Shown here: positions 1 through 64,000 of the stretch, piece by piece
Position numbering within the stretch: position 1 is the stretch's first letter
How the letters are laid out: each line of letters starts with the position of its first letter
Assembly: GCA_963662335.2 (NCBI GenBank)
Contig: CAXXVD010000001.1
Location: forward strand, 1 to 64,000
Length of the DNA: 64,000 nt
DNA from: Chloroflexota bacterium
GTDB lineage: Bacteria; Chloroflexota; UBA11872; VXOZ01
Direction of reading: 5' to 3'
Program-made: the position numbers and the translations under genes
Notes under the pieces: generated by a model
Database searches by the model: none
The model's input: the letters and a program-made list of their open reading frames with translations, nothing else
What the model was told of the DNA's origin: nothing

Positions 1-1
1 G

Positions 2-1079
2 GTATTCACGTCTTTCGTTGACTATGGGGCGTTTCCCGATCTGCCGCATAGCCCGCTGGACGTGGCGGCGTGGGACGTGCGGGCGTCGTTCTTGCAGCGC
101 CTGCCCCAGCCGGCCCGGTGGCAAAAGCTCCTCACGCCGATATACCCACTGGCGTTTCGCGGCTTCGACGTGGCGCCGTACGATGTTGTCGTATCTTCCG
201 CCAGTTTCGCGGCCAAAGGCATTCCCCGCCGCCCCAACACGTTGCACGTCAGTTACTGCTATACGCCGCCGCGCTTCTCTGGGGCCTGGCGCCCGCCACC
301 GACCGCCAAGACTTGCCGTGGCTGCTGCGAGGACTCGACGCGCTGCTGCGGCCGCCGCTCCGGCGTTGGGACCGGTGGGCGGCGGCGCAGCCGCACCACC
401 TGGTGGCAATCTCCCAGACCGTGGCGGACCGCATCCGCCGGGTCTATGGCAGAGAAGCCACGGTCATCTATCCGCCCGTCGCACGCGCCGCTTTCGCTGC
501 GACAGGCTCAGCGCGAACGGCGCGCAGCCCGGCCGCGATGCGGAGTACTATACGGATGAGGGGTATTATGTATTCGTGGGCCGGCTGGAGGCCCATAAGC
601 GCGTCGAGTTGGCAATCGCGGCGGCGCGGGAGACGCGGGCGCCCCTGCGTGTCATCGGCGACGGCCCCCTGTGCGAGAGCCTGGAACGCACAGCGCCGCC
701 CAACGTGCAAATCCTCGGTTGGCAGTCCGAGCAGGAGTTGGCCGCGCACCTCGCCGGCTGCCGCGCGCTCGTCTTTCCCGGGGAAGAGGACTTCGGCATC
801 GTCATGGTAGAAGCCTTGAGCGCGGGCAAGCCCGTGATCGCCTACGACGCCGGGGGCGCGACCGAAATCGTGCAGCCGGGCGTGAACGGCGTGCTCGTGT
901 CCGAGCAGTCGGCAGCCGCCTTTGCGCAGGCGCTGCGAGACTTCAACCCTGAGCAATTTCCGCCTGACGTGTGCCGTGAAACTGCTGGACGTTTCGATGA
1001 ATCCCTTTTCGCGGCTCGGTTCAAGGAGTTTGTGGAAGAGAAATGGGCGGAGTTCAATCAGATCAGCGCGAACACGTGA
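2..1079 (+). CDS. GT4-family glycosyltransferase, 5'-partial, two apparent frameshifts (~277, ~530)
   Basis: Three frames join into one GT4 protein: YDVVVSSASFAAKG..SYCYTPPRF / LVAISQTVADRIRRVYGREATVIYPPV / FVGRLEAHKRVELAI..EEDFGIVMVEALSAGKPVIAY. Confidence 0.85.
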   Translation, partial: YSRLSLTMGRFPICRIARWTWRRGTCGRRSCSACPSRPGGKSSSRRYTHWRFAASTWRRTMLSYLPPVSRPKAFPAAPTRCTSVTAIRRRASLGPGARHRPPRLAVAAARTRRAAAAAAPALGPVGGGAAAPPGGNLPDRGGPHPPGLWQRSHGHLSARRTRRFRCDRLSANGAQPGRDAEYYTDEGYYVFVGRLEAHKRVELAIAAARETRAPLRVIGDGPLCESLERTAPPNVQILGWQSEQELAAHLAGCRALVFPGEEDFGIVMVEALSAGKPVIAYDAGGATEIVQPGVNGVLVSEQSAAAFAQALRDFNPEQFPPDVCRETAGRFDESLFAARFKEFVEEKWAEFNQISANT

Positions 1080-1828
1080 ACAGCGCTGCCGCCAATGTTC
1101 CGGCCAGCAGCGAGGTGCTGGCCGTGCGCGTGGATTGCGTCACCATGCGCCAGGCCCTGGAACGCTGCGCGCGCCTGCTGGACACGCCCGGCCATCACCA
1201 GGTCGTCACGCTCAACCCGGAATTCGTCATGTTTGCCCAGCGCGACACCGCGTTCCGCGCGCTGGTGCGCGACGCCGCCCTGGTGGTGCCCGACGGCGCG
1301 GGCATCGTCTGGGCCTTGCGCCGCCAAGGCTCAGGTGACGTAGAGCGCGTGACCGGCATTGACTTGATGCGCGACCTCTGCGAATTGGCGGCGGAACGGC
1401 AAGCGCCTGCGTTCCTGCTGGGCGCGGCGCCGGGCGTGGCGGCGCAAGCGGCGGCAACGTTGCAGCGGCAGCTACCGGGCCTCACGATCGCCGGCACGGC
1501 TGTCGGCGCGCCGGATCCGGGACAAGCGCCGGCGCTGTGCGCGCGGATTAGGGATTCAGGCGCCGCTCTGCTCTTCGTTGCCTTCGGCTGTCCCGCGCAG
1601 GATTTCTGGATCCAGCAGTATCAGCGCGAGTCCGGCGCGCGCCTGGCCATGGGCGTCGGCGGCAGCTTCGACTATATCTCCGGCAAGGTGCCGCGCGCCC
1701 CGCTCCTGCTGCGCCGGCTGAACCTCGAGTGGCTCTATCGTCTCGCGCGGCAGCCGTGGCGCTGGCGGCGGCAGCGCGTGCTAGTCTCGTATGTTTGGCG
1801 GGTATTGCGCGCCCGCGCTTCTCAGTGA
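1076..1828 (+). CDS. WecB/TagA/CpsF family glycosyltransferase
   Basis: VVTLNPE, VPDGAGI, RVTGIDL, GVGGSFD and LEWLYRL motifs; GTG start overlaps the upstream TGA. Confidence 0.92.
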   Translation: MNSAAANVPASSEVLAVRVDCVTMRQALERCARLLDTPGHHQVVTLNPEFVMFAQRDTAFRALVRDAALVVPDGAGIVWALRRQGSGDVERVTGIDLMRDLCELAAERQAPAFLLGAAPGVAAQAAATLQRQLPGLTIAGTAVGAPDPGQAPALCARIRDSGAALLFVAFGCPAQDFWIQQYQRESGARLAMGVGGSFDYISGKVPRAPLLLRRLNLEWLYRLARQPWRWRRQRVLVSYVWRVLRARASQ

Positions 1829-1924
1829 GCGGGGCCGGGCCCAGGGGAATATGGGCGTGACTTGGGGTTACGATTGGTAGGCTCGATTACCCCGTGGGTT
1901 TGGAGAGATTGATTGCCCGCGCGC

Positions 1925-2939
1925 ATGACGATGGCGATGAACGACGCAAACGCAGACTATACAAGTAAACGCTATGGCGTGCTCGTAGTCGGCAGCATCA
2001 ACACGGACCTCGTACTTTCCGTGCCAACGCTGCCGCAGGCCGGCGAAACCGTGCTGGGCGGCGATTTGCGGCGCGTCGGCGGCGGCAAGGGCGCGAACCA
2101 AGCGGTAGCCGCCGCGCGCCTGGGCGCGCGCACCGCCTTCCTCGGCTGCGTCGGCAACGACGAATTCGGCAAGGCGCGCCTAGCGGAGTTGGAGTCCGCC
2201 GGCGTTGCCATTGGCGCGGTTGTCACGGACCCCGGCGCGCCCGACCGGCGCGGCGCTCATTCTCGTGGACGCAGCGGGCGAAAACGTGATTGCCGTCTCC
2301 CCCGGGGCCAATGCCGCGCTTACGCCGTTGCACGTGACGGCCGCGTCCACACTCTTCGCGCAGGCGAGTGTGCTCGTTTGCCAACTTGAAGTTCCGCTCA
2401 ATGCGGTACAAGCCGCGCTCGACGAGGCCCGGGCGCATAACGTGACAACCATCCTCAACGCCGCCCCCGGAACCCCGGAGGCGGCTCATCTGCTCGCGTC
2501 AACCGACGTGTTAATCGTGAACCGCATTGAGGCGGGAAGCCTGACCGGGCATCAGGTAGAGTCAAGCGCCGCCGCGCGCGCCGCCGCCAAAGAGCTTTGC
2601 GATAGAGTCCGGCGCGCGGCAATCGTCACGCTGGGCGCGGAGGGCAGTATTGTCGCTTCACGCGACGGGATCGCTCATGTCCCGGCGTGGCGTGTAGACC
2701 CGGTTGACGCAACCGCGGCCGGCGACGCTTTCGTCGGCGCAGTGGCGGCGGCGCTTGCCGGTGGGGAGACCCTAGCGGACGCCGCGCGCCTTGCCACCGC
2801 GGCCGCGGCGCTCGCGGTAGGACGGTTCGGCGCGCAGTCCTCTCTGCCTACGGCCCAGGAAGTCGCCGCGTTTATCCGCGGCCATCCGGTTGCCGCATAC
2901 ACGGAAAGCTGCCACGATGGAGATGGCGACAACGCGTGA
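1925..2939 (+). CDS. rbsK: Ribokinase (PfkB family), apparent +1 frameshift at ~2240; start uncertain (1913-1937)
   Basis: VVGSINTDLV, GGKGANQAVAAARLG in one frame; PTGAALILVD..GENVI and DATAAGDAFVG in the next. Confidence 0.85.
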
Positions 2940-3980
2940 GCCGCGACACCGGAGGCGCCAACGATAGGCACACTCACCTGGCACGACGCGCTGGCCCGCT
3001 TTGCGGCGCAGCGCATCCTCGTCATTGGCGACATGGTTGCCGACGAGCACATCTTCACCCGCGCCAGCGGCATGTCGCGCGAAGCGCCGCTGCCGGTGTT
3101 GCACTACGTCGACCGCAAACTGGTGCCCGGCGGCGCCACCAACGTGGCCTGCAACTTGCGCGCGCTAGGCGCTGAGGTCTGGGTAGCGGGCGTAATTGGG
3201 GATGACGGCATCGGCCATGACTTGCGCCAAATGCTGCAAGACGACGGCGTGCACTGCGCCGATCTCTTTGCCGCCGCCGACCGGGCGACCTCGACCAAGA
3301 CCCGCATCTGGGCCGGCGGCGACCAGCAGCCCGTGCAGCAGCAGGTCTGCCGCATCGATCGCGTCGAGCGCGTCCCGGTCTCGCCGGCGCTCTGCCAACA
3401 GGTGATTGACGGGCTTGCGTGCCGCATTCCCTCTGTTGACGCCATCATCGTCGCAGACTATGAGATCAGCATGATCGACGATGCCGTCATCGCAGCCGTC
3501 CTCCGCCATGCCCAGGCGGGAAGCAAGCCGGTCACGGTGGACTCGCACGGCAACCTGACGCGGCTTTCCGGGGGCCGACACATTCACACCCAAACCAGCC
3601 AGAGGTAGAGTTTACGCTGGGGCGCGCCCTGCAATCACGTGAAGAACTAGAGAACGCCGGCGCCGAAATTGCTTGAGCGACTGCAGACCAAGACGCTTCT
3701 CATCACGCGCGGCAGCGAGGGCATGTCACTATTCTCCGCCGGCGCCGCACCTAGCCACCTCCCGGCGCTGGGCGAAGACCGCGTGCTCGATCCGACCGGC
3801 GCCGGCGACACGGTCTCGGCCGTGCTCACGTTGGCGCTGCTCGCTGGCTTGCCGCCCGCCCGCGCTGCTATGATGGCGGCGGCGGCGGCGAGCATCGTGG
3901 TGCGCAAACTCGGCGCGGCGGTGGCCGCGCCAGCCGAAATCGTGGGTGTCCTTGAGTCCATGGAAGGCCCCGGCGCGTGA
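2936..3980 (+). CDS. rfaE1: HldE/RfaE kinase-domain protein (heptose-7-phosphate kinase-like, PfkB), with apparent frameshifts (~2945, ~3564, ~3593, ~3668)
   Basis: ILVIGDMVADE, MSREAPLPVL, PGGATNVACN, TSTKTRI, reconstructed FTPNQPE, LITRGSEGM, DPTGAGDTV, VVRKLG. Confidence 0.8.
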
Positions 3981-4495
3981 CCGCAGGCAAGATTCTGACT
4001 GAAACGGCGCTGCAGCGCCAAGTCAGCACGTTGCGATGCCAAGGGAAGAGAATCGTCTTTACCAATGGCTGTTTCGACCTGCTCCATCCCGGCCACGTTG
4101 TTTATCTCGAAGCGGCGCGGGCGCTGGGTGACGCGCTCATCGTAGCCGTGAACAGTGACCGCTCCGTGCGGGCGTTGAAGGGGCCGCACCGGCCCATAAC
4201 GCCGGAGGCGGACCGCGCGCGTGTGCTGGCCGCGCTGGCGTGCGTGGACTACGTAACGCTTTTCGCGGACGAAACGGCGGAGAGACTGGTAACGTTGCTC
4301 AAACCCGACATTTATGTCAAAGGCGGCGACTACGCGCCGGCCGAACCGGTTGAAGCCGCCGCCGTCAGAGCCTACGGCGGCAGCATACGCATCCTGCCGT
4401 TCACGGCCGGTTACAGCACGACGAGACTCGTTGATCAGGTCGCCGCGGCCGCGGCGCGGCTGGATTCCCGTTTTCGCGGGAGTGTCGGAAGCTAG
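3977..4495 (+). CDS. rfaE2: D-glycero-beta-D-manno-heptose 1-phosphate adenylyltransferase (HldC/RfaE2)
   Basis: VFTNGCFDLLHPGH, NSDRSVRALKG..RP, YVKGGDY, GYSTT. Confidence 0.93.
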   Translation: MTAGKILTETALQRQVSTLRCQGKRIVFTNGCFDLLHPGHVVYLEAARALGDALIVAVNSDRSVRALKGPHRPITPEADRARVLAALACVDYVTLFADETAERLVTLLKPDIYVKGGDYAPAEPVEAAAVRAYGGSIRILPFTAGYSTTRLVDQVAAAAARLDSRFRGSVGS

Positions 4496-4554
4496 CAACG
4501 GCGAGCGAGTGTCGGCAACATCAAAGCAATGCACATACAGGAGAAGAACAGAAA

Positions 4555-5010
4555 GTGGCGCAACGCACCCTCATCATCATCAAGCCCGACGGCGTTCAAC
4601 GCGGCCTCGTAGGTGAAATCCTGGGCCGCTTCGAGAAACGCGGCCTGAAGTTAGCCGGCCTCAAGCTCATGGCGGTGGATAGGCAGTTGGCGGAAACGCA
4701 CTACGCCGTGCACCGGGAGAGACCGTTCTTCAGCGACTTGATCGAGTTCATCACCGCCGGCCCCGTCGTGTGCGCGGTGGTGGAAGGCCCGGAGGCAATT
4801 ACGGTGGTGAGAACGCTGGTGGGCGCTACCCGGTTTACCGAGGCCGCGCCCGGCTCGATCCGCGGCGACTTCGCGCTTGACCTCACCATGAACTTGATTC
4901 ATGCGTCCGACGCCCCCGAGACCGCGGCAAAGGAGATTGACCTCTTCTTTCAACCCAACGAGTTGCTGGACTACACGCGGGAGGGCGACCGTTGGATAAC
5001 GAGCGGCTGA
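4555..5010 (+). CDS. ndk: Nucleoside diphosphate kinase
   Basis: RTLIIIKPDGVQRGLVGEI, PGSIRGDF, NLIHASD. Confidence 0.97.
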   Translation: MAQRTLIIIKPDGVQRGLVGEILGRFEKRGLKLAGLKLMAVDRQLAETHYAVHRERPFFSDLIEFITAGPVVCAVVEGPEAITVVRTLVGATRFTEAAPGSIRGDFALDLTMNLIHASDAPETAAKEIDLFFQPNELLDYTREGDRWITSG

Positions 5011-5117
5011 CGCGCTACCGGCCTAGCGCCCCGGCGGCTCCAAACACATAGGCCGCGCGCCGCTCAAGGGCGGGCTGCCATAGTGTTCAAGATGATAGGA
5101 AAAGGCTTCACTTCTAG

Positions 5118-5198
5118 CCGTTCGCGCTGAGCCTGTCGAAGCGCAAGCGGAATGGACAGTCTCCCCCGTTCGCGCTGAGCCTGTCGAAGCGCAAGCGG
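5118..5198 (+). repeat. Two identical 33-bp copies of CCGTTCGCGCTGAGCCTGTCGAAGCGCAAGCGG
   Basis: Copies at 5118-5150 and 5166-5198; related element at 30342-30460. Confidence 0.85.
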
Positions 5199-5241
5199 TC
5201 ACGCAGGGGCAATCACGCACAAGAAGGGACACTTGTTACCC

Positions 5242-6655
5242 ATGAAAGACCATCGTCCACACGTCATTCTCTTCACCACCGACCAGCACCGCGGCGATCA
5301 CCTTGGCATCGCCGGCCATCCCGTGCTCGAGACGCCCAACGTCGATGCCTTCGTGCAGCACGGCGCGTATTTTCCCAACGCCTACACCGAGATTCCCTCC
5401 ACCACCGGCGCGCGGCGCTGCCTCCACGGCGGCCAGCGCAGCTATGACTGCGGCCTGATTGGCTACTCCGCTTCGGAGTGGCACGAACCGAACACGCTCG
5501 CCGCCGTGCTTGCCGACGCCGGCTACCACTGCATCAACGTCGGCTGGCGCAACATGCACCCGCGCCGCAAGCTCTACGGTTTCCACACCGTCATCCCGCA
5601 CGACCTGCGCGACGGCGACGACGATTACTGGGACTGGCTGCGCGAGGAACTAGGCCCGCACGCCCACGAGCGTACCCACGGCGTGGACGCCAACGGCTGG
5701 CTGGGACGGCCCTGGGGCCTATGAAGAGCGCTATCACTCCACGAACTGGACCGTGGACGTGACGATCGAGCAAATCAAGAAACGGGACCCAACGAAACCC
5801 GTCTTCGTCTGGTGTTCGCACCTCCGCCCCCACTCGCCGTTCGACCCGCCCCAGTTCTTCTGGGACATGTACATCGACCGGCAACTGCCGGACGTCCCGG
5901 TAGGCGACTGGGCCGAGCGGTACGACGTGCCGCAGCCCGGCTTGCCGCGCACCGCCTGGTACGGCCGGCTCACGGACGAGCAAATTCAGCGCATGCGCGC
6001 GGCGTACATGGGCTGCATCAGTCACATCGACTACCAACTCGGCTACCTGCTGGAGATGGTGGAGGGAGGACTGGACCGCAACGTGATGGTGGTGTTCACC
6101 GCCGACCACGGCGACATGCTGGGCGACCACAATCTCATCCGCAAGTGCTACGCGTACGAGGGCTCGGCCCGCATTCCGTTCGTTATCAAGTATCCCAATA
6201 GTGTTGATGCGCCTTCCGGCACGTTCGCGCAACCGGTCGGCCTGCAGGACGTGATGCCGACGATCCTCGAGGCCACCGGCACGCCCATTCCGGATTCCGT
6301 CACCGGCGCGAGCGTCCTCAAGGCGGCGCGGAGCGAGCCGTGGCGCGACTACGTCCACGGCGAACACTCCCCGTGCTACAGTCCGGACAACGCCATGCAG
6401 TACCTCACCGACGGCAAGGAAAAGTACGTCTGGTTTCCGGTTAGAGGTGAGGAGCAGTTCTTCGACTTGGAAAGCGACCGCGAGGAACTTCACGATCGAG
6501 TGGGAGATCCGGCCTATGCCAACCGGGTTGCGCTCTGGCGCAACCGCCTCATCGCCTATCTGGGCGAACGCGGCGACGGCTTCTCCGACGGCGAGAAACT
6601 GCTCGCGCGTCCCGAGGGCTACGGTCCGCAAGCGGTTCCGCCCGCGGCGAGCTAG
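5242..6655 (+). CDS. Sulfatase-like hydrolase (alkaline phosphatase superfamily) with atypical active-site motif, apparent frameshift at ~5720
   Basis: HVILFTTDQHRGD, ETPNVD, RPHSPFDPP, FTADHGDMLGDH, YEGSARIPF; CxPxR replaced by TTGAR. Confidence 0.85.
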
Positions 6656-6807
6656 GCAACGCGCGCGCCGCCGCTTGTGCTCCCGCCGTCCAGCAAGCCC
6701 CCAAGCCGGCCAGAGCAGCCGCCGTGCATTCACGCTATAGTTAGGGTGAGCAAAGCGGCTACCCAAGATGTAGCGTCATTCCGGTTGCTTGCGCGGAGTT
6801 CACCCAC

Positions 6808-8583
6808 ATGGCCGGCACACCCGATTTCGATCCCATCACATTCGAAGTCGTGCGCCACGCGCTCACCGAGGCCACGGAAGAGATGGCGGTGGCCCTCAGG
6901 CGCAGCGCGTATTCTACCAACATCAAGACCCGCGCCGACTTTTCCTGCGCCTTCTTCGACCGCGACCTGAACGTGGTGGCGCAGGCCTTTTGCCAGGCGG
7001 TGCATCTCGGCTCGCTCGTGCACCTCGCGCCCATCGCCGTGCGCGCCTACGGGCCGGAGAATCTTGGCCCGGGCGACGCCATTCTCTGCAACGATCCCTA
7101 TCTCGGCGGCGTGCACCTCAACGACATCAGCCTCATCTCGCCAGTCTACTGCGAGGGCGAACTCTTTGGCTACGTGGCCAACATGGCGCACCACGTGGAC
7201 GTTGGCGGCGGCGCGCCGGCCAGTGTTGGCGCCTTTCGCGAGGTCTACCAGGAAGGCGTCATCATCCCGCCGGTCAAGCTGGTCGCGGCCGGCGAGATCG
7301 TGGAGGACGTCTTCCGCCTCATCCTGGGACAAATCCGCTCCAAGCGCGAGACCGCCGGCGACTTTCGCGCCCAGATGGCCGCCAACGCCACCGGCGCGCG
7401 CCGCTTGTCCGAACTGACGCGGCAGACCGGCAGCGAAACCGTCAATCGCTATATCCAGGAATTAATGACCTATGCCGAGCGCCGCACCCGCGCCGAGATC
7501 GCCAAGCTGCCCCAGGGCGAATTCACCGCCGACGGCTACGTGGACACCGACGGCTACACCGACGAGCCGGTGCGCCTGGCCGCCAGGGTGCGCATCGACG
7601 CGGACGGCGTCTTCTTCGACCTGAACGGCTGCGATCCGCAACGCCGCGCGCCGGTGAACTCGACCTTTGCGCAGACCTTTTCGGCCTGCGCGTACAACCT
7701 GAAGTGCCTGATTGATCCGGACATCCCGCCCAACCAAGGGTTCTACCGTTTCGTGCGCATCGACGCGCCGGCAGGCACGGTGGTCAATTGCCGCCCGCCC
7801 GCGCCGGTGGTGGGCGGCTGGGAGACCCACGCGCGCCTCAACGACGTGATCTTCAAGGCGCTGGCGCCGGCGCTGCCGGAGCGCGTGCCCGCGGGCGGCA
7901 AGGCCATGCAGTGCCACGCCGGTTTCGGCGGCATCGACCCCCGCAACGGCGAGTACTACTGTTTCCTGGAAACTCTGGCCGGCGGCTATGGGGCACGGGC
8001 CCACAGCGACGGCCCGGACGCCGTGCAGACCCACGGCCAGAACACCGAGAACGCGCCCATCGAAGAGACCGAACGCTACTATCCGGTGCGCATCCTGCGT
8101 TACGAACTCGTGGACGACTCCGAGGGGCCGGGCGAGTATCGCGGCGGACTCGGCCTGCGGCGGGACTACGTCTTCCCCGATCACGAGGTCACGTTCACGG
8201 TGCTTGCCGATAGAGATAAGGCAGGGCCCTGGGGACTCTTTGGCGGCGAGGCGGGCCGTCCCGCCTTCTACCTGCATACTCGCGACGGCGCGACGGAACT
8301 CCTAAGCTCGAAAGTCACGGTGGACGTGCGTCCCGGCGAGACAATTCGCTATGAGACCTGCGGCGGCGGCGGGTACGGCCCGCCCGCGCGGCGCGACCCG
8401 CAGCGCGTGCTCAGCGACGCGCGCCAGGGCAAGGTCAGTGTGGAGCGCGCCCGCTCGGCGTATGGCGTGGTGATTGACCCGGCGGGGTGGACGGTGGATA
8501 GCGCCGCCACCGCCGCCTTGCGCGCGGCCACGCAAGCCGAAAGCGCCGGCGCCGGCGGCAAGGAAACGGAGCGCGAGCAATGA
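6808..8583 (+). CDS. Hydantoinase B / oxoprolinase family subunit
   Basis: DPITFEV, RSAYSTNIK..DFSCA, NDPYLGGVHLND, AHHVDVGG, GGGGYGPP. Confidence 0.93.
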   Translation: MAGTPDFDPITFEVVRHALTEATEEMAVALRRSAYSTNIKTRADFSCAFFDRDLNVVAQAFCQAVHLGSLVHLAPIAVRAYGPENLGPGDAILCNDPYLGGVHLNDISLISPVYCEGELFGYVANMAHHVDVGGGAPASVGAFREVYQEGVIIPPVKLVAAGEIVEDVFRLILGQIRSKRETAGDFRAQMAANATGARRLSELTRQTGSETVNRYIQELMTYAERRTRAEIAKLPQGEFTADGYVDTDGYTDEPVRLAARVRIDADGVFFDLNGCDPQRRAPVNSTFAQTFSACAYNLKCLIDPDIPPNQGFYRFVRIDAPAGTVVNCRPPAPVVGGWETHARLNDVIFKALAPALPERVPAGGKAMQCHAGFGGIDPRNGEYYCFLETLAGGYGARAHSDGPDAVQTHGQNTENAPIEETERYYPVRILRYELVDDSEGPGEYRGGLGLRRDYVFPDHEVTFTVLADRDKAGPWGLFGGEAGRPAFYLHTRDGATELLSSKVTVDVRPGETIRYETCGGGGYGPPARRDPQRVLSDARQGKVSVERARSAYGVVIDPAGWTVDSAATAALRAATQAESAGAGGKETEREQ

Positions 8584-10694
8584 GCGCGGCGCACTTCCGG
8601 CTCGGCGTGGACATTGGCGGCACGTTCACCGACGCCACGCTGGTGGACGAAAGCAGCGGCCGCCTCTGGAACGCCAAAGTCTCGTCCACGCCCGGCGACC
8701 CGGCCCAGGGCTTCCTGACCGCCACCCGGCAAATCCTCGCGCGCGCCGGCCTGGCGCCGGAGTCATTGCGCTACGTCGTCCACGCCACCACCGTCGCCAC
8801 CAACGCCATCATTGAGGGCAAGGTCGCCCCCACCGCGCTCATCACGACCGAGGGCTTTCGCGACATCCTGGAAATCGCCCGCCAGATTCGCCCGTCGCTC
8901 TACGACACGCTCTTCGAGAAACCGCAGCCCCTCGTGCCCCGCGACCGCTGCTTTGGCGTGCCGGAGCGCCTTGACGCCACCGGCGCGGTGATTACGCCTT
9001 TGGACGAAGCCGCCTTGCCGCGCATCGCAGCCATTATCCAGGAGGCGGGCATCGAGTCGGTCGCCGTCTGCTTCTTGCATTCGTACCTAAATCCGGAGCA
9101 CGAGCGGCAGGCCGGAGAATTGCTGCGCGCCCACGCGCCGGACGTTGCCGTCTCCCTCTCTTCCGAGGTAGCCCCGGAAATTCGCGAGTACTTCCGCGCC
9201 AGCACCACCGTCATCAACGCCGCGCTGCGGCCCATCGTCTCGCGCTACCTGGAGAGCATCGAGGCCCGCTTGCGCGCGCTCGGCATCCCGTCCGAACTGC
9301 TGGTAATGCAGAGCAGCGGCGGCCTCATGACGTTTGGCGACGCGCGGCGCCGGCCGGTTTTCATGGTCGAGTCCGGCCCGGCCGCGGGCGTGATTACGGC
9401 GGCGCACCTGGGCGAGGCGCTGGGCTACCAGAACGTCATCTCGTTCGACATGGGCGGTACCACCGCAAAAGTCGGCCTGGTGCAAGACGGCGCGCCGCGC
9501 ATCACCAAGGATTACGAGGTCGGCTCCGTGGCCCAACCCGGCAGCGGCGGTTTCCGCGCCGGCGGCTATCCCATTCGCACGCCGGTGATCGATCTGGTGG
9601 AGATTGGCGCGGGCGGCGGCTCGATCGCGTGGGTTGACCCCGGCGGCGTCTTGCGCGTCGGCCCCCAGAGCGCCGGGGCCGACCCCGGCCCGGCCTGCTA
9701 CGGCCAGGGCGGCGCCGAGCCGACCGTGACAGACGCAAACCTGGTACTGGGACGCCTCAATCCCGGCCACCTGCTGGGCGGCGACCTGAAGCTGGACGGC
9801 GCGCTGGCGCACGCGGCAATCGCGGAGCGCATTGCCAAACCGCTGGGCCTGGACGTGGTCAAGGCCGCCCACAGCATCGTCGAGATCGCCAACGTGGCCA
9901 TGATCAACGCGCTGCGCTTGGTCTCCGTGCAGCGCGGGCACGATCCCCGCGATTTTGCGCTCACGGCCTTTGGCGGGGCCGGGCCGCTGCACGCCAACCG
10001 CCTGGCCCACGAGATGAACATTCCGGTCACCGTCGTTCCCACCAGCCCGGGCACGGCCTCGGCGCTGGGCTTGCTGGTCACGGACATTTCTTATGACTAC
10101 GCCACCACGCTGATCGAACGAGTCGACCGTCTGGAACCGGGAGCAGTAGCGGACGTATTCGCAGACCTCCGGCGGCAAGGCGCGGCGGCGCTCACGGCCG
10201 CGGGCGTGGCCCCGGCGGACATGGCATTCGTGCAGAACGTTGACGTCCGTTACGTTGGGCAGAGCTACGAACTCTCGCTGCCGTGTCCCACTGGCGCGGA
10301 AGGCGGGCTTGTCGCAGACGACCTCTTGGACGAATTCCACAGAGAACATCATCGCGTCTACGGTCACAGCGTGCCCGGCGAGCCGGTAGAGACGGTTAAC
10401 CTGCGGCTTACGGCCCTGGGCACGATCGTCAAACCGCCGCTACTCGAGAAGGACGCCGGCGCGTGCCCACTGCCGGAAGCGCAACGCGGCGCCCGCCGCG
10501 TCTTCTTTGGCGAAGCAGGCGCGTTCGTGGACTGTCCGATCTACGATCGCTACCTCCTCAGCCCCGGAACCAAGGTGGCGGGCCCCGCGATCGTGGAAGA
10601 GTACGATTCAACCACCGTAATCCATCCGGGGTACTACGCAGCGGTGGATCAATACGGTACACTACTACTTACGAAATTCGTTGAGCTTCCCTAG
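8580..10694 (+). CDS. Hydantoinase A / oxoprolinase family ATP-binding subunit
   Basis: GVDIGGTFTD, ESGPAAG, DMGGTT, GPQSAGADPGPACYG, FGGAGPLH; ATGA overlap with the B subunit. Confidence 0.94.
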   Translation: MSAAHFRLGVDIGGTFTDATLVDESSGRLWNAKVSSTPGDPAQGFLTATRQILARAGLAPESLRYVVHATTVATNAIIEGKVAPTALITTEGFRDILEIARQIRPSLYDTLFEKPQPLVPRDRCFGVPERLDATGAVITPLDEAALPRIAAIIQEAGIESVAVCFLHSYLNPEHERQAGELLRAHAPDVAVSLSSEVAPEIREYFRASTTVINAALRPIVSRYLESIEARLRALGIPSELLVMQSSGGLMTFGDARRRPVFMVESGPAAGVITAAHLGEALGYQNVISFDMGGTTAKVGLVQDGAPRITKDYEVGSVAQPGSGGFRAGGYPIRTPVIDLVEIGAGGGSIAWVDPGGVLRVGPQSAGADPGPACYGQGGAEPTVTDANLVLGRLNPGHLLGGDLKLDGALAHAAIAERIAKPLGLDVVKAAHSIVEIANVAMINALRLVSVQRGHDPRDFALTAFGGAGPLHANRLAHEMNIPVTVVPTSPGTASALGLLVTDISYDYATTLIERVDRLEPGAVADVFADLRRQGAAALTAAGVAPADMAFVQNVDVRYVGQSYELSLPCPTGAEGGLVADDLLDEFHREHHRVYGHSVPGEPVETVNLRLTALGTIVKPPLLEKDAGACPLPEAQRGARRVFFGEAGAFVDCPIYDRYLLSPGTKVAGPAIVEEYDSTTVIHPGYYAAVDQYGTLLLTKFVELP

Positions 10695-10714
10695 GGCGGA
10701 AGGAGGCACGGAAA

Positions 10715-11308
10715 GTGGCAATGCTGGACACGCACAGGACGTTTGAGAGCCTCGTGGCCGCCGGTTTCAGCAAGGAGATGGCAGAATCCTTGTTGGATGC
10801 GCTCCGAGAGTCGGGAGACACACTAGCCACGAAGGCCGACTTACGTGAGTTGGCGCAAATGAACAAGGCCGACCTGAACGAATTGGCGCAGACTAACAAA
10901 GCTGACCTAGAAGAATTGGCCCAGGCTAACCAGACGGCCTTGCAGGAGTTGTCGTATCAGACCAGAAACGACTTGAACGCATTGCAGCAATCGATACAGT
11001 CTTTGCAGCAGGCGGTAGATGAACGAGCGACTAAAGCCGACCTGAACTCCCTGCGGCAAACCGTGCAGTCTTTGCAGCAGGCAGTGGAAGAGCGCGCCAC
11101 CAAAGCCGACCTGAACTCCCTGCGGCAAACCGTGCAGTCTTTGCAGCAGGCAGTGGAAGAGCGCGCCACCAAAGCCGACCTTGCTGCCGTCGCGCAAGCA
11201 AACAAGGCTGAACTGCGCCAGTTAGAATTGCGCATGACAGTCAAGGTAGGCGCCATGCTCGTTACCCTGGCGGGACTGCTCGTTGCGTTGCAACCCTTGC
11301 CGCTATAG
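10715..11308 (+). CDS. DUF1640/CCDC90-like membrane-anchored coiled-coil protein
   Basis: DTH..ESLVAAGFS..AE head, LATKADL neck, coiled-coil repeats, C-terminal hydrophobic anchor; AAGGAGG RBS. Confidence 0.8.
   Translation: MAMLDTHRTFESLVAAGFSKEMAESLLDALRESGDTLATKADLRELAQMNKADLNELAQTNKADLEELAQANQTALQELSYQTRNDLNALQQSIQSLQQAVDERATKADLNSLRQTVQSLQQAVEERATKADLNSLRQTVQSLQQAVEERATKADLAAVAQANKAELRQLELRMTVKVGAMLVTLAGLLVALQPLPL
11033..11181 (+). repeat. Intragenic 69-bp tandem repeat (ATKADLNSLRQTVQSLQQAVEER)
   Basis: AAAGCCGACC recurs at 11033, 11102 and 11171; two identical units plus a diverged upstream unit. Confidence 0.9.
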
Positions 11309-11394
11309 GGGATAAACGGTACCGACCTGGTAGGTGAGGCGAAACGGCCTTGCCTTCCGCTAAGGGCCCATTCCGAGCAAAGCGAGGAATCTAC

Positions 11395-12576
11395 ATGCCT
11401 GAGACTGCCGATGTTGTCGTAATTGGCGGCGGGAGCACCGGCGCCAGCCTTGCCTGGCGCCTGGCAAGCATGGGCGCGGGACGGGTGGTGTTGCTTGAGC
11501 GGCGCGGTCTCGCGGCGCAGGCCACGGGCATCACCGCCGGCATCGTGCGCACGCACTACACCCACGAGACGCTGGCGCGCATGGCGCTGCGGGCGCGGCG
11601 CTTCTTTGAGAACTTTGCAGACGAGGTCGGCGGCGGCGACGCCGGCTACGTTCAGGCCGGTTTCCTGGCGCTGCTGGGTCCCGATGATGTCGAGACGGTG
11701 GCGGCCAACGTGGCCATGCACAGGGACCTCGGCATCAACGCCTTCATCCTCTCACCCGATGAAATTCAGGAAGTAGAGCCGCGTCTGGCCTTGTTCGGCA
11801 TTGGCGCGGCGGCCTGGGAACCGGAATCCGGCTACGCCGACCCGGTGCGCACCACCCTCAGTTTCGCGGACGCCGCCCGGCGGCACGGGGCGGAACTGCG
11901 CGTCGGCGTGGGCGCGGAAGAACTGGTTGTAGATGCCGGCGGAATCGTTGGAGTCGAGACGAATACGGGCCGCATCGCCACCCGCGCCGTTGTTGTCGCT
12001 ACCGGATATTCGTCAAGAGACCTGGTAGCGCCGCTGGGCATCGACCTGCCCCTCACGCCCATTCGCCACGCCGTTGCCTTCATGCAGCGCGCCGACCACT
12101 TTGGCAAGCCGCATCCCATCATCTCCGACCGCGTCCAGGGCAGCTACTACCGCCCCCGCGCGGACGGCCAGACCATGGTCGGCAAGACCGCGCCCCACGA
12201 CGGCGATGAAGACCCGGACGCCGACGCCAATCCCGCCCCGCAGCCGGACATCCTGCACACCCTTGCCGCCCGCTATCACCGCCGTTTCCCCAACCAGGGC
12301 GCGCCCGCCGTGAATAGCGCCACCTCCGGCCTCTACGACTGCGCGCCGGACCTTCAGCCGCTGCTCGGCCCCGTGCCCGACGTGGCGGGACTCCATCTGG
12401 CGGTGGGGTTGAGCGGCCACGGCTTCAAGCTCAGTCCCATCTTCAGCCGGATGCTGGCGGAGCAGATGCTCACGGGCCGCAGCACACAGTTTGACATTAC
12501 CCTGTTCAGTCCGGCACGCTTTATCCAGGAACGGCGCATCGTGCCGCAGCACGCGTATTCGGTATCGACACTCTAG
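11395..12576 (+). CDS. FAD-dependent oxidoreductase (DAO / sarcosine oxidase beta-like)
   Basis: DVVVIGGGSTGAS, WEPESGYADP, YDCAPDLQPLLG, GLSGHGFKLSP. Confidence 0.9.
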   Translation: MPETADVVVIGGGSTGASLAWRLASMGAGRVVLLERRGLAAQATGITAGIVRTHYTHETLARMALRARRFFENFADEVGGGDAGYVQAGFLALLGPDDVETVAANVAMHRDLGINAFILSPDEIQEVEPRLALFGIGAAAWEPESGYADPVRTTLSFADAARRHGAELRVGVGAEELVVDAGGIVGVETNTGRIATRAVVVATGYSSRDLVAPLGIDLPLTPIRHAVAFMQRADHFGKPHPIISDRVQGSYYRPRADGQTMVGKTAPHDGDEDPDADANPAPQPDILHTLAARYHRRFPNQGAPAVNSATSGLYDCAPDLQPLLGPVPDVAGLHLAVGLSGHGFKLSPIFSRMLAEQMLTGRSTQFDITLFSPARFIQERRIVPQHAYSVSTL

Positions 12577-12761
12577 GCGCGCGGGAAGGGCGCATACCCA
12601 CCACTCGCATACAATCAGTCTGTTTCAGCAAGCGGGCAGCGGACCGAGAAAGGAGGCCGTTCCAGCGGCAGCCGCCCGTGCGAGACCGCAGGTGATGCAA
12701 TCTGAGTGTGTCGCGCGGCATGTCCGGCACACCTTCAGGAGACCACAGGAGGTCACAAGCA

Positions 12762-14138
12762 ATGGCAACAGGCGATTTGTCTACTACCCGACGCCGGTTC
12801 CTGGCCGGTGTCGCCGGCCTTTCCGGCGCTGCTTTTGCCGCGGCGTGCGGCGCGGTGCCGGTCGCGGAGACCGGCGAAATGGCGGAGGAGAAGGAAGAAC
12901 CGGCGAAGGAAGCCGAAGCGCCCCAGGCGGAAGTCGTCGAGGTCGTGTGGGCCTGCTACGACCTGCAGGAGCACCGCAACAAGACCCTGCGCGAGATGGC
13001 GGAAGTCTGCAATAACGCCCTGGACAACCGGGTCACCAGACTCGAAATCGTCACCGAGAACTTCCTGGAGAAGATCCGCACCGAGTTTGTTGCCGGCACC
13101 ACCACCTACGACATCGTCGTGAACCAGATCAACTGGGTGCAGGCCGGCGCGCGCCAGGGCATGTTCCTGCCCATCAGCGACTACATGAAGCGCGACAACG
13201 TCTCACGCGACGACTACCTTGACTCCTCTTCGTGGGACGTCAACGGCATCATGTACGGCCTGGCCTTCCTCGGCGGCGGCGACGCCATCTACTACAACAA
13301 GGAAATCTTCGACAACGAGGGCGTCCCGTACCCCGAGATGGGCACGACCTTGGAGCAATTGCTCGACGGCGCGGCCCAGATGACGAAGCGCACCGGCGAC
13401 GAGACCACCCAGTGGGGCTATAACTTTGGCTATGCCTCCCTGGAGGTCAACCTCGGCAGCTTCGTGCTGGACCACGGCGGCCAGGTGCTCAACGAGGCCC
13501 GCGACCAGGCGCTCTACGGTGAGGACCAGAACGCCATCGCCGGCGCCCAGATGTACGTGGACATGATCCTCAAGCACCGGGTGGTGCCCTGGGGCGAAGA
13601 GAGATCGGAACTCCGCAAGGAAGGCGGCGGCGGCCGCCACATCGGCACCGGCAAGTTTGCCATGTCGCAGATTACGCTGATCCCGCTCAAGGGCGCGTAT
13701 GAGGTGCTTGGCGACCGCCTGGGCATCGCGCCGCTGGGCACCGGGCCGGCGGGCACACGCAGCCCGGCCACCGGCAGCAACGCCTGGAGCATCATGTCGC
13801 TCACCGAGGTGCCCGACGCGGCCTGGGACGTGTTCTACGTCCTTTGCCAGAAGGAAGCGCAGGACCTCTACGCCGTGCACGCCATGCCCGGTCTCTTCGA
13901 CTCGGCAGACGTGTTCCTGGGCAACTACCCGGGCATGGACTGGCCTACCGTCCTGGATCACTGGCGGAATGACGGTCGCGACTTCTTCCTGACGCCGGAG
14001 ACCGGCGAATTCTGGACGACCGCGAACCAGCATCTCCAGCCGATGTACACGGGCGAAAGCACCGTCCAAGAGGCGATGAAGACGTCCGCCGACGCGGTGA
14101 ACGAACTCTTCGCGCAGCGGCCGGACGACTGGAAGTAG
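12762..14138 (+). CDS. ABC transporter substrate-binding lipoprotein (family 1, Tat signal)
   Basis: TTRRRFL twin-arginine signal, AAAC lipobox, IYYNKEIFD..GVPYP; AGGAGG RBS; no adjacent permease. Confidence 0.9.
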   Translation: MATGDLSTTRRRFLAGVAGLSGAAFAAACGAVPVAETGEMAEEKEEPAKEAEAPQAEVVEVVWACYDLQEHRNKTLREMAEVCNNALDNRVTRLEIVTENFLEKIRTEFVAGTTTYDIVVNQINWVQAGARQGMFLPISDYMKRDNVSRDDYLDSSSWDVNGIMYGLAFLGGGDAIYYNKEIFDNEGVPYPEMGTTLEQLLDGAAQMTKRTGDETTQWGYNFGYASLEVNLGSFVLDHGGQVLNEARDQALYGEDQNAIAGAQMYVDMILKHRVVPWGEERSELRKEGGGGRHIGTGKFAMSQITLIPLKGAYEVLGDRLGIAPLGTGPAGTRSPATGSNAWSIMSLTEVPDAAWDVFYVLCQKEAQDLYAVHAMPGLFDSADVFLGNYPGMDWPTVLDHWRNDGRDFFLTPETGEFWTTANQHLQPMYTGESTVQEAMKTSADAVNELFAQRPDDWK

Positions 14139-14144
14139 TCTGCC

Positions 14145-14186
14145 GTGTAGTGGGGCGCGCCGCGGCGCGCCCCACTACACTCTCTT
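14145..14186 (+). terminator. 16-bp-stem hairpin (GTAG-type palindrome) after the solute-binding protein gene; probable terminator or mRNA stabiliser
   Basis: GTGTAGTGGGGCGCGC-CGCG-GCGCGCCCCACTACAC followed by TCTCTT. Confidence 0.6.
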
Positions 14187-14319
14187 GGCCGTCTCCCGAC
14201 ACGTGCCACGCACACGCACGCCGTTCTGAGACTCTTCGCCCTGACTCGTGCTACGCAAGAGCGTGTCTCTCTGGGAAATCTTGCCCTGAAGTACATCGTC
14301 AACATGTCGTCCTAAAGCA

Positions 14320-14346
14320 TGTCATTCCGAGCGCAGCGAGGAATCT
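14320..14346 (+). repeat. TGTCATTCCGAGCGCAGCGAGGAATCT palindromic repeat
   Basis: Same family at ~11369, 24804, 31267-31360, 33661-33737, 55517-55592. Confidence 0.8.
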
Positions 14347-14375
14347 ACCGCACCCCGTCCCATCGAGGCACACCC

Positions 14376-15341
14376 ATGACACTCCGCGACCTCTACGAAA
14401 CCGCCATCGAACTGGGCATCGCCCTTGATCCGCGCAGCCGCGAGACACTGGACGCCGAACTCACACGCCGGCAGCAAGAATTCGACGCTTTGCCGGACTG
14501 GAAGAAGCCCTACTTCGACCACGAACGGCTGCGCAATCCCTACGGCGACGTGCGCATCGTCAACGGCCCGGAAGACGCCGAAGTGCGCACGGCCCTGGCG
14601 GGCATCAATATCGGCACGGACGAATTCCTCATCGCCGACCGCCTCAAAGAGAAGGGCGTGCCGCTGGACGCCATCATCGCCCATCACACCAGCGGCACCG
14701 GCATCGGCCGCTCGCACATCGACGACATTACACTCATCAACATCGACATCTTCGAGCGCGAGGGCGTGCCGCGCAAGGATGCGGAGCGCGTCCTCTTGCC
14801 GTGGATCGACGAGTGGCGCAGCGGCTACGATGACATGCCCCACCGTATGGGCCCGGACATGGCGCGGCTCTTCGAATTTCCCTTCATTCAAATCCACACG
14901 CCGCAGGACTTCTATATTGGCGTGGGCATCAAGCAGGTATTCGAGGAACTGCAGCCGCGCACGCTGGCCGACGCCGAAGCGGCCCTGATGACAATTCCCG
15001 AATTCCAGGGCGCGGCGCGCCACGGCGCATATTCGCTGGCGCTGGCGGGCAAACCGGACGCTCCGCTGGGGCGCTTCCTGGTTCAAGACGCCGGCGGGTG
15101 GCTGTGGCCGGCGGACGGAATGCCGCTCTTGGCCAAAGCCGGTGTGAATACCGTGCTGCAGATTGGCGCCTCCGCGGCCGGCGCGAAAGCCGCGTCCGCG
15201 GCCGGTATGTCACTGGTGCGCCTGCCTCACGCGGCGGCGGACAACCTGGGCATCAATCTCTTCTACGACGAAGTCGAGCGCCGCCACGGGCCGCTCGACA
15301 TCATTGCCTGCAACTATTTCGAGCGCATCAAGCGCTCGTAG
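14376..15341 (+). CDS. NIF3/NGG1-interacting-factor-like putative metalloprotein
   Basis: GIALDPR, NPYGDVRI, ADRLKEKG..IIAHH, IHTPQD, H...DNLGINL resemble the NIF3-like family. Confidence 0.7.
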   Translation: MTLRDLYETAIELGIALDPRSRETLDAELTRRQQEFDALPDWKKPYFDHERLRNPYGDVRIVNGPEDAEVRTALAGINIGTDEFLIADRLKEKGVPLDAIIAHHTSGTGIGRSHIDDITLINIDIFEREGVPRKDAERVLLPWIDEWRSGYDDMPHRMGPDMARLFEFPFIQIHTPQDFYIGVGIKQVFEELQPRTLADAEAALMTIPEFQGAARHGAYSLALAGKPDAPLGRFLVQDAGGWLWPADGMPLLAKAGVNTVLQIGASAAGAKAASAAGMSLVRLPHAAADNLGINLFYDEVERRHGPLDIIACNYFERIKRS

Positions 15342-15389
15342 CGCCTGATTCTCGCGCACACAGCCGTCTGTAGCAAAGGAGAAGAAGCC

Positions 15390-16427
15390 GTGCAACGCAT
15401 CGAACTCTCCGGCACACCCTACGAGATGGGCGTGCAGCACGGCGCCGCGTGCGCCGCGGCCGTCAATACCGCTATCGAGCGGGTCGTCCATGGCAGTCAA
15501 ATCGACGCCGCCCACCGCGCGCGCGTCGTCCGCCAAATGGAGCGCACCATCGGCCGGGTCTTCCCCGAAGCGCTGGAGGAGATGCAGGGCATCGCCGACG
15601 GCGCGGGCCTCACGCGCGACGACGTGCTGGCCTACGCCTCGTGCATGGAAGTGGGCCGCGCCGCGCCCGGCTGCACCAACGTTGCGTTGCGCACCGACGA
15701 ACACGGCGTGGTGCACTACAAGTCGAACGACGTCGGCAAAGAGTCTCTCGGTTCGTACTTCTTCTGGGACATCCGGCCTGACAAAGGCCATCCGTTCATC
15801 TGCGTCTCCGGTCCCGGCGCGCCCTGGATGGGGCCGGGCGTGAACGACACCGGCCTCACGTTCGGCGGCAGCAGCATCATGAATACCGACCAGGACTGGG
15901 AGCGCGGCATTCCCACGAACTTGCTGCAACGCTATCTCTTGCAGTACTGCGCCGACGTGGACGAGGGCATCGCGCTCTGCGAGCGCACGCCCATCATGAA
16001 TCACGGCATGAACATCATGCTCACCGATCCGGCTGGGAACGCGGTGGTGGTGGAACGCTCCGCCACCCGCATGGCGGTGCGCCGCATGGAGAGTGGCGCG
16101 ATCTGGTGCGCCAACCACTACGTGACGCCGGCAATGCAAGCGGTTGACAGCCTGGCAAACCCCGACTTTCGCGCCAACAGCGAGGGCCGCGCGGCGCTGC
16201 TGGCGCACTTGACCACCGCAAAGCCCCATACCCTGGGACAGATAAAAGAAATCGCGCGCGCTCATGCCGAGCCGGTCTCCATGTGCCAGCACGGGCCGAT
16301 GCACAGCGTCTTTGGCCTGATTGCGATTTCCCGCGACCGCACGTTGCTCGCCAGCGACGGCTACCCGTGCCAGAATGAGCTGGAGACGTTCACGTTCGAG
16401 GCCCAAGCGAGCGCAGTTGGAAACTGA
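15390..16427 (+). CDS. Peptidase C45 family Ntn-hydrolase / acyltransferase
   Basis: SGTPYEMGVQHG, EEMQGIADGAG, G-CT autoprocessing site, GVND.GL, CANHY. Confidence 0.88.
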   Translation: MQRIELSGTPYEMGVQHGAACAAAVNTAIERVVHGSQIDAAHRARVVRQMERTIGRVFPEALEEMQGIADGAGLTRDDVLAYASCMEVGRAAPGCTNVALRTDEHGVVHYKSNDVGKESLGSYFFWDIRPDKGHPFICVSGPGAPWMGPGVNDTGLTFGGSSIMNTDQDWERGIPTNLLQRYLLQYCADVDEGIALCERTPIMNHGMNIMLTDPAGNAVVVERSATRMAVRRMESGAIWCANHYVTPAMQAVDSLANPDFRANSEGRAALLAHLTTAKPHTLGQIKEIARAHAEPVSMCQHGPMHSVFGLIAISRDRTLLASDGYPCQNELETFTFEAQASAVGN

Positions 16428-16436
16428 GGAAAGACC

Positions 16437-18272
16437 ATGAACCAGCCGATCTTGCTCCTGTACGCCGATGACGCGCTCACCACACCCCTCAGCGCCGAAA
16501 TCCTGCGCTGCGAGGGTTACCCTTGGCTGGAGGCGAAACCGGCGGAGTCTTTCGTCGATGCGCCGCCGGACGTTGCGTTTATCGTCGTCGCCGGCAGCGG
16601 CATGAGCCGCGAGACGGCTGAGCGCTTAGCTGCGGCCGTAACGGGCGGCACGTCCCTGATTGCCCTGGCGCCCGATCCCGCGCTGCTGCGCGCTTTTGGC
16701 GTGACCGCCGGCGCGCCGGTTGCGGACGCCTGGCTCACGGTGCGGCAATTGCCCCGCTGGGAACACGGCAGCCTGCCGTTGCTCTGCCCGGACGACATTT
16801 CCCAGCCCCTAAGCGGCGGCGAGACCGTTGCGGAGCTACGGGATGCGGAAGGCGCTCTCTGCGGCGCGGGCATCGTCGAAGCGCGTATCGGAGAAGGCAA
16901 AGCCTGGCTCTACGGCTACGACCTCTGCCAGGCCGTCGTCAATTTCCGGCACGGCGACGGCGACCTGCACGAGCGGCCCTTGCGCGACATGGGACCGCTG
17001 AAAGGCCCGCGCCACCTCTACAGCTTCTTCGAATTATCCGAGAAGACCACCCGTGACGTGCCGGTGGCTGACGTGCATCAAGACATCCTGCGCACGCTGG
17101 TGGCGGAGGCGCTGTCCGCCACGCCCTTGCCGCGCCTCTGGTATTTTCCCGACGCCGCGCCGGCCCTCTGGTTCATCAAGGGTGACGGTTGCGGTGAAAA
17201 CGGCGCGCCCGTGCTGGTTGACATCGTGGAGTCGTACGGCGCGTTGCTCACCTTCTACCGCGCGCCGTTCAGCCGCTACCACGGCGACCTGATGAAGGAG
17301 TGGCACGCGCGGGGTCACGCCGTCTCCATTGAGGTTGACCTGACCAGCATCACGCAGTACGCCGTACAGGAGAACGGCCAGCAAGTGCGCTTCGGCCGCA
17401 CGCCGGAAGACCTGAACGAAAACTACCTGGACGACCTGCGCGCAAACCTGCAAGAGTCATGGGACGTTTTCCGCCGGGAAACCGGCCTGGACGTGGAGAC
17501 CATTTGCAGCCACGGCTGCCAGTGGACCGGGCATCCCCTGCTAGAAATCATGCTGGAATTCGGCTGGTACACGCCCACGCACTTCGCCTCCCACGATCCC
17601 CGGATGCGGCGGGACGAGAACTACGGCCCGTACATGATTGGCACCGGCCTCTGCATGCCCTATTTCCAACACGGCGTGGGCCTGACGGAGATGTGGCACA
17701 TGCCGGCGCAATGGGACGAAAGCCAGACCATCGGCCGCCACGCCGACCTGCTGGCCGGGCCGATGGCAGAGACGCCGGACCGCGTAGAGGGCATGGTGGG
17801 CCTCACCTCAGAAGAGTACGGCGTGGAACTGGCGCGCTTTGCGGAAAGCGCGGCCACCCGCTGGCACGTGATGCAGATCGCGAACTTCCACCCGGTCTAC
17901 GCCGCCGGCCCCCAAGACCACGTGCGCGCCTCGCGCCACGCTCTCGAGCTAGGCATGGAAGGGGCAATCGCCGCCGGCTGCCGCTTCGAGAACCAGGAGA
18001 ACTACTCCAGCTTCTCCCGCGCACGGGCGGGCGTGCGCCTGACGGAATCCTATTCCCAGGACGACACCCACTTCATCACGTTGGAAGCCGGGGCGAACAT
18101 CGATGGCCTCTCGCTGCTCCTGCCGGAAAACGTCGCGTCGGTGCACGCGAAAGACTCCGGCGCGGCGCTGCCCATCCAGCAAGTGACGCTCGAAAGCCGC
18201 CGCCAACGCGTGGTGACTATCGACCTTGCCGCAGGTACGCCGCTGACCCTGTGTCTCACGCCGTCACCGTAG
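16437..18272 (+). CDS. Uncharacterised protein: possible class-I GATase-like N-domain plus CE4/deacetylase-like barrel
   Basis: 611-aa ORF with RBS; PLPRLWYFP, IKGDG, SHGCQW, ANFHP; fold assignment is inference. Confidence 0.6.
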   Translation: MNQPILLLYADDALTTPLSAEILRCEGYPWLEAKPAESFVDAPPDVAFIVVAGSGMSRETAERLAAAVTGGTSLIALAPDPALLRAFGVTAGAPVADAWLTVRQLPRWEHGSLPLLCPDDISQPLSGGETVAELRDAEGALCGAGIVEARIGEGKAWLYGYDLCQAVVNFRHGDGDLHERPLRDMGPLKGPRHLYSFFELSEKTTRDVPVADVHQDILRTLVAEALSATPLPRLWYFPDAAPALWFIKGDGCGENGAPVLVDIVESYGALLTFYRAPFSRYHGDLMKEWHARGHAVSIEVDLTSITQYAVQENGQQVRFGRTPEDLNENYLDDLRANLQESWDVFRRETGLDVETICSHGCQWTGHPLLEIMLEFGWYTPTHFASHDPRMRRDENYGPYMIGTGLCMPYFQHGVGLTEMWHMPAQWDESQTIGRHADLLAGPMAETPDRVEGMVGLTSEEYGVELARFAESAATRWHVMQIANFHPVYAAGPQDHVRASRHALELGMEGAIAAGCRFENQENYSSFSRARAGVRLTESYSQDDTHFITLEAGANIDGLSLLLPENVASVHAKDSGAALPIQQVTLESRRQRVVTIDLAAGTPLTLCLTPSP

Positions 18273-18371
18273 CGCGGGGGCTTGTCCCCCGCCTCTGGAC
18301 ACGCTGGCGGTGGCGGCGCCGCCGTCCCTGCGCTTCTTGCGAAACACGTAGCGCGGGGGCTTGTCCCCCGC
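18269..18371 (+). repeat. Two GTAG-family REPs (GTAGCGCGGGGGCTTGTCCCCCGC)
   Basis: Copies at 18269 and 18348 between convergent genes. Confidence 0.9.
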
Positions 18372-18411
18372 CTCTGGGCGCGAATGACAAACTACACCTT
18401 GGGCAAGGCGT

Positions 18412-19143
18412 CTATGCCGCCGGTTTGCGCAGCGCGTAGATGATAAAGTTCGGCACGCGCAATTCGTCGGCCAGGCCGGGGTTCGCGGCCAGTTGCGCGT
18501 CCGAGGGGGTAGGCTCCAGCAGCGCTTCCAGGACGAAACCCGCATCCAGAAAAGCCGCAATGTAGCTGGTGAGCATCCGGTGCATGTTGATGAAGGACTC
18601 GCCCCACCACTCGAACGCGCGGGGGCCTTCGTTGGTGTAATCGTCAACCGCGTAGAAGAGCTTGCGGTCGCCCTGCTTGACCCAGCCGTTGGGCAGCGCC
18701 GTGCGCATGGGATGCACGTTGCACACGACAAAGCGCCCGCCGGGCCGCAGCACGCGCCACGCGGCCCGAATCGACCGCCGGTAGTCGTGGATGTCTACCA
18801 AGACAATGTATGAAACCGCCAAGTCGAAGCTCTCGTCATCAAGGCCCGCCAGGTCTTCCGCGTTGCCGACCAGATAGGTCTCGCCGGCGCTTGCCAGCCT
18901 CCGCGCCCGCTCCACCAGCGCCGCGGTGAGGTCGATGCCGGTGACGTCCGCGCCCAGGCCGGCAAGGACCCGGCAAAACCGCCCCTCGCCGCAGCCGATG
19001 TCCAGCACCCGCCGCCCGGCCACGTCCCCCAGCGCCTCAAGCATCCAGGAGTCGAGCATGGCCGTGCGCACCGTCTGGTCTTGTCGCAGCCAGTCCTGGG
19101 CGTGTCTATCCCACTGCGTGCGCAGTTTTTGTTCTAAACTCAT
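18412..19143 (-). CDS. Class I SAM-dependent methyltransferase
   Basis: VLDIGCGEGR, SFDLAVS, VLRPGGRF. Confidence 0.92.
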   Translation of the reverse strand: MSLEQKLRTQWDRHAQDWLRQDQTVRTAMLDSWMLEALGDVAGRRVLDIGCGEGRFCRVLAGLGADVTGIDLTAALVERARRLASAGETYLVGNAEDLAGLDDESFDLAVSYIVLVDIHDYRRSIRAAWRVLRPGGRFVVCNVHPMRTALPNGWVKQGDRKLFYAVDDYTNEGPRAFEWWGESFINMHRMLTSYIAAFLDAGFVLEALLEPTPSDAQLAANPGLADELRVPNFIIYALRKPAA

Positions 19144-19189
19144 CGACCGCGAGGTCTCCCAAGCATGACGGGGTAGGGCGATTGAAGAT

Positions 19190-19264
19190 TGGCTCCGCGG
19201 CGAGGACTCGAACCTCGAACCAGACGGTTAACAGCCGCCTGCTCTACCATTGAGCTACCGCGGA
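19190..19264 (-). tRNA. tRNA-Asn(GTT)
   Basis: Reverse complement TCCGCGGTAGCTCAATGGTAGAGC..CTGTTAA..GGTTCGAGTCC..CCGCGGAGCCA forms a cloverleaf with encoded CCA. Confidence 0.97.
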
Positions 19265-19278
19265 AAGCTGACGATTCC

Positions 19279-19308
19279 AGTGTAACAATGCAGGCGGCGC
19301 GCGGTCAA
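19279..19308 (-). promoter_or_regulatory. Sigma70-type promoter for tRNA-Asn
   Basis: TTGACC-N18-TACACT with extended TG, ending 14 bp before the tRNA. Confidence 0.6.
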
Positions 19309-19352
19309 CGACGGTCGCTCCGCGCGCCGGCGCGCCGGGCCTCTAGCGCCAA

Positions 19353-20768
19353 CTAGGATAGGGCGGCCCGCTCAGCCGCCAACCGCGCGCGCGCCGCTCT
19401 GATGGCAGACTCGACCTGATCCGGCGCGGTTCCGCCAGGGATTGCCCGCGCCGCCAGCGACCCTTCGACCGTAATCGCGTCGAACACGTCCTCGCCAATG
19501 CGGTCGCAGGCCGCCTGGTACTCGGCCAACGACAGATCTGCCAGGCCGCAGTCTCTGTCAAGGCACAGGCGCACAACTCCGCCAACCACGCTATGCGCCT
19601 CGCGGAAGGGCAGCCCCTTGCGCACCAGATAGTCGGCGAGGTCGGTGGCCGTGGCGAAGCCGCCGCCGGCCGCCGCCGCCATGCGCGCGGCATTCACGTG
19701 GAGCGTGCCCATCACGGCGTTCATTATGTCAAGGCACGCCGCCGTGGTGTCCACGCCATCAAAGAGCGCCGCTTTGTCTTCCTGAAGATCTCGGTTGTAC
19801 GTGAGCGGCAGCCCTTCCATGAGCGTGAGCAGCGCAAAGAGGTCGCCAAAGACCCGGCCGGCCTTGCCGCGCGTCAGTTCCGCCGCGTCCGGATTCTTCT
19901 TCTGCGGCATGATGCTGGAGCCGGTGGCGTAAGCCTCGTCCACCTCCACGAAGCCGAATTCCGCGGACGACCAGAGAATGACCTCCGCCGCCAGCCGTGA
20001 GAGGTGCGTCATGATCAGGCTGCACACGTGCAGCGCCTCGATGGCAAAGTCGCGGTCGCTCACCGCGTCCATGCTGTTCGCGGCAATCGCCGCAAAGCCT
20101 AGCTCCCGCGCCACGAATTCACGATCGAGCGGATACGGCGCGCCGGCCAGCGCCGCCGCGCCCAGCGGCAGCACGTTCACCCGCGCCCGGCACTCCCGCG
20201 ACCGCGCAAAGTCACGGGACAGCATCTCCACGTAGGCGAGCAGGTGGTGGCCGAACGTCACCGGCTGGGCGCGTTGCAGGTGCGTATAGCCGGGCATGGC
20301 AGTCGCCGCGTGCTCAGCGGCGCGGTCGAGCAACGTCTCTTGAAACCGGCACAGTTGCCGGCCCAGCGCGTCCAGCGCGCCCCGGAGCCACAACCGCACG
20401 TCGGTTGCCACCTGGTCGTTGCGGCTGCGGGCCGTGTGGAGTTTGCCCGCCACCGCCCCCACGCGCTCCCGCAAGAGGTCTTCCACCGCCGAGTGCACGT
20501 CCTCCCAGCGCTCCACGTCCGGCGTGATGGCGCCGCTCTCGATCTCCTCCAGGACGGCCACCAGGCCCGCGCAGATGGTGTCCGCTTCCGCTTGGGCGAT
20601 GATGCCCTGCTTGGCGAGCATGAGACAGTGCGCCCGCGAGCCGAGAATGTCCTCGCGGTAGAGCCGCCAGTCTACCGGCAATGAGGACGAAAACGCCAGC
20701 ATGTCAGCGGCGAGACCTCTGCTGAAGCGGCCGCCCCAGAGCGTGGACGTTTCTTTGGAATTCTCCAT
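19353..20768 (-). CDS. argH: Argininosuccinate lyase
   Basis: LWGGRF, LHTARSRNDQ, PGYTHLQRAQP, GSSIMPQKKNPD. Confidence 0.98.
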   Translation of the reverse strand: MENSKETSTLWGGRFSRGLAADMLAFSSSLPVDWRLYREDILGSRAHCLMLAKQGIIAQAEADTICAGLVAVLEEIESGAITPDVERWEDVHSAVEDLLRERVGAVAGKLHTARSRNDQVATDVRLWLRGALDALGRQLCRFQETLLDRAAEHAATAMPGYTHLQRAQPVTFGHHLLAYVEMLSRDFARSRECRARVNVLPLGAAALAGAPYPLDREFVARELGFAAIAANSMDAVSDRDFAIEALHVCSLIMTHLSRLAAEVILWSSAEFGFVEVDEAYATGSSIMPQKKNPDAAELTRGKAGRVFGDLFALLTLMEGLPLTYNRDLQEDKAALFDGVDTTAACLDIMNAVMGTLHVNAARMAAAAGGGFATATDLADYLVRKGLPFREAHSVVGGVVRLCLDRDCGLADLSLAEYQAACDRIGEDVFDAITVEGSLAARAIPGGTAPDQVESAIRAARARLAAERAALS

Positions 20769-20799
20769 ACGAAGTTGCGCCCAGTGTCCGTTGGATAAC

Positions 20800-21091
20800 G
20801 TAGCGCGGGGGCTTGTCCCCCGCAGGGCAAACGCCTGCTAACCGTAGCGCGGGGGCTTGTCCCCCGCATAGTCTAGCGACCGTGAAGCCAAGGCTTGCTC
20901 GCAACCGGCCATAGCGCGTTAGTTATGGACTCCCACCTGCTTAGGATTCACCTTGGCAGCGCGAAAGCCGCATAGGAAACGAGCGTGGCGTCAGGATCCC
21001 TGTCCGTCATTCCCGCGAAAGCGGGAATCAATCCGCTCTTGGCTGTGCGCGCGAAAACAAGATGGATTCCCGCTTTCGCGGGAATGACGGA
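20800..21091. repeat. REP cluster: two GTAG REPs plus inverted GTCATTCCCGCGAAAGCGGGAATC pair
   Basis: REPs at 20800 and 20844; inverted pair at 21003-21029 and 21065-21091. Confidence 0.88.
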
Positions 21092-21156
21092 GTCGGTCTT
21101 GCCGCTAGCATGGCGACCATGAACTGACCGCCGTTAGCGAGGAAAGGCGCGCGCGG

Positions 21157-22410
21157 TCATTCGTCCTCCGCTTCCTTTGCCTCCAGGCGCTTGGCCTGCG
21201 GCAGGAGCGGCACATCCTCGCCGTGCAGTTGCTGGCGCGCCTGCACCTGGGTGCTCAGGCCCCAAATCTTCACAAAGCCCTCTGCGGCGCGGTGGTCGAA
21301 CGCGTCGCCGCTCAGATAGGTTGCCAGGTCTTCGCGGTAGAGTGAGTGCGGCGACTGCCGCCCGACCACCGTGGCCTGGCCCCGGTAGAGCTTCAAGCGG
21401 ATTGTGCCGGTCGCCGAGCGTTGGGTGCTATCCACGAACGCCATCAGGTCGCGGTTGAGCGTGGAGAACCAGAGGCCGCCGTAGACCAGGCGCGAAATCT
21501 CTTCCGCCACCACGCGCTTGAAGTGCGACTGGTCGCGGGCGAGCGTCATCTGTTCCAGGGCCTCGTGCGCCTTGAAGAGGATCGTGCCAGCCGGACACTC
21601 GTAGATTTCGCGGGACTTGATGCCAACCACGCGGTTTTCCACGTGGTCGACGCGCCCCACGCCGTGCGCGCCGCCCAGGTCGTTGAGTTCCTGGATCAGG
21701 TCTACGCCGTTCTTCTCCTGGCCATCGATGGCCATGGGAATGCCCTCTTGAAAGCCAATCTCGACGTACGCCGGCGTAGCCGGCGCGTTTTCCGGCGCGA
21801 CCGTCCACTCGTAGGCGTCCTCCGGCGGCTCGACCCAGGGATCTTCCAGCGGCCCGGATTCGATGCTGCGTCCCCAGAGGTTCTGGTCCAGGCTGTACGG
21901 CTGGCGCGACCCTTCCGGCACTGGGATGCCGTGTTCTTTGGCGTACGCTTCCTCCTGGTCGCGGGTCAGGCCCCACTCGCGCACCGGCGCAATCACTTGC
22001 AATTCCGGCGCGAGCGCGTGCACGGAAACGTCGAAGCGCACCTGGTCGTTCCCCTTGCCGGTGGAGCCGTGCGCCACCGCCTGCGCGCCCTCCTCGCGGG
22101 CCACGTCCACCAGCAGTTTCGCGATCAGCGGGCGTCCCAATGCCGTTGCCAGGTAGTAGGCGTTTTCATACACGGCGCCGGCCTTGAGCGCCGGCCAGAT
22201 GAAGTGCGCAATGAAGAGGTCCCGCGCGTCCACCACGTACGCCTTGCGCGCGCCGGTCTGTATCGCCTTGTCGCGAATCGCGGGCAAATCAGGTTCATGG
22301 CCGAGGTCGATCGTCAACGTGACCACGTCCATCTCGTAGTGCTCCTGCAGCCAGCGTATGCAGACGCTGGTGTCCAGGCCGCCGGAATAGGCCAGGACTA
22401 CGGTAGCCAT
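21157..22410 (-). CDS. argG: Argininosuccinate synthase
   Basis: VLAYSGGLDTS, HGSTGKGNDQVRF, GIKSREIYE. Confidence 0.98.
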   Translation of the reverse strand: MATVVLAYSGGLDTSVCIRWLQEHYEMDVVTLTIDLGHEPDLPAIRDKAIQTGARKAYVVDARDLFIAHFIWPALKAGAVYENAYYLATALGRPLIAKLLVDVAREEGAQAVAHGSTGKGNDQVRFDVSVHALAPELQVIAPVREWGLTRDQEEAYAKEHGIPVPEGSRQPYSLDQNLWGRSIESGPLEDPWVEPPEDAYEWTVAPENAPATPAYVEIGFQEGIPMAIDGQEKNGVDLIQELNDLGGAHGVGRVDHVENRVVGIKSREIYECPAGTILFKAHEALEQMTLARDQSHFKRVVAEEISRLVYGGLWFSTLNRDLMAFVDSTQRSATGTIRLKLYRGQATVVGRQSPHSLYREDLATYLSGDAFDHRAAEGFVKIWGLSTQVQARQQLHGEDVPLLPQAKRLEAKEAEDE

Positions 22411-22534
22411 AGGGGTATTCTCCTATTCGGATTTTTAGGACTGCTAGATTGCGCAAAGCCTCATACGAGCGCGAAAAACACGGTGCGGGGCTTACTCGCG
22501 ACAGCACAGCGTCGAGCGGTACCCTGGTATTCTT

Positions 22535-23722
22535 TCAAAGAATCCCACTCAGAGTCTTCTCAATTCGCGCCAGGCCCTCGTCCGCTTCCGCGTCGGTCAG
22601 CGTCAAGGCCGGCGCCATGCGGATGCTGGGCGGCGCGACGCGGTTCACGATGAGGCCGCATTCCAAGGCGTGCGCCAGAAACTGCTCGGCGCGCTCTTCA
22701 CCCAGATCGAACGCCAGCAGGAGTCCCTTGCCGCGAATGTTCGTAATGGCGTTGCCGTGGCGGGCGCTGATGGCGGCCAGTCCGGCCTTGATGCGTTCGC
22801 CCTGGTGTTCCGCGTTCTGCCACAACTCATGCTCGATGACGTGCCGCACCACGGCCGCCGCCCCGGCGCAGATAAAGGGGTTGCCGCCAAACGTCGAACC
22901 GTGATCACCCGGCACGAAGACCGCCGCCCGCTCGTTCACCATACACGCCCCGATGGGCAAGCCGCCGCCCAGCGCCTTGGCCAGCGCCATCACGTCCGGC
23001 TCGATGCCGTAGTGCTCATAGGCGAACAAGCGCCCGGTGCGGCCGATGCCGGTCTGCACCTCGTCCAGCGCCAGCAATAGGTTGTGCTCGTCGCAGAGCG
23101 CGCGCAGCCCCTGCACGTAGTCGTGGTCAGCCTCCCACACGCCGCCTTCGCCCTGGATCAGCTCGACCAGGATGCCGGCCGTCTTTGGGTTCACCGCCGC
23201 CCGCGCCGCCGCCAGGTCGTTGAACGGCACGCGCACGAAGCCGGCCGGCATGGGCACGAAGTCTTCCTGGTAATGGGGATTTGCCGTTGCCGCCACCGCC
23301 GCGATCGTGCGCCCGTGGAAGGCATCGCTCATCACGATGATCTCATGCGCGCCGTCGCGGTTTAGTTTGCCGTACTTCCTCACAATCTTGATTGTCGTCT
23401 CCAGCGCCTCCGAACCGCTGTTCACGAAGAAGACTCGGTCCAACGCGGAGTTTTCCACCAGCAACTCCGCCAACTCATACTGCCGGGGCACGTGGAAGAG
23501 CGAGGAGGTATGCAGCAAGGTGCTTGCCTGCTTGGCGATTGCCTTCACCTGCACGGGATGGGCGTGGCCGAGCGCGTTGACCGCGATGCCCTGCAAGAAG
23601 TCCAGGTAACGCCTGCCGCGCTCATCCCACACCCACGAGCCGTCGCCGGACACCAGCGTCACCGGCAGGCGGTTGAATGTGTTCATGTAGTACTGCTTCT
23701 CTTTGGCAGGCCAGTCGGTCAT
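22535..23722 (-). CDS. argD: Acetylornithine aminotransferase (class III PLP)
   Basis: GIAVNALGH, FHGRT, DEVQTGIGRTG, AKALGGG, HGSTFGGNP; upstream of argG. Confidence 0.92.
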   Translation of the reverse strand: MTDWPAKEKQYYMNTFNRLPVTLVSGDGSWVWDERGRRYLDFLQGIAVNALGHAHPVQVKAIAKQASTLLHTSSLFHVPRQYELAELLVENSALDRVFFVNSGSEALETTIKIVRKYGKLNRDGAHEIIVMSDAFHGRTIAAVAATANPHYQEDFVPMPAGFVRVPFNDLAAARAAVNPKTAGILVELIQGEGGVWEADHDYVQGLRALCDEHNLLLALDEVQTGIGRTGRLFAYEHYGIEPDVMALAKALGGGLPIGACMVNERAAVFVPGDHGSTFGGNPFICAGAAAVVRHVIEHELWQNAEHQGERIKAGLAAISARHGNAITNIRGKGLLLAFDLGEERAEQFLAHALECGLIVNRVAPPSIRMAPALTLTDAEADEGLARIEKTLSGIL

Positions 23723-23924
23723 GCCGTTCCCTTCCTTCCTGCAATGCCAAACGGACACACATAGCCTAGTATAGCGCAGAATTGGGCGGTCTTGCACAAC
23801 GAATTTACATGGCGCCGCGGCACGTTAGCGCTCCGCAAGCACGATGGACAGCGTCCGGCAAAACGGCTACACTAGCGCGCAGCAGTCTTCTTCTTTCCTT
23901 ACCTTGCCAAGGAGCCTTCACCTG

Positions 23925-24785
23925 ATGAAGTTCATCATGTTCTCCAAGCACCTCGAGCATCTCAGCTATGAAGAGCTTGCGGACACGATTGCCGATATCG
24001 GCCTGGACGGCGTGGACTTGACCGTGCGCAGCCCCGGCCACGTGCTGCCCGAGAACGTCACAACCGACCTCCCCAAAGCCGCCAAGGCCATCCGCGCGCG
24101 CGGACTGGAAATCGGCTGGATTACGACCAACATCTTTAGCAGCGAAGCCCCCCACGCCGCGGACATCCTGGCGACCGCCAGCGACCTGGGCATCACGCAA
24201 TTCAAACTGGGTTACCACAAGTACGACGGCTTTGGCAATCTGCAACGCCAGCTTGCCGAGACGCGGGAAACCGTGCGCAGCATCGAACGCCTTTGCCACA
24301 AATACGACGTGCAGGGCGGCATGCACATCCACTCCGGCCCCTTCATGTCCGCCGTGGCGACCATCGTCGGCCCGCTCATCGGGGACTTCGACCCACAGGC
24401 CATCGGCGTCTACGGCGACTTTGGGCACATGGGCGTGGAGGGCAGCTACGGCGGCTGGATTCAGGGACTGGACCTGGTTTCGGACCGGCTCGTCATGCTC
24501 GCGCTCAAGAACATGGGGCAGTTCTGGGAAGCCGACGCCAAGACCGGCGCGCACAAGTGGCACCGGAAGCTAGTCCCGCTGGAACGCGGCTTCACTCCCT
24601 ACCCGGAGGCCTTCGGCTACCTCAAGCAGATCGGCTACAACGGCTACGCCTCGTTCCACAGCGAGTACCAGGGCGCCGCCACCTGGAAGAGCCTGTCCCA
24701 CGACGAATTGATCGAACAGACCAAGGCGGACTTCGCCTACGTCAAGGGCATCTGCGCGGAATTGGGCATCCCGCACGGCGAATAG
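23925..24785 (+). CDS. Sugar phosphate isomerase/epimerase (AP endonuclease 2 TIM barrel)
   Basis: FSKHL, DGVDLTVRSPGHVLPE, DFGH..VEG, SFHSEY; AAGGAG RBS. Confidence 0.85.
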   Translation: MKFIMFSKHLEHLSYEELADTIADIGLDGVDLTVRSPGHVLPENVTTDLPKAAKAIRARGLEIGWITTNIFSSEAPHAADILATASDLGITQFKLGYHKYDGFGNLQRQLAETRETVRSIERLCHKYDVQGGMHIHSGPFMSAVATIVGPLIGDFDPQAIGVYGDFGHMGVEGSYGGWIQGLDLVSDRLVMLALKNMGQFWEADAKTGAHKWHRKLVPLERGFTPYPEAFGYLKQIGYNGYASFHSEYQGAATWKSLSHDELIEQTKADFAYVKGICAELGIPHGE

Positions 24786-24803
24786 GCATCGTTTTCGCCG
24801 CGC

Positions 24804-25033
24804 GTCATTCCGAGCGCAGCGAGGAATCTAGGGCCGGGTGTGGACTCTTGCATGTAGCGCGGGGGCTTGTCCCCCGCCTCCGATGACGACCGTTGGCGCA
24901 GCGAAGATGGATTCCCGCTTTCGCGGGAACGACGGGATCCGCCGCCATACAGTAGCGCGGGGGCTTGTCCCCCGCCTCCGATGACGACCGTTGGCGCAGC
25001 GAAGATGGATTCCCGCCTTCGCGGGAGTGACGG
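24804..25033. repeat. Composite repeat: palindromic element plus two tandem units (98-bp period) of GTAG-REP, spacer and GATTCCCGC..GCGGGA hairpin
   Basis: Units start at 24854 and 24952 with an identical spacer. Confidence 0.88.
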
Positions 25034-25129
25034 ACTCTTTTGCATCGTCTTGGAATTGAAGGAAGTTTCCGCTTGCGCCGCCTCGAGTGCGGCGCGGAAA
25101 GCCCTTGATAAGTTAAGCAAGGAGCAGCC

Positions 25130-26461
25130 ATGCCCCCGCTACCCGCAATCCTCGGCGGCGAGCCCGCCGTCACCCTCGACCACGAACACTACACCCAATG
25201 GCCGATTTACACTGAAGAAGAGGTAGAGGCAGTCGCGGACCTCATCCGCAACCACGCGCTCGCCAGCCAATTCGGCGGGCCGGGGCCGATTACGGACTTG
25301 GAGCGCATGGTGGCGGAAACGTGGGGCGTCAAGCACGCCTTGGCGCACTCTTCTGGCACGGCCTCGCTGCGGTCGGCGCTCTTTGGCGTGGGTGTGGGTT
25401 CGGGCGACGAGGTCATCTGCCAGTCGGCCATTCATCCGTTCAACTGCCTGCCGATCGTTGGCAGCGGCGCCGTGCCGATCTTTGCCGACATCGACCCGGT
25501 TACGCTCACCCTCGACCCGGCGGACGTGGAGCGCAAGATTACGCCGCGCACGAAAGCGCTCATGGTCGTGCACTGGCCCGGCTGTCCGGCGGACATGGAC
25601 GCCATCATGGACATCGCCGCCCGCCGCTCGCTGCGCGTGATAGAAGATAACTGCATCTCCCAGGGCGCGACCCATCGCGGGCGCATGTGCGGGAGCATCG
25701 GCGACGCCGCCGCCATCAGTTTTCAACACGGCAAGAGCACGTCCGCCGGTGAGGGCGGCGTCTTCATGACCAACGATACCGAGGTCTACCAACGTGCCGC
25801 GTCCTTGGGCCACTACGAGCGCCTGCGCGAGTTGCCCAATCCCAAGTGGCGCGCCGTGTCCGGCTTCAGCTTTGGCGAAAAGTACCGCATGGCGACGCTC
25901 TCGGGCGCGATTGGCGTCGTGCAGATGAAGTATTGGAAAGAGCGCCTGGCCGTGCGTATGGCGAATACAGACAAACTGGGAGCGGCGATTTGCGCTATCG
26001 AGGGTTTCGGCGCGCCGGAGTTTCCCGATTATTTCCCGTCGCCCTACTCGAGCGGGCGCATCGTGTTCGATTCCGCTAGGCTGGGCGGCATTACCCGCGC
26101 GCGGCTGCTGGCAGCGCTGCAAGCCGAGGGCGCGCAGGTCTCATCACCCGCCCAGAAGGACACGCTTACCCCTCATGGCGGGGGCCTCACCCACATGCTC
26201 CACAAGCATCCGGTCTTCCAGGGCAACGAGCACGGCACGGGCGACGTCCTCTGGGAAGTGCTTGGGCCGAACGTCCGGCGCGTGGACTACACGAGCGTAG
26301 TGCTGCCGGTCACCGAAGACCCTGAGATTCCCTACGACACGATCCGCGTGCCCAGTTTCACCCGTCCGGCGGATGAACTCATCGACCAATACGCCGCCGC
26401 GTTCGCCAAAGTCTCCGCCCACGCCGACAAGCTGAGCGGCGCCTTGGCGGGAGCCCGTTAA
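25130..26461 (+). CDS. DegT/DnrJ/EryC1/StrS PLP-dependent aminotransferase
   Basis: SSGTASL, PIFADID, VIEDN, SFQHGK..AGEGG. Confidence 0.9.
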   Translation: MPPLPAILGGEPAVTLDHEHYTQWPIYTEEEVEAVADLIRNHALASQFGGPGPITDLERMVAETWGVKHALAHSSGTASLRSALFGVGVGSGDEVICQSAIHPFNCLPIVGSGAVPIFADIDPVTLTLDPADVERKITPRTKALMVVHWPGCPADMDAIMDIAARRSLRVIEDNCISQGATHRGRMCGSIGDAAAISFQHGKSTSAGEGGVFMTNDTEVYQRAASLGHYERLRELPNPKWRAVSGFSFGEKYRMATLSGAIGVVQMKYWKERLAVRMANTDKLGAAICAIEGFGAPEFPDYFPSPYSSGRIVFDSARLGGITRARLLAALQAEGAQVSSPAQKDTLTPHGGGLTHMLHKHPVFQGNEHGTGDVLWEVLGPNVRRVDYTSVVLPVTEDPEIPYDTIRVPSFTRPADELIDQYAAAFAKVSAHADKLSGALAGAR

Positions 26462-26479
26462 GCGCTCCGCTGACCTAAC

Positions 26480-26570
26480 GTAGCGCGGGGGCTTGTCCCC
26501 CGCCGGAGCCACCAAAACTGGCACACACAGGATTGACCTAACGGCTCCGCAGGTTACAAACCTGCGCTAC
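26480..26570 (+). repeat. 91-bp REPIN-like unit with two different GTAG-REP arms
   Basis: Inverted copies at 29404-29494 and 62799-62889, all 91 bp. Confidence 0.85.
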
Positions 26571-26610
26571 CGGGAATTCTGGATGCGCCCTATCCGCAGA
26601 TGCCGCGCGG

Positions 26611-27477
26611 TCACCCCCGCGCATCCGGCGGCAACCCCAGCAAGCGCGCGCCGTTCTCCCACAGCAACGCCCGGCGCTCCTCAGCATCGAGTTGCGCCTT
26701 GTCCACGTGCGCGAGCGCGCGGCGCGGCGGCATGAGCGGATAGTCGCTGCCAAAGAGCAGCCGGGATGGCGCAAGCCGCGCGCCAATCTCATAGATCTTT
26801 GGCGTATAGAGGTAGGGCGTGGCCGCAGTGTCGTAGTGAGTCGTGCCTGCCAGCCCCGTAACCTCTGGCATCAGTTCATAGAAGAGCAGGCCGCCGCCCC
26901 AATGGGCCAGCACGAGCGGCACGCCCTTGGCCATTGCCAACAAGGGGGCCAGTTTCGCCGGCGTCGTTGCCCCTTTGCCAGGATACGTGTGACCCAACGG
27001 TTCGCTGGCGTGCAGCAGCAGGATCATGCCGTGCGCCCGGCACGCCTCCAGCAGCGGCCGCATAGTACGCTCATCCGCCACGTCGAACCCCTGGCCGTCG
27101 GCAGAGAGTTCGCCGACACCGCGAAATCCCAGCCCCGCGCAGCGCGCTATCTCATCCGCCGCGCCCGGCGCGCCCGGCGTAACCGCGCAAAAAGGGACAA
27201 TCTGGTCGTACGGCCGCACAGCTTCTACAATAGAGTCGTTCGTCTCGCGGCAGAGGCCGGGGTCGGACCAGCCGAAGTTGAGCGCCACGGCCGCCGCGAT
27301 TCCGTCCCGCGCCATCGTCTGAGCCAGGTCGGGGGCGGTCGCCAGGCGGCTGCGCGGCGCGGCGTAGAGCGACTCGAACCAGGGCTCGTCAGCGAAGTAC
27401 CGCTCGCGCGCCTGCACGATTTCTTCAGGGAAGACATGGGTGTGGAAGTCAAGAACGCGCTCGCCGTCTATGTGCAC
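26611..27477 (-). CDS. Amidohydrolase_2 family metallohydrolase
   Basis: DFHTH, GVGEL, HASEPLGH.YPGKG, LAHWGGG, LFGSDYP. Confidence 0.88.
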   Translation of the reverse strand: MHIDGERVLDFHTHVFPEEIVQARERYFADEPWFESLYAAPRSRLATAPDLAQTMARDGIAAAVALNFGWSDPGLCRETNDSIVEAVRPYDQIVPFCAVTPGAPGAADEIARCAGLGFRGVGELSADGQGFDVADERTMRPLLEACRAHGMILLLHASEPLGHTYPGKGATTPAKLAPLLAMAKGVPLVLAHWGGGLLFYELMPEVTGLAGTTHYDTAATPYLYTPKIYEIGARLAPSRLLFGSDYPLMPPRRALAHVDKAQLDAEERRALLWENGARLLGLPPDARG

Positions 27478-28632
27478 ATTCCCTTCTGCCGCGTGCGGTG
27501 TCCGTACTGCGATTTTAACACGTACGCCGGTCTCCAGTCGCTCATGCCGGCGTATGTTGAGGCATTATGTCGAGTAATCGCCCAGCGGGGCGCGGCCAGT
27601 GGTTACGGTGCCGCGCGCACGCTCTACTTTGGCGGCGGCACGCCGTCGCTGCTGGAACCCCAACACGTCGGCCAGATCATCGGCGCGGTGAACGCCGTCT
27701 TGCCGCTGGCGGCGGACAGCGAGATTACGCTGGAAGCCAATCCGGTCACCGCCGACGCCGTCCGTTTCGCCGGCTTTCGCGCCGCCGGTGTCAACCGCCT
27801 CTCGTTCGGCGTGCAGAGCTTCACCGACCGCCTGCTCAAAACGCTGGGCCGCGACCACAACGCCGCCCAAGCCACGCGCGCGCTGCGCCTCGCCCGGCAC
27901 GCCGGTTTCCAAAACGTCAGTCTCGATCTCATGTACGCCGTGCCGGAACAATCGTCTGCCGACTGGCGGCATGACCTTGATAGCGCTCTTGCCCTCGCGC
28001 CGGAACACCTCTCGCTCTACTGCCTGACCGTGGAACCCGCCACGCCCTACGCGCGCTGGGTACGCAGCGGCCGCGTGCGGCTGCCGGCCGATGACGTTGC
28101 CGCCGACATGTACGCACATGCGCGTGAGCGCCTGGCGGCTAACGGCTACGAGCACTACGAAATCTCGAACTGGGCATTGCCGGGCAAGGAAGGCCGGCAC
28201 AACCAGGTGTATTGGCGCTGCGAGCCCTATCTGGGCTTGGGAGCGGGCGCGCACGGCTACCTGCACGGCATCCGCACTGCCGAGATTCGCGCCCCCCGCG
28301 ACTACATCGAGCGGGGTCTCCAGGGAGAATCGACAGTCGAGAGCACGGAGACCATCACGCCGCCGGAGGCCGCGGAAGAGAGCATCTTCCTCAATCTGCG
28401 GCTGCTAAAACGCGGCATAGTGCGCCAAGAGTTCGCGGCGCGCTTTGGCGCGGACCCGGTAACGCTGCTTGGCAAGGAACTGACAGAACTGACCCATGCC
28501 AACCTGGTTTCCGTGGATGAGACCGCCATTCGCCTTGCGCCGGACGGTTACTTCCTGGCGAACGAGGTTTGCGTCCGCCTCATCACGGCGCTGGAAGCCG
28601 GGCTGACCGCCGTTCCCTCCGCGTCCCGCTAG
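27436..28632 (+). CDS. hemW: Radical SAM heme chaperone HemW (HemN-like)
   Basis: YVHIPFCRVRCPYCDF, GGGTPS, YEISN, HNQVYW. Confidence 0.93.
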   Translation: MGVEVKNALAVYVHIPFCRVRCPYCDFNTYAGLQSLMPAYVEALCRVIAQRGAASGYGAARTLYFGGGTPSLLEPQHVGQIIGAVNAVLPLAADSEITLEANPVTADAVRFAGFRAAGVNRLSFGVQSFTDRLLKTLGRDHNAAQATRALRLARHAGFQNVSLDLMYAVPEQSSADWRHDLDSALALAPEHLSLYCLTVEPATPYARWVRSGRVRLPADDVAADMYAHARERLAANGYEHYEISNWALPGKEGRHNQVYWRCEPYLGLGAGAHGYLHGIRTAEIRAPRDYIERGLQGESTVESTETITPPEAAEESIFLNLRLLKRGIVRQEFAARFGADPVTLLGKELTELTHANLVSVDETAIRLAPDGYFLANEVCVRLITALEAGLTAVPSASR

Positions 28633-28808
28633 CCGTTCGCGAGCGCGCCGCCGTCGACCCAACGGCGGTTTGTCCCAACCCGCGCAGATTGCTACTATTG
28701 CAGGCAGAAAGGCGCAATCCAAGCGCGGGGCCAATTCGGCCAAGTTTACGCGCAAGCGGCGCGCCCGACCCGAAGCGTACGTCAACGCCAGACTCAAAGG
28801 AGCAAACC

Positions 28809-29195
28809 ATGGCAGTACTGTTACACACACGGATACGCGTGAGCGACCTGGACAACTCGATCAACTTCTACTGCGAGCATCTCGGTTTCAAGGTGCTTAG
28901 CCGCAGCGACCGCTCGCCCGACGGCAATCAAATCGCGCATCTCGAACTGCCCGGCAACGCGCACACGCTGGAACTCACCTGCTCCGACGACTACGACCTC
29001 AACGTGCCCGAGGACCTGATGCACCTGGCCATCGGCGTGCCTGACCTCATCGCCTGTTGCGCCGAATTGGAAGCCAAAGGTATTGAAATCTGGCCCGACG
29101 GTTGGCGCGAGGTCTTTGCCGGCGGCCGGAAGATGGCTTTCATCGACGATCCGGACGGGTACGAAATCGAATTGCTCGAGCGGAAAGACGCTTAA
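28809..29195 (+). CDS. VOC/glyoxalase (lactoylglutathione lyase-like)
   Basis: LLHTRIRVSDLD.SI.FY, LELT, HLAIGV, FIDDPDGYEIEL; AAGGAG RBS. Confidence 0.88.
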   Translation: MAVLLHTRIRVSDLDNSINFYCEHLGFKVLSRSDRSPDGNQIAHLELPGNAHTLELTCSDDYDLNVPEDLMHLAIGVPDLIACCAELEAKGIEIWPDGWREVFAGGRKMAFIDDPDGYEIELLERKDA

Positions 29196-29274
29196 CCCGG
29201 CCACAAAGCCCTACGCGCCCGGATACCGCTAGGCGCTGACCGCCAACGGCACGGTCGCTCCAGGCCGCCAATCC

Positions 29275-29590
29275 GTAGCGCGGGGGCTTGTCCCCCGCCT
29301 CTTGGCGTCTCACGCGCATCTCGCCAGCCGTAGCGCGGGGGCTTGTCCCCAATGCTGTCTCATTAGACTCAAATGGCGATGCGAACCACGCCTCGCACTT
29401 CCGGTAGCGCAGGTTTGTAACCTGCGAGGCTGTGGAAGTCAATCCTTGCGAGTGCGTTTCTCTTGCTCCAGCGGGGGACAAGCCCCCGCGCTACGTTAAA
29501 TGAGACAGTGTTGGGGCTCGTCCCCCGCCTCTTGGAGTCTCACGGGCATCTCGCCAGTCGTAGCGCGGGGGCTTGTCCCCCGCCTCTTGG
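29275..29590. repeat. 55-bp-period REP array interrupted by a MITE-like insert
   Basis: GTAG REPs at 29275, 29330 and 29560; repeated CTCTTGG.GTCTCACG.GCATCTCGCCAG spacer. Confidence 0.85.
29351..29512. mobile_element. Putative non-autonomous MITE (162 bp) carrying a REPIN
   Basis: TIRs AATGCTGTCTCATT / AATGAGACAGTGTT; flanking 13-bp near-duplication GGGGCT(T/C)GTCCCC; sister copy at 62747-62906. Confidence 0.6.
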
Positions 29591-29639
29591 CGCGGAATCC
29601 CAGACACAACCTCGAACAGCAAGGCTCAGGCAACACGCT

Positions 29640-30161
29640 CTAGGTCAGGACCTCCGGCGCTGCGCCCGTGTACCAATTCTGATCCGCAAAGTGCCGGGTC
29701 TCTTCCAAACCGGTCGCCGCCGCCAGGATACTCTCCATCGTTTCTCTCGTGACCGGGTGTTCCAGGTGCGGGGCGATCTCCGTCAAGGGACAGAGCGCAA
29801 AGCCGCGTTCGGTCAGGCGCGGATGCGGAATAGTCAGCGCCGGGGTTGCGATTTTGCGCTCACCATAGAGCAAGATGTCGATGTCGAGCGTGCGCGGCGC
29901 GTTGGGAAACGACCGCGCCCGGCCGAGCGCGCTCTCGATGTCCAAAGCAAACCGCAGCAGTTCCAGCGGCTTCAACTCCGTGTCGCCCTCTAGCACGGCG
30001 TTGAGGAACCACGGTTGGCGCGCGTAACCCACCGGCTCGGTCTCGTAGACCGACGACACCTGGGTGAGCATGACCTCTGCGTGCAGCCGGGCCGCCGCCC
30101 GCCGGAGATTGGCAAGCCGATCCCCCACGTTGCTGCCCAGTCCGAGATAGACTACCGCCAT
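29640..30161 (-). CDS. folK: 2-amino-4-hydroxy-6-hydroxymethyldihydropteridine diphosphokinase
   Basis: YLGLGSNVGDR, SSVYETEP, PRTLDIDIL, IPHPR. Confidence 0.97.
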   Translation of the reverse strand: MAVVYLGLGSNVGDRLANLRRAAARLHAEVMLTQVSSVYETEPVGYARQPWFLNAVLEGDTELKPLELLRFALDIESALGRARSFPNAPRTLDIDILLYGERKIATPALTIPHPRLTERGFALCPLTEIAPHLEHPVTRETMESILAAATGLEETRHFADQNWYTGAAPEVLT

Positions 30162-30341
30162 TGCCGCGTTCCCCCTGCCGCTTGCGCACTCTTGTTTACA
30201 TGCAGAATTTCGCCCGCCCCTGTCCCGCGACGCGCGCGGAAAGAAGCGACAATCACCATGGTCGTCTGCCGGCTACAAAGAGGAACGAAAGTGCAATTGA
30301 GCCGGCTTGACCGTCAATACCGTGAAAACAGCGCAACGAAG

Positions 30342-30538
30342 CCGTTCGCCCTGAGCGTCGTCGAAGGGTGAACGGCGGCTTGAGCGTGTAGCAACTCCGC
30401 ACGCACATCTCTCCGTTCATACTTCGACAAGGGCTTCGCGCAGCCCTCAGCACGAACGGAGAGATATGCGTTTCTTTGCATTCCCTAGTGCGAGCGCTCC
30501 ACGGCCATGGTAATTCCCGCTTTCGCGGGATTGACGGA
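30342..30538. repeat. Palindromic repeats (CCGTTCGCCCTGAGC..GAAGGG pair; ATTCCCGCTTTCGCGGGA)
   Basis: Inverted pair at 30342-30460; half element at ~30513-30538. Confidence 0.7.
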
Positions 30539-30576
30539 TTCCGTCGCGCAGTTTTCAGGATTTTGCCCTACTGCGC

Positions 30577-31158
30577 TCACGTCACTTGCAGCGCAAAGCG
30601 GTCGCAAACGGTATACTGCGCGCCGCCCGGCTTCAGTTCACTCCGCATGAGCGCAACGTCTCGCACCGGCAGGGCGATTGGCGCAGAGTCTTGCTGCGCT
30701 CGCGCCCACTCTTCCAGCAAGCGCCGCTCCCATAGCTCAGCGCCATCGCGCACCCGCGCCAGCGTAAGGTGGGGCGAAAACGAGCGTCTCTCGCGCGGGA
30801 AGCCGCCGCGCTCCAGCAGCCGCTCCGTCCTGCCGTGCAACCGCCGGAGTTGGTCATGGGTATCCTCTATGGTTGCCCAGACCATGTGCGCCGCCCCGCG
30901 CCTGCGCACGACTTTCACGCCGGATATCGAAACCTCGAAACGCCCCACGCCCGCCGCCGCGCGCTCCATCGTCTCGACGATTGCGGCTTTCCGCTGCGGC
31001 GGCGTGTCGCCAAAGAACTTCAATGTAACGTGTATGTTCTCTACCGGCGTCCAGCGCACCCTGGCGGCGCGCGCGGCAACCGGGCCTATGCGCTCCGCCA
31101 ATGCGCTCCGCGCGCTGCCGGGCAGCGTAATCGCGAGAAAGAGACGTTCGGATTCCAT
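30577..31158 (-). CDS. thpR: RNA 2',3'-cyclic phosphodiesterase (2H family)
   Basis: RLFLAI, HVTLKFFG, FSPHLTLAR, SELKPGG..Y. Confidence 0.93.
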   Translation of the reverse strand: MESERLFLAITLPGSARSALAERIGPVAARAARVRWTPVENIHVTLKFFGDTPPQRKAAIVETMERAAAGVGRFEVSISGVKVVRRRGAAHMVWATIEDTHDQLRRLHGRTERLLERGGFPRERRSFSPHLTLARVRDGAELWERRLLEEWARAQQDSAPIALPVRDVALMRSELKPGGAQYTVCDRFALQVT

Positions 31159-31495
31159 TTGGCCCGTTCCGCATGCCATCCGCGCATGCGCCGAGCGCCA
31201 GCGGCCCGCATAGCCCTTGGCGCTTCTACCGCTGACAGCGACTTGTATACAATAGCCGACTCAACGTGTCACTCCGATCTGAGCGCAGCGGGGTGAAGAA
31301 GCCAGAGCGCAGCCATACAAGACCGGCATCTCTAGATTCCCCGCTGCGCTCGGAATGACATCTACATACGCTTGTCAGCGCCCCTACCGACAGACATCCT
31401 TGTCACCCGCTCTTCGCGGAAAGTATAATCGCTGTGAAATCGGCCCGTCTACTTCACGCCCAAAGGACGGCGTTCCGCGCGCCAAGGCACACCGC

Positions 31496-32413
31496 ATGAA
31501 CGTACGCAAAGGCGTCTTTCTCGTTGCCGGCTTGGGCACCCGCACCCTGCCGGCGGCGAAGTCGATTCCCAAAGTCATGCTGCCGCTTGCCGATAAACCG
31601 GCAATCCACTACGTGGTGGAGGAGGCGGTGGCGGCCGGCATCGAGCAGGTCATCCTCGTGACGTCCGCGGGCAACCAGGCCATCGAAGACTATTTCGACA
31701 CCGCCTATCGCCTGGAAGAAAGCCTGGCCGCGCGGGGCAAGGACGCGGAACTCGCGGAATTGCAGGCGCTCAAGGAGATGGCAACCGTGATTGGCGTGCG
31801 CCAGCACGCGCCGCTGGGCACCGGCGACGCCGTGCGCACGGCGCGCAGCGTGGTGGGCGATGAGCCGTTTGCCGTCTTTCTCCCGGACGACGTCATCGAC
31901 GGCGAGCCGCCGGCCATCGGCCAACTCATCGACGCGCACCACATCCACGGCGGCGAGGTCGTGGCCGTCATGCCCGTGCCGCCTGCCCACGTGGACCGCT
32001 ACGGCATCGTGGAGGGTGACCCGGTTCCCGTGCGCCCTGAGCTTGGCGCAGGACCGGCAGCGCCAGGCATCCGGCGGCTGAGCCGCCTCATCGAGAAACC
32101 GCCCATCAGCGAGGCCCCGACAAATCTCGCGATTGTGGGCCGCTACGTCTTCACGCCGGCGATTTTCGACTACATCGACCGCACGCCGGCCGGCGCCGGC
32201 GGTGAGGTCCAAATCACCGACGCCATCAACGCGTTGGCGCAAGAGGGCCAGGTCTACTCCTGCGAATTCACCGGTAAACGCTACGACATGGGCGACAAGG
32301 TGGGCTACCTGAGCGCCTCGATTGACCTCGCGCTCAAACGGCCCGATCTGCGGCCCGGCTTGCTGGACTACCTGCGCGGCCTCGACCTTGACCAGTTGGA
32401 ATCCGCAAAGTGA
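31496..32413 (+). CDS. galU: UTP-glucose-1-phosphate uridylyltransferase
   Basis: AGLGTR.LP..K.IPK.MLP, VVEEAVAAGIE, IEKP, GEVQITDA. Confidence 0.93.
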   Translation: MNVRKGVFLVAGLGTRTLPAAKSIPKVMLPLADKPAIHYVVEEAVAAGIEQVILVTSAGNQAIEDYFDTAYRLEESLAARGKDAELAELQALKEMATVIGVRQHAPLGTGDAVRTARSVVGDEPFAVFLPDDVIDGEPPAIGQLIDAHHIHGGEVVAVMPVPPAHVDRYGIVEGDPVPVRPELGAGPAAPGIRRLSRLIEKPPISEAPTNLAIVGRYVFTPAIFDYIDRTPAGAGGEVQITDAINALAQEGQVYSCEFTGKRYDMGDKVGYLSASIDLALKRPDLRPGLLDYLRGLDLDQLESAK

Positions 32414-33525
32414 GCGCCGAGTGCCACGCAAATGCGGGAGCGGCGCGCGCTCAGTTGCTTGCGGAACTTGCCGCGCGCCGCGAGCGGGTCTACGACTATC
32501 TGCAAGCGGCGGTCGCGCGCGCGGACTTGCGGTCACTGCACCTTGGCGACGCGCTGGCAAGCTACGTCGAGCGGCCCGGCAAGGGCCTGCGCGCCGGCGT
32601 GCTGCTCTTCGCCTGCCGCGCGGCCGGCGGTGATGAAGCGCGCGCCGTTCCCGCCGCCGCCGCCGTTGAACTCTACCACGTCTGGACGCTGGTGCACGAC
32701 GACATCATCGACCGGGACGACCTGCGCCGGGGCCGGCCGACGGTGCACGCGGCCTTTGCCCAACGCGCCCAACGGGAATTGGGCTTGGACGATGCTGACG
32801 CCGCCCACTATGGGCTGACCCAAGCCCTGCTGGCGGGAGACTTGCAGCAAGGATTGTCGGCGGCGCTGCTTACGGAAATTGCCACGAAACACGGCGCGAA
32901 CCCCCTTCTGACCGCGCATCTCGTCGCGGAACTCTTTGGCGCGGTAGAGACGCAACTCGTGGACGGCGAGGCGCTGGACGTGCAATTCAGCCTGCAAGAC
33001 CCGGCAGGCGCGACCGAGGCGGCAATTCTCGACATGATGGCGAAGAAGACCGGCGCACTCTACGCCTTCGCCGCCACGGCCGGCGCGTGCATCGGCCGCG
33101 ACGCCTGGCAGCCGGAGCATCCGCTGGTCGCGGGCCTGGCCTCTTTTGCCCGCAACTGCGGCATCGCCTTTCAGCTACAAGACGACGTGCTCGGCATCGT
33201 CGGTGATGCGGCGGTCACTGGCAAGCCGGTTGGCGCGGACCTGCGCGAGGGCAAACGCACGCTCATCGTGCGGGCCGCGCTGGGCCGGGCTAACGCCGCG
33301 CAGCGGACAAGTCTACTTGGCGTACTCGGCAACCGCGCCACGACTGACGAACAGGTGGCGGAGGCGACGCGGCTGTTGCAAGACCTGGGCGGCATAGACT
33401 ACGCGCGTTCACTGGCCGACGACTACGTTGCGCGGGCCCGCCTGGCGCTGGCGAGGGTTCCTCCCGGCCGCTACCGCGAACTGCTGCACGCGCTGGCGGA
33501 TTTCGTGTTGGATAGAGACGCGTAG
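32410..33525 (+). CDS. Short-chain polyprenyl diphosphate synthase (FPP/GGPP type)
   Basis: GKGLR, WTLVHDDIID.DDLRRG (FARM), KTGALY, AFQLQDD, DLREGK. Confidence 0.93.
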   Translation: MSAECHANAGAARAQLLAELAARRERVYDYLQAAVARADLRSLHLGDALASYVERPGKGLRAGVLLFACRAAGGDEARAVPAAAAVELYHVWTLVHDDIIDRDDLRRGRPTVHAAFAQRAQRELGLDDADAAHYGLTQALLAGDLQQGLSAALLTEIATKHGANPLLTAHLVAELFGAVETQLVDGEALDVQFSLQDPAGATEAAILDMMAKKTGALYAFAATAGACIGRDAWQPEHPLVAGLASFARNCGIAFQLQDDVLGIVGDAAVTGKPVGADLREGKRTLIVRAALGRANAAQRTSLLGVLGNRATTDEQVAEATRLLQDLGGIDYARSLADDYVARARLALARVPPGRYRELLHALADFVLDRDA

Positions 33526-33737
33526 GCGCCTGTTGGATAGAGACGCCTAGGCGCCTGCGGTACGGTTTGCCGCCGTAAGTGGCAGACCCTGTCTTGTATT
33601 CTTTGCCGGCAACGCCAGTGTCATTGCCGGCCACGCCAATGTCATTGCTGGCCACGCCAATGTCATTCCGAGCGCAGCGAGGAATCTAGATGGTACCCGA
33701 CTCTAGATTCTTCGTCGCTGCGCTCCTCAGAATGACA
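33506..33737. repeat. 25-bp tandem duplication over the stop codon, then 21-bp tandem repeats leading into a palindromic element pair
   Basis: TGTTGGATAGAGACGC(G/C)TAGGCGCC x2; TGTCATTGC(C/T)GGCCACGCCAA x2 plus a degenerate copy; element at 33661-33737. Confidence 0.85.
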
Positions 33738-33962
33738 ATTGGGAGTGCGCTAAGGCCTTGAAGAGTTCGCGTGTCCTGGGTCTGGCCGGTCCAAGCCAAG
33801 ACTTCCAGTTGCATTCAGCCGCCGGGTTTGCAATCCGGCGAACGGTGACGTACGCTAACGCCAAGGAATTCGGCTTGGATGGAACCTACACTTAAGGCGA
33901 GAATTTCGTTGTAAACGCGGCCTTGTGCAAGCCGCACACTCCGGACCGGAGGAGGTATCGGC

Positions 33963-34997
33963 ATGGCAGACGAAATGGGCGTCGGCTTGATTGGACCCGG
34001 CTGGGTCGCCAGCGAGCACATACGCGCCTTCAACAACAACCCGCACACCCGCATGGTCGCCGTGTGCAGCCGCGACCTGGGGCGGGCGCAGGGCGCGATC
34101 GACGAGTTCGGCCTGGACGCCAAGCCCTACACCGACTACGAGCAGATGCTCGCCGATCCCAACGTGGACATCGTCTCCATCTGCACGCCCAACTTCGCTC
34201 ACGCCGAGCAGGGCGCGCTGGCCGCTGAGGCGAACAAGCACCTCGTCATCGAGAAGCCGATCGCCATCTCCCCGGAGCAGTTGGAACGCCTCGTGAAGGC
34301 CGTCAAGAAGGCCGGCGTGAAGAGCGTGGTGAGTTTCGTGTTGCGCTGGAACCCGTTGGTGCAAACGCTCCACCACCGGCGCGTGGCCGGCGATTTTGGC
34401 CGCATCGTCTATGCCGAGGCCGACTACATGCACGAGGTCGGCTACCTGCGTCCGCCGGGTCACTGGGGACGCTACCAGGAAAACGTCGGCAGCGCCATGC
34501 TCTCCGGCGGCAGCCACGCCATGGACTGCATTCGCTGGCTCACCGGCAAGGACGTAGAAAGTGTCTCCGCCTACTCCACGCCGGTGCGCCTGGAAGAGAA
34601 GGGCTTCGACTTTCCGCTTACCACGGCGGCGGTGCTGCAAATGTCGGACGGCGTGGTGGGCCGGGTGACCGCTACCATGGAAGCCCACATGCCGTACGTC
34701 TTTCACATGTCGTTGCAGGGAGACGGAGGTTCGGCCCGCAACAATCAAATCTATTCAACGGCTTTTCCCGGCTTGACCGGCTTCATGGACATTCCCACGG
34801 TGCCGCCGGACTCCGGCGACGTGGCGCATCACCCCTTCCAGGGCGAGATCGACCACATCGTCGATTGCATCCTAAACGATGAGGACTCCTACGCCGATAT
34901 CTTCGACTCGATCAACTCCCATGAAGCGTGCTTTGCCGCCGACATTTCCGCCGCGGAGGGCCGTCCCGTTGCGCTGCCGCTGATTGGCGATATCTAG
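33963..34997 (+). CDS. Gfo/Idh/MocA family oxidoreductase
   Basis: VGLIGPG, ICTPNFAH, IEKP, GGSHAMD. Confidence 0.93.
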   Translation: MADEMGVGLIGPGWVASEHIRAFNNNPHTRMVAVCSRDLGRAQGAIDEFGLDAKPYTDYEQMLADPNVDIVSICTPNFAHAEQGALAAEANKHLVIEKPIAISPEQLERLVKAVKKAGVKSVVSFVLRWNPLVQTLHHRRVAGDFGRIVYAEADYMHEVGYLRPPGHWGRYQENVGSAMLSGGSHAMDCIRWLTGKDVESVSAYSTPVRLEEKGFDFPLTTAAVLQMSDGVVGRVTATMEAHMPYVFHMSLQGDGGSARNNQIYSTAFPGLTGFMDIPTVPPDSGDVAHHPFQGEIDHIVDCILNDEDSYADIFDSINSHEACFAADISAAEGRPVALPLIGDI

Positions 34998-35015
34998 AGC
35001 GAGTGGAGCGCCGCC

Positions 35016-35849
35016 ATGCCAGTAGTCGAGTCCCACGTGCACGTTTGGACGCAGGACGAGCGGTATCCGTTTGCGCCCACGCTGCCGGACGTGCCCGTTC
35101 CCGCCACGGAGGCCACGGCCGAGATGCTGCTGGCGGAAACGGCGCAGGCCGGCGTCGACCACGTGGTGCTGGTGCAGCCGAGCACGTACGGCTGGGACAA
35201 CCGCTACCTGGCGGACTGCATCGCCCGCTACCCGCAACAACTCGCGGGCGTTTGCCTGGTGGATCCGCTTGATGAGCGCGCGCCGGAGCAACTCGCGCAC
35301 TGGGTCACTGAGCGGGGCTTTCACGGCGTGCGGCTCCACGCGGTGCGCCCCGACAGCGCCGCGTGGTTCACCACCGCGCAGACCGAGCGCATTTGGCGCC
35401 AAGCCGCCGACCTGGGCATCCCAATCTGCATTCTCATGGACCTGGAGCACGCGCCGCTGGTGGCGGAGATGGCGCGGCGCTTTCCGCAGGTGGATATCGT
35501 CATCGACCACATGGGGCGCATCGACGTAACCGAACAGCCGCCGTATCCCAAGTTCAGCGGCCTGCTGGAACTTGCCGACCACCCGCGCACGTTCGCCAAA
35601 GTCTCCGGCATGTTGCACTACAGCGGCGAGCCGTATCCGTACGCCGACGCGCACCCGTTCTTCCGCATGGCCAAGGACGCCTGGGGCCCGCAGCGGCTCA
35701 TGTGGGGCACCGACTGGCCGATGCTGCTGGACAAAGCCGGCTACCTGCCGCGGCTAAGCGCCGTGCGCGACGAGATGTCCTTCTTCAGCCAGGCGGATCT
35801 GGAGTGGGTGCTTGGCAAGACCGCCCTCCGGCTCTGGCAGTTCGCGTAA
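35016..35849 (+). CDS. Amidohydrolase_2 family (sugar lactonase-like)
   Basis: ESHVHVW, VLVQPS.YGWDN, VIDHMG, LMWGTDWP. Confidence 0.9.
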   Translation: MPVVESHVHVWTQDERYPFAPTLPDVPVPATEATAEMLLAETAQAGVDHVVLVQPSTYGWDNRYLADCIARYPQQLAGVCLVDPLDERAPEQLAHWVTERGFHGVRLHAVRPDSAAWFTTAQTERIWRQAADLGIPICILMDLEHAPLVAEMARRFPQVDIVIDHMGRIDVTEQPPYPKFSGLLELADHPRTFAKVSGMLHYSGEPYPYADAHPFFRMAKDAWGPQRLMWGTDWPMLLDKAGYLPRLSAVRDEMSFFSQADLEWVLGKTALRLWQFA

Positions 35850-35960
35850 GCGCGGGCGCGACGCGCGGCGCCCCGTCGCGGAGACTGTGCGAATGCCCGG
35901 CGAGGGCATACTCCCTCGCTCACCGGTCTCACCGAGCCGTCCAAGCAGGAGAAACAAAGG

Positions 35961-37478
35961 ATGCCAGGACAGCGTAGACTTGGCAGACCGGCGGTAACGC
36001 TTCTTATCGCGCTGGTCCTCAGCCTCGCGTTTCCCGCAGTGCCGCTCAGCGCCGACCACTCGCTCGATGAGGCCATTGACGGCGGCCGCTTCTACAAGCA
36101 GGCGAACGGCTTTGGCGGCTGGGGTGAGCGGGGCTATGCAATCTGGGACGGGCCGGACGGAGAAAACTTCTACAGCGCGTTCCGCCGGTTTGGCGGCGTG
36201 AAAACGCTCGGCTATCCCGCCTCGCGCCGGTACGAGGTAGACGGCTTCATCTATCTGGTCACCCAGGGCGCGCTGCTCCAGTACCACCCCGGCTTGCAGC
36301 GCATATTTCTCGCCAACACGTTTGAGATCCTCGAACGCGCCGGCCTGAACGACCTGCTGCTGGCGCGGGGCATTCCAGATTCGATTGCCGACGACGGGTC
36401 CGGCGGCGACTTTGCCAAGGCGCGGGCAACGCGGCTCGGCTGGCTCACGCACGACGCCATCAAGCGGCGCTACCTGCGCGCCGGCGGTGAGAACGCGGCA
36501 ATCGCGCGCTACGGCCTGCCCATGTCCCAGCCACAGGCGTTTGGCCCGTTCATCGCCCAGCGTTTCCAGCGAATTACCCTTCAATACTGGACTGAGGACG
36601 TGCCCGGCATTGCCAGGCGCGGGGACGTCACGACCGTGCTGGGCGGCGACCTCCTGAAGGAGTTCGTCCTGTTGCCACTGGAGGCGCTCGCGCCGCACCG
36701 GAGCGATGAGCGTCCCCCGCCCGTCGCCGGCGGGGCGGCGCACCGGGAGTCGCGCTTCAGCCACGTGCTTGGCGTGGGCGAATCGGTATTCACCGGCTCC
36801 CCCGCCGTGCGCGTACACAACATGGCTCTGGCCGCCGCCAAGCTCGACGGCGCCGTCATCCCGGCCGGCGCGGCGTTCTCCGTGCTGGACGCGCTCGGCC
36901 CGATTACCGAGGACGCCGGCTACCAAAAGAGTCTCATAATCTGGGGAGACCAAACCATCGAGGGCATCGGCGGCGGTGTCTGCCAGGTGTCGACGACGCT
37001 CTTCCGCGCCGCGTTCTGGGCGGGACTGCCAATCACGGAGCGCAATCAGCATACGTACCGCCTCCAATACTATGAGATGGACGGCAGCCCGCCGGGATTC
37101 GATGCCGCCGTCTTCAACCCGGGCCTCGACCTCAAGTTCGTCAATGACTCCGAGCATTCGATTTTGATCCAGGCGCGTTTCAACGAGCGAAACGCGACGC
37201 TCGCGTTCATTCTGCGCGGCGCGGACTTGAACCGCGCGGTGGAGATGCTGCCCGTTGTCGAGAAGAATGAGACCGCGCCGGGACCGCCCCTGCCGGACAG
37301 ACCGGACCCAAACCTGCCTCTCGGGGTGCGTAAACAGGTGGAATGGGCGGCGGTCGGCCTCGTAACCGGCATCAAGCGGAAAGTAGTGGCGGACGGCGCT
37401 ACCCGCATCGACGAATTCTGGAGTGACTTCGCTCCCTGGCGCGAGCAATGGGCGGTGGGGACGGGCGCGGCGGAATAG
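35961..37478 (+). CDS. Secreted VanW-domain protein with uncharacterised N-terminal module
   Basis: Signal peptide; GIGGGVCQVSTTLFRA, ERNQH, DAAV..PGLDLKFVND. Confidence 0.88.
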   Translation: MPGQRRLGRPAVTLLIALVLSLAFPAVPLSADHSLDEAIDGGRFYKQANGFGGWGERGYAIWDGPDGENFYSAFRRFGGVKTLGYPASRRYEVDGFIYLVTQGALLQYHPGLQRIFLANTFEILERAGLNDLLLARGIPDSIADDGSGGDFAKARATRLGWLTHDAIKRRYLRAGGENAAIARYGLPMSQPQAFGPFIAQRFQRITLQYWTEDVPGIARRGDVTTVLGGDLLKEFVLLPLEALAPHRSDERPPPVAGGAAHRESRFSHVLGVGESVFTGSPAVRVHNMALAAAKLDGAVIPAGAAFSVLDALGPITEDAGYQKSLIIWGDQTIEGIGGGVCQVSTTLFRAAFWAGLPITERNQHTYRLQYYEMDGSPPGFDAAVFNPGLDLKFVNDSEHSILIQARFNERNATLAFILRGADLNRAVEMLPVVEKNETAPGPPLPDRPDPNLPLGVRKQVEWAAVGLVTGIKRKVVADGATRIDEFWSDFAPWREQWAVGTGAAE

Positions 37479-37494
37479 CGGTCTTGCCTTTGAC

Positions 37495-37529
37495 GGCGTA
37501 GGGGGCACGACGTGTCGTGCCCCTACGCC
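37495..37529. repeat. GTAG...CTAC palindromic REP between convergent genes
   Basis: GGCGTAGGGGGCACGACGTGTCGTGCCCCTACGCC. Confidence 0.7.
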
Positions 37530-37650
37530 TGTTGCGGCCCATCGCGGGCGCCCGTGTATAGCGTCCTTCATTTCTAATTCGACAGGATTGCGCTCTAGCC
37601 CCCGCGCTACGTTGATACCACGTATGGGGGCTTTACTCGTGCAGCGGCGC

Positions 37651-38424
37651 TCAACGGTTGATGAATTGCCGCTCGAACGCGGTGACAACGCCCAGCAATT
37701 CTTCGTCGAGGCGCGAGAGGCTGAATTCCCGAATTTCCGATGGCACGCCGCCGAAGTAGGGTTCCGCGATCGAACCGGTGATGCACGCCAGCGTGTCGGC
37801 GTCCCCGCCCAGCGAGATCGCGTTGCGAATCGCGTCCTCGAAGTCATCCGCCTCCAGGAAGGCCGTCAGCGCTTCCGGCACCGTCTCCTGGCAGGTCTCG
37901 TTGAAAGAATACCCCGGTCGAATCTCGTCCAGCGAGCGCCGCAAGTCATACCCGCACACCGTTTCCGCAAACTGCCTGATGTCATCTTTCCCGCCGCCCG
38001 TGCGCGCCAGGAAGATCGCGCCGGCCGTGGCCTGCGCTCCCCGGATGCCCTCCGGGTGGTTGTGCGTCACCGCCGCGCTCTGTTCCGCGAGCGCCAGCGC
38101 GTCATCCAGGCTCTCCGCGACGTAGGCCGCCGGACTCACCCGCATCGCCGACCCGTTGCCAAAACTGCAGTACGGCTCCCAGGAGTCCGATGAGGCCCAC
38201 TCATGAAATGAAAGGCCGTAGCCGGCGCCGGGATACCGCTGGTAGTAGAGTTTCAGCGTAACGGCGTAGTCGAGTTCCTGTAGATACGCCTCACCAAGCG
38301 CGACCGTCAACACGGTGTCGTCCGTAAAGAAACAGCCGGTATCCAGAAGAGTGAAATCCTTCGTCTTAATGGCGTTGTACTCGTGCACCGAGCCGATGAC
38401 GTCGCCGGCAATCGCGCCAATCAT
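37651..38424 (-). CDS. ADP-ribosylglycohydrolase family protein
   Basis: GAIAGDVIGS, FTDDT, GNGSAMRVSP, THNHPEG, GGDADT. Confidence 0.93.
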   Translation of the reverse strand: MIGAIAGDVIGSVHEYNAIKTKDFTLLDTGCFFTDDTVLTVALGEAYLQELDYAVTLKLYYQRYPGAGYGLSFHEWASSDSWEPYCSFGNGSAMRVSPAAYVAESLDDALALAEQSAAVTHNHPEGIRGAQATAGAIFLARTGGGKDDIRQFAETVCGYDLRRSLDEIRPGYSFNETCQETVPEALTAFLEADDFEDAIRNAISLGGDADTLACITGSIAEPYFGGVPSEIREFSLSRLDEELLGVVTAFERQFINR

Positions 38425-38440
38425 GGCAGACCCCCACAGT

Positions 38441-39316
38441 CTACTGTGCGTTGATGAAGAAGATAGCAAAGAGCGTGAGCACGACACCCACCGCGGTCAG
38501 GCGTCCGAACCGCTCGCCAAAGAGCACCATGCCGCCGACCAGCGTCGTGACCAGCCCAACGGTAGCCGTGAGCGGGAAGACGACGGTGCCCGGCAGGACT
38601 TCCAGCGCGCCGAGCAGCATGACGATCTGGAAGAGGTTGGCCGCTCCCATGAAAACGCCCAGGCCGACGTTGTGCTTCACAGACGTCCGGCGCCCGTCGG
38701 TCAGCCGGAAGCGCTTGCGCAGCGGCCAGACGAACCCGACGCCCAGGGTGGCCGCAACGAAGAGCGAGGCGGTGTAGAGCGGTTGGTACTCCGGCGTGCT
38801 CCACACGGCAAAGGCCTTCGCCGCCGTGAATCCCGCTCCCGAGAGCAGCAGCACCACGAGCAGCACACCCCAGGTCCACAACGAGCGCCCGCGCTCGCCC
38901 CGCGCCGCCTGGTGCGCGTCCGCGCCCAGCAACGGCAGCGCCACGAACGCTATCGCGAGACCGACAACTTGCAGCGCGGTCGGCTGCTCGCCCCACAGGA
39001 AGATGGAAGCCAGCGTTGGCACGGCGATTGACAGGCGCACGATGCCGAACGTGATGCCGATCCCAACCAGTTCCACCACCGTGAAGAGCACGGCCAGGCT
39101 AATCTGGTACTGCAGGCCGTTGATCACGCCCAGTGCAATTACCAGCAGGTCCAGATTGGGTACGTCGTTCAGCGCCGCCCATGCGAGCGCCAACACCGCC
39201 GCCACCGCGTAGTTGATCGTGCCGACGGTCAGGTAGTTGAACTTCCCGCTCCGCGCCCAGCGCAGGGACATGGCAAACACGAAGTTGCCGAAGATCTGGC
39301 CGGCGACGTAGATCAT
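38441..39316 (-). CDS. DMT/EamA-type membrane transporter
   Basis: About 10 hydrophobic segments in two repeats ending LWGEQP and LFGERF; ATGA overlap with the upstream gene. Confidence 0.8.
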   Translation of the reverse strand: MIYVAGQIFGNFVFAMSLRWARSGKFNYLTVGTINYAVAAVLALAWAALNDVPNLDLLVIALGVINGLQYQISLAVLFTVVELVGIGITFGIVRLSIAVPTLASIFLWGEQPTALQVVGLAIAFVALPLLGADAHQAARGERGRSLWTWGVLLVVLLLSGAGFTAAKAFAVWSTPEYQPLYTASLFVAATLGVGFVWPLRKRFRLTDGRRTSVKHNVGLGVFMGAANLFQIVMLLGALEVLPGTVVFPLTATVGLVTTLVGGMVLFGERFGRLTAVGVVLTLFAIFFINAQ

Positions 39317-40359
39317 GCCGCGGTGAAGCGCGCCGGGGTGACCGGCTTGCCGGTCTGCCAGGACTCGATTGCCGCCAACGCCACGGCCACCGTGTTCGCG
39401 CCTTCCCACACGTTGGTCAGCGGCGTCTCATGGTTGATTACGCATTGGTACACGTGGTCCGCCACGGCCGCGATCGGCTTGCCGCCCGGCGGTCGAAATG
39501 GCACCGGCCACGCTTCTTCCGCAAAGTCGTGCTCTCCAGCGGCAGACCGGAACTGCTTCTCTTGGTCGTGCCGGCCGCGCGCCCGCTCAACCGTGCCGCG
39601 CGTGCCGAAGAGCACCAGGTTGTGCATCGTTTCCCGCACCAGGCCGTACGAAGTCGTGCACTTGCCCACCGCGCCGTTGGCGAAACGCAGCGTGGCCACC
39701 ATGCAATCGGGAAACGGAAAGTCCGGCAGCGCCCGCCCCGCCGCCTCGCAGTGCACCCGCTCGACCTCGCCCACCAGCCAGCGCAGCATGTCCAACGAAT
39801 GCGAGCCGCCGCCGAGGATGGGGTAGTGCGAATGCTCGGTCTCGCCGCGCCAGACCGTGCGCTCGCGAATGAGGCGGGCCGTGTTGTGGAGATAGTCGGC
39901 CTCGGCGTAGTAGATCTCGCCCAGGCCGCCGTCCGCCAGATGTTGCTTAAGCGATTGATAGTAGGGATAGAACCGCAGCACCTGGTCCACCGCCAGCAAC
40001 TTCCCGGTCTCCTCAACCGCCTGAATCATGGCCTCACACTCTTGCAGCGAAATGCACATTGGCTTCTCGACTATGACGTGCTTGCCCGCGCGCAGGGCGG
40101 CCACCGCCATGGGCGCGTGCAGCGCGTGGGGCGTCGCGATTACCAAGAGGTCGAGTTCCGGGTCGGCCGCAATGTCGTCAAAATCCAGATAGCGGCGGGG
40201 TACCGCGTGTTCGCGACAGGCGGCCGTAAGCGCGTCCGGCTCTTTGGCGCAGACGGCGGCAACGTTGGTATGGGGGTGAGCGGCAAATGCCTCTACAAAT
40301 CTCCGGCCAACACCGAGACCCACAACCCCCACTTGCAACTCCGGGAGACGAGTGCCCAT
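39313..40359 (-). CDS. Gfo/Idh/MocA family oxidoreductase
   Basis: VGVVGLG, IATPHALH, GKHVIVEKP, GGGSHSLD. Confidence 0.92.
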   Translation of the reverse strand: MGTRLPELQVGVVGLGVGRRFVEAFAAHPHTNVAAVCAKEPDALTAACREHAVPRRYLDFDDIAADPELDLLVIATPHALHAPMAVAALRAGKHVIVEKPMCISLQECEAMIQAVEETGKLLAVDQVLRFYPYYQSLKQHLADGGLGEIYYAEADYLHNTARLIRERTVWRGETEHSHYPILGGGSHSLDMLRWLVGEVERVHCEAAGRALPDFPFPDCMVATLRFANGAVGKCTTSYGLVRETMHNLVLFGTRGTVERARGRHDQEKQFRSAAGEHDFAEEAWPVPFRPPGGKPIAAVADHVYQCVINHETPLTNVWEGANTVAVALAAIESWQTGKPVTPARFTAA

Positions 40360-40585
40360 GGCAGCAAACCTTTCGTGCACGGCCGTGTTGCTATTGCGCG
40401 CGTTTGCATTGCGCGGCGCTTCTCATTCTAGCGCATCCGGCCCAATGTCACGCACTGCCTGCAACCCCGTGTATTCAAGTGGGCGGACAGCGCCGGCACA
40501 TCCAGGCCCTCCTCTCCCGTGAGAAATTTGCAACTGTGCTATATTGTGGTCAGCACAGGCCGGTCAGCCGTAGCCAGAAACAGCT

Positions 40586-42208
40586 ATGTTCCACGAAGCG
40601 CTGCTTTCCATCGGGTTGCTTATCATCGTTGCCAAGCTCTCCGAAGGTGTCTTCCGACGCTTTCGGCTGAGTTCCATCGTAGCCTTTACCCTTACCGGCA
40701 TACTGTTGGGGCCCGCAACCGGCATCGTCGAGCCCACCAGCGAACTGGCAGTGCTCTTGGGAGTCGGCGTCTTCCTCTTCTTCTTCCTCATCGGCCTGGA
40801 CGAGATCGACATTTCCGGCTTCATCGCCACGCTCCGCGGCCGCTTCTTCATTGCGGCCATTGTATCGGTTGTTACGTCCTTGCTCTTCTCCCTCGCGGTC
40901 ACTTCCACGCTCTTCTTCGATCTTGGCCTGGGATTCACCTTCACCGAGGCGCTGACCCTCTCCGGGATTCTGGCGCTGTCCAGCCTCGGCCTCGTCGGCA
41001 AGGTACTGTCCGATGAAGACCATCTTCGCAAGCCGATCGGCATGCAAATCTTCATCACCGTGCTCATCGCCGAGTTGTTGGCCCTCTTGCTGGTGGGATT
41101 CACCATCGGCGAGCACGTGTCGGACTTCAGTCTTTTGGATGGGCTTATCTTGCTGGCCAAGATCATCGGCTTCGTCACGGTAACGTGGATCCTCTCCCGC
41201 CGGGTGGTTCCCCCGTTGCTCTTGCTGCTGCAGCGTTCGCTGCGGGTGTCCCAACTTTCCTTTGGATTGCTCATTGGCGGGGTGTTTCTCATGGTAGAGG
41301 CCGCTGAGTTGATGGGGCTGCACGGTACGTTGGGCGCGTTGCTCTTTGGCGCTGCCCTGTCCGGATTGCCGTATCAACTACGCCGGGACATCCTGCCCGG
41401 CGTGCGCAGCACTGCCGAGGGGTTGTTCGTGCCCCTCTTCTTCGCCTCTGCCGGGTTGCACCTGAGCCTCTCCTTCCTCGAATTGCCGCTCTTGACCGTC
41501 GCGGCGCTGATAGTTGTGCCGGTCTTTGGCAAGTTCGCCGGCGCATTCCTCGGCGCCTTTGCCGCCAGGTTGGAAACGCCGTTTGCGTTCGCCACCGGTC
41601 TGATGGCCAAGGGCGTGGCCGAAATCGCCCTCCTCTTGGTGCTGTACGAGACCGGCATGCTCGGCGAAGACATCTTCTCGTTGTTCGTGTTTCTCATGAT
41701 CATTTCCATTGTGATAACGCCGCCGGCGATCAACTTCGCCATCAACCGATCCAAGCCGTCGGAAGGGGTGTCGTTGCCCGAACCGTTGCCAGCTTCCCTG
41801 GCTCGTTTCGTGCTCGATGACATAACCGTCGGTGACATCCTCGACCGCGCGCGCACCTATCCCGATCCTGGGCTCTCGGTGCGGAGTTTCGTCGATCAGT
41901 GGATTCTCCCCCACCAGCACGACTACGTGATCGTGGACAAGGGAGACCTTGCGGGCATTGTGTCCTTGAGCATGCTGCGCTACCTCCCCAAGGAGTCATG
42001 GTCGGATACGCCCTTGGCGAACGTGGTGCGCCGCAAAACTCCGCAGGCCTGGCCCGACGAGCCGGTGGAAGACGTGCTCCAACGCATGTTGGAGAACTCG
42101 CTGACCATACTGCCGGTCCTGGATCGGGAGTCCGATGAGTTCCTGGGAGCGTTAACCAGCCAGGATGTGCTGGAACTCATCACCCTGGAGGCCCGGGGCG
42201 AGCACTGA
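40586..42208 (+). CDS. Cation:proton antiporter (CPA2/Kef-like) with C-terminal CBS pair
   Basis: GILLGP, FLIGL, LFVPLFFASAGL, AKGVAEI; CBS-like C-terminus. Confidence 0.88.
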   Translation: MFHEALLSIGLLIIVAKLSEGVFRRFRLSSIVAFTLTGILLGPATGIVEPTSELAVLLGVGVFLFFFLIGLDEIDISGFIATLRGRFFIAAIVSVVTSLLFSLAVTSTLFFDLGLGFTFTEALTLSGILALSSLGLVGKVLSDEDHLRKPIGMQIFITVLIAELLALLLVGFTIGEHVSDFSLLDGLILLAKIIGFVTVTWILSRRVVPPLLLLLQRSLRVSQLSFGLLIGGVFLMVEAAELMGLHGTLGALLFGAALSGLPYQLRRDILPGVRSTAEGLFVPLFFASAGLHLSLSFLELPLLTVAALIVVPVFGKFAGAFLGAFAARLETPFAFATGLMAKGVAEIALLLVLYETGMLGEDIFSLFVFLMIISIVITPPAINFAINRSKPSEGVSLPEPLPASLARFVLDDITVGDILDRARTYPDPGLSVRSFVDQWILPHQHDYVIVDKGDLAGIVSLSMLRYLPKESWSDTPLANVVRRKTPQAWPDEPVEDVLQRMLENSLTILPVLDRESDEFLGALTSQDVLELITLEARGEH

Positions 42209-42326
42209 CGGCCCGGAGTGTAACGTTAGCGAATCCGGCGGAAGGATCTCACCCGCGTGGAATCTGCTACCATGGGGCGAGACGTGAAAGCAAATCTAGC
42301 GTAAACCGATAGGAAACAGGTAGTCC

Positions 42327-43505
42327 ATGAGCGTCGCCGCTGAATCCCAAGTCCAAGAAGCCGCGGAGTTGCTGTCCGCGCTCGTCCGCATTCCCAGCAT
42401 GAATCCGGCTTTCATGGCCGACGGCTCCGGCGGTGAGCGCGGAGTTGCCGACTTCGTGGAGTCCCAGTTGCGGGAACTCGGCTTGGAGACGGCGCAACAT
42501 GAGGTGCTGCCCGGCCGGCCGAATGTCTTTGGCCGCCTGCGCGTGCCCAATTCACGGGGCCTCCTGCTCTTCGAGTGCCACATGGATACGGTGGGCATCG
42601 ACACCTGGGGGCCGGAGGCCCTCGAACCTCGTTTGGAGGGAACCACGCTCCACGGGCGCGGCTCCTGCGACGCCAAGGGCTGCCTGGCGGGTATGCTCTT
42701 GGCGGTGCGCGAACTGGCGCAAGAGCGCGAGCAACTTGCCGTAGACATCGGCGTGCTGGGCGTGGTGGATGAGGAGTACCGCTTCCGGGGCATCCAGGGC
42801 TTCATCGAACAGGGAATCGACGTTACGGCCGCCGTGATCGGCGAGCCGACCGAACTGGGCCTGGTCACCGCCACCAAGGGCGCGGTGCGCTTTACCCTGC
42901 AAACCAAGGGCCGCCCGGCCCACAGCAGCCAGCCCCACAAGGGCAACAACGCCATCTACCAGATGGTCGAGGTCATTCAACACCTGCGGGAGACGCTGGA
43001 CCCGCGCTTTGCGGTGCGCTTGCACTCGCTGGTGGGCTATCCCACGTGGGCGATCGGCATCATCCACGGCGGCCACGCCGCCAACGTCATCCCTGAGACC
43101 TGCCAGATTGTGGTGGATCGACGCATCATCCCGGGCGAGACCTCAGAGGGAGCAATCGAGGAGTTTGAGGAAGCCATCCGGGAACTGGCCGCGGACAAGC
43201 CCGATCTGCATCCCAGCGTTGCGTCACGAGACCTGGCCGACTGGCCGCTGGACACGGCGGCGGATGAGGAAGTCGTGCAGGCCGCCATGCGCGCGCTCCA
43301 GGCCCACGACCGCCCGCCGGAACCCCAGGGCGTTACCTACGGCACCGACGCCAGCAAACTGCAAGTGAAGGCCGGCGTGCCCTGCATCGTCTTCGGCCCC
43401 GGCGACATCGGCTACGCCCACACCGACCACGAACGCATCGAACTCAGCGAGGTAGCCGAAAGCGCCGCAATCTACGCCCAAATCGCCCGCGAGTTCAGGC
43501 CCTAA
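42327..43505 (+). CDS. M20 metallopeptidase (ArgE/DapE-like deacylase)
   Basis: HMDTV, GRGSCDAKG, DEE, GEPT, AHSSQP..GNNAI, AHT. Confidence 0.9.
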   Translation: MSVAAESQVQEAAELLSALVRIPSMNPAFMADGSGGERGVADFVESQLRELGLETAQHEVLPGRPNVFGRLRVPNSRGLLLFECHMDTVGIDTWGPEALEPRLEGTTLHGRGSCDAKGCLAGMLLAVRELAQEREQLAVDIGVLGVVDEEYRFRGIQGFIEQGIDVTAAVIGEPTELGLVTATKGAVRFTLQTKGRPAHSSQPHKGNNAIYQMVEVIQHLRETLDPRFAVRLHSLVGYPTWAIGIIHGGHAANVIPETCQIVVDRRIIPGETSEGAIEEFEEAIRELAADKPDLHPSVASRDLADWPLDTAADEEVVQAAMRALQAHDRPPEPQGVTYGTDASKLQVKAGVPCIVFGPGDIGYAHTDHERIELSEVAESAAIYAQIAREFRP

Positions 43506-43521
43506 GCCTGGTGGGCCACGC

Positions 43522-44301
43522 CTACGTTTCAAGTTGCGGCGGCGGCAGAAGCTGCTCGACGTGCGTCATGGCGGCGTCCACGTGGCGCTTGCCGTCGTGC
43601 AGGCTGAAGCTCACGTGGCCGGGGAAGAATTGCGTGAACTCAAGCGCCGCGAACCGCCGCACGGTGGCGATGGATTCTTCCAGGGAGCAATCCCAGATGT
43701 TCTGCAGCAGGATGCGGCCGCCAAAGAAGAGCGCGTCACCGCTGAAGAGGGCGCGGGTTGCGCTGCCTTCGCGATGAGCGCCGCCTTCGCCTCCCGCACA
43801 GCCGTCAACCAGATACGCCAGGTGGCCCCGGCTATGCCCGTCGGCCTTTACCGCGGTCACCGTGAGCGCGCCCACGCGCATGACGGCGCCGTCCGCCGCT
43901 CCGGTTGCGGACGCCACCGGCCGCAAGCGGTTTTCCAGCGGATACATGCCGGTCTGCCGCGCGGCCACCAGGCTCGCGGCCTCTTCATCGCCGCTTTCCA
44001 GCCAGCCGGCCACGTCATGCGAAGCGATGATCTCAGCGCCACAAAGCTGTTGTAACTCCGCCGCGCCGCCGGCGTGGTCCAGGTGCAGATGGGTAATGAA
44101 GATATTCGCGATGTTGCCTGGCGAGAAACCGGCCTTCTCGATCTCCGCCACGATTGCCGGCACATCCCGGCCCACGCCGGTATCGATCAGGGCCAGTTCC
44201 GTACCGCCGTCCAGCAGGTAGACGTGGCAATCCAGCGGGTGCGTGAGGCTAAAGCCGTTCTGCCCGCTGCCAACCAGATGCACGGTATCCGTGAGTTGCA
44301 T
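43522..44301 (-). CDS. MBL-fold metallo-hydrolase
   Basis: LIDTG, THLHLDHAGG, GHSRGH, FSGD, PGH. Confidence 0.9.
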   Translation of the reverse strand: MQLTDTVHLVGSGQNGFSLTHPLDCHVYLLDGGTELALIDTGVGRDVPAIVAEIEKAGFSPGNIANIFITHLHLDHAGGAAELQQLCGAEIIASHDVAGWLESGDEEAASLVAARQTGMYPLENRLRPVASATGAADGAVMRVGALTVTAVKADGHSRGHLAYLVDGCAGGEGGAHREGSATRALFSGDALFFGGRILLQNIWDCSLEESIATVRRFAALEFTQFFPGHVSFSLHDGKRHVDAAMTHVEQLLPPPQLET

Positions 44302-44324
44302 GAGGTCACTCCTCGCGGCAGCGG

Positions 44325-44828
44325 CTAGCGGCGGATGAGGCGGAAGAGCACGTAGCAGAGGCCGATCACTAGGCCGCAAATGGCCGCGCCGCGCGTGTCG
44401 AGCAGGGTATTGACGTTGCCGTTCACCCGGCCGCCGACCACCACCACGCTCGCCACCTGCTCGGCCTCGATCTGGCCGCCGACGATCCACTGCGAGACCG
44501 AGTAGTTGGTGTCCACGCTGCCGCCGAGCACCAACCACGTGGCGCCTTCGGTCACGCTGACTTCATGGCCGGCGGCGACACCCGTCAACCCCTGTTGCAG
44601 CGAGGCGGCCTCGGCCTGCACGACCCCGGTGGCCGTGTTCTGCATGTCGATGTCATCCGCCACCACGTGCCGCACGAGGCTGTTGGTGATCTGGAAGCGC
44701 TCATCCACGCCCGGCGCGCCGCCGGCCGCTTCCCGCGCGCCGTCTTCAAGCGCTTCCCGCACGTCGTCGTCCGCAACGTCATTGCCTGCCGCCGTCCGCT
44801 CCGGTTGCACCTCTGAAGACCCCATCAT
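44325..44828 (-). CDS. Hypothetical protein with 15-residue beta-solenoid-like repeats and C-terminal membrane anchor
   Basis: Periodic sequence followed by GNVNTLLD and a hydrophobic helix ending in RR. Confidence 0.65.
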   Translation of the reverse strand: MMGSSEVQPERTAAGNDVADDDVREALEDGAREAAGGAPGVDERFQITNSLVRHVVADDIDMQNTATGVVQAEAASLQQGLTGVAAGHEVSVTEGATWLVLGGSVDTNYSVSQWIVGGQIEAEQVASVVVVGGRVNGNVNTLLDTRGAAICGLVIGLCYVLFRLIRR

Positions 44829-44935
44829 CGGCACCTCTTCTTCTCGGTAGTTGCACTTGCCGCCGCGCTCGCCCTATCCTTGCGCCCGCCGCGTACACTC
44901 TATGATAGCAGCCCGCACAAGGCAGTGGCAGCCCG

Positions 44936-46099
44936 CTATTCGGCGGCGCGGGCGCAGTCCATCACCCGCTTCACCGGCACGCCGGCCGCTTGCGCTACCC
45001 GCAGGCAGTCCTCGTACTCCGGGCTGCGGTTCACCACCGCGCCGCGCCAGAGCGCCGCCTTGCGCCGCACCGTTCCCCAGGGCGTCTCCACGCGCTCCGT
45101 GCGCCGCTCCAGCTTGACGCGCTCCACGCGGTGAAGCCGCACGCCAATGGTCGTGGTCTCGCGAAAGATCACGTCCAGCAGCGGCGTGTGGTCCGCGGCT
45201 TCGGTCAACACGCTAAGCACGTGCCCCGGCCGGCCCTTCTTCATTTGCACCGGGGTCACGGTCACGTCCAGCGCGCCGGCCGCGAAGAGTTGCGCGGACA
45301 CGTGGCCGTACATCTGCGGGTTCATATCGTCGATGGTCGTTTCGATCACCGTTGCCATACCCGGCGCGCCCGCGTCGGAATCCTCGCCAATGATGAGGCG
45401 CAGGACGTTCGGAATGGCGGTGTCGCGCGCGCCCGCGCCGTAGCCGATGCGTTCCACGCGCATGGGCGGGATCGGACCGAATGCCGCCGCCAGTTCGCTC
45501 AGCAAGAGCGCGCCGGTCGGCGTGAGCGTCTCCCCCATGTCCGCCGTGGCGTAGACCGGCTTGTCCCGCATCAAGTCCAGCGTCGCCGGACCCGGAATCG
45601 GCCACCAGCCGTGGCGCGTCTGGATGGGTGAACCACCGCCGACGTTTACGGGCGAGCAGACGACGCGCTGGATGCCGAGCGCCTTGAGGCCCGCGACCGC
45701 GCCGACCACGTCCAAGATAGAATCGACCGCTCCGACTTCATGGAAGTGCACCGCTTCCGGCGCGACGCCGTGCATGCGCCCCTCCACTTCCGCCAAGCGC
45801 GTGAAGAGCCGGGCGCTCGTTGCCGCCACGTCCGCGTCCAGGCTGCTTGCCTCCAGCAGGCGCAGGATGTCGTGGAGATTTCTTTCAACGGTGTGTTCGT
45901 CCGCGTCGATCTCGATATGCACCTGGCGGGCGCGGAGCAGACCCTTCCGCACCTCTTCCTGCCGCACGGCATAGCCGCCGAGCGGTAGCTTGGCAAAGAT
46001 GGCCTGGAGCGCCTCGAACGGCCAGCCCCCGTCCACCAGCGCGCCCAGCAGCATGTCGCCGGCAGCGCCGGCGAAGCAGTCGAAGTAGGCGATTTTCAT
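44936..46099 (-). CDS. larC: Nickel-pincer cofactor nickel insertase LarC
   Basis: AYFDCFAGAAGDMLLGAL, VHFHEVGAVDSI, TPTGA, MKKGRPG, ETTTIGVR, PEYED. Confidence 0.95.
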   Translation of the reverse strand: MKIAYFDCFAGAAGDMLLGALVDGGWPFEALQAIFAKLPLGGYAVRQEEVRKGLLRARQVHIEIDADEHTVERNLHDILRLLEASSLDADVAATSARLFTRLAEVEGRMHGVAPEAVHFHEVGAVDSILDVVGAVAGLKALGIQRVVCSPVNVGGGSPIQTRHGWWPIPGPATLDLMRDKPVYATADMGETLTPTGALLLSELAAAFGPIPPMRVERIGYGAGARDTAIPNVLRLIIGEDSDAGAPGMATVIETTIDDMNPQMYGHVSAQLFAAGALDVTVTPVQMKKGRPGHVLSVLTEAADHTPLLDVIFRETTTIGVRLHRVERVKLERRTERVETPWGTVRRKAALWRGAVVNRSPEYEDCLRVAQAAGVPVKRVMDCARAAE

Positions 46100-46107
46100 T
46101 GCCGCTC

Positions 46108-46890
46108 CTACGCGCCGCCGTTTGCGGCCTGGCGGCAGATCAAGCCGGCCATGTAGCCGGCGCCAAAGCCATTGTCGATGTTCACCACGGCCAAGCCGGG
46201 CGCGCAGCTATTCAGCATGGTGAGGAGCGGCGCCACGCCGCCGAGCGACGCGCCGTAACCGACGCTGGTGGGTACGGCGATCACCGGACACTCGACGAGA
46301 CCGGCCAGCACGCTCGGCAAGGCGCCCTCCATGCCGGCCACAGCCACCACGGCGCGCGCCTGCTGCACCGTTTCGAGATTCAGCAGGAGCCGGTGCAGGC
46401 CCGCCACGCCCACGTCCGTAAGGCGGTCCACGCGGCACCCCATGAGTTCCGCCGTTAGGCTGGCCTCGGCGGCCACCGGCAGGTCGGCGGTGCCCGCCGC
46501 AACGACGGCGACCCGACTCTGGGCAGGGGATTCCGCGACGCGGCGCTCTTCGCCTTTGACGCGCACCACGATGGCGCGCGCGTCTTCATGGTACGCCGCC
46601 GCCGGAATTCGTGCCCGCACCGCCGCGTAGAGTTCCGGTGTGGCGCGGGTGGCGAGGACGGTCTGCTCCTGCGCCAACAACTCCTCGGCAATGCGCACCA
46701 CGTGCGCCGGCTCCTTGCCGGGACAGTAGATGACCTCCGGAAAGCCGACGCGCAATTGGCGTTGGGCGTCGACCTTGGCGAAGCCCAGGTCCTCGTACGG
46801 CGCGAGCCGGATGCGGCGCACGACGTGCTCTACGTCTACGGCGCCGCGTTGCAGGTCATCCAGCAGCGTGCGCAATGTGTTCGTATCCAT
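46108..46890 (-). CDS. larB: Nickel-pincer cofactor biosynthesis carboxylase LarB
   Basis: GFPEVIYCPGK, AGTADLPVAAEA, DVGVAGLHR, AGMEGAL, PTSVGYG, VVNIDNGFGA. Confidence 0.95.
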   Translation of the reverse strand: MDTNTLRTLLDDLQRGAVDVEHVVRRIRLAPYEDLGFAKVDAQRQLRVGFPEVIYCPGKEPAHVVRIAEELLAQEQTVLATRATPELYAAVRARIPAAAYHEDARAIVVRVKGEERRVAESPAQSRVAVVAAGTADLPVAAEASLTAELMGCRVDRLTDVGVAGLHRLLLNLETVQQARAVVAVAGMEGALPSVLAGLVECPVIAVPTSVGYGASLGGVAPLLTMLNSCAPGLAVVNIDNGFGAGYMAGLICRQAANGGA

Positions 46891-46961
46891 AGGCGAAGGC
46901 CAAGAACTCCGATAGCGGCAGAAGGCTATTTCACGGCAGTGAGCGGCAGCGCGCGCGCTTC

Positions 46962-49138
<2,177 letters not shown>

Positions 49139-49224
49139 TCGGCTCGTTCCTCTTTGTCGCGTTCTCTACTCAAGTCTATTTGGGTCCCGCCAACCGGCAA
49201 AACCATGCAGGTTGCAAACCCGCG

Positions 49225-49851
49225 CTACCGGATTAGCGCCAGCGCCTCGTTACGCGCCTCGATGATCTGCTCATAGGCGGGGAGCCGGGCGCGCATTGCA
49301 CTCACAACCTCTGGGTCCTTGATGAAGTTCAGACTCGAGCGAATGGTAGCCGCGCTCCCTTGCAGCGCCGCTTCCGCCAGGAGCACCGCCATGATAGCAT
49401 CCGCCACGAGATTGGCGTTGCCGTGCCGGGCGAGCCACACGGCGTGGCCGCATATGTCAGCGCACTGGTCGCAAATCTCGAATAGCACCTCGGTAGCGTC
49501 CACCGAGGCCGTCTGAATCTGCGCCGAGCGCGCGACGCGCTCCGCCGCCGTGGCACGGGGCATAGCGAATCCCGCGCCCACCGCGCCATAGGCGTCGATG
49601 TCGCGTTGCACCAGCGCCTCCAGGGCCTTGCGGGACTCGTCGAGTTGCCCCAGGCGCTCCTCAACTTCCGCGGCGACGGCCGCGTACTTCTTGCTGCCGC
49701 GCGTGAAGTTGGCGACCATCGCTCCCAAGGCGGCGGCCAGCGCGCCCACCAGCGCCGCCGCGCTGCCGCCGCCGGGCGTCGGCTCGCCAGCGGCCAGGGC
49801 TCCCACGTACGCCTGGATGCTTTGCTCCGTGATCAACGCGCCCTTACCCAT
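49225..49851 (-). CDS. fchA: Methenyltetrahydrofolate cyclohydrolase / FTCD C-terminal family
   Basis: PTPGGGSAAAL, MVANFT, GNANLVAD. Confidence 0.85.
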   Translation of the reverse strand: MGKGALITEQSIQAYVGALAAGEPTPGGGSAAALVGALAAALGAMVANFTRGSKKYAAVAAEVEERLGQLDESRKALEALVQRDIDAYGAVGAGFAMPRATAAERVARSAQIQTASVDATEVLFEICDQCADICGHAVWLARHGNANLVADAIMAVLLAEAALQGSAATIRSSLNFIKDPEVVSAMRARLPAYEQIIEARNEALALIR

Positions 49852-49866
49852 TCCGGCTGTCTCCGC

Positions 49867-50526
49867 CTATGCCTCGCTCCACCACAACGAGGGTATCACA
49901 CCCGCGACGTGCACCCGGTTCCGCTCCACGCGCACCCGCTCCTCGGCAAACCACTGCACGACCCGGGGCAAGAGGCGGTGCTCCTGCGCCAAGATGCGCC
50001 CGGCCAGTGATGCCACGGTGTCGTCCGCGAGCACCGGCACGGCGGCCTGCGCGATGATCGGGCCGGCGTCCACCTCGTCCGTCGCCAGGTGCACCGTGCA
50101 CCCGGCAATCTTCACCCCGGCTGCCAGGGCGTCCTGCTGCGGCTTGGGGTTGATCCCGCCGGCAAATGCCGGCAGCAGGGAGGGATGAATGTTGATGATG
50201 CGCTGCGGATAGGCACGCACCCAGTCCGCGGAAAGAATGCGGTCGAAGCCGGCCAGCACGATCAGTTCCGCGCCGTGCTGCTGGACGATGGCCAACATCG
50301 CCTGCTGCTGGGCCTGGCGCGATGCAAAGTCCCGCCTGACCGCTATATGCGTCGCAACGCGGGCCGCGCGCGCCCTTTCAATGCCCGGCGCGTCCGCGTG
50401 GTTGCTAATGACGGCGACGATTTCCGCATCCAGGCGATCCGCCCGAATCGCGTCGATGAGCGCCTGCAAGTTGCTGCCGCGTCCGGAAATCAGCACGGCC
50501 ACGCGCAAGGCGTTTTCTCTGGCCAC
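49867..50526 (-). CDS. purN: Phosphoribosylglycinamide formyltransferase
   Basis: VLISGRGSNLQA, LAGF, INIHPSLLP, GCTVH..DEVDAGPII. Confidence 0.97.
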   Translation of the reverse strand: MARENALRVAVLISGRGSNLQALIDAIRADRLDAEIVAVISNHADAPGIERARAARVATHIAVRRDFASRQAQQQAMLAIVQQHGAELIVLAGFDRILSADWVRAYPQRIINIHPSLLPAFAGGINPKPQQDALAAGVKIAGCTVHLATDEVDAGPIIAQAAVPVLADDTVASLAGRILAQEHRLLPRVVQWFAEERVRVERNRVHVAGVIPSLWWSEA

Positions 50527-50558
50527 GTCGGTGAATTGCCTTCCTATAGACGCGCACG

Positions 50559-51590
50559 TCACCGCTCTATGACGACGCGCGGCTCGCCGTCGCACTCCTC
50601 AATCACCCCGATGCGGCAAAGCGCCGGTTCCAGATTCAGGGCGCGTGCCGCATCTTCTTCACCGCAGATTATCACGAAGCCGACGCCCATGTTGAAGACG
50701 CGGCACATCTCAGTGAACTCCACGCGCCCGCGCTCCTGAATGAGGTGGAAGAGCGGCGGCACAGGCCACGCCCCCCATTTTAGGCGCGCTTGCGTTCCCG
50801 GCGGCAGGACCCGGGGGATGTTGTCCACCAGGCCGCCGCCCGTAATATGCGCCATGCCCTTTACGTCAATTCGCGCCAGCAGGCGTTGCACCGGCTGCAA
50901 GTAACTGGGATGCACGGCCAGCAGGGCGTCGGCGAGGGTTGTACCCAGGGACGGCGCTGCGGTTTCAAGCGAATCCTCCGCAAAGACGCGGCGCGCCAGC
51001 GAATAACCGTTCGTCTGCAAGCCGTTGCTGGGCAGGGCCAACACCGCGTCTCCCGGCGCGATACGTTCTCCGCTCACGATCCGCGCCCGCTCCACCACGC
51101 CCACGATCGTGCCGGCAAGGTCGAAGTCAGCGCCCGCGTAGAGGTCGGGCATCTCCGCCAGTTCACCGCCCAGCAGCGCGCAGCCGGCCGCCGTGCATGC
51201 CGCCGCCGCGCCCGCGACGACGTCCCGCATCGCTTCCGGCTCAAGCCGGCCCACACCGACGTAATCCAGGAAGAAGAGCGGCCGCGCGCCCAGGGTGAGA
51301 ATGTCGTTGACGCAGTGGTTGACGAGGTCTTGGCCGATCGTATCGAAACGCCGCAACTGCGTCGCGAGCTTTACTTTAGTTCCCACGCCGTCGGCGCTGG
51401 CCACCAGCACCGGCTCCTTATAGTGCGCGGGAAAGCGAAAGAGACCGCCAAAGCTGCCGATTCCGGTGAGCACCTCGGGCCCGTGGGTTGCCTCCACGTG
51501 CGGGGTGAAGAGGCGCACCGCCTCGGCGCCGGCGTCGATGTCTACACCGGCTTGGCGATACGTCGCGGGCGGGGACTGTGCTCTAGCCAT
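50559..51590 (-). CDS. purM: AIR synthetase
   Basis: YRQAGVDI, DGVGTK, PLFFLDY, HITGGG, VFNMGVG. Confidence 0.97.
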   Translation of the reverse strand: MARAQSPPATYRQAGVDIDAGAEAVRLFTPHVEATHGPEVLTGIGSFGGLFRFPAHYKEPVLVASADGVGTKVKLATQLRRFDTIGQDLVNHCVNDILTLGARPLFFLDYVGVGRLEPEAMRDVVAGAAAACTAAGCALLGGELAEMPDLYAGADFDLAGTIVGVVERARIVSGERIAPGDAVLALPSNGLQTNGYSLARRVFAEDSLETAAPSLGTTLADALLAVHPSYLQPVQRLLARIDVKGMAHITGGGLVDNIPRVLPPGTQARLKWGAWPVPPLFHLIQERGRVEFTEMCRVFNMGVGFVIICGEEDAARALNLEPALCRIGVIEECDGEPRVVIER

Positions 51591-51686
51591 AGGCCTGATA
51601 CCGCCGCTCACCGCACGCCGCGCCCGCGCGCCGCGCCAGGTCCACGGCCGCGCCTGGCTTATCTCCCACGCCGTTCGCAGCCGCGG

Positions 51687-53141
51687 TCACGAGACCGGCG
51701 CTCGCAGTTGCTCCAGCGACAGCTTGTCGAACTCCATCTGCACCGGCACCGGGTAGTCGCCGTTGAAACACGCCAGGCAGAACCGCTCGTAGGGGAGGCC
51801 GGCCGCCTCGACGATGCCCTCGATGCTCAAGTACCCCAGGCTGTCCGCCTGAATGGCGGCCCCGACGGCCGTTTCGGCTTCCTCCCGCGACTTGAACGCG
51901 GACGCGATGATTTCGCCGCGCGTCGGCATGTCAACACCCAAGAAGCACGGGTGGCGAATCGGCGGCGCGGCAATGCGCACGTGCACCTCCGCCGCGCCCG
52001 CCTGGCGCAGCATCTTGACGATTGGCAGCGTATTCGTGCCGCGCACGATCGAATCGTCCACCACCACCACGCGCTGACCCTCCAGCACCTCCGGCATCGG
52101 GTTGTACTTCAACAACACGCCCTGGCGCCGCTGCCGGTCGCTCGGCTGGATGAACGTGCGGTGGATGTAACGATTGCGCACCAGGCCGTCGCGGAGCGGT
52201 AGCTCGCTCTGTTCGGCATACCCCTGCGCCGCGGCAATCGCGCACTCAGGCACGCCCATCACCAGATCGGCGCCCGGGGTTGGCCGCTCGCGCGCAAGTT
52301 GGCGTCCCATCGCGCGCCGCGCGTGGTAGATTAGCGTATCTTCGATGTACGAGTCCGGCCGCGCCAGGTACATGAACTCGAACATGCACACGGCGCGCTT
52401 CTTAACCGGTTGTATGCGATACGAGCACAGACCCTCCGCGTTAATGGCAACCAGTTCGCCCGGCTCTACCTCGCGCACGAACTCCGCGCCCACGGTGTTC
52501 AAAGCGCAACTCTCGGAAGCCACCGCCCACGTCCCATTGAGCGAACCCAGGCAGAGCGGCCGGTTTCCCAGCGGGTCGCGCGCCGCGAGCAACTGGTCCG
52601 CCGTCGCCATCACAAGCGTGTACGAACCCACCAGCCGCGGGAGCGTATGCTGTAGCTTCTCAGGCCACGTGCCGCCCGGCGCAAGCGCGATGAGCCACGC
52701 GGCAATCTCGCTGTCGGTTGAGGACTTGGGGCGCACCCCTAACTCTTCCAGGTCGTCCAACAACTGATCGGCGTTGACGAGATTGCCATTGTGCGCCAGG
52801 GCCAGGGGGCCGAGCGGGCCTTCGACGAATATGGGCTGGGAATTGTCCTCTCTACTCGACCCTTTCGTGGAGTAGCGCGTATGCCCAACCGCCAGAATGC
52901 CCTGAAGGTCTTCCAGGATCTCTTCGGAAAAGACGTGGGAGACCAGGCCCATCTTGCGGTAGACGTGCAGGTTGCGGCCATCGGCGCTGGCAATGCCGGC
53001 GCTCTCTTGCCCGCGGTGTTGGAGCGCGTGCAGGCCGAAGTAGGTGAGTTTCGCTACGTCCAAATCGCGGCCGTAGATGCCAAAGACGCCGCACGCCTCA
53101 CGCGGAGAATCTGAATCGGCTAGAGCCGGTGTGGGATCCAT
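51687..53141 (-). CDS. purF: Amidophosphoribosyltransferase
   Basis: EA-CGVFG, LQHRGQESAG, GHTRYST, VVVDDSIVRGT. Confidence 0.98.
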   Translation of the reverse strand: MDPTPALADSDSPREACGVFGIYGRDLDVAKLTYFGLHALQHRGQESAGIASADGRNLHVYRKMGLVSHVFSEEILEDLQGILAVGHTRYSTKGSSREDNSQPIFVEGPLGPLALAHNGNLVNADQLLDDLEELGVRPKSSTDSEIAAWLIALAPGGTWPEKLQHTLPRLVGSYTLVMATADQLLAARDPLGNRPLCLGSLNGTWAVASESCALNTVGAEFVREVEPGELVAINAEGLCSYRIQPVKKRAVCMFEFMYLARPDSYIEDTLIYHARRAMGRQLARERPTPGADLVMGVPECAIAAAQGYAEQSELPLRDGLVRNRYIHRTFIQPSDRQRRQGVLLKYNPMPEVLEGQRVVVVDDSIVRGTNTLPIVKMLRQAGAAEVHVRIAAPPIRHPCFLGVDMPTRGEIIASAFKSREEAETAVGAAIQADSLGYLSIEGIVEAAGLPYERFCLACFNGDYPVPVQMEFDKLSLEQLRAPVS

Positions 53142-53176
53142 TTCTTGCGCCGCCGCCCCTCTCTGCCGTCTTTACC

Positions 53177-55390
53177 TCATTGCCCTTCCGCCGCCAGTGC
53201 GTCCGCCACTCCATTTTGCCACGCCAAACGCGCACGCGCCAGTGGCACGGGCGCCGCGTCGCCCAGCAGCACGTCGGCGCCGCCGACGCGCCCGATGACC
53301 GTGCAGGGCACACCGCCTTCGCCGGCCGCCGCGGTCACCTCCGCCAGGTTTTCTTCAGGCAGGCTGACGACAATGCGCGATTGACTCTCGCCAAAGAGCA
53401 GTCCGTCCAAGCGCCCGCGGCCCGGCACGTCCGCCTGAAAGCCCAGGCCGCCCGCGATGGCGCTCTCGGCCAACGTGACGGCGAGGCCGCCTTGGGAGCA
53501 ATCGTGGGCGCTGCTGAGCAGACCGGCGCGGATGAGCCGGCGGCAGACGGCCTGCACCCGCGCTTCCACGTCCAGATCCAGTGGCGGCGCGCGGCCCGTC
53601 ACCGTGCCGTGGATGACGGCCAGATACTCGCTGCCGCCGCAATCATCGCTCTGCGGACCCAATAGCGCGATGAGGTCGCCTTCCTGCGTGAAGGCGAGCG
53701 TAGCGCTCCGCCGCACGTCGTCCAGCTTGCCCACCATGCCGACCATGGGCGTCGGATAGATGGCCTGGCCGCGCGTTTCGTTATAGAGGCTGACGTTGCC
53801 GCTCACGACCGGCACGTCCAGCGCCTCGCAGGCGGCGGCCATGCCGCGTATCACGCCTTCCAACTGGTAGTAGACGTCGCTCTTTTCCGGATTGCCGAAG
53901 TTGAGGCAGTTGGTAAGCGCCAGCGGCTCGGCGCCCACGCACGCCAGGTTGCGCGCCGCTTCCGCGACGGCAATCGCGCCGCCGGCAAACGGCTCGAGAT
54001 AGCAGTACCGTCCGTTGCCGTCAATGGTGACGGCCAGGCCCAGCGGCGTCCCTTTCACGCGCAAGACCGCCGCGTCTCCACCCGGCCCCTGCACAGTATT
54101 GACTTGGACGCTGTAGTCGTACTGCTGATAGACGCTCTCTTTGCTCGCAATGTTGGGACTGGCGAGCAGCGTCAGCAAGACTTCACCGTAATCCTGGGGC
54201 TTCGGCAGCGACTCCGGCTTGAAGGCGCGCGCCTGCCGCACATAGTCCGGTTCCGTGCCCTCGCGCACGTAGGTCGGCGCGTCGGCGAGCAGATGCGCGG
54301 GAATCTCCGCCGCCACCTCCGCGCCGTCGCGCACGCGCACCACGCCGTCGTCGGTGACGTGGCCGATCACGGTAGAGTGCAATCCCCAGCGCGTGAAGAT
54401 GGCCTCCACCTGCGCCTCCGCGCCCCGCCGCACGATCGCCAACATGCGCTCCTGGCTCTCGCTCAACATGATTTCGTAGGGGGTCATGCCCTCTTCGCGG
54501 CAGGGCACGCGGCTCACGTCGATATCCACGCCGCTCTCGCCCTTGTGCGCCGCTTCCACGGCGGAACTGGTCAGGCCGGCCGCGCCGAGGTCTTGCAACC
54601 CCACCAGGTGCTCGGTCTCGCCCAACTCCAGGCAAGCCTCGATGAGCAGTTTCTCCATGAAGGGATCGCCCACCTGCACCACACCACGGTGCGATAGCTC
54701 CGGATCGTCCAGCGAGGCAAACGACGCGCCGTGAATGCCGTCGCGGCCCGTTGCCGCGCCTACCAGCAGCAACGTATTGCCCGCGCCGCGCGCCCGGGCG
54801 CGAATGAGCTTCTCGTGGGGAATGAGGCCGACGCACATGGCGTTGACGAGCGGGTTGCCGCCGTAGCACGGCGCGAAATTCACCTCGCCGCCCACGTCCG
54901 GGATGCCGACGCAGTTGCCGTAGTGGCTGATGCCGCCGACGACGCCGTTGAAAAGGTAGCGGTTGCGCGCCTCTACGAGAGGCCCGAAGCGCAACGAATT
55001 GAGCAGCGCAATGGGACGCGCGCCCATGGTGAAGATGTCGCGCACGATGCCGCCGACGCCGGTGGCCGCGCCCTGGAACGGCTCCACCGCGCTGGGATGG
55101 TTGTGGCTCTCCACCTTGAAGACCACGGCCAGCCCGTGCCCGATGTCCACCGCCCCGGCGTTCTCCTCACCCGCGCCGATGAGGACGTGCGTGCCGGTGG
55201 TGGGCAACAGCTTCAGCAAGGGACGGGAGTTCTTGTAGCCGCAGTGCTCGCTCCACATCGCGCCGAACATGCCCAGTTCGACGCGGTTCGGCGCGCGGCC
55301 AAGTTGGGCGCAGATACGGTCGTACTCGCCGCGGGTGAGCGAGACTTCCCGCAGGTCGGCGTCGGTTAGGTGGCTAGCGGCTTGAGACAC
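53177..55390 (-). CDS. purL: FGAM synthetase subunit PurL
   Basis: MWSEHCGYK, ESHNHPSAVEP, TGRDGIHGA, LSESQERM, SGNVSLYNE. Confidence 0.97.
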   Translation of the reverse strand: MSQAASHLTDADLREVSLTRGEYDRICAQLGRAPNRVELGMFGAMWSEHCGYKNSRPLLKLLPTTGTHVLIGAGEENAGAVDIGHGLAVVFKVESHNHPSAVEPFQGAATGVGGIVRDIFTMGARPIALLNSLRFGPLVEARNRYLFNGVVGGISHYGNCVGIPDVGGEVNFAPCYGGNPLVNAMCVGLIPHEKLIRARARGAGNTLLLVGAATGRDGIHGASFASLDDPELSHRGVVQVGDPFMEKLLIEACLELGETEHLVGLQDLGAAGLTSSAVEAAHKGESGVDIDVSRVPCREEGMTPYEIMLSESQERMLAIVRRGAEAQVEAIFTRWGLHSTVIGHVTDDGVVRVRDGAEVAAEIPAHLLADAPTYVREGTEPDYVRQARAFKPESLPKPQDYGEVLLTLLASPNIASKESVYQQYDYSVQVNTVQGPGGDAAVLRVKGTPLGLAVTIDGNGRYCYLEPFAGGAIAVAEAARNLACVGAEPLALTNCLNFGNPEKSDVYYQLEGVIRGMAAACEALDVPVVSGNVSLYNETRGQAIYPTPMVGMVGKLDDVRRSATLAFTQEGDLIALLGPQSDDCGGSEYLAVIHGTVTGRAPPLDLDVEARVQAVCRRLIRAGLLSSAHDCSQGGLAVTLAESAIAGGLGFQADVPGRGRLDGLLFGESQSRIVVSLPEENLAEVTAAAGEGGVPCTVIGRVGGADVLLGDAAPVPLARARLAWQNGVADALAAEGQ

Positions 55391-55516
55391 GCACTTCCTC
55401 TCGGCAGCAAAGTTCGCGGATCGGACGCCGGCATTGGCACAGTCTCTCCCTCTTTCGCAGGAGCACGGAAGATAGTCGGAGTATGCAGACGCGGCCCTCG
55501 GAAGATCCCAACTGCA

Positions 55517-55592
55517 TGTCATTCCGAGCGCAGCGAGGAATCTCGGGGCTCCCGCGCTATAGATTCTTCGTCGCTGCGCTCCTCAGAATGAC
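55517..55592. repeat. Inverted palindromic element pair between purQ and purL
   Basis: TGTCATTCCGAGCGCAGCGAGGAATCT ... AGATTCTTCGTCGCTGCGCTCCTCAGAATGACA; same as 33661-33737. Confidence 0.85.
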
Positions 55593-55657
55593 AGTCCTGA
55601 TGACTGCTTCCCGCCTGTGTATAGGCAAAGTCGCGCAGAGTTACGCGCTGCGCGTAC

Positions 55658-56365
55658 CTATGCCCGCACCGGCGCGGGCGCAACCGCCGCGGCCAGCGCC
55701 TGCCACATGCCCAGTCCGTCGGAACTCCCAAGGAGCGGCTCCGCGCAGCGTTCCGGGTGCGGCATGAGGGCGAACACGTTGCCGGCCTCGTTGCAGACCC
55801 CGGCGATGTTGTCCACGGAGCCGTTGGGGTTTGCCGCCGGAGTGATCTCGCCCGCCGCGTCGCAGTAGCGCAGCGCGATCTGGCCCGCGTCCCGCATCCG
55901 GCTCAGTGTATCCGGGTCGGCCACGTAATTCCCGTCGCCGTGCGCGATCGGCATGCGCAGCACCTGCCCCGGGCGATACGCCGCCAGGAACGGCGACGCC
56001 GTGCTCTCCACGCGCACGTGCGCCCAGCGGCAGCGGAATTCCAGCGCCTGGTTCCGCAGCAACGCGCCGGGCACGAGACCGGCCTCGGCCAGAATCTGAA
56101 AGCCGTTGCAGATGCCGAGCACCAGCCCCCCGGCCCGCGCGAATCCGGTAACGGCCGCCATCACCGGCGAGAACCGCGCGATCGACCCGGACCGCAGGTA
56201 GTCGCCGTAGGAGAAGCCCCCCGGCAGCACGAGCGCGTCGTACGGCGCGAGATTGGTCTCCTGGTGCCAGACCAGATCCGCTTCTTGCCGCAGCACGGCG
56301 CGGGCAACGTGCAGGCAGTCGTAGTCGCAATTGGAGCCGGGGAACTGCACAATGCCAATGCTCAC
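55658..56365 (-). CDS. purQ: FGAM synthetase glutaminase subunit PurQ
   Basis: [31 protein letters not shown]. Confidence 0.97.
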
Positions 56366-56613
56366 GGCAGCGTCTCCAGATCGAAGCGGTAGCTCTCGAT
56401 GACCGGGTTGGCCAGGAGTTGGCGGCACATGGCATCCACTTCCGCGCGGGCGCGCTCCGTATCGTCGGTGCTCAGTTCCACCTCCAGGTACTTTCCCATC
56501 CGCACGGAGGCCACGTCCGCGAAGCCCAGGTGGTGCAGCGCGGTGCGGATGGTGTTCCCTTGCGGGTCGAGCACCGTCGGCTTATACGAAATATAGATGC
56601 GCGCCTTCGTCAC
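56362..56613 (-). CDS. purS: FGAM synthetase subunit PurS
   Basis: [19 protein letters not shown]. Confidence 0.96.
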
Positions 56614-56675
56614 TGCCGCACAAACCCTATCTCAATCCTGCTGCCGGGACGCTTCACCGCGTCAGACCGCCGCGC

Positions 56676-59543
56676 CTACTCCTCGAGCTGCCGTTGCAGT
56701 TCATCCAGGAGTTGCTGGTTCAGGTTCAGTTGATCCTGCATTAACTGGTTCTGCCGCCGGAGCGCGTCGAGCAGTTCCTGAACCGGAGTTTGCTCTCCGC
56801 TAGGCGTGGCCGTGGCCGGCGGCGGGGTCAGTTGGCGCGGCGGCGGGGTGGCGCCGGCCTGCGGCGTGGCCGCCGGTTGCGCGGCCGCCGTCGGCGTCGG
56901 CAAGACTACGGGAGCGGGCGTGGGCGCTGGCGTCGGCGTGACCGTCCCTTGCGCGGCGCCGCCTTGCTGGGCAGGCGCGCCGCTGCCGGTGAAGAGCGCC
57001 TCCACGTCCGCGCCAAAGAGTTCCTGCAACCCTTGCAGCACGCTCTCCGCCATCACCACGTTGGAGCCGTTGGCGATGATCACGCGCTTGAGTTCCGGCA
57101 ATTGCCCCTGCTCGGATTGCAGATATATCGGCTCCACGTATAGGTTCGATTGGCCGATGGGCACCACGAGCAGATTGCCGCGAATCACCCGGGAACCGCC
57201 CTGCCCCCAGAGCGTGAACTGCTGCGAAATCGTGGTATCCTGGTCGGCCCGCGCTTCGATCTGCATCGGCCCGAAGATCAGCTTGTCCTTGGGATATTTG
57301 AACGCGAAGAGCGAGCCGTAGCCCTCGGGGTCGGAGCGCGCCGCCAGCCACGCCACCATGTTGTCCTTCTGAATTGGCGTGTACGGCATGATGAGGATGA
57401 ACTCCTCGCGCGGGAACTCCGGCAGCCGCATGATCACGTAGTAAGGCCGCACCGGCACCTGGCCGCCGCCGTAGAGTTCGCGCGGCCGCGAGAACGCATC
57501 CTCGCGGTTGTAGAAGATGTCCGGCTTCTGCATGTGGTAGAGCGAGTACAACTCCACCTGCACCTGGAAGAGAAACGCCGGATAGCGAATGTGCTGGAGA
57601 ATTGACGGCGGCATCTCGCTCAGCGGCTGGAAGAGGTCCGGGAAGGCTTTCGAATACGCCTGCAGAATCGGTTCATCTTCCTCCACCGCGTAGAGGCGCA
57701 CGCTACCGTCGTACGCGTTTACGGTCGCCTTGACGCTATTGCGAATGTAGTTGAACGCGCCGGCCAACGGCTGCGAGTAGGGATAGCGGTTGGTGAACGT
57801 GTAGGCGTCCACGATCCAGAAGAGTTGGCCGTCGGCAACGACAATATACGGGTCCTGGTCGATGACGAGAAACGGCGCTACCGTCGCGACGCGCTCGCGC
57901 ACGTGGCGGCGGTAGAGAATCTGGCTCTCGGGTGTCAGGTCGTCGGAGAGCAGGATATTCACGTCTTTGAGGTACCAGGCGTACAGCAGCTTGCGCAGAT
58001 ACGTCCCAACGCCCACGCCGGTGCGCGACTGGTAGGTCGAGCGCACGTTGTCGTCGCCGCTGGGGTAGTCGATTTCCTGTATGCGCGCATTGACGATCAC
58101 ATAGTCTATCGTCTTTTCACCGTAGTAGATCTCCGGCCGGTTGACCTCCATGATCCCCGTGGGCGGCACGTCCTTGAGGAAGAACGCCGGCAACCCTTCG
58201 GGCGATACCTCGTTCACCGGGCTCATCACCACACCGTAGCCGTGGGTGAACTGGAGCCTGCGGTTCACCCAGGTCTGGGCCGAACCCGGCAGTTTCTCAG
58301 GGGAAAGTTCACGCGCGCCGACCATCACCTGGCGGTATTCACCGTCCACGTAATAGCGGTCCACGTCGGCGTCGAGGATGTCGTAGTAGAGCCGGATGCT
58401 CTGCACCTGGTTGTACGTGATGAGCAGCGGCTCCGGGTCCCACAGGCGGAAGTTGCGCACGGTGAGCGGGTTGCCCAGCAACTCTTCCTGCGTTACGGCG
58501 GACTCGCCCGGATGCTCCTGTTCCACGATGCGGTTGAGACCGTACGCTTCTCGCGTGAACTCGATGTTGTTCTCGATGTATGGGCGCTCTCGCTCCAACT
58601 CATTCGGCTGCACGTCGAAGCGATGCGCCAGGCCGGGATAGGCCCAGCCGCCCACCACGAGCACGAGGAGCCACAGGCCGATACCGCCAATGGGCAGCCA
58701 GCGCTGGTTGAACGCCGCGCCAATGAGAAGGGCGACGGCGGCAATCACGGCCAAGACGATAAGCGCCTGCTGCACCGGCTGCATGATGGTGGCGTCGATG
58801 TAACTCGCGCCATAGGCGGCGCCCCGCGTGGAGAATTCCAGCGTGTGCAGGCTGAGCCAGTGGCTCCACCCTATCAATAGCAGCACGAAGAAGCCGAGCA
58901 CGGCGAGATGAATGCGAATTGGCGGCCCGGCGACGATGCTGCGGGGAATCTCCCGCCGCTCACCCTCGTCGTCTTCCGGCGAGATCATGTAGGGCAGCAC
59001 CAGGCGGAAACCGTAGGCAAAGACCGCCACGACCACTACCACGATGAAGGCGCGGAAGAGCCAGCCCTGCGCGAATTCCAGCAGCGGAAGCGTGAAGACG
59101 AAGAAGGAAAGGTCACGCTCGAAAAGCGGGTCAGTAATGCCAAACGGGATGAGATTCTGGGCGCGCAGCACCGTATTCCACTGCCCGGCGGCCAGCAGCC
59201 CGAACAAAACGGACGCGACCACACCGACAATGCCGGATATTATGCGGGAAACCAGTTCCGTCCGCCGCGCTGAGTTCGAGAGGAAGTCCTCGCCGGTGTT
59301 GTACGCTTGGCGCGCCACGATCTTGCGCACTAAGGCCATATTGCCAAAGTACAGCACGCCAAAACCGATCAAGCCGCCGGCAAACAAACCGACTTGCAAG
59401 GTGATGATGCGGGAAAAGACATCCGTGCGCCCAAGGCTTTCGTACCACAGCCAATCGGCGATGATATTCGGCACCACGAGCACCAGCGCGATGAAGACGA
59501 CGATGCCAACGAATACGCCGCCAATCACAGTGTTGCGCTGCAT
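56676..59543 (-). CDS. UPF0182 family membrane protein
   Basis: DWLWY, DLSFFVF.LP, FTHGYG, PEIYYGE, NYIRNSVKA, VIRGNLL, YVEPIY. Confidence 0.93.
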   Translation of the reverse strand: MQRNTVIGGVFVGIVVFIALVLVVPNIIADWLWYESLGRTDVFSRIITLQVGLFAGGLIGFGVLYFGNMALVRKIVARQAYNTGEDFLSNSARRTELVSRIISGIVGVVASVLFGLLAAGQWNTVLRAQNLIPFGITDPLFERDLSFFVFTLPLLEFAQGWLFRAFIVVVVVAVFAYGFRLVLPYMISPEDDEGERREIPRSIVAGPPIRIHLAVLGFFVLLLIGWSHWLSLHTLEFSTRGAAYGASYIDATIMQPVQQALIVLAVIAAVALLIGAAFNQRWLPIGGIGLWLLVLVVGGWAYPGLAHRFDVQPNELERERPYIENNIEFTREAYGLNRIVEQEHPGESAVTQEELLGNPLTVRNFRLWDPEPLLITYNQVQSIRLYYDILDADVDRYYVDGEYRQVMVGARELSPEKLPGSAQTWVNRRLQFTHGYGVVMSPVNEVSPEGLPAFFLKDVPPTGIMEVNRPEIYYGEKTIDYVIVNARIQEIDYPSGDDNVRSTYQSRTGVGVGTYLRKLLYAWYLKDVNILLSDDLTPESQILYRRHVRERVATVAPFLVIDQDPYIVVADGQLFWIVDAYTFTNRYPYSQPLAGAFNYIRNSVKATVNAYDGSVRLYAVEEDEPILQAYSKAFPDLFQPLSEMPPSILQHIRYPAFLFQVQVELYSLYHMQKPDIFYNREDAFSRPRELYGGGQVPVRPYYVIMRLPEFPREEFILIMPYTPIQKDNMVAWLAARSDPEGYGSLFAFKYPKDKLIFGPMQIEARADQDTTISQQFTLWGQGGSRVIRGNLLVVPIGQSNLYVEPIYLQSEQGQLPELKRVIIANGSNVVMAESVLQGLQELFGADVEALFTGSGAPAQQGGAAQGTVTPTPAPTPAPVVLPTPTAAAQPAATPQAGATPPPRQLTPPPATATPSGEQTPVQELLDALRRQNQLMQDQLNLNQQLLDELQRQLEE

Positions 59544-59688
59544 GGGTTGTCCTCACAATCTGCGTCGCGAAGCGGTTGATACGGCGCGCCGCGTGGCGGC
59601 GCGGCGAAAAGCGGCGCACTACCCACATGCTCGCTCGGCACGCTGATAGTGCGCCTCAGTCCATCGCTCGGATTCGCCACTCTCGGCG

Positions 59689-61509
59689 CTATTGAGAATC
59701 AGAGTCTTTTGCCGTTGCCTCGCCGGAATCCGCCTGACCGTCGCTCGCGCCGGCCGGGTCGCCATTCTGGCCGGGCGCGTCCGCCGGCCCGTTCTCGCGT
59801 TGACCGAGGGCCAGCCCCCCGGCGTAGCCGGTAAGCGCGGCCACGCCCACGGGTTCGCGCTGCGGCCGGTGCGCCTCGATGATGTCTTTCACCTCTTCGC
59901 CGTGCAACTCCAATTGCTCCAGGAGGCGCTCGGCAATCACGTGCACCTCGTCGGCGTGTTCCGCCAAAAGTTGCTTAACTTCGCGGTACTGTTCGTCCAG
60001 CAGCGACTCGATGCGGCGCTTGGTGTCCGGGTCGATGCCGCCCAAGCCGGTAGGCATGGCCAGGTAGGAATAGAAGCTATTGCCCATGCCAAAGTAGCCG
60101 AAGTACCCCATCGCCAGGCGCGTGGCCTGCTGCAAGTCGGAGGTCACGCCGGTAAGGCCGGTGCCCAGGAAGAGTTCCTCCGCGGCGCGGCTGGCCAGGG
60201 CCACTTTGATTTCCGAGAGGATTTCTTCCCGTGTCTGCGTGTACCGCTCCTCCAGCGGCGTGCTCGCGGCCAGACCCAGCGCGCGGCCGTAGCGGATGAT
60301 CGTCACCTTATAGAGCTTGTTCTCCGGCTGGAGCAAGGCCATGGCGATGGCGTGACCGGTCTCGTGGTAGGCCAGCCGCCGCCGTTCCCGTTCGCTCATG
60401 CTGCGGATTGGCTGGCGCAGGCCCCACTCGTTGGTCTCGCGCGCCTCGCTGAAGTCCTTGTACGAGATGTAGTCCCGGCCCTCGAAGTGCGCCACCACGG
60501 CCGCCTCGTTGATGAGGTACTTGATGCTCACCGGCGTATAGCTCACCGTATCGGCGGCAATCTTATCGATGTCGATGTCCGGGTCGTGCCGCACCTTGTC
60601 CAGGTAGTACTGGATGACGTCCTTGCGGCCGTCGAAGTCGGGCGCGTCGATGGTAATCTTGCGGTCGAAGCGGCCGGGGCGGAGCAGGGCCTGATCCAGC
60701 ACCTCGGCGATGTTCGTCGCGCCAATCGTGAGCACCACGGGCTGTATCGCCTTGCCGCGGCGCAGACCCAAGCGGCGCAGAATGCGCGCCTTCATACTGG
60801 TATCCACGTTGGGTGGGTCCATCTCCAGCAGCAGCGTGTTGAGCATGCCCATGCCGCCGCCGAACATGCCGCCCATCGCACCCATGCCGCCGCCCATTTG
60901 CGACGTGCGGGCGGTGCCTACCGCGTCGATTTCGTCGATGAAGATGATGGCGGAGCCATACTTCCGCGCCAGCCGCCGCGCCTTGCCGTAGAGCATCATG
61001 ATGCGCAGGTTGCCCACGCCCATGAACATGTTCTGAAAACCGGGCGCGGAGGCGTACGCAAACGGCACGCCGGCCTCGGTGGCAATCGCTTGCGCCAGGT
61101 ACGTCTTACCCGTACCCGGCGGGCCAATGAGCAACAGGCCGCGCGAGACCTCGCCGCCCATGCGCTTGAAGTCGCGCACGCCCCGCAGCAGGGTCACAAT
61201 GCGCGCGGATACTTCCAGCACCTGTTCGTTGCCGCGATAGTCCTTGAAGGAAATGCCGGTCTCGCCGCCGGGCATGATCCAGTAGACTCGGCCGCGTCCC
61301 AGGAACCAGAAGAGCGCCACGAACTGGATGAGTACGAAGAGAATGGCGAAAGCAAGCTGGAAGAGGGTGGCAAAGATGAGGAAGAGGATTTGCAGGACAT
61401 TGCCCGCGCCAAAGGTGGCGACAGACCACCAGAAACCGAGCGCGACCACTACCCACAGCAGGATGCCGCGCCAATGCCGACCGATGAACCCTAGCACTCC
61501 GCCAATCAT
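59689..61509 (-). CDS. FtsH-like membrane AAA+ zinc metalloprotease (divergent paralog)
   Basis: Two N-terminal TM helices, GPPGTGKT, IFIDEID, ALLRPGRFDR, HETGH, SDLQQAT. Confidence 0.9.
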   Translation of the reverse strand: MIGGVLGFIGRHWRGILLWVVVALGFWWSVATFGAGNVLQILFLIFATLFQLAFAILFVLIQFVALFWFLGRGRVYWIMPGGETGISFKDYRGNEQVLEVSARIVTLLRGVRDFKRMGGEVSRGLLLIGPPGTGKTYLAQAIATEAGVPFAYASAPGFQNMFMGVGNLRIMMLYGKARRLARKYGSAIIFIDEIDAVGTARTSQMGGGMGAMGGMFGGGMGMLNTLLLEMDPPNVDTSMKARILRRLGLRRGKAIQPVVLTIGATNIAEVLDQALLRPGRFDRKITIDAPDFDGRKDVIQYYLDKVRHDPDIDIDKIAADTVSYTPVSIKYLINEAAVVAHFEGRDYISYKDFSEARETNEWGLRQPIRSMSERERRRLAYHETGHAIAMALLQPENKLYKVTIIRYGRALGLAASTPLEERYTQTREEILSEIKVALASRAAEELFLGTGLTGVTSDLQQATRLAMGYFGYFGMGNSFYSYLAMPTGLGGIDPDTKRRIESLLDEQYREVKQLLAEHADEVHVIAERLLEQLELHGEEVKDIIEAHRPQREPVGVAALTGYAGGLALGQRENGPADAPGQNGDPAGASDGQADSGEATAKDSDSQ

Positions 61510-61627
61510 AGTCTCACCGTGCCTTCCATGCGCTACGAGGACCGGTTGCCACTACTGTACCACGTTTCGCGCCGCGCACGTCCGCGCCCACCAAACCGCG
61601 CGCATGCTCGAGCGTCTATTGCCACCC

Positions 61628-61636
61628 ATTATAGCA
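61628..61636 (-). promoter_or_regulatory. Extended -10 promoter element upstream of the FtsH-like gene
   Basis: Perfect TGCTATAAT on the minus strand in GC-rich DNA. Confidence 0.55.
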
Positions 61637-61841
61637 CGCGGTATCGAGGCAGTAGCCGCTAGCTTCTCGACAACCTTAAGAATTGCATAAGAGTCTCGCA
61701 TTTGCCGCGTTGCCGTCCGCCGCTGGGCGTTGCCGCGCGGTAGCTTCCGCCCTCGTGGGCGCGGTATAGTGGGTGCGCGTGTGCGGCGCGGCAGTCCGCA
61801 AGCGCGCGCAAGCTGTGAGGCAGGCGCGTGAGGAGACTTGC

Positions 61842-62600
61842 ATGACGGTCGCTAAGTCCCAGATTCGCGCGGGACTGCAAGCGCTTGGCGTTGTATCCGG
61901 CGACCTGCTGCTCGTCCATAGTTCCCTGCGCAGCTTTGGCTACGTGGACGGCGGCGCCGAGGCGGTGCTCGACGCGCTCTTGGAAGCGGTAGGCGAGAGC
62001 GGCACGGTGCTCGTCCCCACGCTCACCTTCTCGATTCTCAAGTCCCGCCCGCACTTCTTCTCCGTCAGGAGCACGCCGTCATCATCGGGACGGATAACGG
62101 AGACGCTGCGCCAACGCGCCGCGGCCCGCCGCAGCCGCCATCCCGTCTCGTCAGCCGCCGCCATCGGCGCGCAGGCGGCTTACCTGACCGCCGCGCACGC
62201 TGACACGCCCTGCGGCCCGGATTCGCCCTACTACCGCCTCTATGAGCGCGGCGGCAAGGTCGTCTTCTTTGGCGCGTCGCTCGGTTCCAATTCGGTCTTC
62301 CACTGCGCCGAGGAGATCGCGCAACCCGCCTACTTGGGCTACGCCGCGATTGAGGCCGCCATCGTGGAAGAGGCCAACGGCCGCAGACGCACCGTCACCG
62401 CCCGCCGCTACGACTGCTTCGATCGCGGCGTAATCCGCCACTTGGGCAACATGGAGCCGGTATTCCGCGAGCGCGGACTCCTGCGGCGCACCGTAATTGG
62501 GGAAAGCCGCACGTACCTCATAGACGCCCAAACCAACGTGGACGTCTCTTGTGAAGTCTTGAAGACCAACCCTCACTACATCCTCTCCCCACTACCCTAG
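61842..62600 (+). CDS. AAC(3)/Antibiotic_NAT family N-acetyltransferase
   Basis: LLVHSSL, GTVLVPT, RSRHP, NSVFHCAEE; AGGAG RBS. Confidence 0.88.
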   Translation: MTVAKSQIRAGLQALGVVSGDLLLVHSSLRSFGYVDGGAEAVLDALLEAVGESGTVLVPTLTFSILKSRPHFFSVRSTPSSSGRITETLRQRAAARRSRHPVSSAAAIGAQAAYLTAAHADTPCGPDSPYYRLYERGGKVVFFGASLGSNSVFHCAEEIAQPAYLGYAAIEAAIVEEANGRRRTVTARRYDCFDRGVIRHLGNMEPVFRERGLLRRTVIGESRTYLIDAQTNVDVSCEVLKTNPHYILSPLP

Positions 62601-62746
62601 CTGGGCCTCCGCCTACCCCATAGCCAGCAGCCAGAGCGTCTCCCTTTTTACTGGGGAGAGAGGCCAAAGCGTGCAGTGTGCTCTCCTGGCACGCGATCGC
62701 AGGAGAATTCGCCGCTTGCTGTTTACCCAGGCGGGGGACAAGCCCT

Positions 62747-62906
62747 AATGCTGTCGCACTAAACAGAACGACAGCAGAACTCGCGTTTAGAATCTCCGGT
62801 AGCGCAGGCTTGTAACCTGCGAAGCTGTTAGGTCAATCCTGTGCGTGCCAGTTTGAATAGCTCCGGCGGGGGACAAGCCCCCGCGCTACATCAATGCGAC
62901 GGCATT
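62747..62906. mobile_element. Putative MITE (160 bp) carrying a REPIN
   Basis: TIRs AATGCTGTCGCACT / AATGCGACGGCATT; abuts a truncated REP at 62731-62745. Confidence 0.55.
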
Positions 62907-62978
62907 GCAGGTGAGAGGGTAAGACTCCGTTAGCGCGGCGCATTGACGCCGGTCTGCCACACGTACACCGCAACCACC

Positions 62979-63032
62979 GCACACCATCTTGCGCCACCGG
63001 CGCTTCATGGAAACTACATACTGTGGTATAGT
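62979..63032 (+). promoter_or_regulatory. Two NrdR-box-like sites (32-bp spacing) overlapping an extended -10 element
   Basis: GCACACCATCTTGCGC (62979) and AAACTACATACTGTGG (63011) vs consensus acaCwAtATaTwGtgt; TGGTATAGT at 63024-63032. Confidence 0.65.
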
Positions 63033-63123
63033 ACATTCAGAGTCCGGTGAGCGGCGCTCTTCCGCTTGGCGGGCAGGATTCGCCGAGTGGGACGGAACGA
63101 GAGAAGCCAACGGAGGTATACGC

Positions 63124-63765
63124 ATGCGCTGTCCACGGTGCGCCAAGCAAGATACCCGCGTGGTCGATAGCCGTCCGGAAGAATTGAGTATCCGCCGCCG
63201 CCGCGAGTGCGGCAATTGCGGCCACCGGTACACCACGTATGAGCGTCTGGAAGTGCTTGCGTGTCCGCACTGTGAATCCACCGAATCCCGCGTCTCGTCG
63301 TACCGTCTGCTGCGGGCGGGCGCGCGGCGCTACCGGGAGTGCCTGCGCTGCGGCAGAGACTTCACCACCACGGAGCGCGTGGATCCGGTGCCGCTGACGG
63401 TCGTGAAGCGGGACGGACGCCGGGAGGAATTCAACCGCGGCAAGCTGCGCGAGAAGATTAGCACGGCCTGTTGGAAGCGCCCGGTCGGCTCGGAGCAGGT
63501 CGGCGAGATCGTCGACGGCATCGAGCGGGAACTGCTTGAAATTGGTGAACCCGAGGTAGAATCCACGGTGATTGGCGATAGAGTGATGCAACGGCTGCGG
63601 GTGCTCGACGAGGTGGCCTACGTGCGCTTCGCCTCGGTCTACCGCCACTTCGAAGACATCGACAGCATTGCGGAAGAGATTGCCGAGTATCAACAGTGGA
63701 AACGCCGCCGCGCGCAGCCTGATCAAATCGCCCTGCTGCCGGAAGAGTCTTCCCTTCCTAAGTAG
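63124..63765 (+). CDS. nrdR: Transcriptional repressor NrdR with duplicated zinc ribbon
   Basis: MRCP.C..DTRVVDSR..IRRRREC..C..RYTTYER, a second ribbon, then ATP cone VVKRDG..LDEVAYVRFASVY; GGAGG RBS. Confidence 0.93.
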   Translation: MRCPRCAKQDTRVVDSRPEELSIRRRRECGNCGHRYTTYERLEVLACPHCESTESRVSSYRLLRAGARRYRECLRCGRDFTTTERVDPVPLTVVKRDGRREEFNRGKLREKISTACWKRPVGSEQVGEIVDGIERELLEIGEPEVESTVIGDRVMQRLRVLDEVAYVRFASVYRHFEDIDSIAEEIAEYQQWKRRRAQPDQIALLPEESSLPK

Positions 63766-63892
63766 CCCAATCCCTTTACTTAGTGGTCCAATCCCTGCGC
63801 AAGTTCGGTATAGGCGACCGTTCTCCGCAATGTCTCGACGCGAAGCAAAGCAAGGCCAACTCCATGGTTGCCGTGACAGTAGCGACTAAGTC

Positions 63893-63967
63893 TGTCATTC
63901 CCGCGCACGCGGGAATCCATCTTCCTCCCGCACGCAGTGGATTCCCGCGTGCGCGGGAATGACGGAC
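63893..63967. repeat. Inverted GTCATTCCCGC..GCGGGAATC palindromic pair
   Basis: TGTCATTCCCGCGCACGCGGGAATCCA ... TGGATTCCCGCGTGCGCGGGAATGACGGA. Confidence 0.85.
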
Positions 63968-64000
63968 ATGGGCCGTCCCACCTCTGCCTTCCATTGTGTG

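Follow-up and report, generated by a model that had tools for sequence, protein, structure and literature searches.

The window, that is, the whole stretch of 64,000 nucleotides of Chloroflexota DNA that was analysed, carries on its forward strand a gene for an NrdR of 213 residues, which according to its translation and to profile searches consists of two Cys4 zinc ribbons, set exactly 44 residues apart, and, after them, a normal ATP-cone (Table 1). The cysteines of the translated protein are found at positions 3/6/29/32 in ribbon 1 and at positions 47/50/73/76 in ribbon 2. The Pfam model of the NrdR zinc ribbon (Zn_ribbon_NrdR, PF22811) matches the protein in two stretches, with 85.1 bits versus a cut-off of 27.2, and the ATP-cone model PF03477 matches residues 92-178 with 81 bits versus a cut-off of 25.8. 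The NrdR equivalog TIGR00244 reaches 197.9 bits versus a cut-off of 124.65, also in two stretches, the better-scoring of which covers residues 45-188, that is, ribbon 2 and the cone. The linker between ribbon 2 and the cone is as long as that of single-ribbon relatives. This domain order had been claimed in a first-pass annotation of the same DNA, and translation, Pfam and TIGR00244 all agree with it; the motifs that it listed are those present in the protein, namely VVDSR, RRRR and TTYER in ribbon 1 versus VSSYR, RRYR and TTTER in ribbon 2. An NrdR is expected to have one ribbon and one cone, and here two ribbons are present. Given that all the other NrdR features that were tested are found, the double-ribbon protein is filed as a variant inside the NrdR family.

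A profile search of the genome, which is 96% complete, found this to be its only match to NrdR. The single ribonucleotide reductase of the genome is a B12-dependent class II NrdJ (TIGR02504, 569 bits); a search of this genome found no class III ribonucleotide reductase, and a search of it with PF03477 found no ATP-cone beyond that of NrdR. Upstream of nrdR lies a gene of the Antibiotic_NAT family, and downstream, on the opposite strand, lies mnmE.

Table 1. Coordinates in the window of nrdR, of the predicted domains of its product and of the putative regulatory elements in front of it.
Feature	Position	Strand	Basis and remarks
NrdR box 1, nrdR promoter (putative autoregulation)	62979..62994	+	consensus scan
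NrdR box 2, nrdR promoter, abuts TATAGT (63027-63032)	63011..63026	+	consensus scan
Shine-Dalgarno-like GGAGG	63112..63116	+	7 nt upstream of the nrdR ATG; read from the sequence
nrdR CDS	63124..63765	+	213 codons and stop; TIGR00244 197.9 bits
Ribbon 1, residues 1-44, canonical DNA-reading zinc ribbon (predicted)	63124..63255	+	residue conservation, structural superposition
In-frame GTG (Val44)	63253..63255	+	corresponds to the start annotated for the 91% homologue P0006, where ribbon 1 is left out
Ribbon 2, residues 45-88, zinc ribbon apparently without base-reading residues	63256..63387	+	conservation, dN/dS, alignment
ATP-cone, residues 92-178	63397..63657	+	PF03477 81 bits; alignment with E. 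coli NrdR 9fxk_G
C-terminal tail, residues 179-213, predicted helix then disordered	63658..63762	+	AF2; dN/dS 0.022

When the two ribbons are compared in the 44-residue register, 17 of 44 residues, 64 of 132 bases and 18 of 44 third codon positions are identical. Given that the identity is low, third codon positions included, the duplication of the ribbon is old and diverged. Misassembly can create tandem repeats, and one database protein (P0123) does contain an exact repeat. Nonetheless, it is extremely improbable that the second ribbon of the present protein is an assembly or binning artefact, given that the two copies are 48% identical in DNA, that contigs of two studies extend through the two copies gap-free, and that two ribbons are found in all 44 of the NrdR loci of the class that were read, which belong to the genomes of 41 double-ribbon relatives and to the genome of the window. 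Across both ribbons, Logan contigs X1 (record 1, spanning 63006-63633, 1 difference) and X2 (record 13, spanning 63007-63633, 5 differences) run gap-free, as does contig X5 (record 17), which comes from a different study and spans 62900-63900 with 42 differences; the top contig source may be the source sample itself, and the support is counted as two studies at most. The run that gave X5 is labelled as a sponge metagenome, and among the 7 runs listed none was of RNA. The statement of the first-pass annotation that this is not a simple assembly duplication is thus upheld by the divergence of the copies and by the bridging contigs, and its question on read support for ribbon 2 is answered by public-run contigs from two studies that carry both ribbons. 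Joints that skip about 372-399 bases were considered as a deleted form of the gene and rejected, given that their sides comprise only 21-22 letters and lie between the two most conserved motifs of NrdR; they are read as probable single-ribbon NrdR genes from other organisms.

The gene could also be real while its first ribbon is left untranslated, with a start at the GTG of Val44 and a product of the usual NrdR length. Codon 44 of the window is indeed GTG, and in the public annotation of a homologue with 91% identity (P0006, 171 aa) the protein begins at ribbon 2, from which it is seen that automatic annotation can hide ribbon 1. However, ribbon 1 lies in frame behind GGAGG-ATG, its dN/dS is low (0.051, see below) and its DNA-contact residues are kept in 47-48 of 48 sequences. 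Moreover, codon 44 is no start codon in many relatives, where it encodes for example Phe, Gln or Ala, and a protein with ribbon 2 only would be without the residues that read the conserved boxes. A start at Val44 is for these reasons very improbable.

For the whole protein, AF2 (alignment of 25) gives a model with a pLDDT of 82.2 and a pTM of 0.56, in which both ribbons are three-stranded; for the first 93 residues by themselves, with an alignment of 24, the pLDDT is 88.9 and the pTM 0.49. Each ribbon is therefore predicted with confidence while their mutual orientation receives no fixed prediction, which means that the models neither support nor exclude any arrangement of the two. In the tail, a helix is predicted for residues 179-197, and the pLDDT is below 50 for residues 201-213. 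The modelled ribbon 1 superposes on residues 1-44 of S. coelicolor NrdR (7p37_A) with an rmsd of 1.1 Å, a Z of 7.0 and 55% identity, and on the solved NrdR ribbons as a group with an rmsd of 1.1-1.2 Å and 50-55% identity. It has R12, D15, R17, R24-R27 and R35, and the retention of these DNA-contact residues, together with the fold match to 7p37_A, bears out the earlier description of ribbon 1 as canonical. Whole canonical NrdR chains align to residues 45-195 of the model (9fvr_C with a Z of 17.0 and 7p37_A with a Z of 15.6), with a large rmsd since the angle between the domains differs. The cone alone matches that of E. coli NrdR (9fxk_G) with a Z of 17.6 and an rmsd of 1.4 Å over 108 residues, at 46% identity. 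Given that canonical chains align to ribbon 2 and the cone, these two domains form a complete ordinary NrdR, to which ribbon 1 is, by position, an N-terminal addition. Although it is the positional addition, ribbon 1 is the ribbon that retains the reading residues. Fold searches returned no solved chain that covers both ribbons, the sole long alignment being to 7oqy_Y with an rmsd of 19 Å. A multimer prediction with four copies of residues 1-197 gave a score of 0.46, and one control gave 0.51; it is weighed neither for nor against any arrangement.

The residues that are expected to distinguish the functions of the two ribbons can be taken from canonical proteins. In S. coelicolor NrdR, as described in the accessible text of PMC9110341, D15 and R17 confer base specificity, and R12, R26-29 and R37 contact the phosphate backbone. 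In E. coli NrdR, according to the accessible text of PMC12176259, Arg27, Arg29 and Glu42 form salt bridges between ribbons, and the ribbon pairs behave as rigid units. These positions were followed in a census that started from 53 sequences, of which 49 unique N-termini remained and 48 were parsed; given that the compared genomes are kin, the counts overstate the independent support. The aspartate of position 15 is present in ribbon 1 in 47/48 of these N-termini, while at the equivalent position of ribbon 2 it is found in none of the 48 (S in 23, Q in 7, A in 6, and others). Likewise, position 17 is an arginine in every ribbon 1 (48/48) and in a single ribbon 2, which is that of the window's genome (1/48). 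The equivalents of R27, R29 and E42 of E. coli are found in 48/48 each in both ribbons; in ribbon 2 of the window these are R69, R71 and E84. The same three residues belong to the conserved core of the ribbon and might be retained for folding instead of pairing. The positions that contact the backbone are divided: at the position of R12 of S. coelicolor an arginine is found in 30/48 of the first ribbons versus 47/48 of the second, at that of R26 of E. coli in 48/48 versus 39/48, at that of R28 of E. coli in 48/48 versus 12/48, and at that of R37 of S. coelicolor in 48/48 versus 21/48. Ribbon 1 keeps its RRRR motif, R35 and E40 in 48/48 each, its first three cysteines in 48/48 and the fourth in 43/48, and ribbon 2 keeps all four cysteines in 48/48 each. 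By these counts, ribbon 2 retains the ribbon-pairing residues and part of the backbone contacts, and its base-reading residues have been lost.

The loss of these residues is not accompanied by decay. Pooled pairwise dN/dS values (Nei-Gojobori) from 17 species of the genus are 0.051 for ribbon 1, 0.030 for ribbon 2, 0.053 for the ATP-cone and 0.022 for residues 181-208 of the tail. Purifying selection acts on ribbon 2 no less strongly than on ribbon 1, and the gene encodes a genuine variant of NrdR that is maintained by selection, on which point the first-pass interpretation is supported. The surface positions of ribbon 2 that replace the reading residues are variable between families and conserved within the genus.

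To what extent the second ribbon is shared was explored with the whole protein against 90 genomes of the window's class, each at least 80% complete, with the outcomes counted by hand. A single match that starts at query residue 1-3 and reaches at least residue 180 is found in 80/90 genomes. Three others have partial matches: from residue 28 in G017, from residue 44 with a separate match to residues 1-43 elsewhere in G087, and to residues 1-43 only in G036. The 7/90 genomes with no match all belong to family f3 and are 81-89% complete. The double-ribbon architecture is hence conserved in the class (80/90 genomes). Outside the class it is far less frequent: in an even sample of 401 genomes of the phylum, for which the query was the N-terminal 90 aa and the E-value limit 1e-12, two-ribbon matches occur in 3 of the 353 genomes that lie outside the class (G238, G097 and G109), and 31 further genomes of the 353 have one-ribbon matches only. 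A two-ribbon query against 1.84 billion representative proteins gave 5020 matches with an E-value of at most 0.001, and 20 with one of at most 1e-10; among the best 150 of the 5020 a simple pattern finds two Cys4 ribbons in 11. Here too the genomes are related to one another, and their counts are no independent observations. The first-pass annotation had considered that the architecture might prove common and already characterised. The first part holds in a restricted sense, given that two ribbons are the rule in one class of Chloroflexota and in a lineage of Pirellulales; overall the architecture is rare, and it is uncharacterised.

The relationships within Chloroflexota were obtained from the last ribbon and the cone, with ribbon 1 excluded. 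In a quick IQ-TREE run with 90 rows, a branch with an SH-aLRT of 89.8 separates 43 double-ribbon rows from Chloroflexota, together with the single-ribbon G087, from the other rows, and FastTree with 168 rows gives a set of 60 with a support of 96. G087 groups with G028/P0012 (support of 97), and its single ribbon is a hybrid that starts like ribbon 1, with the reading half, and ends like ribbon 2. Given that G087, the one single-ribbon relative nested in the double-ribbon clade, has a hybrid ribbon, this indicates a secondary loss of exactly one repeat unit in which the reading half was kept.

A second group of double-ribbon NrdR proteins is found in the Pirellulales (Planctomycetota), where 79/83 clusters have two ribbons. 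These proteins have the same order of ribbon, ribbon and cone in about 200-230 aa, and their ribbon 2 has an arginine motif RRxR and an ER motif (79/79), as it does here, with an arginine at the position of R17 in 1/79. The Asp15 position of the Pirellulales proteins is mostly Glu (72/79), which is a conservative change. In both of their ribbons, the first and last cysteines span 32 residues, versus 30 and 30 in the present protein, and the database entries are annotated simply as NrdR. In a ribbon tree of 62 rows and only 43 columns, both Pirellulales ribbons group with single ribbons of planctomycetes (SH-aLRT of 95), and in the cone tree P0133 pairs with single-ribbon NrdR (support of 99). 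From the positions in the ribbon and cone trees and from the lengths of the ribbons, we conclude that the ribbon was duplicated twice independently, in Chloroflexota and in Pirellulales, and that ribbon 2 came to the same outcome in both. The same architecture with the same loss in two phyla argues for its usefulness.

The canonical operator of NrdR consists of pairs of 16-bp palindromic NrdR boxes, separated by a spacer of 15-16 bp, at ribonucleotide reductase promoters. Putative operators were identified by scanning with a 16-nt sequence taken as the NrdR-box consensus, using for the genome a threshold of 32 of 44. Box pairs that score at least 32 of 44 occur at four places of the genome only, namely the promoters of nrdJ, nrdR and tRNA-Arg(CCT), and position 6732 of the window. 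The pair in front of tRNA-Arg(CCT) is the best-scoring of the genome, and that of nrdR is found with its boxes 32 bp apart in 17/17 loci of the genus, with box 2 the better conserved within the genus. The putative boxes of nrdJ lie behind TTGACG and are 32 bp apart from centre to centre; an operator with an 18-bp spacer and degenerate outer half-sites, which had been considered for this promoter, was a mis-registration, and the correct register is ordinary. The box-like pair at 6732-6776 of the window has a spacing of 29 bp and is not counted as an operator.

Within the class, a box pair is found at 26/30 loci of ribonucleotide reductases, at 16/16 tRNA-Arg loci and, at threshold, at 16/30 nrdR loci; these 16 are all from the genus, and the 17th locus of the genus is just under the threshold. 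Together the three kinds of promoters gave 58 box pairs, of which 56 are unique; in 52 of these the boxes lie 31-32 bp apart, while 1 pair has a spacing of 30 bp and 3 pairs have one of 41-42 bp. The three wide pairs belong to class I-type ribonucleotide reductase genes of one genus and recall the boxes of S. pneumoniae NrdR, the spacing of which is one turn longer (PMC12051234). Among the 56 unique pairs, C4 is found in 55/56 first boxes and 56/56 second boxes, G13 in 56/56 and 44/56, and both together in 55/56 and 44/56, respectively; the scan gives these two positions extra weight, which means that part of their conservation is built into the method. Sounder evidence than these counts comes from the orthologous promoters, which are conserved within the genus. 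Given that C4 and G13 are conserved in both halves of the boxes, both halves appear to be read, which would require two reading heads per box and four per operator. The single-ribbon relative G017 has an operator of the same type, with the pair 31 bp apart (L041), and for this reason the extra ribbon has left the DNA site unchanged. The first-pass annotation had proposed ribbon 2 as a DNA-binding module with altered specificity, which is not sustained, given that the equivalents of Asp15 and Arg17 are D in 0/48 and R in 1/48, and that the operators are ordinary palindromic box pairs with ordinary spacing.

The mechanism of NrdR rests on pairs of ribbons and pairs of cones that combine into active and inactive oligomers. 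In the canonical protein, a tetramer binds DNA in the presence of ATP and dATP, and inactive higher oligomers are formed with ATP alone. The present protein resembles canonical NrdR (E. coli and Streptomyces coelicolor; PDB 9FVR, 9FXK, 9FZF, 9GEX and 7P37; TIGR00244) in the DNA-contact residues of ribbon 1, in two 16-bp boxes placed 31-32 bp apart over the promoter and in the putative autoregulation through boxes in its own promoter. It differs in having two ribbons instead of one, in that the ribbon next to the cone is apparently not the one that reads, and in that the reading head is about 44 residues farther from the cone. We lean, if only somewhat, towards the view that ribbon 1 is the DNA-reading head and that ribbon 2, placed between the heads and the cones, is a pairing module that does not read DNA. 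The protein would then act as a nucleotide-sensing repressor with three targets, namely nrdJ, its own gene and a tRNA-Arg promoter. Both halves of a 16-bp palindromic box would be read by one pair of ribbon 1 heads, and the two boxes would thus take up four heads, just as they do with the canonical tetramer. Ribbon 2 occupies the position of the sole ribbon of an ordinary NrdR, directly before the ATP-cone, and the ribbon 2 of one chain would pair with that of a second chain. A further dimerisation module, with no part in reading, would in this way lie between the reading heads and the cones that sense ATP and dATP. Self-pairing of ribbon 2, a tetrameric form on DNA and any influence on the nucleotide switch are what we infer. 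It is possible, albeit doubtful, that pairs of ribbon 2 add a second tier of contacts, by which dimers are fixed or tetramers are cross-braced or bridged, and that the ATP/dATP switch would then proceed via assemblies unlike the known dodecamers, octamers and filaments. The retained equivalents of R12 and R26 in ribbon 2 fit an unspecific contact with DNA as well as they fit pure pairing.

In such a contact, ribbon 2 would clamp the spacer or the flanks of the operator through its retained arginines, raising the affinity or bending the DNA. The corresponding arginines of S. coelicolor NrdR contact phosphates, as given in the accessible text of PMC9110341; in ribbon 2 the equivalent of R12 is an arginine in 47/48, above the 30/48 of ribbon 1, and that of E. 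coli R26 in 39/48. Against this, conservation is poor at two of the six positions whose arginines contact the backbone (12/48 for the equivalent of R28 and 21/48 for that of R37), and the spacing and form of the boxes are the same as those of the single-ribbon G017 (31 bp, L041), making the clamp unlikely in our estimate. Ribbon 2 could instead be a docking site for another protein or part of a different oligomeric switch in which, for example, tetramers are bridged into an inactive polymer. Ribbon faces are used in the inactive dodecamers and filaments of canonical NrdR, according to the accessible texts of PMC9110341 and PMC12176259, and the pattern of surface positions that vary between families and are conserved within the genus would agree with such a role. 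Yet no conserved neighbouring gene hints at a partner, the flanks being the Antibiotic_NAT-family gene and mnmE, and docking is considered rather improbable.

A different arrangement would be reached if the two ribbons of one chain paired with each other, with one chain occupying each box and a dimer covering the operator. Tandem fusion of dimeric DNA-binding units is a known evolutionary route, and both ribbons have the trio of pairing residues. This reading lost its main support when the boxes of nrdJ proved ordinary after re-registration. In addition, ribbon 2 is without the base-reading residues while both halves of the boxes keep C4 and G13 in the weighted scan, the ribbons are joined by a short linker of about 3-5 residues, and AF2 predicts no confident packing of ribbon 1 against ribbon 2 (pTM of 0.49, pLDDT of 88.9). 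Pairing within a chain is thus quite improbable, and pairing of ribbon 2 between chains, with ribbon 1 as the reading head, continues to be the reading that we prefer.

NrdR is the near-universal repressor of bacterial ribonucleotide reductases and is studied as an antibacterial target. The first-pass annotation knew of no described double-ribbon NrdR, and the literature searched leads to the same result: within a search of limited reach, no published description was found, including in the accessible text of PMC12051234, PMC9110341, PMC12176259, 10.1101/2025.03.28.645925 and PMC13584703. Lengths of 140-220 residues are given for NrdR in the accessible text of PMC9110341, with the extra length ascribed to the C-terminal part. 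The double-ribbon NrdR is apparently an undescribed natural variant of a well-studied regulator. With the pairing residues in one ribbon and the reading residues in the other, it offers a ready-made separation-of-function experiment, in which it can be tested which contacts of the ribbon serve assembly and which serve DNA recognition, as well as what distance between reading head and sensor is tolerated by the switch. If the pairing of ribbon 2 in a second tier is true, the two jobs of the ribbon, pairing and reading, would have been naturally split into two domains. Other rearrangements of the same parts were noticed on reading database sequences: NrdR proteins with two ATP-cones (P0015 and P0135), two NrdR-type ribbons followed by a C-terminus that is not a cone (P0148 and P0153), and two NrdR-type ribbons fused to a formylglycine-generating-enzyme domain (P0131).

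The highest-scoring pair of NrdR boxes in the genome of the window, as determined by the consensus scan, precedes a tRNA gene. This pair (39/44, with a spacing of 31 bp) is immediately preceded by TTGACA, and tRNA-Arg(CCT) lies approximately 79 nt downstream of it. The occurrence of the box pair before tRNA-Arg is conserved in the genus, where it was found in 16 of 16 loci, and its position at tRNA-Arg(CCT) suggests that a tRNA is under NrdR control. Approximately 100 nt beyond the tRNA, genes matching Peripla_BP_2, FecCD, and ABC_tran follow, a set that constitutes a BtuFCD-like uptake system. Perhaps B12-type uptake is also controlled by NrdR, together with the B12-dependent reductase.

Location of the NrdR box pair at tRNA-Arg and of the gene preceding nrdR
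Feature	Location	Strand	Basis
NrdR box pair at tRNA-Arg	G000 (genome of the window), C3:510341-510387; locus L108, 4342-4388; outside the window	minus	consensus scan
Aminoglycoside 3-N-acetyltransferase family gene, directly upstream of nrdR	window 61773-62600	+	PF02522, E 1.2e-51

Box pairs with unusual spacing were also observed. In the window, a box-like pair at 6732-6776 scores 35/44 with a spacing of 29 bp; the frame on one side of it is sulfatase-like, and that on the other side is hydantoinase-B-like. At L035, L036, and L039 (family f4, genus g4), where the reductase genes carry an ATP-cone, the spacing is 41-42 bp, which exceeds the usual one by one helical turn.

In some relatives, the ribbons themselves have changed. 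In six loci of family f6 belonging to three genera (L031, L033, L034, L093, L096, and L097), ribbon 1 lacks its fourth cysteine owing to a one-residue deletion, after which Cys-x3-His remains; the DNA-contact residues are all retained, and the ribbon may hold a Cys3His zinc site. The NrdR of G087 (L100), nested within the double-ribbon clade, has one ribbon of hybrid make-up, beginning as ribbon 1 and ending as ribbon 2. This sequence indicates that the protein arose by the loss of exactly one repeat unit. Family f3 has a separate single-ribbon NrdR-like gene (L101 in G087, L106 in G028, and L107 in G036), and the C-terminal part of its product gives a weak ATP-cone match (E 2e-4, under the cut-off). 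In G028, this gene is approximately 4.5 kb from the reductase gene.

With respect to the database proteins, the public annotation of the 91% homologue P0006 (171 aa) places the start at ribbon 2, so that the public record conceals the first ribbon. Among the members of its cluster, P0311 and P0313 have 125 aa and P0306 has 204 aa, versus the 214-aa form. Other architectures comprise rearranged NrdR domains with two ATP-cones (P0015 and P0135), a fusion of two ribbons with a formylglycine-generating-enzyme domain (P0131), a two-ribbon form whose C-terminus is not a cone (P0148 and P0153), and NrdR domains in exact tandem repeat (P0123), which may be a misassembly.
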